This document shows, piece by piece, positions 1 through 64,000 of a stretch of 64,000 nt of DNA. The position numbers and the translations under genes were made by a program. The DNA lies in assembly GCF_006345805.1 (NCBI RefSeq), contig NC_043017.1:2728001-2792000 (forward strand). The letters are read 5' to 3'. How positions within the stretch are numbered: position 1 is the first letter of the stretch; every line of letters begins with the position of its first letter. Under the pieces are notes generated by a model. That model was given only the letters and a program-made list of their open reading frames with translations. It had not been told where the DNA came from and ran no database searches. The DNA comes from Octopus sinensis (lineage: Eukaryota).

Positions 1-221
1 CAACAATTCTTGTTCTTTGTTTTCTATAACAATTCCACTTCCTGTTCTTTAATGCCTCTTTCTTCTGACCTTTTCATCAAGCTCAACATCCATAGCATCC
101 GTCTCCTTCATCTGCTTCTTTTTTTCCTTCAACCTTTCCGCTCATCACAATTCTCTGGGCCCTCTTTCCTCAAAGGGCCATCTGGACCGTATTTAAGAAC
201 CACTGTAAACCAAGCTACAGA

Positions 222-455
222 TCAACCCTTTTGAGACCATCCCGCCTGAAACCACCCCACCTACCCACCCAACTTCCACCCTCGTTCTATGATACAAATT
301 TCATGTTTTGAAGTGACTTAAATTTAAATTTTCCATCGATTTATTTTGAAACATCAACTTAATAATTATTACAAAATTATTTTACTAATTACTTCATTTT
401 TTTTTCAAAATTAATTGAAACGTTAGCAAAGAAATGTACTAACAAAATGGTTTAA
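222..455. mobile_element. TTAA-type (piggyBac-like) MITE, decayed
   Basis: Begins (t)caaccctttt and ends aaatggtttaa; AT-rich body similar to 28666-28890 and (inverted) 13525-13990. Confidence 0.5.
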
Positions 456-554
456 GTCTGGGACTCAAAATCTCAGAACTGAAATTGTTGGAATAAATAC
501 CATAAAGTTCTAACAAATCCACCCATCCACCTCCACCACCACCACCCTTTTTTT

Positions 555-913
555 TTATTTGTTTCAGTCATTAAACTGTGGTCATGCTGGGGCACTGCTT
601 TGAAAAATGTTTTGTAGTTAAATGAGTTAAACTCCAGTACTTTTATTTTTTTAAGCCTGGTGCTTATTCTCTTTTGCTGAACTGCTAAGTTATGGGGATG
701 TAAACACACCAACACCGGTTGTGAAGCAATAGTGATGGACAAACACACACACACACACACACACATGTATATACATACACAACAGGCTTCTTTCAGTTTC
801 TGTCAACCAAATGCACTTGCAAGGCTTTGGTGCCAAGGGTGCCATGCAGTGGGACTGAACCCAGAACCATGAGGTTGGGAAGCAGGCTTCTTACCACACA
901 GCCACTCCTGCAC
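555..913 (-). mobile_element. SINE family A (tRNA-like head, CORE-like box, internal microsatellite, CR1-like tail)
   Basis: Reverse complement of the copies at 1783 and 6552; internal deletion; many CpG-to-TpG changes. Confidence 0.85.
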
Positions 914-1326
914 TTGATATTTCATTCACCCTGGAAAGATGAAAGACAAAATTAACCTCAGCATGATTTGAACCCAGAACCCACTGAACTGGAACAAACC
1001 CACTGGCAGTTCATTGTATTCTCTAATGACCCCTGCCTATTCACTACCTATAAAATGTTACAGCTAACACAAGAACGCTAATTAATATGGAACACTAATT
1101 AATATAGCAGCTTGACAATTAATCAGTCATTAATTTTCCAATAAACAAGTTTCATCTAACTTACCCCCCCACCACCATCAATCTTTACTCAGCTTATTTC
1201 AGAAATTAGATCAATAATTTACCAGTATATTACTGGTATATATTTTATTGGGTCAGCAGGAGAAAGAAAGGCTTAACAGATGTTGAAATTTGGTTGCTAT
1301 TTTTAGTTGATTGTACAACTGCTTGT

Positions 1327-1616
1327 GGAGGCACATGGCCTAGTGGTTAGAGTAGCGGTCAAGGGATCGCGGGTTCGAATCTCAGACCGGGCGATGTGTG
1401 TGTTTATGAGCGAAAACACCTGAGCCCCACGCGGCTCTGGCAAACTTCTGCTGACTCTTTCGCCACAACTTTCTCTCATTCTTTCCCATTGCATCTTGCA
1501 GCTCACCTGCGACAGACCAGCGTACCGTACAGGTGTGGAACCTATACGCCAAGGAAACCGGGAAACTGGCCCTTATGAGGCAGGTGTGGCTTGAGAAGGA
1601 ACATACAACAAACAAT
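1327..1616 (+). mobile_element. SINE family B (tRNA-derived head)
   Basis: A box tggcctagtggttag, B box ggttcgaatct, (caa) tail, flanking direct repeat aactgctt at 1317-1324/1617-1624. Confidence 0.9.
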
Positions 1617-1782
1617 AACTGCTTAGAAGAACTTATGTTTTTGTTGATGGTCTCTCTTGAGCCAACTGACCAATATTCAAAGCCGTTACCATTCCATCTT
1701 CTATTCAGACATTGTGTATCTTGGACTATATTTTTTTAATGTGCCATACATTGTTCGTTGAAGGAAATTTGATGACTTTCAT

Positions 1783-2200
1783 AGGCGTAGGAGTAGCTGT
1801 GTGGTAAGTAGCTTGCTTACGAATCACATAGTTCCGGGTTCATTCCTACTGCGTGACACCTTGGGCAAGTGTATTCTACTATAGCCTTGGTCCGACCAAA
1901 GCTTTGTGAGTGGATTCGGTAGACGGAAACTGAAAGAAGCCTATCATATATATGTATGTATATATATATATATAATGTATGTGTGTGTGATTATGTTTGT
2001 GTGTCTGTGTTTGTGCCCCCAACATTGCTTGACAACCAATGCTGGTTTGTTTACGTCCCCATAACTTAGCATTTCGACAAAAGAGACAGATAGAATAAGT
2101 ACTACGCTTGCACAGAATAAATCCTGGGGTCGATTTGCTCGACTAAAGGTGGAGCTCCAGCATGGCCACAGTCAAATGACTTAAACAAGTAAAAGAGTAG
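1783..2200 (+). mobile_element. SINE family A, full length
   Basis: Head ggcgtaggagtagctgtgtggtaag, CORE-like gacaccttgggcaagtg, internal (TA)(TG) tract, tail cagcatggccacagtcaaatgac. Confidence 0.9.
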
Positions 2201-2322
2201 ATTTAAAGAGTGCTGAGAGTCTCATTCATTCTAACTGTTGTTATTGCTGTTGTTGTTGTTGTCATTTAGCCCCGAGTTAGCTCTAAACAGGCCTATGACC
2301 AAAGGTTCTGCTACCATGACCT

Positions 2323-2525
2323 TCATCATCATCATTTAGTGTCTGTTTTCCATGCTGGCATGGGTTGGATGGTTTGACCGAGAGTGGTAAGGCCAGGAGC
2401 TGTACCAGGTTCCATCGTCCATGCATGGTTCCTACAACTGGATGCTCTTCCGAATGCCAAACACTTTACAGAATGTCCCAGGTGCTTTTCATGTGACACC
2501 ATCACCACTGCTTTTTACCAGTGGC
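2323..2525 (-). mobile_element. Family E element (RTE-related, (GAT)n tail)
   Basis: catcatcatttagtgtctgttttccatgctggcatgggttgg...ggatgctcttcc...gccaa shared with 11195, 13575, 25320 and 30760. Confidence 0.75.
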
Positions 2526-3437
2526 GCTTCCCTTCCTCTCTTTTCGGACAATGCATCCAAGACAACATTTCTGAATATGCCCTTCCATTTTTAAGCAAGT
2601 AAAGTGTGGTTTAAATGAGAACTGGCTGCTATTTCTTGCATTTTGTCTGACTGTCTATGAGCTCTCGTATTTGTTCACTGTGATTGTTTTATTTCCATGA
2701 TGGAGTCGGTGGGGGCGAGGGGGTGGGGGTGAAGTACATAGAACTTAGATAAATTTTTCCAGAAGCAGTTTATTCTTTACTCTCATTAATCAGATTCTAC
2801 CAAATTTAATCTAAGTCAGTCAAAAATAATTGCTAAGATCAAAATCAAGGATAAGATCTTTCTAGAAACAAAAATGTTCTCGGAACCCCATTTGAGATAA
2901 AATGTTTGTGTATTTCAATTAAGGCATCATTTATCTTTTTTTTTCGGTGGATCCGTGCCAACATTTCTGATTGTGCACTTGAGGCTGAGATGTTGGAACA
3001 TTTTCGGAAAGGTTTGCTTTTTCTTTTTTATTTGTTTATTTTCCAATTTGGCTTTGTTTCACAGATAAGCCGTGATGGATGTAAAAACCTGTCAACCATA
3101 CCCCCACCCTCGTACACACAATATTGCTCACAATTGAGGTTTCTTAGGCCATGATGGAGCTCTGTTGTGCCATATTAAAGACCTTTCAACCCTTTTCATA
3201 CCAACCTGCCTGAGACCACCCCAGGTTCTATGATACAAACTTGCTGTTTTAATCCTTTTGTTAACATTAAAATCATCCACATGTGGCCAAAATCTTCTAC
3301 CTGTTTTATATTCAAACTGACCACATTCGGCCTCTCACACCTACCCTGCAATGCCATTCTAAAAATAAACTACTGCTGCATCAGTATCTTGAAGCTATGT
3401 GGTAATTCAGGAATAATTCAAAACAGTAAGAATAAAT

Positions 3438-4033
3438 AAGCGTAGGAGTGGCTGTGTAGTAAGTAGCTTGTTTACCAACCACATGGTTCCAGGTTCAGTC
3501 CCACTGCGTGGCACCTTGGGCAATTGTCTTCTACTATAGCCTCGGGCCAACCAAAGCCTTGTGAGTGGATATGGTAGACAGAAACTGAAAAAAAGCCCGT
3601 CATATATATGTATATATATATGTTTGTGTGTCTGTGTTTGTCCCCACAACATCGCTTGACAACCAATGCTGGTGTGTTAGCAGTTCAGAAACGTTAGCAT
3701 GCCGGGCGAAATGCTTTGCGGTATTTCGTCTGCCATTACGTTCTGAGTTCAAATTCCACCGAGGTCGACTTTGCCTTTTATTCTTTCGGGGTCAATTAAA
3801 TAAGTACCAGTTACGCACTGGGATCGATATAATCAACTTACTCCGTTTGTCTGTCCATGTTTGTCCTGTCTGTGTTTAGCCCCTTGTGGGTAGTAAAGAA
3901 ATAGGTTCAGCAAAAGAGATCGATAGAATAAGTGCCAGGCTTACAAAGAATAAGTCCTGGGGTCGATTTGCTCGACTAAAGGCGGTGCTCCAGCATGACC
4001 ACAGTCAAATGACTGAAACAAGTCAAAGAGTAA
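3438..4033 (+). mobile_element. SINE family A containing a nested family F SINE
   Basis: A head 3438-3680; A tail resumes at 3905 (gttcagcaaaagagatcgatag). Confidence 0.85.
3689..3904 (+). mobile_element. SINE family F (Meta/MESC-like central domain), nested
   Basis: gagttcaaattccaccgaggtcgactttgcc...cggggtcaattaaataagtaccag; short duplication gttcag on both sides; relatives near 38130, 38790 and 48245. Confidence 0.75.
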
Positions 4034-4376
4034 GCATTATAACATTTAACAGATCAACACTAAAAGAGTTAATTATAATCCTCCAACAAAATTTTATGCT
4101 AATTTGTTCCGGACCCCAGCTTAATAACGAAGAAGTTATTTTACTAAATACTTTATTAATTTTAGGTCCAGCTGACCTAAATTCAAAAATGTTCCAGTCC
4201 TGGCCATCACCGGCATTGGCATCATTGTTTAACACCTGTTTTCCATGCTGGCATGGGTTAGATGGCTTGGCAGGAACTGACAAGTTTAGAGACTGTGCCA
4301 TACTCTTCTGTCTACTTTGACATTTCTTCTCCAGCTGGATGCCCTCCCTAATATGTCAATCACTTTACAGAACTAT

Positions 4377-4660
4377 TGTTGTTTGTTCCTTCTCAAGGGA
4401 CAGTTTTCCGGTTTCCTTGGCGTATAGGTTCCCCACCTGGACAGAACGCCAGTCCATCGCAGGTGAGCTGCAAGATGCAGGAGGAAAGAATGAGAAAAAG
4501 TTGTGGCAAAAGAGTCAGCGGAAGTTTCGCCATTACCTTCTGCCGGAGCTGCGTGGAGCTTAGGTGTTTCGCTCATAAACACACATTTCCCGGTCTAAGA
4601 TTCAAACCCGCAATCCGTCGACTGCGAGTCCGCTGCTCTAACCACTAGGCCATGTGCCTG
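4377..4660 (-). mobile_element. SINE family B inserted into a family E element
   Basis: Reverse complement of 1327-1616; imperfect TSD cactttacagaactat/cacttacagaagtat; E sequence continues on both sides. Confidence 0.9.
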
Positions 4661-5513
4661 CACTTACAGAAGTATACTGTGTGCTTTTTATGTGGCACCA
4701 GCATCAGTGAGGTCGCCAGATAATTTACAAGCCTAGACACCCTCACCTGTGTCAAAGAGTGGTACCAAGGAAGGTAGCTTTGTGTCAGGTGGGCAGTTAG
4801 AGCATGAAGAGATGAACAGAAAATAGAAGATTTGAATGAGATTTGGCTGCTATTTCTAGCAAATTAAACTGGGAGGGCGGCGCATAGTTTCTCCCATTGA
4901 TTCTTTGTTGTTGGATTTCTTGTTGTTGTTGCTTTTGTTTCTGCTTATTTAATTCGTTTTAAATTAAGTTGGTTAATTATTTCTGACATTGTGGTCTGAT
5001 TTAATTTATGTTTGCATACACATCATATACACCCAGTTGTATCTTTGTTATTGCATAGATTAAAAGGAATCTTTACAACCACATATATATATATATATAT
5101 ATACATACATATGCATGTATGTATACTCATTCACATACAAGCATACACATATATTGGAACTACTTTATATACATACATACATGGTGATTATTTTGTTTGT
5201 GTTTGAATTTACAAGTGTACACACACACACATATATATACACTCACATATATACACAGAGAGACACAACGAAAGTTCTCTCTTTCTCTCTCTCTTTACAA
5301 CTACATATGAACATATATACCTTTATATATACATATATACCTTTATATATATATATATACACACACGTATACGTACATTCATATACACTCACAGACACAC
5401 TCTCATCCTGTTTCTCACTCTTACAGATGGACTGGTTCTTTCTTTCTTTCTTTCTGTCTTTCTCTCACTTGCACTCACATACACATACATACACATACAC
5501 ACACACATACACA

Positions 5514-5545
<32 letters not shown>

Positions 5546-6469
5546 ATGTGCTGAAGCCAAAAAGCAAGAAGTTTTCAAACAATTATCAAAAACCTCTGTG
5601 AAATCTTAATACTAGAGGTAAGGCGTAGTATCTTTAATTAATTTTCACCTGATGATGAATGCTGGAAATAGAAGGGAGTGTACTGGGGAGGTGATGGCGG
5701 CGGCGGTGGTGGTGGTGGTGGTGGTGGTGGTATGAATATAAAGAAAGGTAGAAGATGTGTGTGTGTGTGTATAAAGACAACAGTGGAAAACCAACAAGGA
5801 AATGGTAAAAATTGGCAATCTGTTAATTAAAATTATTGGATAGATATAACATGGTGGCTGTGTAATAAATCTTACAGTGTCTCACTCCACCTCTCCATCC
5901 ACCTCTTTCACCCTTTACCTCTATCTCTATCTGTCTATCTCTCTCTCTCTATCTATCTATCTATTTCTCCTTTTACCTCCCTCTGTCTGCCTCTATCTCT
6001 CTCCCCCCTCTGTTTTTCTCTCCCTTTACATTTCTCTCCTTCTACCTCTCACCATCTTCTTTCACCCTTTACCTCTCTCTCTATCTCTCTCTACTGGCTA
6101 CTTGTTTATATGTGTTTGCGTCTGTGTGTGCGTGTGGATGTATATAAATAGATAGATACAGAGATGTGTGCATGTCTGTCTGTATATGTATTTATAACTT
6201 TCACCGTTTTACTGCTGTTGTGCATGAGTGAATGACTCCTCACATCTGTGCCATGTGATGTGGGGCCTATGGAAGAGTTTCCTGTTAACTTCATCACTAT
6301 GACTTAACGTCTGGTCCCCATACACACAGGGTGGGTAGGACAGTTTCACAGGAAACCAGCAAGTTACAGGGCCAGTCTCAAACTCCAGTATCGTCCTTGG
6401 CATGCTCTCTATGGCTGTTTGCCCTTCCTGACATCAACCACTTTACAGAGTGTAAAAAAGGTTAGGGTA

Positions 6470-6744
6470 GAGACCCCCTTCGATTACAAATGACCATGGG
6501 ATTGTTCTCTGAGGCACAAGTCCAGGCAAGGTTGTTTAAGTCTGGTCCTGGGTATAGGAGTGGCTGTGTGGTCCTAGGTGTTGGAATGGCTGTGTTGCTT
6601 ATGAACCATATGGTTCTGGGTTCAGTCCCACTGCATGACACCTTGGGCAAGTGTCTTCTACAATAGCCTCGGGCCGACAAAAGCCTTGTGAGTGGATTTG
6701 GTAGACAAAAACTGAAAAAACCTGTCGCATATATGTATATATAT

Positions 6745-6798
<54 letters not shown>

Positions 6799-7300
6799 GT
6801 GTGTGTGTTTGTTCCCCCCAACATCACTTGACAACTGATGCTGGTGTGTGTTTACATCCCCGTAACTTAGTGGTTCAGCAAAAGAGATCGATAGAATAAG
6901 TACCAGGCTTACAAAGAATAAGTCCTGGGGTTGATTTGCTCAACTAAAGGCGGTGCTCCAGCATGGCCGCAGTCAAATGACTGAAACAAGTAAAAGAGTG
7001 TCTTTTTTTTGTAATGGATCCTCTCACGGACGAGGGCACGTCCTGCCCTGTCCACTACTTTTCTCGCTTTATATGAATCCACTGGTTATTTATGGATGAT
7101 CAGCAGTCACCCATGCATACCGGCCTTCCCTCTCCACATCACCGATGTTATCCAAGGGAAAGGCAAAGGGGCCGATAAAGGTGGAGCAACATGGAATAAA
7201 GTGTCTTGCTCAAGAACACAACACGCAGCCCGGTCCGAGAATCGAACCCACTACCTCATGACTATGAGCCCTATATTCTAACCACTGAGCCATGCTCCTT
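6470..7300 (-). mobile_element. SINE family C split by nested insertions
   Basis: 3' part 6470-6538 and 5' part 7084-7300 match 26697-27032 in reverse; breakpoint duplication ggttgttta/ggttattta. Confidence 0.8.
6552..7000 (+). mobile_element. SINE family A, full length (nested)
   Basis: Complete head, microsatellite and tail aaggcggtgctccagcatggccgcagtcaaatgactgaaacaagtaaaag. Confidence 0.9.
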
Positions 7301-7959
7301 ACAAAGTGTGCTGGGTGCTTTATTCATGCCACCAACACCAGTGAGGTTGTTGTGTAACTTGTAAGACAGAAAAAGAGCAAAGAAACGGGACGTGGAAAAC
7401 GCTCCCACTGCCAAGACAAAAGTACCGGGAAATGGAAGGTAGAGGTCAGTGGCTTTATGCTAAAATCTGATTATGTCCTACTCTATTTACATTATTTACA
7501 TTTGACGGCTATTTGTCCTCACCTTGTTTGTTGTTGCTGCCTTCAAGAATTTTGGTCAATTATCTCGGCTCCAGTGTTTATTCTCATAAAGGTACTTCCT
7601 TTTCTTTTATTAATCTGTCTTTGTTGAACTGCTAAGTTACAAACATGAAGGGAAACTACGTAGCACCAACACATCCCGACTTGTATTCATATATTTTAAA
7701 ACGTTGTCAGTGACTACGAAGTCTCACTCTACACTAGTCTTGAGTCTGATTTCAATTAATGGTCACTATTTTCGTGCCCATAAAATCCTCCTTTTAGCTG
7801 AATAAATATTCGTGTGAGAGACTTCTGTACAGTTTCCAACTGCCAGATCCTTAGATATTTGTTCAACATGAGAAGAAGATGCTAAGATACTTGCTCAAGA
7901 TAATATTCAGTTGGATTAGAACCACCTAATTACAAACCAAACTTTTCATACAACCAGAT

Positions 7960-7997
<38 letters not shown>

Positions 7998-8436
7998 ATA
8001 TATATATATATGTGTATGCATGTGTCTGTGTGTGTGTGTGCGTGTGTATGCATGTGTCTGTATGTGTGTATGTATATATATATATATATATACTTGTATC
8101 CTTATATGCATATATATATATATATATGTATATATATCTATATGTATGTATATATGCATATATATATGTATATATATATGCATATATATGTATATATATA
8201 TACATATATATATGTATATATATACATATATATGTATATATATACATATATATGTATATATGCACATATATATATGTATATATGCACATATATATATGTA
8301 TATATGCACATATATATATGTATATATGCACATATATATGTATATATGCATATATATTTATGCATATATATGCATATATATCTATGCATATATATACATA
8401 TATATATATGCATAGATACACATTATATATATATAT
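7960..8436. repeat. (TA)n/(TATG)/(CATATA) compound microsatellite
   Basis: Directly visible; source of the YI-rich ORFs. Confidence 0.95.
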
Positions 8437-9129
8437 GGGTGAGAGAGATATGTGAGAAAAGCTGGCGTATATATATTTTCAATATTTGTCTTAGCACAGC
8501 AGTTGTGGAGGGAGTAGAATGAAAGATCCACGTTTTTAATCAGTGTTCCCTCAAACATAGCTAAGCTGTTGTTATGTGACAAACTTTAATTACCATTTCG
8601 GCGTTTGGGGTGGGTTGGGGTGGCGATGGTGGCATTGGTGTGGGGAAGGGCTGGGTTACCTAACTACCAGTGTATTATTAATTGTTCTTTGTTTCTCTCC
8701 AGCGAACTTGGAATTGGTTGTTGTGGTTATCTTTCTCGTTTTCTGACTGACTTTAATTACTCCATACTTATAGATGTACGTGTGTGTGTGTGTATGCATC
8801 TACACTGTACATGGGTGTGTATGTATACAAATATATGCATTTTTACAGATATATATACATACATATATTTATATACATTATCTACATATTTATATATACA
8901 CATTCCCACCTGCCAATCAGTGTATTAGCTGTTGGTCTTTGATTAATACAAGAAATCGACAAAATCATTCTAATTTGATGGATCATTGGTTGGGCTTGGG
9001 TGGGGGTGGGCTTTGTGTGGTTCCAGCACCAGTGCTTTTCTGGTTGGTTTGGGCTTGGGGTGAACTCCTTTTTTTACTTTAATAATTATTTCTATTACTT
9101 TTATCATCATCGTCATCATTATTATTACT

Positions 9130-9686
9130 GTTCATGTGTGAGAGATCAGTGTATGCCATCAAAGTGACACTGGGGTAAAATATACGAAACCCACTATACC
9201 CATCATGACTACCCGTCTGAAAAGGGTACACCAGGCACATGCATCACAACCATATGTGCGTGATATGGTGACCTCATATCAAGATAAACAGTGCATGACC
9301 TTGTAGACGGGGGCCCAGTTAGAATTTTCTTCTGGTCGAGTAACCCATCCCACTGAAAAGGTCCCTGAATAAGGGTTGCTTAAGGATGTTGGACGAATGT
9401 TTCCAGAGATGCATTATTCAAACCCCAAAGAATCCCTCTCAACACATGGCTATGATGCTCCCCCACTACTTCTGCTCGTGATCAGAGATGCACATATCGT
9501 CAGCCACTAAGGGACATGCTCAACTGGTTATGGTCAAACAACTGACAAGCAAATCTGTGGTATTGTGCAGAATATTTGCTTCTTAGGCCATCTTTTATAC
9601 CAAGACAAAACAATGTACATGATAACACTTCCAATCAGTTAAGATCAGAAGCCATGAGAACCACTGCCTGGTACTACATCATGACA
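9130..9686 (-). mobile_element. ~550-bp (TAA)n-associated non-coding retroelement, copy 1
   Basis: Close similarity to 38301-38781 and 59372-59905; flanked by (ATT)n; strand inferred from an (AAT)n tail. Confidence 0.8.
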
Positions 9687-10107
9687 TTGTTATTATTATT
9701 ATTATTATTATTATTAATTTTCACACATGCTGCATAGTATGTGTATACTCATTCACACATACACACCTTCATACACACACACACAACCACTTTTAATCCA
9801 TTCTTCCTGCTCTTCCCACTGTTGTTTGTGTGTGTTACAGTAACACACGTTTGTTTGTGTACACATACATATTTACAAACACACACACATACACACACAG
9901 ATTCAGCATTCACATCCATGTATGCATATTTCTGTCTCTTCCCTGTATGTGTGTGTGTGTACTTAGAAGTTGTATGACACAGCTGGATAGAAGACGTATG
10001 GCTCAGTTATGTTGTTGTTGATGTTCGCCTGTGTGCAGCAAGCAGAGGTAGGATCAAACAGTCCCAGCAACAATCCTTCTATCTTCCATCTGCACATGAA
10101 TCCATCA

Positions 10108-10473
10108 TCATGGTTCCAGGTTCAGTCCCACTACGTAGCACCTTGGGCAAGTGCCTTCTACTATAGCCTCGGGCCGACCAAAGCCTTGTGAGTGGATTTC
10201 GTAGATGGAAACTGAAAGAAGCCCGTCGTATATATGTATATATATATGTATGTGTGTGTATATGTTTGTGCGTGTGTGTTTGTCCCCTCCAACGTCGCTT
10301 GACAGCCGATGCTGGTGTGTTTACGTCCCCTAAACTTAGCGGTTCGGTAAGCCCAATAGAATAAGTACTAAGCTTACAAGGAATAAGTTTTGCAGTCGAT
10401 TTGCTCGACTAAAGGCGATGCTCCAGCATGGCCACAGTCAAATGACTGAAACAGACAAAAGAATAAAAGAATA
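10108..10473 (+). mobile_element. SINE family A, 5' truncated
   Basis: Matches family A from catggttccaggttcagtccc to gactgaaacagacaaaagaataaaag. Confidence 0.9.
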
Positions 10474-10559
10474 AGCAATCAATCATTTAGGCAAATGACT
10501 GTAGATGTTCAATTAACCATAAGCAACTGATTTACCTTGGACATTATTCCCATACCTCA

Positions 10560-10960
10560 ATCATCATCATCAACATCATTTAATGTCTATTTTCTTTGCT
10601 GGTATGGGTTGGATGATTTGACAGTGGCAGGTAAGCCGAGAGCTGCACCAGGTACCACTTGTCTGTTGTGTGAGTTGTATGGCAGGATGTCCTGCTTAAT
10701 GCCAACTACAGTACAGAGCCTACTGGGTGCTTTTCACTTTGCACCAGCATGGATGGATGCTTTATATGTATGACCAGCACAAGTCCTTCACCTGTGGCAC
10801 CAGCACTACTGCTATACATGTGTCACCTGTATTAGTGCTTTTTATGCTGCACCATCCTCCGGTGCTTTTGTACAAGGCTCCAGCATGGGTGCCTTTTTTG
10901 TGGAACCTGCACCAGTGCTTTTTCACATGGCACCAGCACCAGTCCTTTCTATGTGGTACC
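10560..10960 (-). mobile_element. Family E element with internal tandem array, decayed
   Basis: (cat)n end, ttgctggtatgggttgg, repeated gcaccagca/gtgcttttt units. Confidence 0.65.
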
Positions 10961-11194
10961 AAAGCTGGACCCTTGGCTTACTGGTGCAGTCCATTTGACA
11001 GGCTTCCCCACAGTTTCCTTCCATCTAATTTCACTCACAGGACTTCAGCTAAGCCGAAGCTTTGTCAAACACACCTGTGCAAGGTGCAGCACACGGGTAT
11101 TGAAACCAGGTCCTTGTGACTGTGAATGAGCTTCTTTACCACTCATTCCGTCATGACAGTGGACATAATGCATCTAGGACTACATCAAATAGTG

Positions 11195-11545
11195 TCATCA
11201 TCATCATCATCATCATCATTGTTTAACATCCGCTTTCCATGCTAGCATGGGTTGGATGGTTCGACCGGGGTCTGGGAAGCCAGGTGGCTGCACCAGGCTC
11301 CAGTCTGATCTGGCAATGTTTCTACAGCTGGATGCCCTTCCTAACGCCAACCACTCCGTGAGTGTAGTGGGTGCTTGTTACGTGCCACTGGCACAGGTGC
11401 CAGGGGAGCCTAGCAACAGCCACGATCAGTTGGTGCTTTTTACGTGCCACTGGCACAGAAGCCAGTCAAGGCGGCACTGGCATCGGCCACGTTCGGATGA
11501 TGCTTTTTACATGCCGCCAGCACAGGTATCACAACTACAATTTCC
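11195..11545 (-). mobile_element. Family E element (RTE-related)
   Basis: (cat)n + gtttaacatccgctttccatgctagcatgggttgg...ggatgcccttcctaacgccaaccac + repeated tacgtgccactggcac. Confidence 0.85.
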
Positions 11546-11998
11546 ATAGTGTCTTAGCAGTGACAATTGCATTTTGAAAGGGAGAAAAAACATTGGTTGA
11601 AGTAGTCCTAGATACACTTTGTCTTTTTAAAACTGGATCATCATGGCTGGAAAGCTTTGATCATTGGCCTATTTGATTGCAGCTGGCTTGAGGTTAAACT
11701 ACTACCACCTCTACTACAACTATCTTAAACACCACTACCACTAAATTACCACAGGTACCACCTCTACCACAGCCACTATACACAACTACCACAACGTCTG
11801 TCATCAAAGCAACTACATCCACCACTGTTTCTACTATAACCACAACAACACAATTGCTACCACTGCAACAACAATGAGTGTTGGTACTACAATCTTTATC
11901 TTGTAGCCATCACTACCACCACAGCCTACCACCACTACTGCAGTTATTAACCACTTTCATTACCATCGTTCACTTGCCCTGTCTCTCTCATTCTCCCC

Positions 11999-12029
<31 letters not shown>

Positions 12030-13039
12030 ACCACTACCACCCCCACCCCCACCACACTCCAGTTGTTCAGAAACGAAAGTAATCAATGAATTGGTTTCAT
12101 TTCTCAGACAACAACAAAAAACACGGATTTAATCATTTTGAGTTGTGTTGGCTGCGATGACGATGATGACGATGACGGTGATGATGGCATTTGCAGTTAT
12201 GGTGCCGACAGAGGTGGTGGCAGCAGCAGCAGCAGTGACGGTGGTGGTGGTGGTGGTGGTGGTGGTGGCTGTGGTGGTTTTATCATCGATGGTGATGCTG
12301 GTCGTGTGTAGAGAGATCATAGTGGAGTTGATGGTGAATGGGTGATGATGATGGTGATGTTGATGCTGATGGTGGCGGTGGGTGGTGGTGGTGGTGGTGA
12401 CAGTGGAGGAAGGATGGGGGTGTAAAGGAGGATTAGAGTGATATTTTGATGGAAATAGAAATTAATTAAACTGTAGAAATGAAGGTTACTGCCATCATCA
12501 TCATCGTCATCATCACCAGCAGCAGCAGCAGCAACATGAAAAGCTAGAATTGCCTCTGCTGCTGCTGCTACTACTACTACTACTACTGTTATTTCTGTGT
12601 CTACCACTTCTACAACATATTAGCACATCCTCCCCCTACTACTATTGCTACTACAGCAATATTATTATTGCTGCTACTACTACTCCTCCTCCTCCTCCTA
12701 TCACTCCAGCTGCTCCCTCCACTTCTCGACATACAATTTGGCTTGGATGGGCAAACAGAATGTCTCTTCGTGTAGGCAAATAAATTTTGCCTTGGACAGG
12801 CAGCATGAGTTTGCACAGACAGACAAACGGATGCTGACTCAGGCTGGTGGCTACTGGCTCAGTTGAATAGGAAGATGGACATCGGCTCAAGCACTGGCTA
12901 CTAGCTTCGACAAGATGACCAGCATTGGTGTAAACAATATGCTTTAGATAGGAAGAGGGATTTTAGCTGGACTTTCAATACACAGGCTCATGGGGATCAA
13001 CACAAGGCACATTTGTGGCTTCTAGCTTGGATACAGGTT

Positions 13040-13400
13040 AACAGCTGCTAGTTCAAACAGGAATGATGAGCAATGGCTCAAGCAGGATGACGAGCAATGG
13101 CTCAAAAAGGATGATGTGTGATGGCCTTTATAGGATGATGAGCACTGATTCAAACAAGATTATGAACAATGGCTCAAACAGGATTATGAGCAATGGTCCA
13201 AACATGATGACGAGTGCTGGCTCAGACATGATGACGAGTACTGGCTCAGATATGATAACGAGTGCTGGCTCAGACATGATGACGAGTGCTGGCTCAGACA
13301 TGATGACGAGTGCTGGCTCAGACATGATGACAAGTGCTGGCTTAGACATGATGATGAACGCTGGCTCAAACAAGATGATTAGTGCTGGCTCAGACAAGCT
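13040..13400. repeat. 24-bp minisatellite (gagtgctggctcagacatgatgac)
   Basis: Near-identical units at 13205-13350 grading into diverged units from about 12880; gives the SAGSDMMT-repeat ORF 13063-13488. Confidence 0.9.
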
Positions 13401-13524
13401 GATTCTTACTCAAATAAACTGGCTCCAGCATAATCAAGCAGATAAGGATTTTGGAAATGAACTGCATGGGCAAGGTTTGATTGTCTAATTGGGACATAGC
13501 AATAGAGAATCAGAGAGTTTGAGG

Positions 13525-13990
13525 GTTAATCCTTTCATTACCAAATTCCTGCCAATTCATTACCAAACACTGCCTTTCATCATCATCATCACCATCATCC
13601 TTTAGTATTTGTTTTCCATGCCGGCATAGGGTTTGATGGTTTGACTAGTGCTAGCAAGTTGGAGAGCTGTACCAAGTTCCAGACTGATTTGGCATGGTTT
13701 CTACAGCTGAAGGCCCTTCCCAACGTCAGCCATGTTCCAATGTGTGCTGGGTGCTTTTAACATGGCACCATTTCTAGTGCTCCTTTTTTGCACACCTTTT
13801 GTTTCAATTAATTTTGGTAATAACGAAGAATTTACTTAAAATAACTTTATCCATTATTAAACTGAAATTTAGGACATAAATTAAAATGGAATTTTTTCAG
13901 AAGGTTTTAGTTTAATTCTCTTTAGAATTGGGAGTTTGTATCATAGGTCCATGAATGGTCTTGAGCCATTCGGTATTAAAAGGGTTAGGC
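13525..13990. mobile_element. TTAA-type MITE interrupted by a family E element (13577-13790)
   Basis: Ends ttaatcctttcattacc / ggtattaaaagggttag are imperfect inverted repeats; body matches 28666-28890 reversed. Confidence 0.55.
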
Positions 13991-15459
13991 TGGTGCCAAA
14001 TTGGTTCAGGACAAAGTGTCCTGAACAGACTGAGGTAGAGCAGGGTGACTTTAGCGGAATGAGTCGAGTCAGGATGACTCGAATAAACAGAGTGAGGAGA
14101 ACAAGGTGACTCTGGCTCAGTGTGAGTCAGGACTCTGATAGGATAGAAGTGGAATGACAGATTGATTAAGGCTCTACAAATGAATAAATGATTGATTGGA
14201 AAGACTGCTGTGAGAGGAGAGAGAAAAAAAAACACATTGGAATCTTGAGAACTTTTAATAATGTAAAAGGGTAATTTAATTTATAATTTGTGTGTGTTAA
14301 ATATTTTCTTTTTCAAAAGTGGAGGGGGGGGGGAGATTCTTTTCTTTTTTTTTGTTGTTTTCGTAAATAAAAGTTTTAATAAAGAAATGAAATTGAATGA
14401 TAAAACAATTGAGATAAGGAAGGAAGGACAAAATTAATGAAATATATTTTTAGAGAAGACATTTTTTTTCTTTCTTTTTTCTTTTCTTTTCTTTTTGTTT
14501 TTTTATTTAATCCGTAAAGGAAAATTAGAATTCTAAAACAAACACCAGAAGTACAGAAATAGCAGTGAAAGGTTTTTGTGAGTTGAGGGCTGAGTGATCG
14601 TGGGGAAGGAAATATGAGTGAGGGGGGGGGGTGGAAGTAGAAGATTAGGAGGGGGAGGAGGAGGAGGAAAGTAATGTGTGAGGAGAGGTAGGAGGAGGAA
14701 ACCTTTTCATTCTTATCTATTCACATAAACATACATATACAGAATCGTATGCACATACATAGATAGAAATACAACACACACACACACATGCACACATTCT
14801 CTTTCATATATACCTTTACAAAGAAATACTGTTTTGAACACACACACACACACAAATCATTCTGTTGTAATCTAACCCTACACATGCGCACAAACACACA
14901 AAGAGCTTCAACATGGCCAGTCACCCTGCTGGAAATAACAGCCAAATGTTCATCAAATTAAACCTTTATTGTCTTTCCCCTACAAAGGGCACATTAGGTT
15001 ATGTAACCCTGCTCCATACCCTTGATGGTTCTCTGTCAGGATTCACCCAGGGTTTAACCTGCAGCGGTGACAGCAACAACTACATACATTGAAATAAAGA
15101 GGAGCAAAGGTAACACGATAGATCAATCAACATCGAAGGTTTGCTGTTACGTAAATAGAGGTGCCTGCTTCTTGGACTTTATTCTAAATCTGGTTCCTTG
15201 TTGTTGCCAGAATAATAAAGCCTGTAATTTGGTTTGAAAGGACTAATTAATGACTGAGTAATTAAGTGTTATATGACGAAGGGACCAATCTCATTGTACG
15301 TAAAGCAAGTTGGTGGAATTGTTGAAGGGTCAGGGGTAAAGGCATATGACCTGGTGGTTAGCGGGTTTGGCTTGTGATTGCAAGGTCGTGAGTTCAATTC
15401 TCTGGTGTTATGTTGTGTTCTTGAGCAAGACACTTTATTTCATGTTACTCCACTCCACT

Positions 15460-15955
15460 TTTCACTGGCACGGGGTCCTCTCACTTCTCACTGTGTAGGT
15501 GCCTCTCCTCACTGGCACAGAGGCCTCTTGCTTCATACTGGCACAGGTGCCTTTTATATGTCACTGGCATGGGTACCTCTTGCTTCTTGCTGGCACAAGT
15601 GCCTGTCATGTGTCACTGACCTGGGTGCCTCTCGCTTCTCATTGGCACAGGTGCTTCTCACTGGCATGGGCGCCTCTCCTCACTGGCACAGAGGCCCCTT
15701 GCTTCACACTGGCACAGGTGCCATTTATATATCACTGGCATGGGTGCCTCTCGCTTCTTACTGGCACAGGTTCCTGTCACATGTCACTCTCACCCATGCC
15801 TTCTGTGTGCGTCACTGGCACTAGTACCTCTCGCTCCTCACTTGTATGGGTACGTGTCACTAGCACACGTACCTTTTACATGTCATTGGCATGGGAAGGC
15901 TTTCTACATGTCACCAACACTGGTGTCCTTTTAAGAGTCACCAGCACGGTAATAT
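15460..15955. repeat. ~21-bp degenerate tandem array (tcactggcacaggtgcct...)
   Basis: Roughly twenty repeats of a cactggca motif, related to the internal repeats of family E; follows a family C head at 15340-15455. Confidence 0.8.
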
Positions 15956-16817
15956 GAGCATATAAACATTACGTGTGGCCACATAATCTGCACACTAACG
16001 GGTTAATCCATTACCTTGTTCAACTCTGGCCCCTAATCCTTACTTTCCTTGCAAACATCCAGAACAGTTTGAGCTTAACTTCCTTTCTTATGAAGAAGCA
16101 ATTAAAAAAAAACTTTTGGGGGGGGGTTGGTATCTTTTTGGTTGAATTGAAATCAGCAAATAACAATTATGCACTGCATGCAGAGTAGCTGTTGGGCAGC
16201 AGCTGCTGTCAGCAGTGCAACGCTGCACACATGTGTGCATGTGTGTGTGTGTCACTTTCTGATACCTATTTACAGCCAAGGTAGACTTGGTGATTTTGAG
16301 AGTTTAGGGTTCAGCTGGGTCTTCTACAAACACCAATGTGCTTCCCATCTCATTTCGTCCTCCTCCTACTCTCCCCCTTTCCCCTCTCACACCCACTCTC
16401 TATCTATCTCTCCCTCTCTATCTATCTCCCTCTCTCTCTCTTACCCACTCTCTCTCTCTCACCCCCCCTCTCTCTCTCTCTGTAAACAATTGTCACATTT
16501 ATAAAAGGACAAAAAAAATACCCTTTTTTTGTTTTTCACTTCTGAATTTCGGATTTCCTTTCCTTGTCATTCTTCTTGTTGTTCTTATTGTCTCCCATCC
16601 TTGTCCTTTCGTTATTATTATTATTTTTCTCTCATCTTCTCTTTACCTTTTTTTGTCTTTTCCTTATGTACATTTCACAATTTCTTTGAGTAATTATTAA
16701 GGAGTAACGACAGTAATAAGAACAAGAAGAAGAAGAGAAGCATTTAAATTGATTCTTGTCTTGCAATAATTATTTATGACCTTTTCGTAAAAGTTTAATT
16801 AGTTTCATTTTACTACC

Positions 16818-17382
16818 ACCACCACCACAGCTGTTACTACTACTGCTACTACTATTACTGTCACCATTTCTACTAACACTGCAACTACCAATATCTCTGC
16901 AATTACCACCATCACCACTACTATGAGTACTACTACCAACACTGCAACCATCGACAGCACCATCACTACTACTACTACTACTACTACAGTCACCACCGCT
17001 ACTACCACCACCACTCCTACTACCACCACCACTACTACCATCACCACGGGCGCCAACACTGCAACCCTTCACACTATTACCACTACTACTACTAACATTT
17101 CTACTCACACTGCAACCATTCATACTACCATGACCACCACCACTATTACCACCACTACTACTAACACTACAACAACCATTCACACTACTGCCACAACTAC
17201 CACTACTACAACTACTGCTGTTACCATTTCTACAAACACCGCTACTAGTAGCTCTAGTACAACTACCACCACCACTGACATCGCTACTACTACTACCACC
17301 GCAGTCACAACATCACTGGTACCACTGCTATTTACCATTACCACAATTGTCACTATATCCTCCACCGCTGCCACCATCACCG
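16818..17382. repeat. (ACT/ACC)n trinucleotide low-complexity tract
   Basis: Directly visible; source of the poly-Thr ORF. Confidence 0.9.
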
Positions 17383-18648
17383 TTCTGTCTCTCCTTTGCT
17401 GACAACAACAACAACAGCAGCAATAACGAAGCTCACAGCAATTTAAATGAAAAAAAAAACACTTTTGTTTTAAAATAACTTTTGTTTTTGTTTTTCTGTT
17501 TTTATTTAATCAAATATTTTTATTTTTTTTATTTGGTTTCAGTTAATTTATTTTTTTCTCTCCTTTTATTTAAAAAAAAATTTTTTTTAATCATTTCCTT
17601 GCTCAAATCTTCATCCTCATTTCCTGTCTGCCTCAAACACACACGCACACACATGCATGCACATACACACACATACACACAGATATGCATACATACACAC
17701 TCACACACATATGGATATGCACACATACACATGAATACACACACACACACATGGATGCACACACGTGCGGATACATACATACACAGATAGGCACACATAC
17801 CCACGGATACACATGCACACATGGATGCATACGCACACACACACACACACACACGAATACACACATACACATGGATACACACATACATAAGCACATAGAT
17901 ATGCGCACACACACACACACACGAATACACACATACACATGGATACACACATACATAAGCACATAGATATGCGCACACACACACACCCCTTCTGTCTCTC
18001 TGTTATGCTTTTTCTATCTCCCCCCCCACACACACACTCTCTCTCTCTCTCTCTCTAGCAGTCTCACTCTCACTCCCTCATACATTGTCTCTTGCACTCT
18101 TTCTCATTCTCTCTTGCTCTCCCTGTCTCTCTTACACACACACGCACACATTATGTCTGTCTGTCTCTCTCTCTCTCACACACTCTCTTTATCACTCTCT
18201 CCTTTTTTCATACAAACACTCACTCTCTAGCAGTTTCGCTCTCACTCACACACATGCACACACACATACATTGTCTCTGTCTCTCGCACTCTTTCTCACC
18301 CTCTCTTACTCTCTCTCTCTCTCTCACACACACATACACACACACACACACATGCACACCTTGTGTCTGTCTGTCTCCCTCTCTCCCTCTCTCCCTCACC
18401 TCATATACCTAAACCCCTCAACCACACACATTTTGTTCAGCCAACCTGTCATGGTTGATGTTACAGTATGTGACGTAACCAACATGACTTTTACATCTGC
18501 TAGAAATAGCAGCAAAACCTCCTTCAAATCACCTCCACCCCCTTGCATAAGATACACATAGAATGGTTATAGCTGATCCAGAGTTGATCTCCTCCCCATC
18601 ATATCCTGCTACATCCCACTTCTCTGTGACCTAGTTAACCAGGTCATG

Positions 18649-19040
18649 GAGTTTAATATGAGTTGATCAAGATGTAAAGTTTATAAGCAATATATACAGT
18701 GCTTATAAACTTTACCTTTGGATGGACTCATATTAAACTCTGTTGGACTTTTGGATTTTACTCAAAGGATATTGGAATATTACACATATATACCATTATG
18801 CCTATAAAACGGATTTATGAACTCAATAACCATACATATCTTACATCTATTTTCTTTCCTCCACCTCACTCTCTATTTGTATCACATCGAAACTAACTAT
18901 GACTTAATTTTTCCTCTCACACCGTCTCTGATGAAGGAATATTATTAATTAATATCCTAGAAACAGCTGTAAGACCTTCTATCTAAAAATGCTCTAATAT
19001 CTATACAGCCTTGGTATTTTATCTCATTACACAAAAAATT
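18649..19040 (+). mobile_element. Penelope-like pseudo-LTR remnant with 5' fold-back
   Basis: Inverted repeat 18649-18689/18700-18740 followed by a hammerhead motif at 18924-18975. Confidence 0.65.
18924..18975 (+). ncRNA. Minimal type I hammerhead ribozyme motif
   Basis: GTCT-CTGATGA-stem II (agg.atatta/taatat.cct)-GAAA-CAGCTG palindrome-GUA-AGAC; stem I GTCT/AGAC pairs. Confidence 0.75.
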
Positions 19041-19184
19041 CATATGTACACACGCTGACATAGAACCAACGTTGAACCCTTTATTCGCAATATTACCGAA
19101 TCTGGAACTTAACTGTGGTCTGTCTATAGCACTTATTCAGCATTACCTGACATCTTTGGGTCTCAATGGCACCATTATCTCTTA

Positions 19185-19950
19185 TATGTATATGTATATA
19201 TATGTGTATATGTATATATATGTGTATATGTATGTATATGTGTATATGTATATATATATATATATGTGTATATGTATATATATATATATGTATATATATA
19301 ATATATATGTATATGTATATATATGTGTATATGTATATATATGTGTATATGTATATATATGTGTATATGTATATATATTATATATGGGTTATATGTATAT
19401 ATATATATATATATATGTGTATATGTATATATATATATATGTGTATATGTATATATATATATATATGTGTATATGTATATATATATATGTGTATATGTAT
19501 ATATATATATGTGTATATGTATATATATATATGTGTATATGTATATATATATGTGTATATGTATATATATATATGTGTATATGTATATATATATATGTGT
19601 ATATGTATGTGTATATGTGTATATGTATATATATATGTATATATGTGTATATGTATATATATATGTATATATGTGTATATGTATATATATATGTATATGT
19701 ATATATATATGTATATATGTGTATATATATATGTATATATGTGTATATGTATGTATATATGTGTATATGTATATATATATGTGTATATGTATATATATAT
19801 GTATATATGTATATATATATGTATATATGTATATATATATGTATATATGTATATATATAAGTATGTGTATATATGTATATATATGTATGTATGTACGTAT
19901 ATATGTATATATATATGTATGTGTATGTATGTATGTATGTATATATATAC
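19185..19950. repeat. Expanded (TATATG/TGTA)n microsatellite abutting a SINE A head (19950-20108, minus)
   Basis: Directly visible; SINE A head acgatgggcttctttcagtt...cttaccactcagcc follows. Confidence 0.9.
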
Positions 19951-21106
19951 ACCGACATACACATACGATGGGCTTCTTTCAGTTTTCCTCTATCAAATCC
20001 ACTCTCAAGGCTTTGGTCAGCTCAAGACATTTGCCCAAGATGACACACACTGGGACTGAACCCGAAATCCTGTGGATCAGAAACAAGCTTCTTACCACTC
20101 AGCCGTGCTCACAAATGCGGTTTGAATGTGTCAAATGTGTTGGCTGTCAGTAATTACACACAGATTCCTTGTGTGTGTACGTATGCATGCGTGTATGTGT
20201 GTGTGTGTGGTTCCACTTATGTCTGCTGTTGTGTGCAACCTCATGCAAAAATATATATATATGTGTGTGTGTATGTATATATATATATACATATATATGG
20301 AAAGCGGACGCTAAATGATGATGATATATATATATATGTATATATGTATGTATGTATGTATATGTATGTATGTATATGCATGTATATGTACGTATGTATG
20401 TTTGTGTGTATATGTATGTGTGTATATGTATGTATGTATATGTATGTATGTATGTATATGTATGTATATATATTTGTGTATATATATGTATATATGTATG
20501 TATATATATTTATATGTATATATATGTATATGTATGTATATATATATATATGTATATGTATGTATATATATATATATGTATGTATATATATAGATGTATA
20601 TATATATATGTGTGTGTGTATACATGCAGCTTCAAATGAGACACTCGTTAGTTACATCGTTTAATATGATAATAATGAGCAACGTGTATTCTAGGTTCTA
20701 CAATGTAAGATAATCTTTGCATTTGCTGATGTTGTTTGTCTGAGAAATTTACAGATGCTGATCATTCTTCAGGTGAATGACCAAATTCCGACGGAGAGAT
20801 AACTTTCCGAAAGTTCTTTCTGGCATCGGCATTGTTATCGGTTAATGAGCATCCTTCTTGAGGCTGTATTTTCTTTTCTTTCTTTTTTTCTTGTTTTGCT
20901 TCACCTTTTACAAAGAATTCTGTCCTTGACACAGCATTAGGAAATCAAAAAATAGCAAGTATTTCTTAAGATTATGCATATAATAATACTTCTTCAGATG
21001 AAGAAGTATTGTGTTTGTGTATGTATATATATATACACATTTGTTGTGTGAGCATGTACTAGTATAAATATACATCCCTCTCATTCCCTCTCTCTCTCTC
21101 TCTCCC

Positions 21107-21149
<43 letters not shown>

Positions 21150-21207
21150 CACGTGTGTGTATTTGTGAGCATAGATTTGCAGAAATATACATCTCTCTCT
21201 CTCTCTC

Positions 21208-21257
<50 letters not shown>

Positions 21258-21393
21258 TATCTACTATTTATTATTTAGTATTTTATTTAGTTGTAGGTAA
21301 ATGTTTTATCGTACCTTTAATTTTTTTCTATATGGTATGATTTAAGTATATCGTTGTTGAATTGCTACATGGTGGTTCTTCTCTAATTTATAT

Positions 21394-21445
<52 letters not shown>

Positions 21446-21503
21446 GTATATGTATGTATGTATGCAATTGTTGTGTGTGAGCATAGACTAATATAAATAT
21501 ACA

Positions 21504-21541
<38 letters not shown>

Positions 21542-21594
21542 ATATGAGAGAGAAGTGAGACAAAGATGTGAATATGTGTAGATATTTCCAGATA

Positions 21595-22206
21595 TCTATA
21601 GACTGAGGATATGTACCGAGGGTTATGAAAATCAAACAGCCGGTCATAATGGAGTTTGGAGTGACCACTAGTGATGGCGACATTATACCTCCATTCATCT
21701 TCCCACATGGCCTTAGACTCAACACAGAGACCTACATCAAGTGCCTGGGGGAGATAGTGCTGCCTAGGGTTAAGCGGCTGGCTGCTAGAAGACCCAACAT
21801 CTGGTAACAAGATTCTGCACCATGCCACACATGCATGAGAATCCCGCCATGGCTCTCAGACAATTTCTTCGACCACATCACCCCTAACATCTAGCTACCT
21901 AATTTCTCAGACTGCAACCCCCTTAATTATTATGTGTGAGATCAATAAAACTCCTTGTCACACCAAAGATTAACATAAGGCAAGGAATATATCAGCATTC
22001 ACCAACATCCAGAAGAGTTGCAGAAGATTCCAAAGTCGTCTGGAGGCCATGGTTGAAGCCAGTGGCAATTTTAGTAAATAAATTTGCTCATTTGTATCTT
22101 AAGATATTTTTATGTAATTTTGCTAAATATAGCTGTTAAAATGAGATGTCAGTGTTATTTATATTTTTGTATAATTTAGACGACAGTTTATTCACCGCAC
22201 CCTGTA
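21595..22206 (+). mobile_element. Tc1/mariner DD37D (maT) transposon, 3' remnant with right TIR
   Basis: Translates KIKQPVIMEFGVTTSDGDIIPPFIFPHGLRLNTETYIKCL...QDSAPCHT...DCNPLNYYV with 37 residues between the second Asp and the mutated third; in-frame stops; TIR gacgacagtttattcaccgcaccctg-TA. Confidence 0.9.
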
Positions 22207-22223
22207 TGTATGTATGTATATAC

Positions 22224-22264
<41 letters not shown>

Positions 22265-22267
22265 TAC

Positions 22268-22480
22268 TTTTACCTTTTACTTGTTTGTCATTTGATTGCA
22301 GCCATGCTGGAGCACTGCCTTAAAGGGTTTTAGTTGAAGAAATAAACCTAGGGACTTACTCTTTGCAAGTATTTATTCTGTTGGTCTATTTTGCTGAACT
22401 GTTTAGTTATGGGGACATAAACACACCAGCAATGGTTGTGAAGCAGTGGCGGAGTACAAACAAAGACACACACATAAATA
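22268..22480 (-). mobile_element. SINE family A 3' half
   Basis: ttttacttgtt...gccatgctggagcactgcc...aaacacaccagc. Confidence 0.8.
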
Positions 22481-23361
22481 CATGCATATATGTATGTATA
22501 TATGTGTGTATGTATATAAATATATGTGTATATGTAACTATATATATACTTGTTTGTTTATATATACACACTGTGTGTATTTGTATATAAGTACACAGGT
22601 GTGTGTGTGTGTATAAATATAGATACAACAGTACACTATGTGTGTATTTACATAAATATCTAATTATGCATGTCTAAGAACATGCATACATATGTGTGTG
22701 CATGCCTGCATGCATATGTTTGTCTGTGTGTGTGTGTGCGTGTATGCAACTGCATGCATGCGTGTGTGTACTTATCCAAATTGATATTGTCTCTTTGTGT
22801 TCTCTATAGAAACACACTTGAGCAGGATTTAACATTCAATAGTTGTTACCATTTTCCCATTTGCTCTTCTTCCACTGTCTTCATTGTTCTTTCTGCCTAT
22901 TGTTGAAATCTATTTTAAACATCTGCTTTTTTCTTTCTCCGCGTTCTTTCCTCTCTAATGTATAAAAAGAATCTGATTTTGTCTACCGTTCCTCGGTGGC
23001 ATCTGTTGTTGTTTATTAATACATCTCCTCCTGATGATGAGTCTTCGATACAGAAACCAATTCCATTTGTTTACATGCCTCTACAGTTCTTGTTTTTGGT
23101 GGGGTTTTTTTTTTTTTTGTCTTAGACTTGCATCCTATGAAATCTGTGTGCAAAGTGGTTCGAATAATTACAAGAGATTGCACGCTAATTCTAGAAAAAA
23201 TACTTCAAACAGGATACAAATATTATATATATATTAGTAGGAGAAATAGTGATCTATTTGGCTGCTATTTCTAATATTTTCGGTATGTGGTTTTGAGCAA
23301 CTTGTTGCAATTAACCCTTTATTATAATTAATATATATATATATTTCTTTTTTTCCTTCTG

Positions 23362-23550
23362 TTCTTTTTACTTGTTTCATTTGTTTAACTGCGGCCATGC
23401 TGGAGTTGAACAAATATCAACCCCAGGACTAATCCTTTGTAAGCCCAGCACTTATTTCATCGGTCTCTTTTGCCGAACCGCTAAGTTACGGGGATGTAAA
23501 CACACCAGCATCGGTTGTCAAGCGATGCTGAAGACACACACACACGCACA
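23362..23550 (-). mobile_element. SINE family A 3' half
   Basis: cttgtttca...gcggccatgctggag...gccgaaccgctaagttacgggg. Confidence 0.8.
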
Positions 23551-23681
23551 AACATACACACACACACACACACACAAGGGGGTGGGTGTGTACATTTGCA
23601 AACTATTACATAAATAATATTAAACCTATTTCAGTCTATATTCTTCTAACAATCTGTCTATCCATATATATATATATATAT

Positions 23682-23990
23682 GGAGGCACAATGGCCCAGT
23701 CGTTGGGGCAGCAGACTCGCGGTCGTAGGATCACAGTTTTGATTCCCAAGCCGGGTGGTGTGAGTGTTTGTTGAGCAAAAACACCTAAAGCTCCACGAGG
23801 CTCCAGTAGGGGCTGGTGACGATCCTTGCCGTACTCTTTCGCCACAACTTTCTCTCGCTCTTTCTTCTGTCGGCCTGCTCGCTTAGCCAGCGAGGTGGCA
23901 TCATTTGTAGGCTAAAACAATGCAAAGCGCATTGTGACCAGCAATGTGTAGCAACATCTGATAGCCTGGTCGGTCACGGTGATCACAGTG
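23682..23990 (+). mobile_element. SINE family B2 (B head, different tail), within (TA)n
   Basis: Head ggaggcacaatggcccagt...ctttcgccacaactttctctc shared with B; tail gcattgtgaccagc...ctgatagcctggtcggtcacggtgat shared with 60888-61050. Confidence 0.85.
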
Positions 23991-23992
23991 AT

Positions 23993-24042
<50 letters not shown>

Positions 24043-24779
24043 GCATTGTATGTGTAAATTAAAATTTTTTAAAAATTGATGTGAAAATATATTTACGAGA
24101 AAAAAAAACAAGACAACATTCAGAAATGTGTAAAAAAAAATATAAAAAAGGACTTTCGCTTCAATTTATGAATATGCACTCAATTTATTTTTGCTGTGTC
24201 ACAAAAAAAAAAAACAAGCAATGAAAACAAACAAAGCACACGGCAGTTTGTCCCTGACACGTATTTTAATGCAGTTTTGCACTTAACTGCTTTCTAACTG
24301 CAATTAATTCATATTTGTAACATCCAGAAACCTCTCAGACCTGTTTTTCTTTTAATGGCTTTTTTTTTACAGTGTTTTTTAAATTATTATTATTATATTA
24401 TTATTAATTCTGTTTTCAATATTTCATTCTCCTCCTCCTTCTCCTCCTCCTTGTTTCCCCTGCTGACTTATCTCTTCTCCTCACATCTAAATCTGCCCCC
24501 TCTCTCTTTCTCTCTCTCTCTCTCTTTCTCTACTACTACTACTACTTATGACTTCCTTGGCTCCTCAAACCGTCACTCTTATGTCAACCGACCTGCTCCT
24601 CCATTTATCATTTTCTCCTCCCCCTCCTGTCTCCCAACCTTTCAATCCTCACTGCATTAGCGATCAATTAGGAAGCCAGTGTGCGTATATATATATATAT
24701 ACGTATGTATGCATGCATGTATATGAACATGTGCATGTATATGCACAGACATGTTCATGAACACTAACACACACATACA

Positions 24780-24820
<41 letters not shown>

Positions 24821-25319
24821 GTACACACATACATGTACACTTGCGCAACTGCACTCATATTTATTTAAATGCTATCATATCCTAATGTAATATAATGTAT
24901 CACTTGAGCCCCTTGGGAGTTTCCAAGGGTTAGAGGCTTAGATCTGGTTACATAATGTTGAGTGGATAACATCCTGTAGAGAGGGCCTTGCTTTATCACA
25001 ACTAATATATTCACTGTGACATTCTGATGAATTATTTCCAACATGGTTTTCCGTTCTTTTTTTTCTTTTGTTCTGTAAAGAATACCATTTATTTGATGGT
25101 TCGTTAAGCTATTTATCTTGACCAGTCAATTGATTGGCAAAGATACACTCACCTCTACTTTAACACATGGTCAATTAAGTTGCTAGAAACAGCAGCCAGA
25201 TCCCTCTTAAATTACAAGTCTATCTTTGCGTAGATCGAATATATTTGGAGATAAGAAAAACCTCTTGTTACTTGGTACCAGGCCCTTTGTCTTTGGAGTT
25301 ACTTGGTTATCTTGCCAGG

Positions 25320-25618
25320 GGTGGCGCTATGTAAAAAGCATCCAGTCCACACTGTAAAGTGGTTGGTGTTTGGAAGGGCATCCAACTGTAAAAACCAAGC
25401 CAATGCAACCCTAACCAATGTTGGTGCAACGTAAAAAGCACTCAGTCCAATCTGCAAGGTGGTTGGCATTAGGAAAGGCATCCAGCCATAAAAACCATGC
25501 TGAAACAGAGAATGAAGCCTGGTGGAGTCACCTGGCTCGGTAGTTCCTGTCAAACCATCCCACCCATGCCAGCATGGAAAGCAGACATTAAATGATAATG
25601 ATGATGATGATGATGATG
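25320..25618 (+). mobile_element. Family E element (RTE-related), duplicated internal motif, (GAT)n tail
   Basis: Two ggttgg(t/c)...ggcatcca motifs, cccatgccagcatggaaagcagacattaaat(gat)n. Confidence 0.8.
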
Positions 25619-25884
25619 AAGGAAAAAAAAGAAAGCTAGATTGGTTACGGTTAAAATACCTGTTTCTATCAGAATCATCTTTGAGCTCTTTGGAAATTGA
25701 AGTGGATTATGGAGAGATGGAACCAATGTTGTATTGTGATGTATCAGTTTTTTTCTCTCTCCAATTTTCTACATGACAACAAAAAAATAGGCCTCTTCCA
25801 GTTTTGTTGTTACAATAATTCAGAAGCCGTTAGGAGTGCACGGTTTGTAAGTACTGGCCAAAAGCAATAACATGGCAAATGCTA

Positions 25885-26260
25885 CCCATCTATCCATCTT
25901 TTCTTTTCCCTTTTCCTGAGAAGGTTATGGGAGATGGTGTATCCTCAGGCACCCACTCTATGGGGGGTGCTGGAGGACTGTAACCCCATGATCCTATCAG
26001 TGGAAACTGCAGCTAGACTTTCTGGCTGGATTCCCATTTATGACTAATTGAGACTCCGGATATTACTACCTATCCATCAGATTTGGCTTGAAGAATCTGT
26101 CTCGCAGTTCTTTACTGTGGCATCCTTATCACATGTCCATTATCCCGGTGCCTGTGACTTCTCAATGTAGAAAAGTAGCATATTGACCTGGAGAGACTCC
26201 TTGATCCCCAAGTTATGCACCCTGTTGAATAACATTACTCCAGAGATCTTCCATGATAAA
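25885..26260 (-). pseudogene. RTE-clade LINE 3' fragment (ORF C-terminus), decayed
   Basis: Minus strand gives VHNLGIKESLQVNMLLFYIEKSQ/GHVIRMPQ*RTARQILQAK, resembling the RTE 'GHV.RM...R.AR' region; gatg/gata-like tail near 25885. Confidence 0.7.
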
Positions 26261-26325
26261 AAATATGTTGGAGGGTTGTATGATATAGAAAATTTGATGT
26301 ATATTTATAATAGAGATATATATAT

Positions 26326-26515
26326 AGGCACAGGAATGGCTGTGTGGTAAGTAGCTTGCTTACCAGCCACATGGTTCTGGGTTCAGTCCCACTATGTGGC
26401 ACCTTGGGCAAATGTCTTCTACTATAGCCTTGGGTCGACCAAAGTCTTGTGAGTGGATTTGGTAGATGGAAACTGAAAGAAGCCTGTCGTATATATATTT
26501 TTGTGTGTGTGTGTG
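26326..26515 (+). mobile_element. SINE family A 5' half
   Basis: ggcacaggaatggctgtgtggtaag...gaaactgaaagaagcc. Confidence 0.85.
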
Positions 26516-26696
26516 AATTTTGATTCAGATATAGTTGTATCTAATGGCACATGAATCAATGTCTTCTTTGTTGTCTCCCTTCTTTGTTGAACCCCAGATC
26601 ATCAATGTGAGCAGACTTAGAATCAGAACTTTGCAGCTGTAACTTTTCCCTTGTTTATTCTTGACATAGTGTATATAAAACTACATAATCCGAGTA

Positions 26697-27034
26697 AGGC
26701 GTATGGCTCAGTGGTTAGAGCATCAAGCTCATGATTGAGAGGTTGTGAGTTCGAATCCCGGACTGGGTTGTGTGTTGTGTTGTTGAGCAAGACACTTTAT
26801 TTCACGTTGCTCCAGTTCACTCAGCTGTAGAAATGAGTTGCGACGTCGCGGGTGCCAAGCTGTATCGGCCCCTTCGCCTTTCCCTTGGATAACACTGGTG
26901 GCGTAGAGAAGAGAAGCCGGTATGCATGGGCGATTGCTGGTCTTCCATAAACAACCTTGCTCGGACTTGTGCCTGGGAGGGTAAGTTTCTAGGTGCAATC
27001 CTACGGTCTGTGTTGTGACCGAAGGGGGTCTCAG
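26697..27034 (+). mobile_element. SINE family C, full length with 14-bp TSD
   Basis: A box tggctcagtggttag, B box gagttcgaatccc; aatccgagtaaggc at 26687-26700 and 27035-27048. Confidence 0.92.
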
Positions 27035-28665
27035 AATCCGAGTAAGGCCTGCCATCCATGACCATCTGGTCTTTTACTCAGATTCAGTGTATCTCAACAC
27101 TATGTTTTCAAACATGGTCCCTTGTTATTATTTAGCCCCTGGTCAGCCTTGACCAAGCAGACCAATATCTATATTATTCCACTTTTGACCTTTACATTTT
27201 GCATTCAAACATGGTGTATCTCAGATTACATCATTCAATGTTACCGCTCTTTGTTTAAGATGATTGTGGTGGTGGGAGGGAGGAAAGGATAACGATGCGG
27301 TGGGAGTGTAGGGGGGGTGAAGAATTGGATGCTAATTGTAGCAAATCAAGCAACCACATAGAGGAGGTTTTCCCTTCATTGGCTTGGACATTGCTTGTTG
27401 TTCATACTATTGTTGTCGTTGTTGTTGTTGGTTATTTTCATTAATCTGAAATCTTTGCTTGCTTCAGGTTCAATCAAAACGTAGTGGTGGCCACGTGGTG
27501 ACATACAAGATATCAATTGAAAACCAAAAAAAATAAAACATAGGTGGCCTGGGGTGGGGGATGTGGCAGTGGGTGGGGAGTGAGGTCAGTGGCTGATAGT
27601 TTGGTGGCAGCGGCATGTAATTCAATGATTGCAATCTAACGTGTGTGCATATAAATATATATATACACACACATATATATATACTGATGTGCAACTAGCA
27701 ATCAGCCTGAACTCTAATATAGTAATCTTGACAATGTAAGCTTCAAATCTAATTATTTGCATTACAACATTCCACCAACTGACCGACCGACCGAGCAACC
27801 AACCGACTGACTGAACGACTGGCACGGTGGTGGTGGTGGTGGTGGTGGTGGTATGTGTGTGAGTGGGTGTCGGAGGGGGTGGAGTGTGCTGGAGCCAGCT
27901 TTCGTTTTTGATTGATTGAAAGCTATACAAACGATGTATGTATGTATGTATGCGTGTATGTGTGCTCTATGTGTGTTGTGGTTGTGGTGATGGTCATGCT
28001 TGGCAGGCGGGGAGTGGAGGAGGGGGTTCTTGAGGGGATGGTGATACTGATCAGGTGCTAGTGGTGGTGATAATTGTGATTGGTTGTTATTGTTGTTGTG
28101 GTTGTGGTAGTGGTGGTGGCAGCAGCAATAATGACAGTTGTGGTGATAGTGATAGTAATAATAGGAATGGAAGGGGGGGGGGGTAATAATGGTTATAGTG
28201 GAAGTTATAACAATGATGAAGGTGGTGGTAGTAGTAGTAGTAGTAGTCATAGTAATAAGAGGGCAGTGGTAGTAGTAGTGATGATGATAGTAGTATCCTT
28301 TGACAGAATCACTGCTGCCAATGGCATTAATAAAGGAAAACTCTGTGTTTTGTATGCAATAATAATGATGATTATGATGATAATGATGAAGAGGATGAGA
28401 TTAGGAATATCTCTTACAAAATGGTGGCACGGTACCACATTAAAAACAATAATACCATACCGGCTTTCTTTTTATTCACTGGGTGCTTTTTCCATGGTAC
28501 CATCACTGGATGCTCTTTTTAATGCCAACCACTTTACAAAGTGTATTGTGCAGTGCTTATGTAGCACCAGCACCAATGGGGTCACTTAACAGCTTGCAAG
28601 ACAAAGACCTCTCAGCTGAAAGAGGAAGTGAAACCAAGAGAAGTGGCTTTGTGCCTGCTGAGAAA

Positions 28666-28890
28666 TTAACCCTTTTGATAGCAACCTGGCTGAAATTACC
28701 CCTGGCTCTGTAGTACAAATGTCTTATTTGCAGAAGTTTTGAATTAAAGTCTTCCACCAGACCTTAGTCTCAATTTATATTCCTAACACTAGTTTAATGA
28801 TAACTAAGTTATTTTACTAAATTCTTTATTATATTTGAAATTAATTAAAAGAAACACAGATTATCTCAAAATAATGTAAATAATGAGAAT
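28666..28890. mobile_element. TTAA-type (piggyBac-like) MITE
   Basis: Starts ttaacccttttgatagcaacc; similar to 222-455 and 13800-13990. Confidence 0.55.
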
Positions 28891-29425
28891 AATTGTAGTT
28901 TGGCTTGCTTTTTATTTTGGCTTTACTGGATTAGCACTAATCAGAAGCTAAACAGCAACTGTTATTACTACCACTGCTACAAGGAGTCTCTATGTGGCCA
29001 CTCAGCCTGCTAAAAACAGCAGTTAAAAGTCCCTGAAAACCTTACCCTATTCTATAATCATGTTTACATCTAAGTTTATGTTCTGACTCATTCAAGACAT
29101 TTTATGCTTGGATGCCATTCCTGACATTGGCCCTTTTTTTCATTTGCTTCTTTTGATCTGCTAGAATCTGATGAACGTATTCTATAAACCAGGATGAAAG
29201 TAAAATGTACAAATTGATTAAAATACTCCAGGGTACAAAAAGGCGAGAGAATAAGGACTAAATGACCTCCACATACACACTCACACATGCAAACTTTCTC
29301 TCTCTCCCTTTGTCTGTCTGTCTATCTCTCACTCTCTCTCTCTCTCTTTTTCTTTCTCACATACATGCTATGATGATCATTTTTGTTCATTCATCAATTT
29401 ATGCTTTTTTTTTTTGTTTTTTCAG

Positions 29426-29504
29426 ATGCTACGAAAAAACACACCTGATAATTTATCATATGAGAATGAGTTTAGAACTATGGAGCTTTGGGGACCCTGA
29501 GTAG
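29426..29504 (+). other. Candidate internal exon
   Basis: Long polypyrimidine tract + ttcag acceptor; tandem donors gtaggt (after 29500) and gtaagg (after 29504); apparently non-repetitive. Confidence 0.35.
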
Positions 29505-29617
29505 GTAAGGCAATCATTCTTGCTCTCTTTCTCTCTCTCTCTCATCTAACTACCAATATATGTACGTACATATGTATGTATCTATCTACTTATACATGTA
29601 TCTGTCTATCTACCCAT

Positions 29618-29928
29618 GTTTGTTCCTTCTCAAGCCATACCTATCTCATAAGGGCTGGTTTCCCGGTTTCCTTGACATATAGGTTCCCCACCTGGACGGG
29701 ACGACAGTCCATCGCAATCGCAGGTGAGCTGCAAGATGCAGGAGGAAAGAGTGAGAGAAAGTTGTGGCGAAAGAGTCAGAAGAAGTTCACCATTACCTTC
29801 TTCTGCCGGAGCCACATGGAGCTTAGATGTTTCGCTCATAAACACACACATCGCCCAGTCTGAGATTCGAAACCGCGATCTCTCGACTGTGAGTCTGTTA
29901 CTCTAACCACTGGGCTATGTGCCTGCAC
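29618..29928 (-). mobile_element. SINE family B with 12-bp TSD
   Basis: ctatctacccat at 29606-29617 and 29929-29940. Confidence 0.92.
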
Positions 29929-29938
29929 CTATCTACCC

Positions 29939-29970
<32 letters not shown>

Positions 29971-30044
29971 TTATAATATAGTTATCTATCAGTGTATGTA
30001 TCTCTCTCTCTCTCTCTCCTCTCTTCTCTCTCTCTCCTCTTTCT

Positions 30045-30675
30045 CTCATGTAGCTGTGTGGTTAAGAATTTCGCTTTGCAACCACATGTTTTTTGGGGGT
30101 TTAGTTCCATTGCATGGTACCTCATGCAAAGCTAACCAATGCCTTGTCTTGTCAGTAAATTTGGTAGATGGAAACTGTGTGGAAGCCCATCATATGTGTC
30201 AGAGTGTGTGAGTGCTTCTTTACGCTTGTTAATACCCCCACCACCACTTTGATTGCTGGTGTTGGTTTGTTTACATCCTTGTAACTCACTGGTTTTGGCA
30301 AAAGAGACCAATAGAATAAGTGCCTGGCTTAAAAAAACAAAGCTCCCTGGGGTTGGTTTGTTCCCAAACTTTTTTGGGTTGCCTACTCCGCTCCACCCTT
30401 GGCACCTGGGCCACATTCCTAGCGCCCACCACAACCACCACAAACATATTTTACAAATAAAACTGAACCCATTTTTTTTTTTTTTGCTTTTTGTACATCC
30501 ATTGCCCTATTTTGGCCTCCCCATTATCACCCCCTCTTTTCTTCAATGCTCCTCCTGGATCTTCACACCGACTAAGGTGCAGTATCACTCACTTTGGGAA
30601 CCTCTGAACTAAACCCTTCAAGGCAGTGCCCCAGCATGGCCAAAGTCCAACAACTGAAAGAACTAAAAGATAAAA
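30045..30675 (+). mobile_element. Old SINE family A copy, interrupted at about 30370-30610
   Basis: Head tagctgtgtggttaag; tail resumes aggcagtgccccagcatggcc. Confidence 0.65.
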
Positions 30676-30759
30676 GGTTTGTTATTGCGTAGGGGGCTGG
30701 AACTGGATTATTTTCTGGGTCTGAAGACGGCCTTGTCTTTATGACATTTGAGATATGTG

Positions 30760-30992
30760 CAGGTGGCACATAAAAAGCACCATTTGGGCATGGCCCTTGC
30801 CAGTTCCACCAAACTGGCCCTCATGCCGGTGGCACGTAAAAGCACCCACAGCACTCTTGAAGTGGTTGGCGTTAGGAAGGGCATCAAGCTGTAGAAACTG
30901 TGCCAGATCAGATTAGAGTTTGGTTCGCCAGACCTCAGTCAAATCGTCCAAACCTTGCTAGCATGGAAAGTGGACGTTAAATGATGATGGTG
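30760..30992 (+). mobile_element. Family E element (RTE-related)
   Basis: ggtggcacgtaaaagcacc repeats, ggttggcgttaggaagggcatc, gctagcatggaaagtggacgttaaatgatgatg. Confidence 0.85.
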
Positions 30993-32161
30993 ACTGTACT
31001 AGTGTGACTATAGTCTTGCATGTTGTTTGTTTATCACTTTGTTTATCAAAGAAGCATTTCTAAGTGTGAATGAGTCTAAGAATAAAATGTATTTTTTATA
31101 ATTTCATTTCCCTTTTTTTTTTTTTATCATTTCAGGTTTTGCTGAAAACATGAATGTTTGAAAAAGATGAATGTTTGAAAAGATGTTGCAAAAAAAAAAA
31201 AACCCAGAAAAACCACAGGAAAAAAACAACAGATGAATCATTATTATTATTATTATGATTATTGCTATTATTAAAAACAATTTTTTTTTTCTTTTGTAAA
31301 AACAAAACTATATTATCAAGTGAGAGAGGACGAATAAAAAGAAACCAAACAAACTGAGATCTTACCTTTGGAAACCCACTCCGAAAGTGAAAGTGGGTGA
31401 AGAGAAAGAAAGAGATATACACCTGGATAGACACAAAAAAACAAAAAGACTGAACATGTGACCAGCTCTGCCCCATCACCCTGCCCTTACCCTTCTACAA
31501 TTTCTCCCCCAGATTCAACAGCCTCTTTTTTTCCATGTGCTCCTCCTGAAATTGTATATTGCTGCTACTACACCAACAACTGCCCATGTGTACTATGGGG
31601 GGGTATATTATAATTTATATATGCTACATGTGTGGTGGTAGGGATGGAGGCTGATTGCCATGTATACACACATATCTGTATAGCTCCATGTGTTTTCATC
31701 ATGTGTATGTATATATAAGTTCTATATGAGTATATGTATCTATTAAGCTACACATACACACTCAATAAACATGTGTAACTGTACATAATATATATAGAAG
31801 TTTATATGTGTGTATGTATATATATATATTATATATGTATATATATATATAAAAGTTAAATATGTTGGCTGTTGCCTCAATAGCATATCATGCCAGATTT
31901 TGGCTAGTGTGGTATTCCAGAATCAAATGGAGATTCATATGACTTTGATTGATACTAAAAGGAACACTACACAACGCTATGGTAAGATCCAGATCCAGTA
32001 CGCTTAAAATAAGTCTCACAGAGTGAATAATAAAATTAATAACTTAAATGAGGAAAGGAGAACCAGAGTGACACTGCAGTTGTTTATTTACAGAAACAAT
32101 CTTGATGTCAGTTTGACTTCACCTTTCCTCATTCAAAGTATTACTTTTATATATATATATA

Positions 32162-32211
<50 letters not shown>

Positions 32212-32652
32212 TATATATACACATATAGATCACACATTAAAAAAATAATCACATTCAGTTTGAGCTCGCTAAACCAACATTCACGTCACAATGCTACAAA
32301 ACACATCCTAACCTAAATAATCAAACATTTTGAAATTATGACAGCATTTTACAGTCATCCATGAATACTAAGAAAAGGAAGTATTTATCAAAATAATATT
32401 ATCTATTTGATTAATAAACTAATTAAATAGAATTAATTAAAGGGCATCTGTCAGCAATTATTGACATGCCTGTGTTGATACGCTGTTTAAATACTGACGA
32501 GGGTGTAATAATTAGCTGCAAGACTTATTATATAAGGTATTTTCTTTATGGTTGAGGTAACAAACATCAGAAGCAATCTAAGTTGTAGCTTTTCTCAGGC
32601 TTCGCTACTTACCTTTGCTTCTGTTTTCCCTATACATTGTATAGTGTGTATT

Positions 32653-32685
<33 letters not shown>

Positions 32686-33594
32686 ATGCCAGTGCCTCAG
32701 CTGGGCTGCCATCCAATGACTGAGACCGACTAGTAAGATAATTAAAAGTAGTACACCTTACTTATGGAAAGCAAAAGTACTGGGTTGATATAAGCTTATG
32801 GTTTTGCTCCTACTCAGTTCCTTGTTTCTGATTCTTGGGGGAACATTGTAAAGTATGAATTATACTGTTGGTAATGTTAAACTCTTTCAAGAACCTAAGA
32901 TTAAGATTCACCAAAGGAACACATTCAAGAAGTGAAGCATAACTATATATATATATATGTGTGTGTGTATATGTAATATAATATAGATGTGTGTATATGT
33001 ATATATATAATATAATATAGATATTCATCCAGTCACATACACACACACACACACACACACCCTCACACAATTACACACTTATGCAATTACACATACACTC
33101 ACACAATTATACATATATACACTCACAGTTACACACATATACACTTGCACAATTGCACAGTTACACACACATACACTCTCACAATTACACACACCTTCAC
33201 TCAAGTGTTGTGGTTCTGGGTCTCACCTTTTAATTTCATTGTTAATTAAGTCCTTTGTTATTACTCTAACTTCCATCAAACCTCATCATCCTCATCATCC
33301 TCAACATCCTCATCATCCTCATCACCAGATGTTTTGTTATATCTACTGTTACTCCTATGTTAACTACTACTACTAATACTACTACTACTGCTACAACTAT
33401 TACTAGTTCTACTGCTACAGTCTTCATCCATGTTCTTGAGTGCCACCACCACCACCACTACCACCACCACAACCATTTCTGCCATTACTACCACCACTAC
33501 TACTTCTATTGTCTACCAATATGAAAGAGGGTAAATAAAAACGAGGGGACACGGGAAAGAAAGTCAGCTTCACTAAGTGGAGCCAAAAGATGAG

Positions 33595-34045
33595 AAACTA
33601 TGGAAGCCTAACACATCAGAAATATACTCTATGTATGGAAGCCTAGTAAACCAATACTATACTATACATATGGAAGCCTGTCGCACCAAGTGAATACTAT
33701 ATATATGGAACCCTATCACACCAAAAATATATGTATGGAAGCTTACTACACCTATGCTATAGTATACATATGGAAGCCTATCACACCAAGAAAATACTAA
33801 TATATATATATATGGAAGCCTAACACACCAAAATATACCTTATGTATGAAGCTTATCACACCAAGAAAATGCTATATATATATGGAAGCCTATCATACTA
33901 AAATTATACTATGTATGGAAGCCTAGTACCTCAATGCTATACTATACATATGAAAGCCTATCACACCAAGAAAATTCTATATATATGGAAGCCTATCTTA
34001 CTAAAAATATATGTATGGAAGCTTAACATACCAAAATTATATTAT
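33595..34045. repeat. Minisatellite of about 32-42 bp (tatggaagcctatcacaccaa...)
   Basis: About a dozen tatggaagc(c/t)t units with alternating variants. Confidence 0.9.
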
Positions 34046-34109
34046 GTGTGTGTGTATATATATATTATGACCATTATTACATCTATCATCTCCAAGAACT
34101 GAAACTATA

Positions 34110-34560
34110 AAGGCCTCAACAAGGATGCTTGACCTGACAGAACTGGTAGCCAAAATCTTCCTCAAAGCGTAAACCCTACAGTTTAAAAGCAAGCAAACAC
34201 ATGGAAGTATGCAAAAGATTATGTAATCTTCGATACAGTGCATCTGAAAAGAAAGCTATGGGCTGGTCACCTCCTAGGACGTCTTTGATCATAGGTCTAC
34301 TTTGTCAGTCAGGGCTGACCTGTGGTTAAACAACAAGAATAACAATAGCATCTGTAACAGTGGAAGTCCCTACATGGTCACTTGAACTGCTAGAGGTAGC
34401 AGCCAAATCTTGCAATGGATATCCTCATCATCCTGCGTACACTTCATGCCTCTGAAAAAACGTAGAGGTGGGATGGGCATGGCTGGAATATCTTTGATCA
34501 TAAGGCCTTCTAAATGAAGGCTGACCTGGGACAAAGCAATAGCAACTACAGTAAAGAACA
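34110..34560 (+). mobile_element. Two tandem copies of an old SINE-like family (ctgctaga..tagcagccaaatc ... ctgacctg..(caa)n)
   Basis: Same motif recurs near 2620, 4840, 14925, 18495, 25180, 29005 and 43160. Confidence 0.6.
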
Positions 34561-35831
34561 AAAAAAAAACATCATATATCCATTTTTTTATATCAAAAAC
34601 CTAGTAAAGAGATAAAAAAAAATATGTGTGATACTATCATATCGTGAATGAAGCTGAATGTAATATTACAGAAAAGAAATTGGCCCTGTAAGTAGCGAGC
34701 ACCGTACTGCTAGAGGCTAACTACCTATCAAGACAAATCTGCTACACATTTGATTTTTTTTTTTGTTCCATCAGCTGAAAGCCATTTCACTTCACTTTCA
34801 CTTTCACTTTACATGCCTCTAATGTCCTTGGGAAAGGCATGAACATCATAACTTTACCCATTTTGTCCCCTGCCGCCCCACTTTCCCTTTCTGCTCTTTC
34901 TGCCGCCATTACTACCACAACCACTACCGCCACTTCTCACTTCTTCACATCCCTGGAAAATATTATGTAAAGGAACATATATGATGATGATGATGATGAT
35001 CAGCATCATCATCATTGTGGTGGTGGCGGTGAAAGTGGACGATGCCTAATTTAAAAAAAAAAAGAAAACAAAATAAAACGGCAAATATCATATAACACAA
35101 AACTAAACAAGGAAAAATGAATTCTATGAGAAAGATGACACACAGACAGACAACAGTAAAGGATACATTTTGAAGAAAATCACGTTTGATCACCTCCTTC
35201 TACCCCTAATCCCCCCATTGAGAAAAAAAAAACGTAACTAAAACAAAAAAAAATACCTGTCCCCTCCCTGCCATACCCCCTACTCCCTTTTGATATATGA
35301 CCCCAAAACAATAAACTGCAATTGGGATCATTATTTGTATAAAGATAACTTTTTAAAAAATTGAATAAAAGTTTCCAGAAAAAAAATTATATATATAAAT
35401 AAATAAATTTAACAAACACCCTAAAATATGTATTTTGTGTTTCTTTTTTTTATTATTATTTCCATTTCAATAGCATGTTAAAAGCACTCACTGCACTTCT
35501 GGAGTGGTTGGCATTAGGAACGGCATCCAGCCATGGAAACCTTGGCAAAGCTCCCCGGTATACCAGTTTTCAATGAAACCATCCAACCCAAACCAGCCTG
35601 GAAAGTGGACATTAAATGATGGTGATTGTTTTTTATTGCTTGAATTAAAGGAAGCAGAGCACAGTCCATCTTGGTTGAGGATACGGAAGAAGAAAGCCAG
35701 GGGTCAGGATCTGATCCAAGTTTTGACAATAAACTGGACTTTCTGTACTTACAGGCACCCACAGATCAGGAGGTGGGGTTAAGCTGGGTGACATATTGAG
35801 TCTAGGGTTTTTGTGTTTATGTTTTGTGCGA

Positions 35832-35956
35832 GTGTAGGTGCGTGTGTAATTGTGTAGGTGTGTGTGTAATTGTGTAGGTGCGTGTGTAATTGTGTAGGTG
35901 CGTGTGTAATTGTGTAGGTGTGTGTGTAATTGTGTAGGTGTGTGTGTAATTGTGTG
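35832..35956. repeat. 20-bp tandem repeat gtgtaggtg(c/t)gtgtgtaatt x6
   Basis: Directly visible. Confidence 0.95.
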
Positions 35957-36545
35957 AGTTTTTGTTTTGATGCAAAAACTAAGTTTCGACACAATTCTGT
36001 CGGTGACGTCTCATGTCCATCAAAACCAAGGAAGACAAAGTCCATTTTCCTTGGCACCACTACAAAAAAAAAAAAAGAACAAAATTTTGATATACTAAAT
36101 TCATTCTGCCAGGATCACAAATATATATATATATGTGTGGTACATTTTGTCTACCACCATTAGGTCCGGTCTGTTATGCTCCAGCACCTGATCTGTTTGC
36201 AAAGAATTCTGCTAGTCTCCAACCCTTCCACTCTCTACGGTTTGTGCTCATACCACGTCATTGTTAGTATTAGTATTATATGATAAGAATATATACAAAA
36301 TCAGAACCAGCAACCGAAAGTTACGATGTTTCGTATACCAATACTACGTTTTGTGCATTACATAATCATTTTCATTACTAATTGAAAATCATTTACATTT
36401 ATATAATTAGCAATTAATTTATACAGCTTTTTGTGTGATGCATGTAAGTTCTATACACCATCTCATGGGCCACTCACTGCTGTATGTTTTTCCAAAGATA
36501 ACATGTCTTATGGACTTGCAGTCTTAATGGGCTTATTGACAGTCT

Positions 36546-36862
36546 GTGTGGCTTAGTGGTTAGGGTATTCGGCTCACGATGGTAAGGTCCTGCGTTCGAT
36601 TCCTGGCAGCATGTTTTATTTTTGAGCAAGACACTTGATAACTCGTTCTTCCAGTCCACTCTGCTGGCCAAAATGGAATGTACTTGTAATTCAAAGGCCC
36701 AGCTTTTTCACATTCTGTGTCACGTCGAATCTCTCTGAAAACTACATTAAGGGTTTGTGTGTCTGTGAAGTGCTCTGCCATTTGCATGTTAATTTTCCGA
36801 GCAGGCTGTCCCGTTGTTCGGATCAAATGGAACCCTTGTCGTCGTAACCGATGAAGTACCAA
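36546..36862 (+). mobile_element. SINE family D (C-like head, distinct tail) with 15-bp TSD
   Basis: A/B boxes tggcttagtggttag / gttcgattcc; ttattgacagtctgt 36533-36547 vs ttatcgacagtctgt 36863-36877. Confidence 0.88.
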
Positions 36863-38300
36863 TTATCGACAGTCTGTATACATTAAGTATAACACATTCA
36901 TGATTGCTTAATCAAATATTGCCTCGGTTGCGTTTACCGGATTTTTCATTATTCATAATTTTAATTCTGGGCTACCTTCCTAGCTCTACCACCGAAGGAG
37001 CTCCACCGAATTTCCTTACCCCTCCTATCTTAAAAAAAAAAGAAAAAGAAAAAAACTTTGAAAATTAAGAAAATGGTATATTAATGGTTGGAATGCCTTT
37101 AACCATCAGCCTGGTGGATCATGATTCACCTAGGGCTAAATAACAACCATTGCTTCCTTTTTCTTACCCATAATACTCACAATAATTGTCATACTGTTTC
37201 TGTCCCCTTTTCAATCTCTACGCCCTTAATTACCTTACTCTTTATATATGCACGCCACCCCCATCGCCTAGCGTCAATAAATAAATAAATGACTAAACAA
37301 ATAAATGAATATACTCTCTGGTCCCTAATCCGCCCCCTACGAATGTCGCACACCTCATCTCTAGCTTTAAGCTGCTTTAATCCCTTATTTTCTAATAAAG
37401 GTTTTTCAAGTGTGGAACCAATTTACTTTTACGATCTTTTCTCAACAATTTCTCAACTGCTTCTTCATCCCCGGCCATCTCCATCCCACTTCATCCTCAT
37501 CTCTCTTTCTTTCTCACTCTCTTTTTTCTCTCTCTCTCCTCTCTCTTCCTCCCTCTCTCCCTCCCTTCTTCCCTCTGCCTCTCTCTCTTTCCCCATTTCT
37601 CAGCAATTTCCCAACTAATTCTTCATTCCTTGCCGTCACCATCCCCCTTTATTATCTCTCTCTCTCTCTCTTGCTCTCTTTCATTCTCCCTCCTTCTCTC
37701 TCTACCTCCCTCTCTCCCTTACTCCCTCCCTCACTCCCTCTGCCCCTCTCTCACTGCGTCTCTCTCTCTCTCTCTCCTCTCTCTCTCTTTCCTCCAACTT
37801 AACAATTTCTCAACTAATTCTTCACCCCTTCTCATTACCATCCCTTTTATTCCTCCGTCCCTCTCCCTTTCTCCCCTCTCCTTTCCGCCTTTCTCCTTCT
37901 CTCCCTCCCTCCCTCCCTCTCTCTCTGTTTCTCTCTTCCTTTCTTAGTCATTTCTACACCAATTCGCCATCCCCCACCGCACTCACCCCCTCTCTTTCCC
38001 TCTTTCTCTCTTTGTGTGGTAAATTCTTTTCCCCCTTTCATTTCACTCTGTACTCTTTGGTACCCTTACTCTTTCATACAAGGATCACCCACTTATTGAA
38101 TAGTCAGCTGCCCTGGTTCCTCAATCCATTTCTTTACGGTTTGAGATCGAATCCACAAACCAATTTCCCCTTTCGTCCTTCCGGGATAGATTAGCTACTC
38201 AAGTATTGAGACGATTTTTACAAATATACCCGTATTCCATACAATTTGTATCCGTGTGCCTGAGTCAGAAACGATTACTACTACTACTACTACTACTGCT

Positions 38301-38781
38301 ATTGAGTGACAGAACAGTGCATGCTGTGAAAGGGATACTGGGGTAAAATACACGAAGTCCAGTATACCCATCATGGTTACCCGTCCGATAAGGGTACACC
38401 AAGCACATTCATCTCAACTATATGTGCGTGACATGGTGATCTCATATCAAGATAAGCAGCGTGTGACCTTGCAGGTGGGCCCCAGTTAGACTTTTCTTCA
38501 GGTCGCGTAGCCCATCCCACTCAAAAGGTTCCTGAATAAGGGTTGTTTAAGGATGATGAAAGAACCACCCATGTTTCTAAAGGCAAATTATCCAAATCCC
38601 AAAGAATTCCTATCAACGCATAGCTATGATGCTCCCCCACTACTTCTGCTCGTGATCAGAGATGCACATATCGTCAGCCACTAAGGAACATGCTCAACTG
38701 GTTAAGGTCAAACAACTGACAAGCAAATCTGTGGTATTGAGCAGAACATTTGCTGTAGCCCATCTTTTATACCAAGACAAA
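38301..38781 (-). mobile_element. (TAA)n-associated element, copy 2 (truncated)
   Basis: Aligns to 9130-9610; starts next to a (TAC)n tract. Confidence 0.8.
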
Positions 38782-39034
38782 GCGTCAGTGAAAATACTGA
38801 TCTTTTACGATCTGAGTTCAAAGTGCGCTCAACGCCTTTCATCCTTTCGGGGTTGATACAATATAATTCCTGTCAAGTAGTAAAATCGATAAGATCGATT
38901 AACCCCTCCCTTTAAAATTGCCTGTCATGTACCGAAATTTCAAACTATCATTATTGCTGGTCGATGGTTCGAATCCTTCAAGCCTTGGAGAAAACAAATG
39001 CCTCGTGGTATTTGCTCCGATTCATTGCATTCTT

Positions 39035-39245
39035 ACTTTTTTACTCTTTTACTTGTTTCAGTCATTTGACTGTAGCCATGCTGTAGCACCACCTTTAGTC
39101 GAGCACATCGACCCTAGGACTTATTCTTTGTAAGCCTAGTACTTATTCTATCGGTCTCTTTCGCCGAACAGCTAAGTTACGGGGACGTAAACACACCAGC
39201 ATCTGTTGTCAAGCGATGTTAGGGGGACAAACACAGACACACACA

Positions 39246-39288
<43 letters not shown>

Positions 39289-39452
39289 CACATATATACG
39301 ACGGGCTTCTTTCAGTTTCCGTCTACCAAATCCACTCTCAAGGCTTTGGTCAGCCCGAGGCTATAGTAGAAGACACTTGCTCAAGGTGTCACACAGTGGG
39401 ACTGAACCCGGAACCGTGTGGTTGGTAAGCAAGCTACTTACCACACAGCCTC
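39035..39452 (-). mobile_element. SINE family A, near full length
   Basis: Tail, (TA)n tract and head all present; most CpGs retained. Confidence 0.9.
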
Positions 39453-40181
39453 TCCTCATCATCACCATCATTCTCATAGTCGTAAATATGGTCATAGTCA
39501 TCATCATCATCATCATCATGATTATTACCTTCACCATCATCATCATCATCACCATCACCATCGTCGTCGTCGTCGTCATTGTCATCGTCGTTCTGTTAAT
39601 TAACGATTTGGTTCCCCGCCTTGAGTTTCCCCCGCCATCCCGTCCTACTCCACCTGACCTCCTTCATCAATAAATCTGTCAGTGGCTGGGAGGAGAGACT
39701 GCCATTCACAGAAGCCATAATTGGTGAGATGCAACCCCCCCTACCGACCTACACACACACACACACACAACAATATTTACACACATACATACAAAGCTAC
39801 ACACACACACACCATATATATATATATATGAATATAGCAAGCAATTTGATGAAAAATAGGGAAAACTGCCAATTAAAACAGAGACACACTATTTCAGTCA
39901 CACACATATGTACATACGCACACACATACAAACACGCAGACCCCCCCCACACACACACACATACAAACACTATCATACACCTCACACACACACACATTCA
40001 TACACTCAAAACAATGAACAATAATGAAGCATATACTATACTATAATTGCACAGCAATAAATGAGTGTTTGTTTGGGTGTGTGTATGTGTGTGTCTATAT
40101 ATATACACACACGCATACACACACGCTTACAGACGCACACACAGACACACACAAATACATATGTATGTACATGATACATAC

Positions 40182-40220
<39 letters not shown>

Positions 40221-40289
40221 AACGTATGTATAAATGAACGACTACGTATGTATGTATTATATTGCGCGAATGTATGTATACGCATGTAT

Positions 40290-40328
<39 letters not shown>

Positions 40329-40332
40329 ACGC

Positions 40333-40375
<43 letters not shown>

Positions 40376-41014
40376 TATATAAATTAGATAATTTATATAT
40401 TTCTCCACACACACACACACGTACACAAACACATACATTACATGTATACATACACACCCGTACATAGACATATTATATATATATATATAATATATATATA
40501 TATACACAATTCTACTCTCAAATTTGGTCTCCAAAGACATTTCTTTCCCAGTATAAGGGTAGCTGAAGCTACCCTTATATAAACTCATATTATATAAATA
40601 TATCTGAACTAATAAAGAAATACTTAATCAATTTTAAGTTGTGTACAGCCCAGCCCGAGGCGAAACTCAGAGTAGATACTCATATAATAAATATACCTTG
40701 GCATATCAAACATCCATTCTCCTATTCTCCGTATTGAGTCCCCTATGAATTAAATTTCCCACTAAGGAAAATATGTAGTTTTTAAAATATACTTTGCAGC
40801 TCATGATTTTTAGCGTAATGGTGACGATCAATGAAAAAGAGAATACCTACGTTGAACTAATGAGAAATCTGCAGCTACAATTTGAAGCCTTTTGACATGT
40901 TTTTATTTTTATTTTCCAACTGAACAGCACACCTTTCCACAGGTGTACATGTTCTGTTGGAACAATAGCTGCATCATAATTTACAAAGGAGCGATTCCTA
41001 CATACATACATTCA

Positions 41015-41428
41015 TCTTTTATCTTGTTTCAGTCATTAGACTGCAGCCATGATGGGGCATCACCTTGAAGAATTTCTGTCGAAGGAATCGATTTAAGTAA
41101 TTTTTCCGTTTAAGAAATGTTCTATCGGACATTTTATTACCGAACCGCCAAGTTGCGGGGACGTAAGCGCACCAACATTGGTAGTCAGCGGTGATGGCTG
41201 GGGGATGCGGGAACAAATACACACATACACGCACCACAATTATTCACCATGTTGGACAGCGGAAATCTATAAGTTTCTTTTTCATTGTCTCTCTGTTTAT
41301 TTTCTCTTATTCCTTTCCGTTGAAGAGCATAGGCTCGAAACGTAAAAGACTTTTTCATTTTTCCCGAGCGTCAAACGTCCTTATTGTTCATACACTGCCT
41401 TTGACTTTTGTTTTTCTATAAATTCAAT

Positions 41429-41459
<31 letters not shown>

Positions 41460-41630
41460 TCTATATATAATAATACTATATATATATATATATATATATA
41501 TGACGGGCTTCCCTTTGCGAAGTCCACCACTCACAAGGACTGAGGCTATAGCAGAAGACACTAGCCGAAGGCGCCACTCAGAGGGACTGAACATGTTGTT
41601 GCGAAGCAAACTTCTTACCACACAGCCACA
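41015..41630 (-). mobile_element. SINE family A halves (41015-41235, 41500-41630) separated by a hammerhead-like element
   Basis: Tail and head segments flank 41240-41430 and a (TA)n tract. Confidence 0.7.
41240..41430 (+). mobile_element. Short element with variant hammerhead-like motif (41313-41348)
   Basis: cttt-CCGTTGA-a-gagc atag gctc-GAAAC-GTA-aaag; second copy at 51901-52090. Confidence 0.55.
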
Positions 41631-42369
41631 CCAATAAGATATATATCATGAAGCATATTTGCCACTCAAATGTGGCTGACCCCTATAGGACGATGCTACT
41701 GTAGTTTATGGCCCCAGGAAGACATCTTCTCCAGCTGGCTGTTGACACACTGTCTATGCCCCATCAGTATTCGCAAAGGGAAGTCATTGTTCCCATCTCC
41801 AGCCTTATTGCTTTGATATATATGTATGTATGTATGTATGTATATGTACATATATATAGTATATACATGTATAAATGTGTGTATATATATACAATATATA
41901 TGTATGTATGTATATATATAATATATATATATAATATATATATATATATGTATAATATGTGTATAATATATAATATATGTATGTATGTATATATGTATAT
42001 ATATATATGTGATGTGTGTATATAATATATATAATGTAAATACAGATATATATATAATATGTATATACATATATATATATATGTATATATATATATGTGT
42101 GTGTATAATATTACACACATATATAACATATATATATGTATATATATATATATAATATATATATATAATATATATATATATATATGTAGTTTGTGTGTGT
42201 GGTGTGTGTGTGTGTGTGTGTATAATCTATTCGGCATATTCTATAGCGTGACTCATAAGCGGAGAGTTTCGCGCATTGACACTTATCAAACATTGAACGA
42301 AACTCTCAGCCTTTGAGTCACTCTGCAGTTATATTGATATAAATAATGATATTATTGTCAATAATACTA

Positions 42370-42670
42370 TTGTTCCGGGCACCTCGGCCAAGTGCTTTTC
42401 TAAAACAGCCTCGGGCCGACCAAGACTTTGTAAGTGGATTTGGTTGATGGAAACCGAAAGAAGCCTGTCTTTTATATGTGTGTGTATGTCTGTCGTATTT
42501 CTGATTGTCCCCAATTACCGCTTAACAACCGATGTTGGTTTATGTACGTCCTTGTAAATTACTGGTTCGACGAAAAGGACCAACAGAATAGATATTGGGG
42601 TCTAAATTCGTTCGACAAAAAGTTCTCCAAAGCGTTGACCCGACATGGCTGCAGTCTATGACTAAAACAA
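42370..42670 (+). mobile_element. SINE family A, diverged
   Basis: ggcacctcggccaagtg...catggctgcagtctatgactaaaac. Confidence 0.75.
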
Positions 42671-42706
42671 ATATAGAATATTTAATGTGTGTGTGTATGT
42701 ATATAT

Positions 42707-42755
<49 letters not shown>

Positions 42756-43283
42756 ATATATATATATATATATATACGTACATACATACATACATACATA
42801 TATACATACACACACATATGCATATAAACATACATACATACATACACAGAAACACCTTAATTAATTAATCGAAACACTGCCGAGCGTTCGAGATAGCGAG
42901 AAAAGATAGATTTGTGTGTTTTTAGTAAACACATTTTTACACCCGTAATTATGTAAACCTACGTGCGTATATATATATAGCTATATGTGTATATGTGTGA
43001 ATTTTTATGCCATATGTCGTTGTAGCGATAATTATCAGCCATAACAATTGTCCTCGCCATCTGTCATCCTATTATTTTAAATAAACAATCACAAACAACA
43101 AAATGCAGGCGAGACTCGGTGCTTCGCTCGGCGCGTCTCGACGTGGCATGTCGATCGGCATGCTAGAAATAGCAGCCGAATAATTACCTCCGTCGTTGTG
43201 ACGTCTCTGATCAATCCAGGCTGGTTGACCACGTTCTGAACAACAACAATATACTACTGGTGCCGCTGGTAACGGTGCTGTCG

Positions 43284-43284
43284 A

Positions 43285-43346
<62 letters not shown>

Positions 43347-43492
43347 TTACTACTGCTGCAGCTGCTGCCGCTACAACTACTACTACTACTACCACCACCT
43401 CCAACAGCACCCCACCACCACCACCATCACTACCAACACCACCACCACCACCACCACCACCACCACCACCCACTACCACCACCACCACCATC

Positions 43493-43538
<46 letters not shown>
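43284..43538. repeat. (TAC)n/(CAC)n tract
   Basis: Directly visible. Confidence 0.95.
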
Positions 43539-43871
43539 ATTTATACATTGGTGTTATTGTTTAAGAAGCAAGGCGAGATTTCAGCGCCACCTGCCGTGGG
43601 TCGGTGCGTCGTCGTTACAGCCATGTTTAGTGTTTTTTATGGCTAAAATTTAACGAATTTTGTTACAGTAAAATCATTGAAATTATCGTTATTGGTATTA
43701 TTTTATTAGTATTATCGTTATTTGTATTATTTGTATGTATTCGGTAATGTCAGACTTCGTTGCTGACCACACACTGCGCTGGCAATCATCGACGGTTTGA
43801 TTAACATTTGTCGTGCTGTGGTTGGCTGCTTACCCGTATTAGACGGCACTTTTGCATACATACATACATAC

Positions 43872-43904
<33 letters not shown>

Positions 43905-43997
43905 CGTCAAAATCAATTAATTCTTAAAATACACACGCACATATAGACATGCATTTATATGTGTGTGTGTGTGTTACACACAATCACACACACACAC

Positions 43998-44056
<59 letters not shown>

Positions 44057-44904
44057 ATATGTACATATATATGTGCATTATATATATATATAAATATATA
44101 ATAAATTAATAAATAAAGCATATGCATATATACATACATATATGTACGTACCTACCTCTACATGTATATATACATGCATATATGGGTACAGGACACCAAA
44201 AAAAAGACGTCGAACACAATGAGAAACGAAAACATAAACACAAAACCAAGGAACTGGACATTTTTCTTAAACAACGAAAAGATAGTGTACAGGACAAATA
44301 ACACAAGCAAAATTCCCCTTCTTTAGTCGCCATGGTTTCATCTTCTCTGCGTTTCGATGGTGAAGGCGATACGCATCTTCGATAGAAACTTTCCTTCTCG
44401 CGAAAAGCAAATTAAATAAAATTTGAGATCTTTTTGCGGAGGGGTGTATGTATGTATGTATGTATGCATGTATGTATATTTAGCTGGAAGTCACTCAGTC
44501 GGATAAAAGTTATATTAATAAAACACGACCTGCTTAGATATATTTGGGGGCGGTATCCTTCATCCTTTTGTAGGATTATTTTCCTTGTTTACTTGGACAA
44601 TTCAGAAGAGATCTTTTTCACGAATTACTTTGCCAAGTAGCTACATTAAATATCTTTCCTCCTAATCAGAGGTAAAATGGTTCTAGTATTCTTCCTCGGG
44701 TACGTGTAAGTTCAATAAGAACAACATTTGTCGAAATCCCAATGTTATATATATATATATATATAATATTATATATATATATAATATATATATATATAAA
44801 TATATATATATTAATTATTTATATAAATGAGCATCACGTTATTAATATCAAAGCCTCATTCAGAAATAACAGTAATAGTGTAACATAAATGTTTTCTCTT
44901 CATC

Positions 44905-45049
44905 CAGTAGCTTGCTTACCAGCCACATGGTTCCGGGTTCAGTCCGACTGCGTGACACCTTGGCAAGTGTCTTCTACTATAGCCTCGGGTCAACCAAAAC
45001 CTTGTGAGTGGATTGGTAGGCGGAAACTGAAAGAAGCGCATCGTATATA

Positions 45050-45090
<41 letters not shown>

Positions 45091-45100
45091 TATATACATC

Positions 45101-45138
<38 letters not shown>

Positions 45139-45370
45139 AGTGCGTGTGTGTGTGTGTGTGTGTTTGTGTGTCTGTGTTTGTCACCCCAACATCGCTTAAC
45201 AACCGATGCTGGTGTATTTGCCTCCTCGTAACTTAGCTGTTCGGCAAAAAACCGGTAGAATAAGTACTAGGCTTACAAAGAATAAGTGCTGGGGTCGATT
45301 TGCTCGACTAAAGGCGGGGCTCCAGCATGGTCACAGTCAAATGACTGAAACAAGTAAAAGTGTAAAGAGT
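44905..45370 (+). mobile_element. SINE family A
   Basis: agtagcttgcttacc... expanded microsatellite ...gactgaaacaagtaaaag. Confidence 0.9.
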
Positions 45371-45781
45371 ATCCATCATCATTATTGTTTTAAAATAATA
45401 AAAAAGGTTTCTCTGAATCTCTTTCAAACATTTCATTTTTGGAGAGAATTTTATGACGAAGTATAGCTCCATTGCTTTTCAGAATTTTGGGTCACCTCTT
45501 GAACATTTGAAATAATACTAATATATGGGAATATTTTGAACTTTCCTTCAGCGCACATTGGTTTATTTACAAATATGATGATAGGAATGCAATGGAAAAA
45601 AAAGTAAGAAAGAAGAAGAGAAAAATGCTTTGTAATGAAATTTCAATGAATTGACCACATCAAATTGAAAGGAAACCTTTCTATCTATGTGTCTATCTAT
45701 CTAGCTTTCTGTCTGCCTGCCTGTCTGTCTCTGTCTGTCTATCTATCTATCTATCTGTCTGTCTATCTATCTATCTATCTA

Positions 45782-45813
<32 letters not shown>

Positions 45814-46163
45814 CTTTCCCCATCCATTATTATCTTTTCTCTGCTTTCTTGATTGTCCTGAACCCCTCCTCTCTTTCCCTCTGTCTCTTTCCCATCATTC
45901 TATGCTTTTCTTTCTCTCTCTCTCTCCCTTTCCCACCACAAAAAAAGACAAAACAACAACAATATTCTCCGCTACTAAACAAAGCAAAAAAAAAAGCATC
46001 CTTTTTATATGAATGAACAACGAAACGTTCTGTTTTTACCATTTAGAAAGATTTTGATTTGGTCTTGAGGAGTTCAAAAAAACGAACGAAAGCGCTAATA
46101 AAAAATTATCCAGAATTCTGACTGCCTCCTATTTCTCAATATATATATATACATATACATATA

Positions 46164-46201
<38 letters not shown>

Positions 46202-46306
46202 TACATGCGCACACACATAAATATGTATGTATGTATGCTTACATACGTAGATATACACAGGCATATATATACATATATATATATGTATATATATATATGT
46301 ATATAC

Positions 46307-46374
<68 letters not shown>

Positions 46375-46534
46375 CATATTTATACATAGATTTAAATGTA
46401 TATTTATATTCATATGTTTTTTCTGTTCAGTTATAGTAAAAACAGTTTTACTTTAATCTGACGGGTAACTCTGTACTTTTGTAGAGTACAAATCTTTTAT
46501 TCTTATACAAGAATGCTGTTGACAGTGACTGTAT

Positions 46535-46573
<39 letters not shown>

Positions 46574-48244
46574 CACTCATATTTAAACACCTTTAATTTA
46601 CCATTATGTATGCGTCCGCGTGTATATATACACATACACATATATATATATATATATAAACATATAGAGATATACACACATGTACATATGCACACACACA
46701 CACACATACATACGCATGCGCACAAGTATGTATAAGCAGCAGTCAGCCAAGTTACTTGTGCGTGTTTTAGAATATAAATTACATTTCATTTCGAAAATTA
46801 GCGAATTCCTGTACATTCCACGGGTATTAGGGGTAATTTTCTAGTTAATATATCTGACATTCCTCTGAATCCACCAAACACACACACACAGAAACACACA
46901 CAGAAACACACACAGAAACACACACACTCACACACATGTTTATGCATATTACATGTGTGTCTATAAATATATATATAGACGTATACATATATCCATAGTT
47001 AAGCACACGCAGACATATATGTAGGAATGTAAATACGTGTGTGTATTTCTATGTATATATGTATATGTCTATATATATATTTATAGACACACACACATAT
47101 ATGTGTGTGTGTGTTTGTAAATATACACATACAAGCATATATATATGTATATATATATATGTATGTATGTATATAATATATATATATATATATATAGAAT
47201 ATATATATATGTATGCATGTATATGTATATCATATATCTATATAGATAGATACATACATACGCACACACACACACACACATATATATATATACATACATG
47301 CGTGCAAGCATCCATACATATATACATACATACACAGGCACACATAAGTACTTAAATAATTGGATAGAATATAGATATATTCACATTTGTTTGTGTGTGC
47401 TTGTATATATATGCATATACGTATATAGAGACACATCCATACATCCATATATACATATACATACAGACACATACACACATACATAAATAAATGGATAGAA
47501 TATAAACATATTCACATTTGTTTATATGTGTCCTTGTTTGTATATGCATATACGTATATGTATATATATACACAACTACATTATTCTATGCATACATACA
47601 TACATACATACATACAAACATACACACATACACATACATACATACACACATACATAAATATATACACACGCACATCTACACACATACATACATACATACA
47701 CACATACATAAATGCATACATACGCACATACATACATACATACGTACATACATACGTACATACATACATACATACATACATACATACATACATACATACA
47801 TACATACATACACACATGAATACATACACACATACACACACACACACATATCTTTATAAACCCGATCCTCCATCTACTTCATACGTGAACACACAAGGAG
47901 CGCATTGCTGCCAACCTATAATGTCTTCGTTGACGTCTATATTAATGGCGTTATTGTTCAAAACTAAGACGAGTAACTTAATATGACGGGAAAGATTTCA
48001 CCTTAAACGTCTGGGAACATTTTCCATATCTTCGACATTCCTTCCACAGTTTTTCCAAATGGCCAAGTGTCGAAGTGATGAAAGAAACTTTTAAAAGTTT
48101 ATTTCTTTCGCTGTTGCCAAGATCAATAACACATTCTAATGAAGCCTGGAATTCTTAAGTGTTTCGCGAGATATTTCGGAAGTGGGTGTGGGCCAGAGGA
48201 AATTGTTAAATGATTCTTGGATTTTCACTTTTATCTACGGGAAA

Positions 48245-48432
48245 CTCGGCAGAATCGTTGGCACGTTCGGGCTAAATGCTTAGCGGTATTTTCTTTCGAC
48301 TCTAAGTTCTGAGTTCAAATCCCGCTGAGGTGACATTTGTCTTTCATTCTTGTATAGTCGATAAAACAAAGTAGCAGTTAAGCACTGGGGTCGATATTAT
48401 AGATATGACTCCTTCCCCTCAAGATTGCCAGG
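48245..48432 (+). mobile_element. SINE family F
   Basis: ggcagaatcgttggcac...gagttcaaatcccgctgagg...cactggggtcgat. Confidence 0.75.
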
Positions 48433-48989
48433 TTTAAATTCTTCATCGTTCTATGAGAATATTGGGATCTTGTTCACTTAAACGCCATAGAAACCGGTTA
48501 ATTGTTCTAGGAGTCGAAGGGATGAAGAAAAATAAATAGATAAATAAATAATACGGGAGGTCAGAGCCTTTGAAAGATTTTCAAGAAGATGTTAAATTAA
48601 TTATTTGATGAGAGAGTGTGAACACTAAAACAAGAAACTTTGCACGCTTTCTATTGACTCGTGTTTCATGCCCAAATAGCACAAAACAATTTTGAAATTT
48701 TTGTAAATCTTGATGATCCCTCACGATACATTAAGATGTCTGTTATTCAGACTGGCGGAATTGAAGTAACTATGAAAAATTTCAAGTCACTGGTGTCTCA
48801 TACTGATAATGCAGAAATAAAATTATCAAATTTTTGGTAAACTTCGAATACTTTAAAAGATTTAAAGAGACACCGGAATGGTTTTCACACCCATCTGGTT
48901 TCGAGATCATGCATACGTATTTACATGCCCCTCTCACATATATGATACTGTTCTGGCACGGCCTTGATAAAGATCCACCACCACTACCA

Positions 48990-49284
48990 CCTTGGGTCAC
49001 AAATGACCATCGAATTGCACTTAGAAAGTTTCCCTCTGAAGCATAAGTCCGAGTAAGGTTGTTTATGGAAGGCCAGCAGTCGCCCATGCATACCGGCCTT
49101 CCCCTCACCACACAACCAATGTTATCCAAGGGAAAGACATAGGGGCCAATACATCTTGGCGCCAGTGACGTCACAACTCATTTCTACAGCTGAGTGAACT
49201 GGAGCAACGTGAAATAAAGTGTCTTGCTCAAGAACACAACACGCAGCCCGGTCCGAGAATAGAACTCACTACCTCCCGATTGTA
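48990..49284 (-). mobile_element. SINE family C
   Basis: Reverse complement match to 26697-27032. Confidence 0.88.
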
Positions 49285-49341
49285 AACCCGACTCTCTAAC
49301 CACTTCTATAGTTTGAAGTATATATACTCTTGTATACATTT

Positions 49342-49389
<48 letters not shown>

Positions 49390-49449
49390 TTCCAAGTCTG
49401 TCCTGTCACTCTTGGTTCACATGGAACAACTCTGCATCCAGAATAACTA

Positions 49450-49720
49450 TCCACGTGAGCTTCATCTAATCTTATATTTTTACATCCGTTGTTGAGGCAC
49501 TCAGCACGTGAGGCATACATTTCCCTCTTTACTCTTCAGCCGGAGTTGTCTAAGTGACATGATGCGGCACTCAAAGGCCTTCTGGATTGTTCTTAGGATT
49601 CTGTCTCCATCTCTCCGTTTAAAAGAAATCCTGCCAGTGTCACAACTGATGTTTGGTCGGTGCTGTTTCGCTTCTGTAAAAATGACTTTGTTGATTGGCA
49701 GCAGTTCAGATGAGCCTCAC
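49450..49720 (-). pseudogene. R4/Dong-like non-LTR retrotransposon ORF fragment
   Basis: Minus strand HRPNISCDTGRISFKRRDGDRILRTIQKAFECRIMSLRQL resembles the post-RT 'H..SD..RLY..R..GGRGL..I' motif of R4-clade elements. Confidence 0.5.
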
Positions 49721-49907
49721 ACTCCTTTCTCCCCACTTGCTTGCTCATAAGAGAGCGACCTTTCTCTACTAATAACCAATCATCAAGTCTCTTTTAAGTA
49801 AATTTTCCTTTCGGTAGTTTTGCAGGAGAATGTCTTCACTATTGATACTATAAGTTTTCAGAAACACGTTTATGCAGCATTCGCTCGGTAATCCCATCAA
49901 ACCACAC

Positions 49908-50007
49908 NNNNNNNNNNNNNNNNNNNNNNNNNNNNNNNNNNNNNNNNNNNNNNNNNNNNNNNNNNNNNNNNNNNNNNNNNNNNNNNNNNNNNNNNNNNNN
50001 NNNNNNN
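49908..50007. other. Assembly gap (100 N)
   Basis: Run of N; adjacency across it is not guaranteed. Confidence 1.
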
Positions 50008-50140
50008 TTACCTTCTGCCGGAGCCGCGTGGAGCTTAGGTGTTTCCCTCATAAACGCACACATCGACCGGTCTGAGATTCGAACCGGCAATCTCTTGACT
50101 GTGAGTCTGCTTTTCTAACCACTAGGCCATGTGCCTCCAC
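50008..50140 (-). mobile_element. SINE family B 5' part (cut by gap)
   Basis: ccttctgccggagccgcgtggagcttagg...ccactaggccatgtgcctcc. Confidence 0.88.
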
Positions 50141-50144
50141 CCCA

Positions 50145-50383
50145 TGAAATTTACAGATGTGAAAATGGTGAAGAAAAAGGAAAACGACGGAAGGGTTTAA
50201 AGGCATCCCTTCCGAAGAGTTCCAGCACTGCTTCGAACGATGAAAAATGCGTCTGATCCGATGCATTGCTTCAAATGGAAAATACTCTGAAGGCGGTAAA
50301 AGTGTAAACATGTAAAACTAATTGAATGAAATAATATTGCAAAACTCCGGTCTCTTTTGGGTACCTGGGTACCCCCTCTCTTA
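50145..50383 (+). mobile_element. mariner transposon 3' remnant
   Basis: KGIPSEEFQHCFER*KMRLIRCIASNGKYSEG resembles the mariner C-terminus (W..R...CI...G.YFE); TIR-like tccggtctcttttgggtaccccct end. Confidence 0.7.
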
Positions 50384-50752
50384 TAAATTATATGCATGTG
50401 TATATATGTAATGTATGTAAGTGTATGGATAGAAAGAGAGAGAGGGGGGAGAGAGAGAAAGAATGTGAAAGAAGGAATAGCAAAAGTACAAGTGGCATCT
50501 GTTGTTAATATGCAATAGATCCATTTACCCACTTCTGGAGTCCGTCCCACCAACACCGATGATTCAATGCATCGTATGTCTCTTTCCTGCTTTAACATCG
50601 AAACAGACCTCGTTTACAGACATATTTATCGTAAAATGTCATGTTGAGCAGAGAAGGGATTTTTGCAAGTCACAGGAAACAAAACAATTGTTCCACATAC
50701 AAATATATATATATAAATATATATGCATACATACATACATACCTACATACCT

Positions 50753-50786
<34 letters not shown>

Positions 50787-50987
50787 GTACGTATGTATGT
50801 ATATATGTTTAAAAATGTCGTGTATTAATACATTTAAATGCTACTTATTTTTGGCAATTAAATTTTAGATGTGTCATTTCCAAACGACAATAAAAATAGA
50901 GAACTTTTTTTTTATACCATGTCTATATTTTCGTGTAAAAAAAAAGAAGCAATTTTAAAGAACCAAATTAAACTCGAACTAGCAAAA

Positions 50988-51026
<39 letters not shown>

Positions 51027-51858
51027 AATAAATAATTAATAGTAAAATAAAATAAAATCTAAATAAAACCTAACTTTAAAGTTGGGTGTGACCGGACTGA
51101 GTGAGTCATGCATTTTGTGTTGATCAACAAAAATACTAAATATTTCGATATTATTGTTGTTGTTGCTTTTTCTGTTGTTGTATTTACGCCCGGTGTTGTT
51201 GTTGTTGTTCTTGTTGCTACTGCTACTGTCGTTGCTGTGAATTCAGTAAAGAATTTATAATCTTTTTTTTTCCCTTTCTTTGTTCGTTCTTATTTTTCAA
51301 ATTTTCCTATGATGAATTGCTCTGACATAAGGTTATGATGTAAAATGTTAGTGCAATTACGCAACTGGATCCTAATTTAAAAATTTTAATTGAATTTAGT
51401 TGTTGTTTCTATAATTAAATTAAATGAAATTTTACTTTTCACTTGATCAGTTGTTATGCTGTGGTTCCATGTTGCAATTTAAGTTAAAATGGCAGAAAGA
51501 CTTCTGCTGGATTTATTTTGAGGGATAAAATTTCTATGGAGAATATAGTCATGGGAAGTTAACCTCGGGCAAGGGTGACACAGGGATTTTTTATTGCAAA
51601 ACTCTCCTTTACTGGAACTTGTACATTATTGTCAAAGTTATTGCCGTTAGTTGTGTTGATATGTCGCTTGACAGCTGTTTCAGACCTTGAGTGCAACCTC
51701 AAAATATTTTTACCCTCTAATATCTCGAGAAGATAGTTTATCATTGATCATGCATTTTGCAGCTTCAAAATTTTGATGATGCGATGGTGTATGTTACAAT
51801 GGCATTGAAGGATAGGTGTCATAGGCTGGATCTGTCTGGTTAATACATAAACTACAGT

Positions 51859-51894
<36 letters not shown>

Positions 51895-51900
51895 TATATA

Positions 51901-52085
51901 TTCGCCATGATAGATCGGTAGCCATTACACACATTTTTTTCTCTCTTTGTTTCTTTCTGTGTTCCTTTATGTGGAAGAGCGTAGGCTCGAAACGTTTAAG
52001 ACTTTTTCAGTCACGAGCGTATACTAATAGATCTGTTTGTTTTCTACACCACCTGTCTTCGTCTTTGTTTTTTATCGTGAATTCT

Positions 52086-52090
<5 letters not shown>
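51901..52090 (+). mobile_element. Short element with variant hammerhead-like motif (51965-52000), between (TA)n tracts
   Basis: cttt-ATGTGGA-a-gagc gtag gctc-GAAAC-GTT-taag; homologous to 41240-41430. Confidence 0.55.
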
Positions 52091-52121
<31 letters not shown>

Positions 52122-52169
52122 CTATATATATATATATATATATATATGCTATATATAATATATAATATA

Positions 52170-52337
52170 TATGCGACGGGCTTCTTTCAGTTTCCGTCTA
52201 CCAAATCTACTCACAAGGCTTTGTTCAGCCCGAGGATATCGTAGACGACACTTTCCCAAGGTGCCACGCAGTGGGAATGAACCCGGAACCATGTGGTTAG
52301 TAAGCAAGCTACTTACCACACAGCCACTCCTGCGCCT
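52170..52337 (-). mobile_element. SINE family A 5' half
   Basis: cgacgggcttctttcagtttccgtc...cagccactcctgcgcct. Confidence 0.9.
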
Positions 52338-52483
52338 ATGTAGAATACACTGGATGATATAATCTTGGGAGGTTAATGTCACCATCATTCTATTTATGTT
52401 GTACAGCTTGTTACAGCAGAATATTGTATTTCAAAAAGAGTCGGACTAGATTCTTCCAGAACTTGGACAAATATGTGAAAATT

Positions 52484-52812
52484 ATCTTCTCAAGTCATAC
52501 CGACTCATAAGGGCTGGTTTCCCCTCTTTCCATGGCATATATAGACCTATTTGTGCGGGTTTCCCGGTTTCCATGGCATACATAGACTCACAAGGGCCGG
52601 TTTCCGTTTTCCATGGCCTTTAAATTCCCCAATTGGACGGGACGCCGATCCATCACAGGCTTACTCACTTTTGCCAGCTGGGTGGACTAGAGCAACGTAT
52701 GATAAAATGAAGTGTTTTGCTCAAGAACACAACGCGTCGTCCGGTCCAGGAATCGAAACCACGATCTTACGATGATGAGTCCAACACCCTAACCACCAAG
52801 CCATGCACTTCC
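52484..52812 (-). mobile_element. Chimeric SINE (C-like head, B-like tail with internal duplications)
   Basis: ttgctcaagaacacaacg head; ggacgggacgccgatccatc and three ggtttcc...tttccatggc tail units. Confidence 0.75.
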
Positions 52813-53787
52813 ATCTACTTGTTATTATTAATTTTGAATTAAAAGAAAGAACACACAAATGAAAAAAGAAAAAAATGAAGAAAATATCCCTTTCAGGTTT
52901 TCTTACTCTTGGACCATTCTATTGCCAAACAATCAGAGGAACTGCTTTGAGCTGTAATATCGAGATTCTTCCATCAAAGTATTCGACGCAAATGATTTTC
53001 TTTCGAAAAACTCATCAGTCTCGAACCAATAAAAGACATTTTAAAACATTCCTTTTTACTCAGCAAAAATGCCTGCCAGTCTGGTGTTGAAACAGCCGAA
53101 ACAGAAATATCCTGGTTAACTCAAGGTTTCTTTTAATCTTACAAAAGATTTGTCCTGAGCAATTTACGAATAATACACACATACATACGTGTGTACTCAT
53201 ATATGCCAATACACTATATAGATATTTGTGTGTGCGTGCTAGTGTGTGTGTGAGTGAGTGTGTTTGTAGGTATGTATATGTGTGTGTGAGGGTGCATGCC
53301 TGCGTGCACTTGAGCGACTGCCATCAAAAGAAAGGATAAATATTTACCACAAATCCGTTTATATATTCCGAGCAAATTTATCAGATTGATTCCATTTGCC
53401 ATAAATCTGCCGTAAACAGCGACCAAGCGTTCTTCAATTGCGTTTGACAAAGCTTCTGCAAGCATTTCCTCGCCTACACACGCACACACACACACATGCA
53501 GGCACATGCACACACACACATGCACATGCACACAAGTACGCACGCACAAATACGCGTATACAAACACGCACACACATAAACAGAGACACATACGCACACT
53601 CACACACAACTATACACACACACGCATAATCATTTTCTTATGTCGCACGCTTTCTCTCACTATATATATACACACAGATATATACATGTGTGTGTGTGTG
53701 TGTATAAATATACAATATATATATATATATACTGATAAATACATATGCGTGTGTGTGTGCGTGTGTCTATATCTGTGTATATACACA

Positions 53788-54728
53788 TACAGGGTGCGAT
53801 GGATAAATTGTCGCCATTTTATACTTTTATTTTCGCGCGCATACGCATTGTTTATTTTTTGATTTTGTCGACTACATAGTATAGTAGTGTCAGTTGGGTA
53901 CCGTCTGTGAGAAAGAAACAGCACCATGGTGCAATTTACTCTGCCAGAAATTTGGAAACGACATGCTGTACTGCTTCGCATTGATGTTGGAATCTCCAAT
54001 ACGAATGTTTCGGAGTATTTTGATGTCATTCTCAGGACAGCGCAAAGGAACCGGAAAGAGTTGGATGAGTCTAATGGTGATTACGAGGGTACGTACGGCA
54101 GCTCGGAAAATTAATTCTGATCGTTCTGATCAGAAAAGAACTCCTGAATTTGTTGGTGAGATCCAGGCCATGATTGACAACGATCCCTCCAAGTCAAACA
54201 GGTCCATCGCCAGGGACCTGCGAGTGTCTGAGTTACCTATCAGGCAATTAGTGCATGAAGACATTCGGTATTCCTCACAAAAGATGAAAAAGCGCCGATG
54301 TTTATCTCAATCCATCACAGACAAGAAATAAAACCAAGCTACGAAGCTTTTGAACAAACTTAAACATCCCCTGCAACCGAATATGTTTTGGTTTTCCTCA
54401 GTCGAGAAACTTTCACAGAACTACCTTTGGCTTGTCGTCTCCCCAAAATATGTTACAATAGTGATAAAAATCAAACATCCAGTCAACATCATGGTGCTTT
54501 GAGTGATCACTAGTGATGGTGACGTTATATCTCCTTTCATCTTCCCACACGGCTTCAGACTTAACACGGAGGCCTACATCATGTGGCCGTATGAGAAAGT
54601 GGTGCCCTGGGTCAAAAGAGTAGCTTCTGGAAGAACCTCTATCTGGCAAAAGGACTCTGCACCATGCCACACAAGCAGGAAAACCCAGTCACAGCTGTCA
54701 CACAATTTCTGCGACTACATCACCCCTA
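53788..54728 (+). mobile_element. Tc1/mariner DD37D (maT) transposon, 5' two-thirds, pseudogenised
   Basis: TA-cagggtgcgatggataaattgtcg TIR matching the inverted end at 22178-22206; ORF pieces MVQFTLPEIWKRH, RTPEFVGEIQAMIDNDPSKSNRSIARDL (HTH-like), ITSDGDVISPFIFPHG...QKDSAPCHTS; ends in (TA)n. Confidence 0.92.
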
Positions 54729-54753
54729 TATATATATATATATATAATATAAT

Positions 54754-54786
<33 letters not shown>

Positions 54787-55009
54787 CCAATATATATATA
54801 TAATGTGAAATAGAAAGATGAATAATCTTGTTGCAGATTAATCAAAAGTTTAACCGATACCTTGGTAGCAAAAATCACAGCAGAAGACAGCACGGTTGGA
54901 GGTACAACCATATGGTGTTGCAAACCGTGCGTTTGGTGCGGATAATTGAATTTTAAGATTATTAGTGATTGAAGAAATGGAGTTGAACGAAGATTGAACA
55001 GAAATCGTT

Positions 55010-55104
55010 TATTTCATTCTACTACACGTGTTTCGAAAGGCACAATTACCAAATTCCGATTGAATAATGAGACCATATTGTGTCTTTCTCTTCAGGAAGA
55101 AATA
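55010..55104 (-). ncRNA. Type I hammerhead ribozyme motif (GUA site)
   Basis: Minus strand: CTGAAGA(55095-55089)-gaaagacaca...tgtgcctttc-GAAA-CACGTG-GUA (55025-55023); stem I imperfect. Confidence 0.65.
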
Positions 55105-55141
55105 AGAAATCCGTTGGAAAAAACAAAAAAAACGGATTTCC

Positions 55142-55229
55142 TATTTCTTCTGAAGAGAAAGACACAATATGGTCTCATTATTCAATCATTTTGGTAATGT
55201 GCCTTTCGAAACACGTGTGAGATGAAATA
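55142..55229 (+). ncRNA. Type I hammerhead motif with GUG triplet (probably inactive)
   Basis: CTGAAGA 55150-55156, stem II 55157-55166/55198-55207, GAAA 55208-55211, CACGTG, GTG 55217-55219. Confidence 0.6.
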
Positions 55230-55339
55230 AAACGATTTCTGTTCAATCTTCGTTCAACTCCATTTCTTCAATTCACTAATAATATATATAATATATATAT
55301 ATTATATATATAATATATATATATATATGTATGTATATC

Positions 55340-55844
55340 GTCTCTTTGCAACAGCTCAGCTACTGGGAAAGGTTGAAACAGCTAAGATTCCCTGGAGAGA
55401 AGACGGGAGAGGAATGCAGTAATATATGTCTGGAAGATCCTGGAAGGAATTGTGCCAAATTTTGGCATTGTAAGCTACACCAATGCTAGAATGGGACGAC
55501 ACTGCATAGTGCCAAAGATCCCAGCAATGCCATCACGCTTCAGGACCAGCTACTGCAACAGCCTGGGTTTCAAGGGCCCACAGCTTTTTAATATTCTCCC
55601 AAAGAGTCTGAGGAACTTGCACAAAGTAGATGTAGCGGTTTTTAAATCAAAGTTGGACATCTTCCTGTCAAGAGTCCCAGATGAACCTATCCCATGGCAA
55701 GAGGTGCAAATGAGGGTAGCTGTATCAAACTCCATTCTTCACCAAGTGCCACATATTAGACGAGGTTCGTCGTAATAACAGTGTAGCACAAAACGGCGGT
55801 ACATCAGCATGGCCGCAGCTCTGAGCTGAAACTAGGAAAAAAAA
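55340..55844 (+). pseudogene. CR1-group LINE 3' end (ORF2 C-terminus + 3' UTR)
   Basis: QQLSYWERLKQL/SLERRRER.AVIYVWKILEGIVPNFG...GPQLFNILPKSLRN...FKSKLDIFLSRVPDEP is typical of CR1/L2-group ORF2 ends; A-rich tail. Confidence 0.88.
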
Positions 55845-55918
55845 TATATATAATTATATATAGATGTATATATGTATATATATATATATTATATATATAT
55901 AATCTATATATATATATG

Positions 55919-55977
<59 letters not shown>

Positions 55978-56264
55978 TTTATATTTATTCTATATATTTA
56001 CTTATAATATATACAGATATATATGTACACGTACATATATATATATACATGAAAATTGATCGATATATATATACATACACATACATAAAAGCATAATGCA
56101 TACATACAAAAACATACATGTATGTCTATGTATATATGTGTGTTTGCATGTTTGCGTGTGTGCGTGCGTGTTAGACAATTAGGTAGACAAGATCTGTTTT
56201 TATTTCCGTTACTTGTAGCTCTCCTTCCAGTTGTTGTTGTTGTTATTTTTGTTGCTGCTGTCGT

Positions 56265-56515
56265 TGTTCTTCTCCTTTTCGTTCTTTCTCTTTCTTCTTC
56301 TTCTTTTTTCTTTCTTCTTCTTTCTTCTTCTTCTTCTTCTTCTTCTTCTTCTTGTTTTTGTTCTTATTCTTCTTCTTCTTTTTCTTTCTTTCTTCACTTC
56401 TTCTTCTTCTTTCTTCTTCTTCTTGTCTTCTTCTTCTTCTTCTTCTTCTTTTCTTCTTATTCTGTCTTCTTCTTCTTCTTTCTTCTTCTTCTTCTTCTTC
56501 TTTCTTCTTCTTCAA
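56265..56515. repeat. (TTC)n tract
   Basis: Directly visible. Confidence 0.95.
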
Positions 56516-56716
56516 TTTAATGTTATTATTGTTGTTCGTTTCTCCCTTTCCATTTTTTTCCAATGTCTTGCAACAGAAATTTCATTTTTAAATTGCGCAG
56601 GTTGCTTCACAATTTAATTACATACTTTCACGGCAATTATCTCATGAATACCTATACATGAATACCTAATACTAAGTACATACATATATATATATATACG
56701 TTTCCATAGATGTAGG

Positions 56717-56764
<48 letters not shown>

Positions 56765-57078
56765 TATATATATATATTTATATACACACATGTATATATA
56801 TATGTATGTGCATACATATAATATATAATACATATATATACATAGATGTACATATCTATATATAGGTATATAAATGTATGTATATATATATGTATATATA
56901 TATATACATACAAATAAATATACATGCATTGAAATATATAAAATATTCACATAAACCCACATTGTATTATATATTTATTTACACACGCGCACGCACTCAC
57001 ATACATACACACATTATACATGCACATTTAGTTTATATTTATGTTCTAAATTGTTATATATATCTTACAAGCTATATA

Positions 57079-57130
<52 letters not shown>

Positions 57131-57469
57131 TCATATCTATATATGTATATATATCTATATATATATCTATATATATATATATTAATATATATATATATTA
57201 TATATATATAGCGTGTGCGAGTGTGTGTATGTATGTATATGTTATATATACAGGCCACACATCCATACCTATGGTTGCGTTGACAGTTAAATAGGGAATT
57301 TCGATTGAAATGCTACACACGAGAAAGATTCATCAGACGTTGAAATCTAACTTTACACTGAGACACGTATAGACACACACACACACACACATATATATAT
57401 GTATATATATATACAAATATATATATATATATATATACAGTGACTTTGCTGAGGTGGAGGTATGCAAAA

Positions 57470-57500
57470 TCCAACGTTTCGGACAGTGCTTCTTCAGGGA
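57470..57500 (-). ncRNA. Minimal hammerhead-like motif
   Basis: Minus strand tcc-CTGAAGA-agcactgtcc-GAAAC-GTT-gga; AACGTT palindrome; stem II weak. Confidence 0.5.
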
Positions 57501-57659
57501 AATATCGACAGGTGACTTCCATAATTTGGCATTAGAGGGTTTATATGTATATAGCATATAATAGCATACTCTATATATAAATATATATATAAATATATAA
57601 TTATATATATATATATATATATATTATATGCATGTATATATATAGTATATATACATATA

Positions 57660-57860
57660 TGTATGTATTTGTGTGTCTGTGTTATTCCCCCACTATCACT
57701 TGGCAACCTATGTTGGTGTATTTACGTCCCTGTAACCTAGCCAAAACAAAAAACCCGATGAAATAAGTACTAGGCTTACAGACGGTAAACCCTAGGGTCG
57801 ATTCGTTGGACTACAGGCGGTGCTCCAGTATGGCTGAAGCAAGTATAAGAAAAAAAGAAT
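57660..57860 (+). mobile_element. SINE family A 3' half
   Basis: tttacgtccctgtaacc...aataagtactaggcttaca...aggcggtgctccag. Confidence 0.8.
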
Positions 57861-58287
57861 ATAAATGATAACGTTTAAATGTTTGCTCACGCTTGACTAC
57901 TAAGTGTCGATGCTGCAGTTGTCCCTGGACGATTTCTTTCCAAATTCATTTATAGGTCTTTGCCATTCTTTTTCTCTCGCTTCCAACAAAAACCTGATAT
58001 ACTGCCGTATCTTAGTATGGTCTGGAACGACAGTTTAATTAGATAAATTACATCTATTTTTAATATATATTCCCGTTTGTAGCTTGCATTTCAGTTTAAT
58101 TATGCTATGGCCAAATCGATTAATTAATACAACACAGCCAGAGAGGTTTCTATAAGTCCACTTGGCACATCACTTTGTGTCCGAGAAAGACATCCACTGT
58201 TATTAATCTCGCTTTTAGCACTCAACACTTCCCACTCACACCTGCACTCACCCTAGCATTCTCACTCACACTCATACTTTCAACTCA

Positions 58288-59323
58288 TAGTGACGAGTGC
58301 GTTCTTAATCACATACGTAGATCGGTGGAAGGTTTGTAGTACGTCGTTATAGATTTGTTATAGAATGGGTTAATAACACCAGGTGGCGGAGGTGGTGGTC
58401 GTGGTGGTCGTGGAAGAATGAGGAATGATTTTGGGGTGGAGGTGGTGGTGGTATTGGAGTTGATGGTGTTGTTGGTGTTGGCGGTGGTGGTGGTATTGGT
58501 GGTGATAGTGGTTGCGGTAGTGGTGTTGATAATGGTGGCATTAATGGTGGTGGTGCTGGTGGTGATTGTGGTGGCGGAGGTTGTGGTGGTATTGGTGATG
58601 GTATTGGAGTTGATGGTGTTGGTGGTGGCGGTGTTGGTGGTGACAGTGGTGGCGGCGGCGGCGGCGGTGGTGGTGGTGATAGTGGTGGCGGAGGTAGTGG
58701 TGGTGGAATTAGGGTTATGTTGGGGTGGAGGTTGTGGTGGTATTGGTGATGGTATTGGAGTTGATGTGTTGGTGGTGGTGGTGGTATTCGTAGTGAATGT
58801 GGTTGCGGTAGTGGTAGTGGTAGTGGTGGTGGTGGTGGTGGTGGCGTTTAGAGTTTGTTGTTGTTGTTGCTGTTGCTGTTGGCAAGTGTAATGGGGGAGA
58901 TTAGAGAAAATCATGATGGGAAATAGTAAGGGTCCTAACTTTAAGTAGAAGAAAACAGGAATTGAGAAAGACGATGGTTACGGTGTTGTTGTTGTTGTTG
59001 TTCTTAATAGCGATTATGATGATGATGATGATAATGATGATTACAATAATGATAACGACGACGATAATGATGACGGTAGTAGTAGTAGTAGTACTAGCAG
59101 CAGCAGCAGTCGTAGTATCTGTAGCAGCAGTAGTAGTAGTAGTAGTAGTAGTAGTTGTTGTAGTAGTTGTAGCAGCAGCAGCAGTAGCAGCTGTAGTAGT
59201 AGTGTAGTAGTAGTAGTAGTAGTAGTAGTAGCAGCAGCAGCAGCGGTGATAGTAGTGGTAGTAATATCAGTAGCACCAGCAGCAATATTAATATCAGTGA
59301 TAAAAGTATTATTATTATTATTA

Positions 59324-59358
<35 letters not shown>

Positions 59359-59979
59359 GTTATTATTATTATAGTGTGAGGGAGGATTGCATACCATCAA
59401 AATGACACTAGGGTAAAATATACGAAGCCCAGTATACCCATCATGACTACCCGTCTGATAAGGGTACACTAGGCACTTGCATCACAACCATATATGCGAG
59501 ACATGGTGATCTCATATCAAGATAAACAGCACATGGCCTTGCAGGAGGGGTCCAGTTAGAATTCTTCTGGTCGAGTAACCCATCCCGCTCAAATGGTCCC
59601 TGAATAAGGGTTGTTTAAGGATGCTGAACAAAGCACCCATGTTTCCAAAGGTGCATTATCCAAACCCCAAAGAATCCCTCTCAACACACGGTCATGATGA
59701 TCCCCCACTACTTCTGCCCGTGATCAGAGATGCACATATCATCATCCACTAAGGGCCATGGTCAACAGGTTAAGGTCAAACAACTGACAAGCAAATCTGT
59801 GGTATTGATCAGAATATTTGCTGCAGCCCATCTTTTATACCAAGACAAAACAATGTACGTGATAACACTTCCTTAGATCAGAAGCTATGAGAGCCACTGC
59901 TTCAGGCAGTAATTATTATAACTAGTAGTAGTAGTAGTAGTAGTAGTAGTAGCAGCAGCAGCAGCAGCAGCAGTAGTAA

Positions 59980-60031
<52 letters not shown>

Positions 60032-60270
60032 CACAAGTGCGTTCTTAATCACATACGTAGATCGGTGGAAGGTTTGTAATACGTCGTTATAGATTTGTTA
60101 TAGAATGGGTTAATAACACCAGGTGGCGGAAGTGGTGGTCGTGGTGGTGGTCATGGTGGAATGAGGGATGATTTTGGGGTGGAGGTGGTGGTGTTATTGG
60201 AGTTGATGGTGTTGTTGGTGGTGGTGAAATTGGTGGTGATAGTGGTGGCGGCGGTGGCGGCGGTGGTGGT
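58288..60270. repeat. Local direct duplication (58288-~58490 and 60028-~60230) within GGT/GTA low-complexity DNA
   Basis: agtgcgttcttaatcacatacgtagatcggtggaagg... repeated at a 1740-bp offset. Confidence 0.92.
59372..59905 (-). mobile_element. (TAA)n-associated element, copy 3
   Basis: Aligns to 9130-9686; preceded by a long (ATT)n tract. Confidence 0.82.
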
Positions 60271-60887
60271 GGTAGAAGTAGTAGTAGTTGTTTTTGTTGT
60301 TGTTTTTGTTGTTGTTGTTGTTGTTGTAGTGTCGGTGATAGCAGCAGTGTTGCTCGGAGAAGTAATTTCATGCTATTACTTTAACATTTCTGGCCAGAGA
60401 CGGAACGAGAGCGACCTGCCGGTGCTTTAATAAATGGCCATTCTATTTATATTTAATTGTATCCTCCCGTACTTACTCAGCTCAATGGCTAACTAGATTC
60501 ATTGGAAATTCGTTGCTACTAAGCAAACAGACACATTAATTCGTCATTTACGAAACACCAAACATATGGTTTGATGTCAAAGATAATTCTTCAGTTGAAC
60601 ACCATGTTGTTTTAGCAATATCTATCGCAATCAGATTCGGCCGAATTCGCCGACTTATTTTCTTGTTCTATTTAATACCGATTTCTTATATTAGGAGACA
60701 AGATTGTAAATTTCCAGAGTAAGCGTATAAATCCACTTCAGTATGTATGTGAATTAAGAGAGGAAGAGATATACTGTATCAATTCGAGCGAGATTTTGTC
60801 GCGTTCGATATAAAGACGGGAACTTTTATCGAAGGTGTCGTCGGGTATAAAGGAGAGCATGTGTAACCATGGCAGTAGCGGGAAATA

Positions 60888-61050
60888 TCACCGTGATCGA
60901 CCAGGCTATCAGATGTTGCTACACATCGCTGGTCACAATGCGCTTCGCATTGCTTTAGCCTTCAAATGACACCACCCCGCTGGCTAAGCGAACAGGCCAA
61001 CAGAAGAAAGAGTGAGAGAAAGTTGGGGCGAAAGTGTACAGTAGGGATCG
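60888..61050 (-). mobile_element. SINE family B2 3' part
   Basis: Reverse complement match to 23820-23985. Confidence 0.85.
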
Positions 61051-61309
61051 CACCTTCGACGTCTGATCTCTGCCTTTTGGAGTATGTTATTTTCCATCTG
61101 CTCCGTTCCTTGACGATGAGACCTTACCACTTTGGGTGGTCCTAGGCAATTGCCTCCCAGGTATTTAGGTCAGTGGAGCAGCGGAGGTGAGTAGCCTTGA
61201 GCTGGTCTTGGAAACGGAATTTGGGGCCCATGTGATAGCAATACAGTAATGGAGACAATCTAAATCAATGCTGTGCTGATGACGCTTGTAAGGAAGAAAG
61301 GCATTTCCA

Positions 61310-61430
61310 TACAGTCGTGTTCAAAAGTTTGGAATCGAGGTCTGAAAATTAGAATTTTAACATTCAATGCCCTAAGTTATATTCCATTTGCAATATTTTA
61401 TTCTTGGTCAAAAGTTTGGCACTGAGGTCC
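61310..61430 (+). mobile_element. Tc1-like transposon end with IR/DR structure
   Basis: TA-cagtcgtgttcaaaagtttgg at 61310 and inner direct repeat tcaaaagtttgg at 61408-61419. Confidence 0.55.
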
Positions 61431-62011
61431 ACCCAAAATAAAATCAAGTGAAGGCCATCTGTGGTTTGAACAGTGAGCCTCTTTGATTCCTTCCCTAAAT
61501 TCAGTAATAGAGTCATCACTAAACACCAAACAAATAAGTGACGTCACTACCCTAAACTTTTAGCTTAACTTTAATTGTCCTCACATTTAAAACCGGTATT
61601 TCCCCCTTGGGTTCCTATAGTGGAGTCCAGCTGCAAAGATTCAGACGGAGTCTCCCACCTGAGAATTGAAACACCCACACCACTGCAACGCCCCCGAAGT
61701 CGGAATTGTTTTCTTCGCTCCTCTCATCCATCTTGAGAGGATTCTTTCAAAATTACTGGGTTTTAGGCCTGTGAGGAATCCGTACAAATTATAAAATGGT
61801 TTCGACAGTGATTTGAAATTAAATCGCAGTATCTACGCCTATCGGTGCTTATTTTTAAAAAATGATAACTTTTAAGGACATGAATAAGAAAAGCCCGCAG
61901 TAGTATAAAGTAAAATTTTTGTTGAGGAATGGCAAAAACCAAAGTTTGGATTCTTTAGAACAAAGTTATGAAATACAGAAAGATAGGAAGACAAAGATAT
62001 ATATATATATA

Positions 62012-62052
<41 letters not shown>

Positions 62053-62520
62053 GGAGAGAGAGAGAGAGAGATGGAGAGAGACAGGAGGAGAAAGAGTAGA
62101 AAGAAAGAGAGAAATAGATAGAGAAGTCAAAATGAGAAAGATGGAACAGAATAGAGAGTGTAGGTGGAAAAGTGGAGAGAATTCATCTCTCTTGGGAATT
62201 TACTTAAATCTGTGTCTTTCATCTTTTGCTTCGACTTTTTGGCGATATCACCGATATCAATGCTTGTGTGTGTGTGTATGTGTGTGCGTGTATGTGTGTG
62301 TGTGTCTGTGTTTGTCTCCTTTTGTGTGTCTGTGAGTGTGTGTGTGTGTGCCCGTGCGCGCCATGCTATTAATAATCTCGACACACGCACATTTTTAATT
62401 ATCTTCATATTTCTTCAACGCCTCGTCACTATTTTATCATCAACACCACCATCAACGTCATCATCGTCGCCATCATCATCATCATCATCATTATTTAATC
62501 ATAAAAGACCTAATAATAAC

Positions 62521-62560
<40 letters not shown>

Positions 62561-63114
62561 TGCGGCTGTTGTCGTATCTGTTAATAATAGGTCGTCCAAT
62601 TTTTTTTTTGTTGCTTTTTTGTTGAAATTGTTCTTTTTATTTATTTATTTTTTTCATTCATGAACTTTCTGAAATTAAATGAAAACTGAAATTGGACAAA
62701 GTATTATATTAACATCTTTCGTTAATATGTATGCGAAGAAGACATTTCGGTGTTTGGCACCGTTATTATCACTTTGATACAACAAATACAAGAAACTAAG
62801 AATGAATGACGATGGAATTATTTCGTTTTCTCCTTTATACTGTTTTATTCGGCTTCATCCAATTCAATGGGGAGAGAATACAAAAAAACATAAATAAATA
62901 AATGAATAAATACAATAAAATAAAATAGAATGAAAATTTCCAAAAAAAAAACACCCTATAAAACTATTCGACACAATAATTAATAAAATAACAAATAAGG
63001 AAAGCAAAAAAAAAAAAAGAACATGAAAATGAAAAAAAAAAGATAGTATAAAAAAAAATGAAAGATTTTATTTTATTCGTGAAGATATCGAAAACAACAA
63101 CAATGACAACAGCA

Positions 63115-63177
<63 letters not shown>

Positions 63178-64000
63178 GGATAATAATAATGTTAATAAGG
63201 TATCTTAGAAAGAGAACCTTCTTTTTAACTTTGATGAATTTATATTCCATATTTTTTTTATTGATAACCCATCACAAAAATGTGATTCCCACTCGCTTAT
63301 CTATCTACTGTCATATGAATACATACAGACAACACACACACACATACACAAACATATATGTGTATGTATGTATATTAGGAACATAATTTACTATATATAT
63401 ATGTAGGTGGGTGTTTATATTTTACATATTTATTATATATTTATCTATTTATATACAATATTAAAAGAAGAGCGTACGTGTACAAACAGGAATCAAGTTA
63501 AAAGAAGATGGTAATACCCAATTGGGAATACGCACACACAGAGGCACAAACACAATCACACACATACACACACACTTGTTTGTGTGTGTGTGTGGATATG
63601 TATATATGTATGTGAGTGTGTGTTTGAATGCATTTATGTCTATAACAACATACGTAGGGGTGCGTAGTCTTTCAAGAATTTTTCCTATCTCAACTTAAAG
63701 AAAAAAAAAAAAGAGAAAGATAAAATCTAACTCTTTATAAAAGCGAAGCAAAAACGAAAGAATATGAAACGAATGTAAACAGAAAAAAGATAGCGAAATC
63801 CCTTCAATATCACGAAATAAAGAAATATGTTGAATAAGGGTGAAAATTAGAGCGTTAACTTAACGAAGTAGGAAAAGAAAATGCGTGTCAGCAGATAATT
63901 TTGGAAAGGCGCTTCTGTATTTTCCCCTTTTCATTATATATATTTTGTTATTGTTATTATTTTCATGGGGTTATCATTATTATTGCTAAGGATTGGAGAA

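Follow-up and report, generated by a model that had tools for sequence, protein, structure and literature searches.

A probable dead, 5′-truncated end of a Penelope-like retrotransposon in Octopus sinensis, with a minimal type-I hammerhead motif

The window analysed here, a 64,000-nucleotide stretch of the Octopus sinensis genome (contig NC_043017.1), very probably holds the dead, 5′-truncated pseudo-LTR end of a canonical Penelope-like element (PLE), a retrotransposon with a reverse transcriptase (RT) plus a GIY-YIG endonuclease at the C terminus, together with the family's minimal type-I hammerhead, for which weak cleavage at best is predicted. Positions 18695-19183 are one 5′-truncated copy of a repeat with more than 2,000 copies in the 2.7-Gb genome, and the locus has no evident function for the host. 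The features are as follows.

18649-18694, minus strand: inverted 5′ cap, the spacer-free reverse complement of the element's own first 46 nt (18695-18740)
18695-19048, plus strand: 5′-truncated 3′-UTR or pseudo-LTR segment of the PLE copy, identified by its matches to other copies, their variable 5′ ends and contiguity with the RT/GIY-YIG frame
18924-18975, plus strand: type-I minimal hammerhead motif, identified by sequence, genomic matches, dimer fold and a published descriptor
18929, plus strand: T at core position 4, a minority state where the family majority is C (in a CpG)
19041-19053, plus strand: microsatellite-like short junction (CATATGTACACAC), at which many copies stop and pass into (TA)n or (CA)n
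19054-19183, plus strand: leader segment, the start of the next unit (a partial tandem, hence pseudo-LTR), which lies directly upstream of the 5′ UTR and ATG in ORF-bearing copies
19183-19946, no strand: (TATG/TA)n microsatellite, tail or target site, found with TRF

The repeat family was delimited by searching all 2.7 Gb of the assembly (13,516 contigs). A 161-nt query around the motif returned 2,596 first-look candidates, of which the best 44 matches are 84-100% identical and represent the window's own place and at least 43 others; among the matches listed, the 40 covering more or less the full query have 93-97% identity. As query segments were moved in the 5′ direction, the first-look candidates fell from 2,596 to 492 and then to 164, which is the signature of 5′ truncation, and the copies have ragged, variable 5′ ends. 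The motif itself was counted with the pattern GTCTCYRATGA-N20-28-GAAACAGCTGTAAGAC, which fixes helix I, the core box (two of its letters being left as Y and R), the GAAA, the palindrome and the GUA-AGAC. This pattern has 2,199 matches in the genome (1,109 forward and 1,090 reverse) against 0 for the backwards control, and the motif is therefore not a chance occurrence. Several subfamilies are represented among the matches listed, distinguished by the length of helix II, by loop 2 and by the bases on either side of helix II (A..A, A..G, A..U or U..U). Between subfamilies, ~60 nt around the motif align at 77-82% identity and the flanks are unalignable, the signature of a constrained island, although the motif may have been conserved for some other role, such as being recognised by the RT.

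The identity of the family emerges from its longer copies. An upstream walk through overlapping copies crosses ~1.5 kb of non-coding sequence and then enters a decayed frame containing an RT-like box (GLYRDDALL), an (AAT)n run and a GIY-YIG-like box (VIYKCT..AIYIGST), in the order RT-(AAT)n-GIY-YIG. Hammerhead and RT share a strand and lie ~2 kb apart in two of these copies (L066 and L090). We aligned a protein profile of the family by hhalign with a Pfam RVT_1 + GIY-YIG element of the same genome, obtaining a probability of 96.2% (E = 2.7e-9) over 419 collinear columns that run from the RT core through GIY-YIG. Frame contiguity and this alignment together place the family among the canonical, endonuclease-bearing PLEs. 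Pfam scans of the family's own frames and of a related intact 960-aa frame returned neither RT nor GIY-YIG, so the assignment rests on the profile-profile alignment, the motifs and the architecture. An intact full-length master copy of the window's subfamily was not found, and a GIY-YIG family search across 30 loci gave no hammerhead motif of this kind and no similarity to the element, the 1.5-kb flanks used there possibly being too short. The related 960-aa frame (L103:2190-5072, minus strand) is ~40% identical to the family's RT and ends in a GIY-YIG-like box that follows a Cys-rich linker. It has no Pfam match even at E 10 and only four relatives in a large protein collection, which served as alignment rows only, and no simple-type hammerhead occurs within 2 kb downstream of it.

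At its 3′ side, the window copy preserves the junction between two units. Approximately 17 of 26 other copies end at 19041-19053, while eight or nine copies, the window's included, extend past the short TATATACACAC-like junction by another 130 nt, after which a microsatellite follows; most copies stop near 19048 and pass into a TA/CA microsatellite. The nature of the additional 130 nt is revealed by ORF-bearing copies. In one of them (L107), 102 nt of the segment, at 97% identity, are followed immediately by the coding frame's 5′ UTR and ATG, and another (L106) starts with its last 15 nt. Because it adjoins the 5′ UTR and ATG, 19054-19183 is the element's leader, and the window thus holds a unit junction, that is, a pseudo-LTR, with the hammerhead situated within it, 77 nt before the junction. 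Nearly all copies terminate in a TA/CA-type microsatellite, and both types of 3′ end (at ~19048 and at 19183) fall at TC(T)TATATA. The two alternative ends may have arisen by (TA)n target priming on two UAUAUA-like sites of the template. Long (TATG/TA)n arrays at 19183-19946 and 20324-20611 also give sub-threshold Rfam matches to mir-297, mir-466, mir-1277 and others, which are microsatellite artefacts.

In essence, 5′ truncation, partial tandem and inverted pseudo-LTRs and microsatellite-associated insertion are all found in this family. The same traits characterize canonical EN+ PLEs such as Penelope/Poseidon, Neptune and Nematis, which, in the sections of the published account drawn on here, have a GIY-YIG domain C-terminal to the RT, heavy 5′ truncation, pseudo-LTRs made of partial tandems, an inverted 5′-truncated copy beside the 5′ end, microsatellite-associated ends and a hammerhead within the pseudo-LTR (Craig et al., 2021; PMC8557442). 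The octopus family departs from that description in that its RT and endonuclease go unrecognised by Pfam models, and the window copy in that its inverted arm is only 46 nt long and does not reach a 3′ end (compare Craig et al., 2021).

A different origin would be that of a non-LTR retrozyme: not a truncated autonomous PLE but a short tandem repeat that is non-autonomous and multiplies by way of circular RNA processed by hammerheads. Animal retrozymes carry type-I hammerheads in non-coding repeats related to PLE pseudo-LTRs, their presumed origin in the portions of the literature consulted (Cervera and De la Pena, 2020; PMC7229834; bioRxiv 10.64898/2026.07.22.740005), and short direct pairs occur at two octopus loci. 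At the first, two identical canonical-core motifs (L013:1230-1273 and 1525-1568) lie in direct orientation 295 bp apart with (ATGT)28 between them, and may be a sister subfamily arranged as a short tandem or in a retrozyme-like manner; at the second, L014, a 237-bp unit is present in 2.2 copies. The latter array, however, is 98% identical and (TA)n-bounded and looks like a local duplication, and TRF found no unit-length array at L013 or at L015. In contrast to the retrozymes described in those parts of Cervera and De la Pena (2020), the window locus has one motif and no tandem array, and the copies are truncation products of a coding element, forming a 5′-truncation series that leads into the RT/GIY-YIG frame. 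We consider a retrozyme origin very improbable and read the copy as the truncated end of an autonomous PLE.

The 5′ end of the window copy is marked by a fold-back. The arms, 18649-18694 and 18695-18740, are 46 nt each, complementary at 39 of 46 positions and separated by 0 nt, and contain two perfectly complementary blocks, one of 15 bp starting at 18649 and one of 16 bp starting at 18674. The first-pass annotation had described inverted arms with perfect blocks of these lengths, and measurement bears this out, extending each arm to 46 nt. Across the window, 145 centres reach at least 39/46 complementarity at a gap of 0-10 nt, of which 144 are simple repeat and the sole exception is the cap at 18694/18695; ten mononucleotide shuffles produced 0 centres at the cap's score. 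The cap is private to one copy: nine other copies reach 18695, and in all nine the upstream sequence is shared family sequence and the window's left arm is absent. Together with the RT-(AAT)n-GIY-YIG frame in longer copies and the hhalign match, this absence corroborates the annotation's view of the locus as a Penelope-like insertion that is truncated and carries an inversion at its 5′ end. Two states common to both arms are unlike those of other copies, and the arms otherwise differ at 7/46 places, a combination that fits an origin of the cap at insertion followed by decay.

Such fold-backs are typical of the family. Among 29 copies sampled for covering 18972-19183, ~19 have a head-to-head inverted partner at the 5′ end, and these partners mostly extend to the 19048 end. 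In three copies (L124, L125 and L133) the partner is short, at 34-70 nt, and so resembles the window's. One copy (L090) has 1.09-kb arms, 98-100% complementary, that flank a truncated coding body. In the window copy, the cap would have formed during insertion, by the reverse transcriptase halting at 18695 and doubling back for 46 nt along the cDNA that it had made. Since both arms are the same segment without a spacer, this nascent-cDNA turn-back is preferred over L1-style twin priming, which would place neighbouring segments and not one identical segment in the two arms and is rejected here. Other inverted arrangements were seen at further copies. At L011, L014 and L094, the reverse complement of the leader's last 24-87 nt (equivalent to 19097-19183) abuts the truncated 5′ end, a second kind of 5′ inversion, drawn from the template's extreme 3′ end. 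Another family copy has, at its 5′ end, inverted arms of 229 nt (L063:7633-7861 / 8521-8749), 99% complementary with a 659-nt spacer, and this whole insertion is itself enclosed by the 57-nt inverted arms of an abundant repeat unrelated to it (L063:7579-7635 / 9842-9898).

Read without the family, the hairpin and motif might have arisen by chance, or the hairpin might be of the microRNA or MITE type, since sub-threshold Rfam hairpin matches occur to MIR8706 (31.6 bits against a gathering score of 95) and mir-276 (24 bits against 62). Both scores lie far under the gathering thresholds, the left arm duplicates sequence of the element itself and does so in this copy only, and the genomic motif count stands against an empty reversed control; the latter two observations refute this explanation, whose probability we put at close to nil. 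Elsewhere in the window, 54990-55250 is a long near-perfect palindrome, in which the hairpin 55066-55179 matches Rfam MIR7504 at 65.3 bits (gathering score 83). Each arm of it reads CTGAAGA ... GAAACACGTGTG, giving opposed hammerhead-like boxes. This is presumably the 55-kb motif from which the annotation had set the present locus apart as a second family, a separation that is plausible given that the 55-kb object is a different, palindromic fold-back element.

The hammerhead motif lies 185 bp downstream of the inverted arms. Its 5′ portion comprises GTCT (18924-18927), CTGATGA (18928-18934), an extra A (18935), helix II (18936-18958) and an unpaired A (18959), and its 3′ portion GAAA (18960-18963), CAGCTG (18964-18969), T18970, A18971 and AGAC (18972-18975), so that the GUA occupies 18969-18971, an arrangement identical to that originally reported from the sequence; the predicted cut is after A18971. 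The window copy reads CUGAUGA, GAAA and GUA at the core positions C3-U4-G5-A6-N7-G8-A9 ... G12-A13-A14 ... U16.1-H17. Three helices are arranged around this core with helix I open, which consists of the 4-bp GUCU/AGAC. Helix II can be drawn as nine positions with one A x C mismatch (family register), caused by a minority G-to-A change at 18938, or as 4+5 bp with a bulge (ViennaRNA fold). Helix III has only 1-2 bp, A-U and C-G around AGCU, and is stable only as an 8-bp intermolecular palindrome, for which reason a second motif is needed to make a dimer; no second (tandem or dimer) motif of the family occurs within the window. The minimum-energy fold of two molecules of 18920-18980 is a double hammerhead at -27.3 kcal/mol, compared with 2 x -9.0 kcal/mol for monomers, and the monomer fold energy is no better than that of shuffled sequence (z -0.73). 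In master elements, the hammerhead would act as such a two-motif dimer, in which the palindrome ACAGCUGU joins the motifs as helix III, and the dimer would process transcripts of tandem or pseudo-LTR copies by cutting after the GUA.

Other partial matches in the window were distinguished from the motif. The string CTGATGA-N6-36-GAAA matches eight times, against 1.19 expected, and accompanying helices were recognised only at 18924-18975. Such strings at 53001-53018 (minus strand; without flanking helices) and 57299-57336 (minus strand) lack the family's GAAACAGCTGTA box and therefore do not look like family copies. A match of GAAACAGCTGTC at 51670 (minus strand) was rejected as a copy of the motif, the upstream core box being absent.

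The motif closely resembles the minimal hammerheads (min-HHRs) of metazoan PLEs, described in the parts of the source used here as combining a short helix I (4-5 bp) with a long helix II, an additional base separating A9 from 10.1, and a helix III whose palindrome requires dimer formation (Cervera and De la Pena, 2014; PMC4209133). Here, the expected short helix I (4-5 bp in the class), long helix II (7-8 bp in the class) and unpaired base between A9 and 10.1 are all present, as are the palindromic 15.2-16.2 pair and loop 3 (CAGCUG, or ACAGCUGU with 15.1/16.1). The two systems share type-I topology with a 4-bp helix I and a helix II of 7-9 bp, the unpaired base at A9/10.1, the CAGCUG palindrome of pair and loop with a dimer expected, and a location near the end of an RT+GIY-YIG element whose thousands of copies are mostly solitary and truncated and often form opposed pairs, as far as those sections describe it (Cervera and De la Pena, 2014). 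They differ in three respects within the same compass. The window's subfamily has a majority core of CCGAUGA, a U4C substitution; its 10.1-11.1 pair is G-U, unlike the G-C of sister subfamilies (in a 20-motif sample, 11 are G-C, seven G-U and two other); and an unpaired base precedes G12 in every octopus subfamily, a feature of one row only in the text of the published Figure S3. This last base, A, G or U according to subfamily, follows 11.1 in 20 of 20 sampled motifs. The first-pass annotation was right that an extra A precedes the GAAA; this is no defect of the window copy, the base being family-wide and permitted by the published descriptor, whose supplement, in the part used, allows "a possible extra N11" before GAAA (PMC4209133).

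Core position 4 separates the window copy from most of its family. Among the 13 nearest other copies, the core box is CCGATGA in eight, CCAATGA in one and CTGATGA in four, two of the four being one duplicated locus. Otherwise identical exact 35-mers occur genome-wide 167 times with CCG and 30 times with CTG, and CCGATGA is present in almost all long-helix-II entries among the pattern matches listed. In a further set of 16 motif matches, 15 are CCGATGA and one CTG (these represent ~11 distinct copies, as several loci overlap). Contigs of four sequencing runs, whose kind was guessed, were used for family base frequencies only, with no starts, ends or informative joints in them; in these, C makes up 51-83% of contig depth at 18929. 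These data show that the subfamily's majority core is CCGAUGA and that the window's U4 is the minority state. The mark of CpG decay is the occurrence of TG and CA variants alongside a CG majority. A18938 is common to three near copies (L003, L005 and L009), all of which are CCG, and the window's T thus most likely arose in a dead copy; judged from these sequences, T18929 is most likely a CpG-to-TpG deamination that followed insertion. Sister subfamilies with a CCCTA or CCATA loop retain CTGATGA.

Several tests bear on whether the motif is active. At gathering score, Rfam detected nothing in the whole window, and around the motif no hammerhead was reported at E up to 10. Rfam likewise reported no hammerhead at four sister loci, even though these included canonical-core sister copies, and its negative result accordingly has little power for this class. 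The covariation check proposed in the annotation was run on helix II, with no signal beyond the shuffled control: across 20 motifs from several subfamilies, ~90-94.6% of cells are paired, as in the control, and one is compensatory, while helices I and III are invariant by construction because the collection pattern fixes both. The 5′ ends of copies show no accumulation at 18972, with 3 of 29 within 7 nt against ~2.5 expected, a weak test given that the sample was chosen for covering 18972-19183. Among the RNA runs on record, none contains the sequence, which carries no weight in either direction. Covariation, Rfam and the positions of 5′ ends therefore lend no support to cleavage. At the other end, genomic copies finish 77 or 212 nt downstream of the predicted cut, and since they extend at least 77 nt beyond it, their templates were uncut at the motif.

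Set against these results is the view that the window copy is a working self-cleaving hammerhead, whose transcripts through 18924-18975 would be cut after A18971. The canonical CUGAUGA...GAAA...GUA core with a 4-bp helix I in this copy, the double hammerhead as the two-molecule minimum-energy fold and the tolerance of the published descriptor for the extra base all speak for activity. Even a U4C core need not preclude it, as a natural U4C viroid hammerhead has lower in vitro activity yet is compatible with in vivo function, some activity being retained there according to the portion of the review consulted (Ambros and Flores, 1998, cited in PMC3088659). The substitution in that hammerhead is identical to the octopus one, but in the same portion of the review (PMC3088659) the viroid ribozyme is type III with tertiary contacts, while the octopus motif is minimal type I without recognisable loop contacts. 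Against activity, the window copy is dead and its canonical T a minority state attributed to decay, the G-to-A change at 18938 introduces the A x C mismatch into helix II, a helix III of 1-2 bp would need a partner motif that the window does not offer, and the monomer folds like shuffled sequence. PLE minimal hammerheads, dimers included, also cleave poorly in vitro, to go by the sections used (PMC4209133). The failure to match any Rfam hammerhead counts for little, sister copies having been missed as well. On balance, cleavage by this copy is unlikely, and the earlier description of the motif as intact-looking and as the best candidate here for an active ribozyme is not sustained, given the CpG-decay state of T18929, the change at A18938, the missing dimer partner and the lack of covariation. 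The reading we favour is that of a dead PLE end whose hammerhead would cut weakly, if at all.

The finding extends the established association of Penelope-like elements with minimal hammerheads to one further lineage of animals; in the text and supplement of the 2014 survey, as searched, there are no cephalopods, and "Octopus" has 0 matches in the supplement (PMC4209133). For genome scans it carries a caution, in that a perfect-looking core in a single repeat copy may be CpG decay and not the family state. The facts at the level of the family bear on what hammerheads do for PLEs. The majority U4C core, the 3′ ends downstream of the predicted cut and the absence of a 5′-end pile-up lean towards a hammerhead that is not needed at the 3′ end of the template. 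We tentatively suggest, as a possibility with the odds somewhat against it, that this Penelope-like lineage reached thousands of copies with a U4C master, in which case either C4 suffices in a two-motif dimer or self-cleavage is dispensable for retrotransposition. CpG decay would then "repair" the core to CUGAUGA in approximately one-sixth of dead copies, seeding potentially better ribozymes than the active element had.

Follow-up and report, generated by a model that had tools for sequence, protein, structure and literature searches.

A palindromic, 5'-truncated insertion of a Hydra-like Penelope-like element in Octopus sinensis, probably made by twin priming

The window analyzed here, a 64,000-nucleotide stretch of the 2.72-Gb Octopus sinensis genome (G000:C21:2728001-2792000), contains a palindrome built from two inverted arms at ~54958-55115 and 55131-55283. 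Local alignment of these arms gave 155 identities per 159 aligned columns, plus 10 gap columns, and overshoots the arm ends by a few bases into AT-rich flank, while the palindromic strand is predicted to fold into a single long hairpin (-220 kcal/mol). The palindrome noted in an earlier sequence-only reading, which gave its span as 54958..55283, is thus seen both in alignment and in predicted fold. The right end of that span stands, but the left end does not: the minus-strand arm goes on for ~155 bp, to ~54803, and the whole unit covers ~54803-55283, with (TA)n at both outer ends.

From left to right, the insertion is preceded by a (TA)n target microsatellite (54728..54802), recognized from the sequence itself and from the (TA)3 found at sister-locus ends. 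The long arm (54803..55129, minus strand) was delimited by alignment to a natural copy, L018, and is a 5'-truncated 3' region of a Penelope-like element (PLE) that runs to the long 3' end of the family, corresponding to positions ~7836-8163 of the ORF-bearing sister copy L032. Its outer part, a tail of ~155 bp (54803..54957, minus strand), represents the interval between the short and long 3' ends and, by sequence comparison, matches the 5' UTR of the tandem copy in L032, up to ~41 nt ahead of the ORF start. The short arm (55131..55283, plus strand; L032 positions 7850-~8007) is an inverted 5'-truncated copy ending at the short 3' end, and is followed by the right flank of the (TA)n microsatellite (55284..55330), identified by sequence. 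Between the arms lies the head-to-head junction (55116..55130). This had been taken for a 15-nt loop, but it is no spacer: 14 nt are element sequence of the minus arm, present in the long arm only, and the remaining position is an extra A in a homopolymer run.

Each arm carries a type I hammerhead motif. The minus copy (55010..55104) includes CUGAAGA at 55095-55089, GAAA at 55034-55031, CACGUG at 55030-55025, and GUA at 55025-55023, and the plus copy (55142..55229) includes CUGAAGA at 55150-55156, GAAA at 55208-55211, CACGUG at 55212-55217, and GUG at 55217-55219; these parts, along with stem II, are present in the sequence as first described. The window copy itself has no ORF. Left of the insertion, a transposase-like fragment (53888-54727) was recognized by eye in translation and has no Pfam match; we take it to be Tc1/mariner-like. 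To the right, a reverse transcriptase (RT)-like 3' fragment at 55386-55775, likewise read by eye and without a Pfam match, is presumably the 3' part of a LINE-type RT. Pfam searches with 17 of the 100 window ORFs gave no match above cut-off, and no host gene was identified.

The insertion belongs to a high-copy family. A search with a single arm started from 708 initial candidates, of which 40 were scored, and gave 50 matches, most of them 90-96% identical, and an exact 34-mer matched the genome 667 times (reversed control, 0). The first 100 of these 667 matches represent 69 loci; a divergent pair is present at 31 of these, and a convergent pair at none. The proposed genome-wide search for copy number, orientation, and ORF linkage thus returned numerous copies, divergent pairs, and an RT/GIY-YIG ORF in sister copies, among which the window locus is an ordinary one: a single dead, truncated insertion among thousands. 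Family copies stop at either of two sites, a short end (CACTAAT.., L032 ~8007) or a long end (TTTCACA.., L032 ~8163) located ~155 nt beyond it, this interval being 175-190 nt in a divergent subfamily. In sister loci, (TA)3 comes directly after every one of 34 short ends and after 41 of 42 resolved long ends; the one long end without it continues into the ORF, and four further ends were left unassigned by the script. The 5' ends, by contrast with these fixed sites, are spread, indicating frequent 5' truncation.

Sister copies lead 5' into an ORF encoding an RT with a C-terminal GIY-YIG endonuclease (L032, L186), whose motifs align with those of full-length relatives. In L032 (G000:C4:13400500-13409600), the order is (TA)n, partial pseudo-LTR (pLTR), ORF, 3' region with hammerhead, and (TA)n. 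The ORF extends from ~4485 to 7195, in two pieces owing to a frame break near 5549-5585, the 3' region carrying the hammerhead is ~960 nt long, and a partial tandem, in which 4251-4444 repeats 7975-8168, forms the pseudo-LTR. Judged by these sequence features, namely the ORF, the pseudo-LTR tandem, 5' truncation, an inverted copy, and a one-sided tail, the parent is an EN+ Penelope-like element.

Within PLEs, the L032 protein resembles Hydra-clade proteins by eye. It contains SDKT, CNLC..E, and N...CPH, has a single C separating its GIY- and YIG-like motifs, and lacks CCHH. The family thereby displays the Hydra-clade marks of DKT in place of DKG, no CCHH, and CxxC and CxH flanking the endonuclease E and N; like that clade, it also inserts into (TA)n and has its hammerhead close to the 3' end. 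Its N-terminal motif reads RW-L in L032, against RWK or RWR in the 10 relatives shown. The CxCX5C linker before the endonuclease is absent from L032, L186, and the divergent subfamily (L241, L245, L246, L257), where a ~130-aa S/N-rich stretch stands in for it, whereas all 9 outside relatives that were aligned keep it, as does another family of the same genome. Since this linker is missing, we file the family as a Hydra-like variant rather than as a strict clade member. Pfam assigned no family to either L032 ORF piece or to three relatives, and a PDB search returned nothing significant. An assignment to Nematis was dropped upon comparison with the Hydra-clade description in the accessible text of PMC8557442. 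The second Hydra-type PLE family of this genome, with its CxCx5C linker retained, was found at L206-L235 (e.g., G000:C1:63325658-63326050) and offers a natural control for both targeting and tail length.

A pattern describing the hammerhead core matched the genome 5,873 times and its reversed control not once, so that the window motif cannot be attributed to chance. The two free bases at the center of stem III are CG, TG, or TA in 5,794 of the 5,873 matches (98.7%), all of which would self-pair in a dimer, while the non-pairing center CA, the mirror product of CpG decay, occurs in 36 of 5,873. This supports a dimer-type ribozyme with predicted cleavage, and agrees with the initial view of a type I hammerhead whose palindromic stem III suits dimers. 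The label "minimal" does not apply, as stem III here consists of 3 bp plus a 2-nt palindromic loop and the minimal form described in the available part of PMC4209133 has no helix III. Similarly, a long stem II is present as first read, but has 12 positions in the family, rather than 10, and an inner hairpin (51 nt vs. 10 in the Rfam model). In the proposed comparison with Rfam RF00163 (Hammerhead_1), the whole model was matched, with the 51-nt stem II insert, at 14.8 bits (E 0.79), far below the gathering threshold of 34, and the 117 matches (E<=10) from a scan of window positions 50000-60000 did not include a hammerhead. The best Rfam match within the palindrome, a microRNA hairpin model, was below threshold and is rejected as a generic hairpin.

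Conservation among genomic copies was evaluated on 15 sequences, comprising L032 and 14 of 25 cluster representatives; the 11 left out were two family-1 duplicates, five unrelated look-alikes, two 5'-truncated sequences, and two indel-bearing rows. In stem II, 7 of 12 pairs are changed on both sides, and the covariation score is 0.241, vs. 0.152 in shuffled alignments (0 of 500); this score is inflated by relatedness among the 15 sequences and falls to <=0.086 when the stem is slid. Invariance of stem I and of the core in this set is circular because the search pattern fixed both. However, 68 of 77 family-1 arms found via a non-core pattern retain the core and GUA-GAA, although these copies are young. 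Conservation and stem covariation, as anticipated for a genuine hammerhead, are therefore found for the core and for stem II, respectively. Cofolding of two natural copies predicted an 8-bp intermolecular stem III for each of L018 and L097, with L097 alone attaining the full hammerhead fold, and stem II is not formed in the minimum-energy folds of family-1 monomers and dimers. Several subfamilies, represented by L191:5898-5998 and its relatives, have a loop II inner hairpin, a C-UUCG-G-like stretch, and a conserved UUAUU; a tertiary or protein contact is a possible role for this hairpin and UUAUU. Hammerhead-like motifs with palindromic stem III centers were also seen at L022:1797-1902 (minus strand, A-CAATTG-T) and L038:6609-6714 (plus strand, A-CAGTTG-T), in sequence unrelated to the family.

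Both hammerheads of the window deviate from the family at the cut site. The GUA triplet of the minus arm, previously described as cleavable, is indeed present, but a private 3-nt duplication at ~55022-55020 lies between it and stem I. On the plus arm, GUG reflects a private inserted G, or lost A, relative to the family form GUA-GAA. Neither variant occurs in the other loci compared, against 200 occurrences of GUA-GAA, and neither window arm has a regular cut site as assembled. Private changes amount to 1 substitution and 7 indel bases on the plus arm and 1 and 6 on the minus arm, whereas 77 other arms average 0.77 private substitutions and 0.77 indel bases, 59 of them having no indel. The indels at the cut site are probably consensus or assembly errors; if real, they would probably impair both window ribozymes.

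Inverted pairs follow a near-strict rule. Among the 69 loci, 52 simple divergent pairs were scored, and all 52 combine a long with a short end; the remaining 17 loci are single or complex and fall outside the pair count, two of them (L101, L103) having been set aside by hand. Short hairpins, with both anchors within 120 nt, number 119 genome-wide, and 49 of the first 50, drawn from several subfamilies, are again long+short (47 called by script and two script long+long calls read as long+short, with L132-L142 largely script-called). As six hairpins overlap the first sample, these represent 96 distinct pairs, 95 of which are long+short. The exception, L121 (G000:C2:152329341-152329458), is a short+short hairpin with TA in its middle and similar flanks on both sides, and is likely an inverted duplication or an assembly product. 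In the divergent subfamily, four of five inverted partners stop at the short site, and the fifth, L244, stops near the long site.

The geometry of the junctions, refined for 42 of 43 pairs, varies between loci. Of 42 pairs, 19 have a short arm extending past the 5' limit of the long arm by >10 nt, 12 show the converse, and in 5 the arms do not overlap at all, a geometry which, as read from the aligned copies, favors classic twin priming. Microhomology of at least 2 nt is present at 19 of 25 insert-free junctions, vs. 15.5% by chance, and inserts are found at 17 of 42 junctions, several of them copied from nearby element sequence. The two 5' ends of a pair are no more than 15 nt apart in 13 of 42 cases, vs. 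4.0 in permutations; such correlated ends suit a shared template end, to which trimming to palindromic microhomologies could add. Equal cDNA lengths were rejected as the source of this correlation, fitting 2 of 42 pairs vs. 13 for equal positions. The predicted hammerhead cut is a candidate source of 5' ends: 16 of 100 hairpin arms, from 12 of 50 loci, terminate at -1..+2 relative to it (binomial p 0.001, with non-independent arms), but the self-complementary sites +9 and +16 also peak as arm ends (7 and 6 arms). In the other sample, 3 of 84 arms end at the cut and 65 of 84 run through the cut site, and arms reading through it would need a template left uncut or re-ligated. At L073 (G000:C1:123773481-123775134), both arms start at the hammerhead cut (L032 position 7943) and are separated by 558 unrelated bases.

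Several routes could produce a palindrome of this kind. Fold-back self-priming, in which a long-end cDNA would snap back, be copied up to the short site, and be resolved there by the endonuclease, leaves the identity of the element unchanged and differs from our preferred reading solely in the origin of the palindrome. It too would yield long+short pairs and correlated 5' ends, and it allows for a short arm wholly contained in the long arm, as in the window. It further draws on the literature, as the accessible text of PMC3846280 reads junction palindromes as self-priming, and that of PMC8557442 attributes the tail to endonuclease-mediated resolution. However, simple fold-back is excluded for the 19 pairs with a further-reaching short arm and the 5 without overlap, because copying a long cDNA cannot reach beyond it, and zero-loop palindromic junctions (L070, L100, L109, L124, L128, L141) leave no room for a hairpin loop. 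Overall, we consider this route unlikely. An assembly artefact, i.e., a long-read fold-back over one real copy, would fit the indel-rich window arms and their poor local consensus, and differences between the arms, earlier invoked against it, are a weak argument since they are dominated by indels and resemble consensus errors. A read fold-back would nevertheless duplicate tail and flank, whereas the second arm stops at the family short site and enters a different flank, as in the 95 long+short pairs. Because its long and short ends are typical of the family, the window palindrome is more likely real, and we find an artefact highly improbable. No strand-change joint was listed in four contig sets on L032:7200-8160, whose short contigs are uninformative either way.

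The remaining alternative concerns what the element is. The initial interpretation was of an ORF-less fold-back, Penelope-like or retrozyme-like, and a non-autonomous retrozyme-like or regulatory fold-back unit would have its own life cycle, with dsRNA masking switching the ribozyme. Short hairpins are common enough for such a unit, given the 119 genome-wide, and a read-through transcript is predicted to form a ~155-bp duplex; this would be a candidate ADAR substrate, and a transcript starting in the loop would escape the masking. Yet junction positions differ among loci, so each unit arose by its own truncation rather than by copying of a common master. The unit was not seen in tandem, whereas tandem repetition is part of the definition of non-LTR retrozymes in the available text of 10.64898/2026.07.22.740005, and both window cut sites are irregular as assembled. 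Of the initial interpretation, the Penelope-like origin and the inverted pLTR junction hold, based on the RT/GIY-YIG ORF of sister copies and the long+short inverted pairs. The ORF-less unit itself is instead the 3' end of an autonomous PLE family, with its ORF in L032 and L186, and an independent fold-back unit appears to us very doubtful.

We conclude that the locus is a single, recent 5'-truncated insertion of a high-copy, Hydra-like RT + GIY-YIG PLE into (TA)n, with its palindrome probably formed by twin target-primed reverse transcription. In the twin priming of L1 elements, two target nicks prime on the RNA, one at a 3' site and one at an internal site, and an inverted 5' segment results, joined via microhomology. 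Unlike in L1, both priming sites are fixed in the octopus family, and the cDNAs usually overlap, giving a palindrome. In the proposed sequence of events, the endonuclease would nick both strands of (TA)n, the element RNA would be primed at the long site from one nick and at the short site from the other, synthesis of each cDNA would end prematurely, and the 3' ends of the two cDNAs would be joined head-to-head via microhomology or short inserts, often locally templated. In active elements, the hammerhead is predicted to cut as a dimer through its self-pairing stem III. The two hammerheads of the palindrome would be passengers, since a motif located ~60 nt upstream of the short end will be included in both cDNAs, and they probably have no role of their own in the window copy. 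We regard twin priming as the probable source of the palindromes across the family as well, and priming on one RNA molecule or on two as about evenly matched.

A more specific, and tentative, possibility is that this lineage integrates by coupled twin priming, in which a dimeric RT-endonuclease would prime both nicked strands of (TA)n on one RNA, at two fixed sites 155-190 nt apart. The cDNAs would run toward a common template end, which in some cases would be the hammerhead cut, and the palindrome would be closed by end joining. If true, coupled twin priming would account at once for both the inverted copies and the one-sided tails of PLEs, and the linker zinc finger would be dispensable for (TA)n targeting. 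The single locus matters little, and the family is modestly informative: it is young, has thousands of copies, and carries a tail long enough to be scored unambiguously, which turns the question of mechanism into a count. As a family lacking the linker zinc finger yet found in (TA)n, it also bears on the proposal that this zinc finger directs (TA)n targeting.

Much of the arrangement described here has precedents. In the available text of PMC8557442, PLEs are described as having a tail of 30-40 bp at one end and, beside the 5' end, an inverted 5'-truncated copy. The supplement of that paper includes Penelope-13_HM, a Hydra-clade element with such a copy and a hammerhead listed for each strand, so the layout of the palindrome, hammerheads on both strands included, has been published before. 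The corresponding portions of PMC3846280 report head-to-head inversions with a 31-bp tail on one arm and palindromes at junctions, those of PMC4209133 report PLE hammerheads with a palindromic helix III that are weak in vitro and need dimers, and PMC8969392 describes PLE architecture likewise. As presented in PMC11167929, a PLE protein cleaves and extends both target strands in vitro, the RT starts at two internal sites bounding the tail, with the start site the same for both strands, a protein dimer is predicted, and ribozyme cleavage is unnecessary for insertion in vitro. In their accessible parts, both PMC8557442 and PMC11167929 state that the origin of PLE inverted copies and one-sided tails is open. 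Mostly open-access literature, surveyed by title and abstract, contained no one-long/one-short rule and no tail of this length. At the family level, the near-strict long+short end pairing, the 155-190 bp tail, and the geometry favoring twin priming thus appear to be new, as does the persistence of (TA)n targeting without a Hydra-type linker zinc finger.

Compared with individual systems, the family is like the Hydra-clade C-terminal EN+ PLEs, as characterized in the available text of PMC8557442, in its DKT, N-terminal RW, lack of CCHH, CxxC + CxH, (TA)n target, and type I hammerhead near the 3' end. It differs in having a ~130-aa S/N-rich stretch and RW-L where the Hydra clade has a CxCX5C linker and RWK, in its unit of ~3.7 kb vs. 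"generally <3 kb", and in a much longer stem II. Hydra-1_Obim, the only octopus Hydra family in that text, has a hammerhead and a protein start unlike those of our family when compared by eye. With the Adineta vaga Penelope in the accessible part of PMC3846280, it shares a head-to-head inverted 5'-truncated copy and a one-arm tail, and with this element and PLEs in general, junction palindromes and N-rich RT-EN inserts, but its tail of ~155 bp (175-190 in the divergent subfamily) contrasts with 31 bp in Adineta vaga and, likewise, with the 30-40 bp given in PMC8557442 and PMC11167929. Non-LTR retrozymes, as described in 10.64898/2026.07.22.740005, also have a type I hammerhead related to that of PLE pLTRs, but are tandem, protein-free units, whereas the window holds one inverted, truncated piece of an ORF-bearing family. 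PAc, the Poseidon element from Anolis presented in PMC11167929, similarly has two sites bounding the tail (internal RT start sites), an AT-rich target, and a hammerhead upstream of the start sites. It is a member of the Penelope/Poseidon clade, however, with tail and cut site inside the ORF start, where in the octopus family both precede the ATG, and the strict one-long/one-short pairing, for which the available text on PAc has no counterpart, is a feature of the octopus family.
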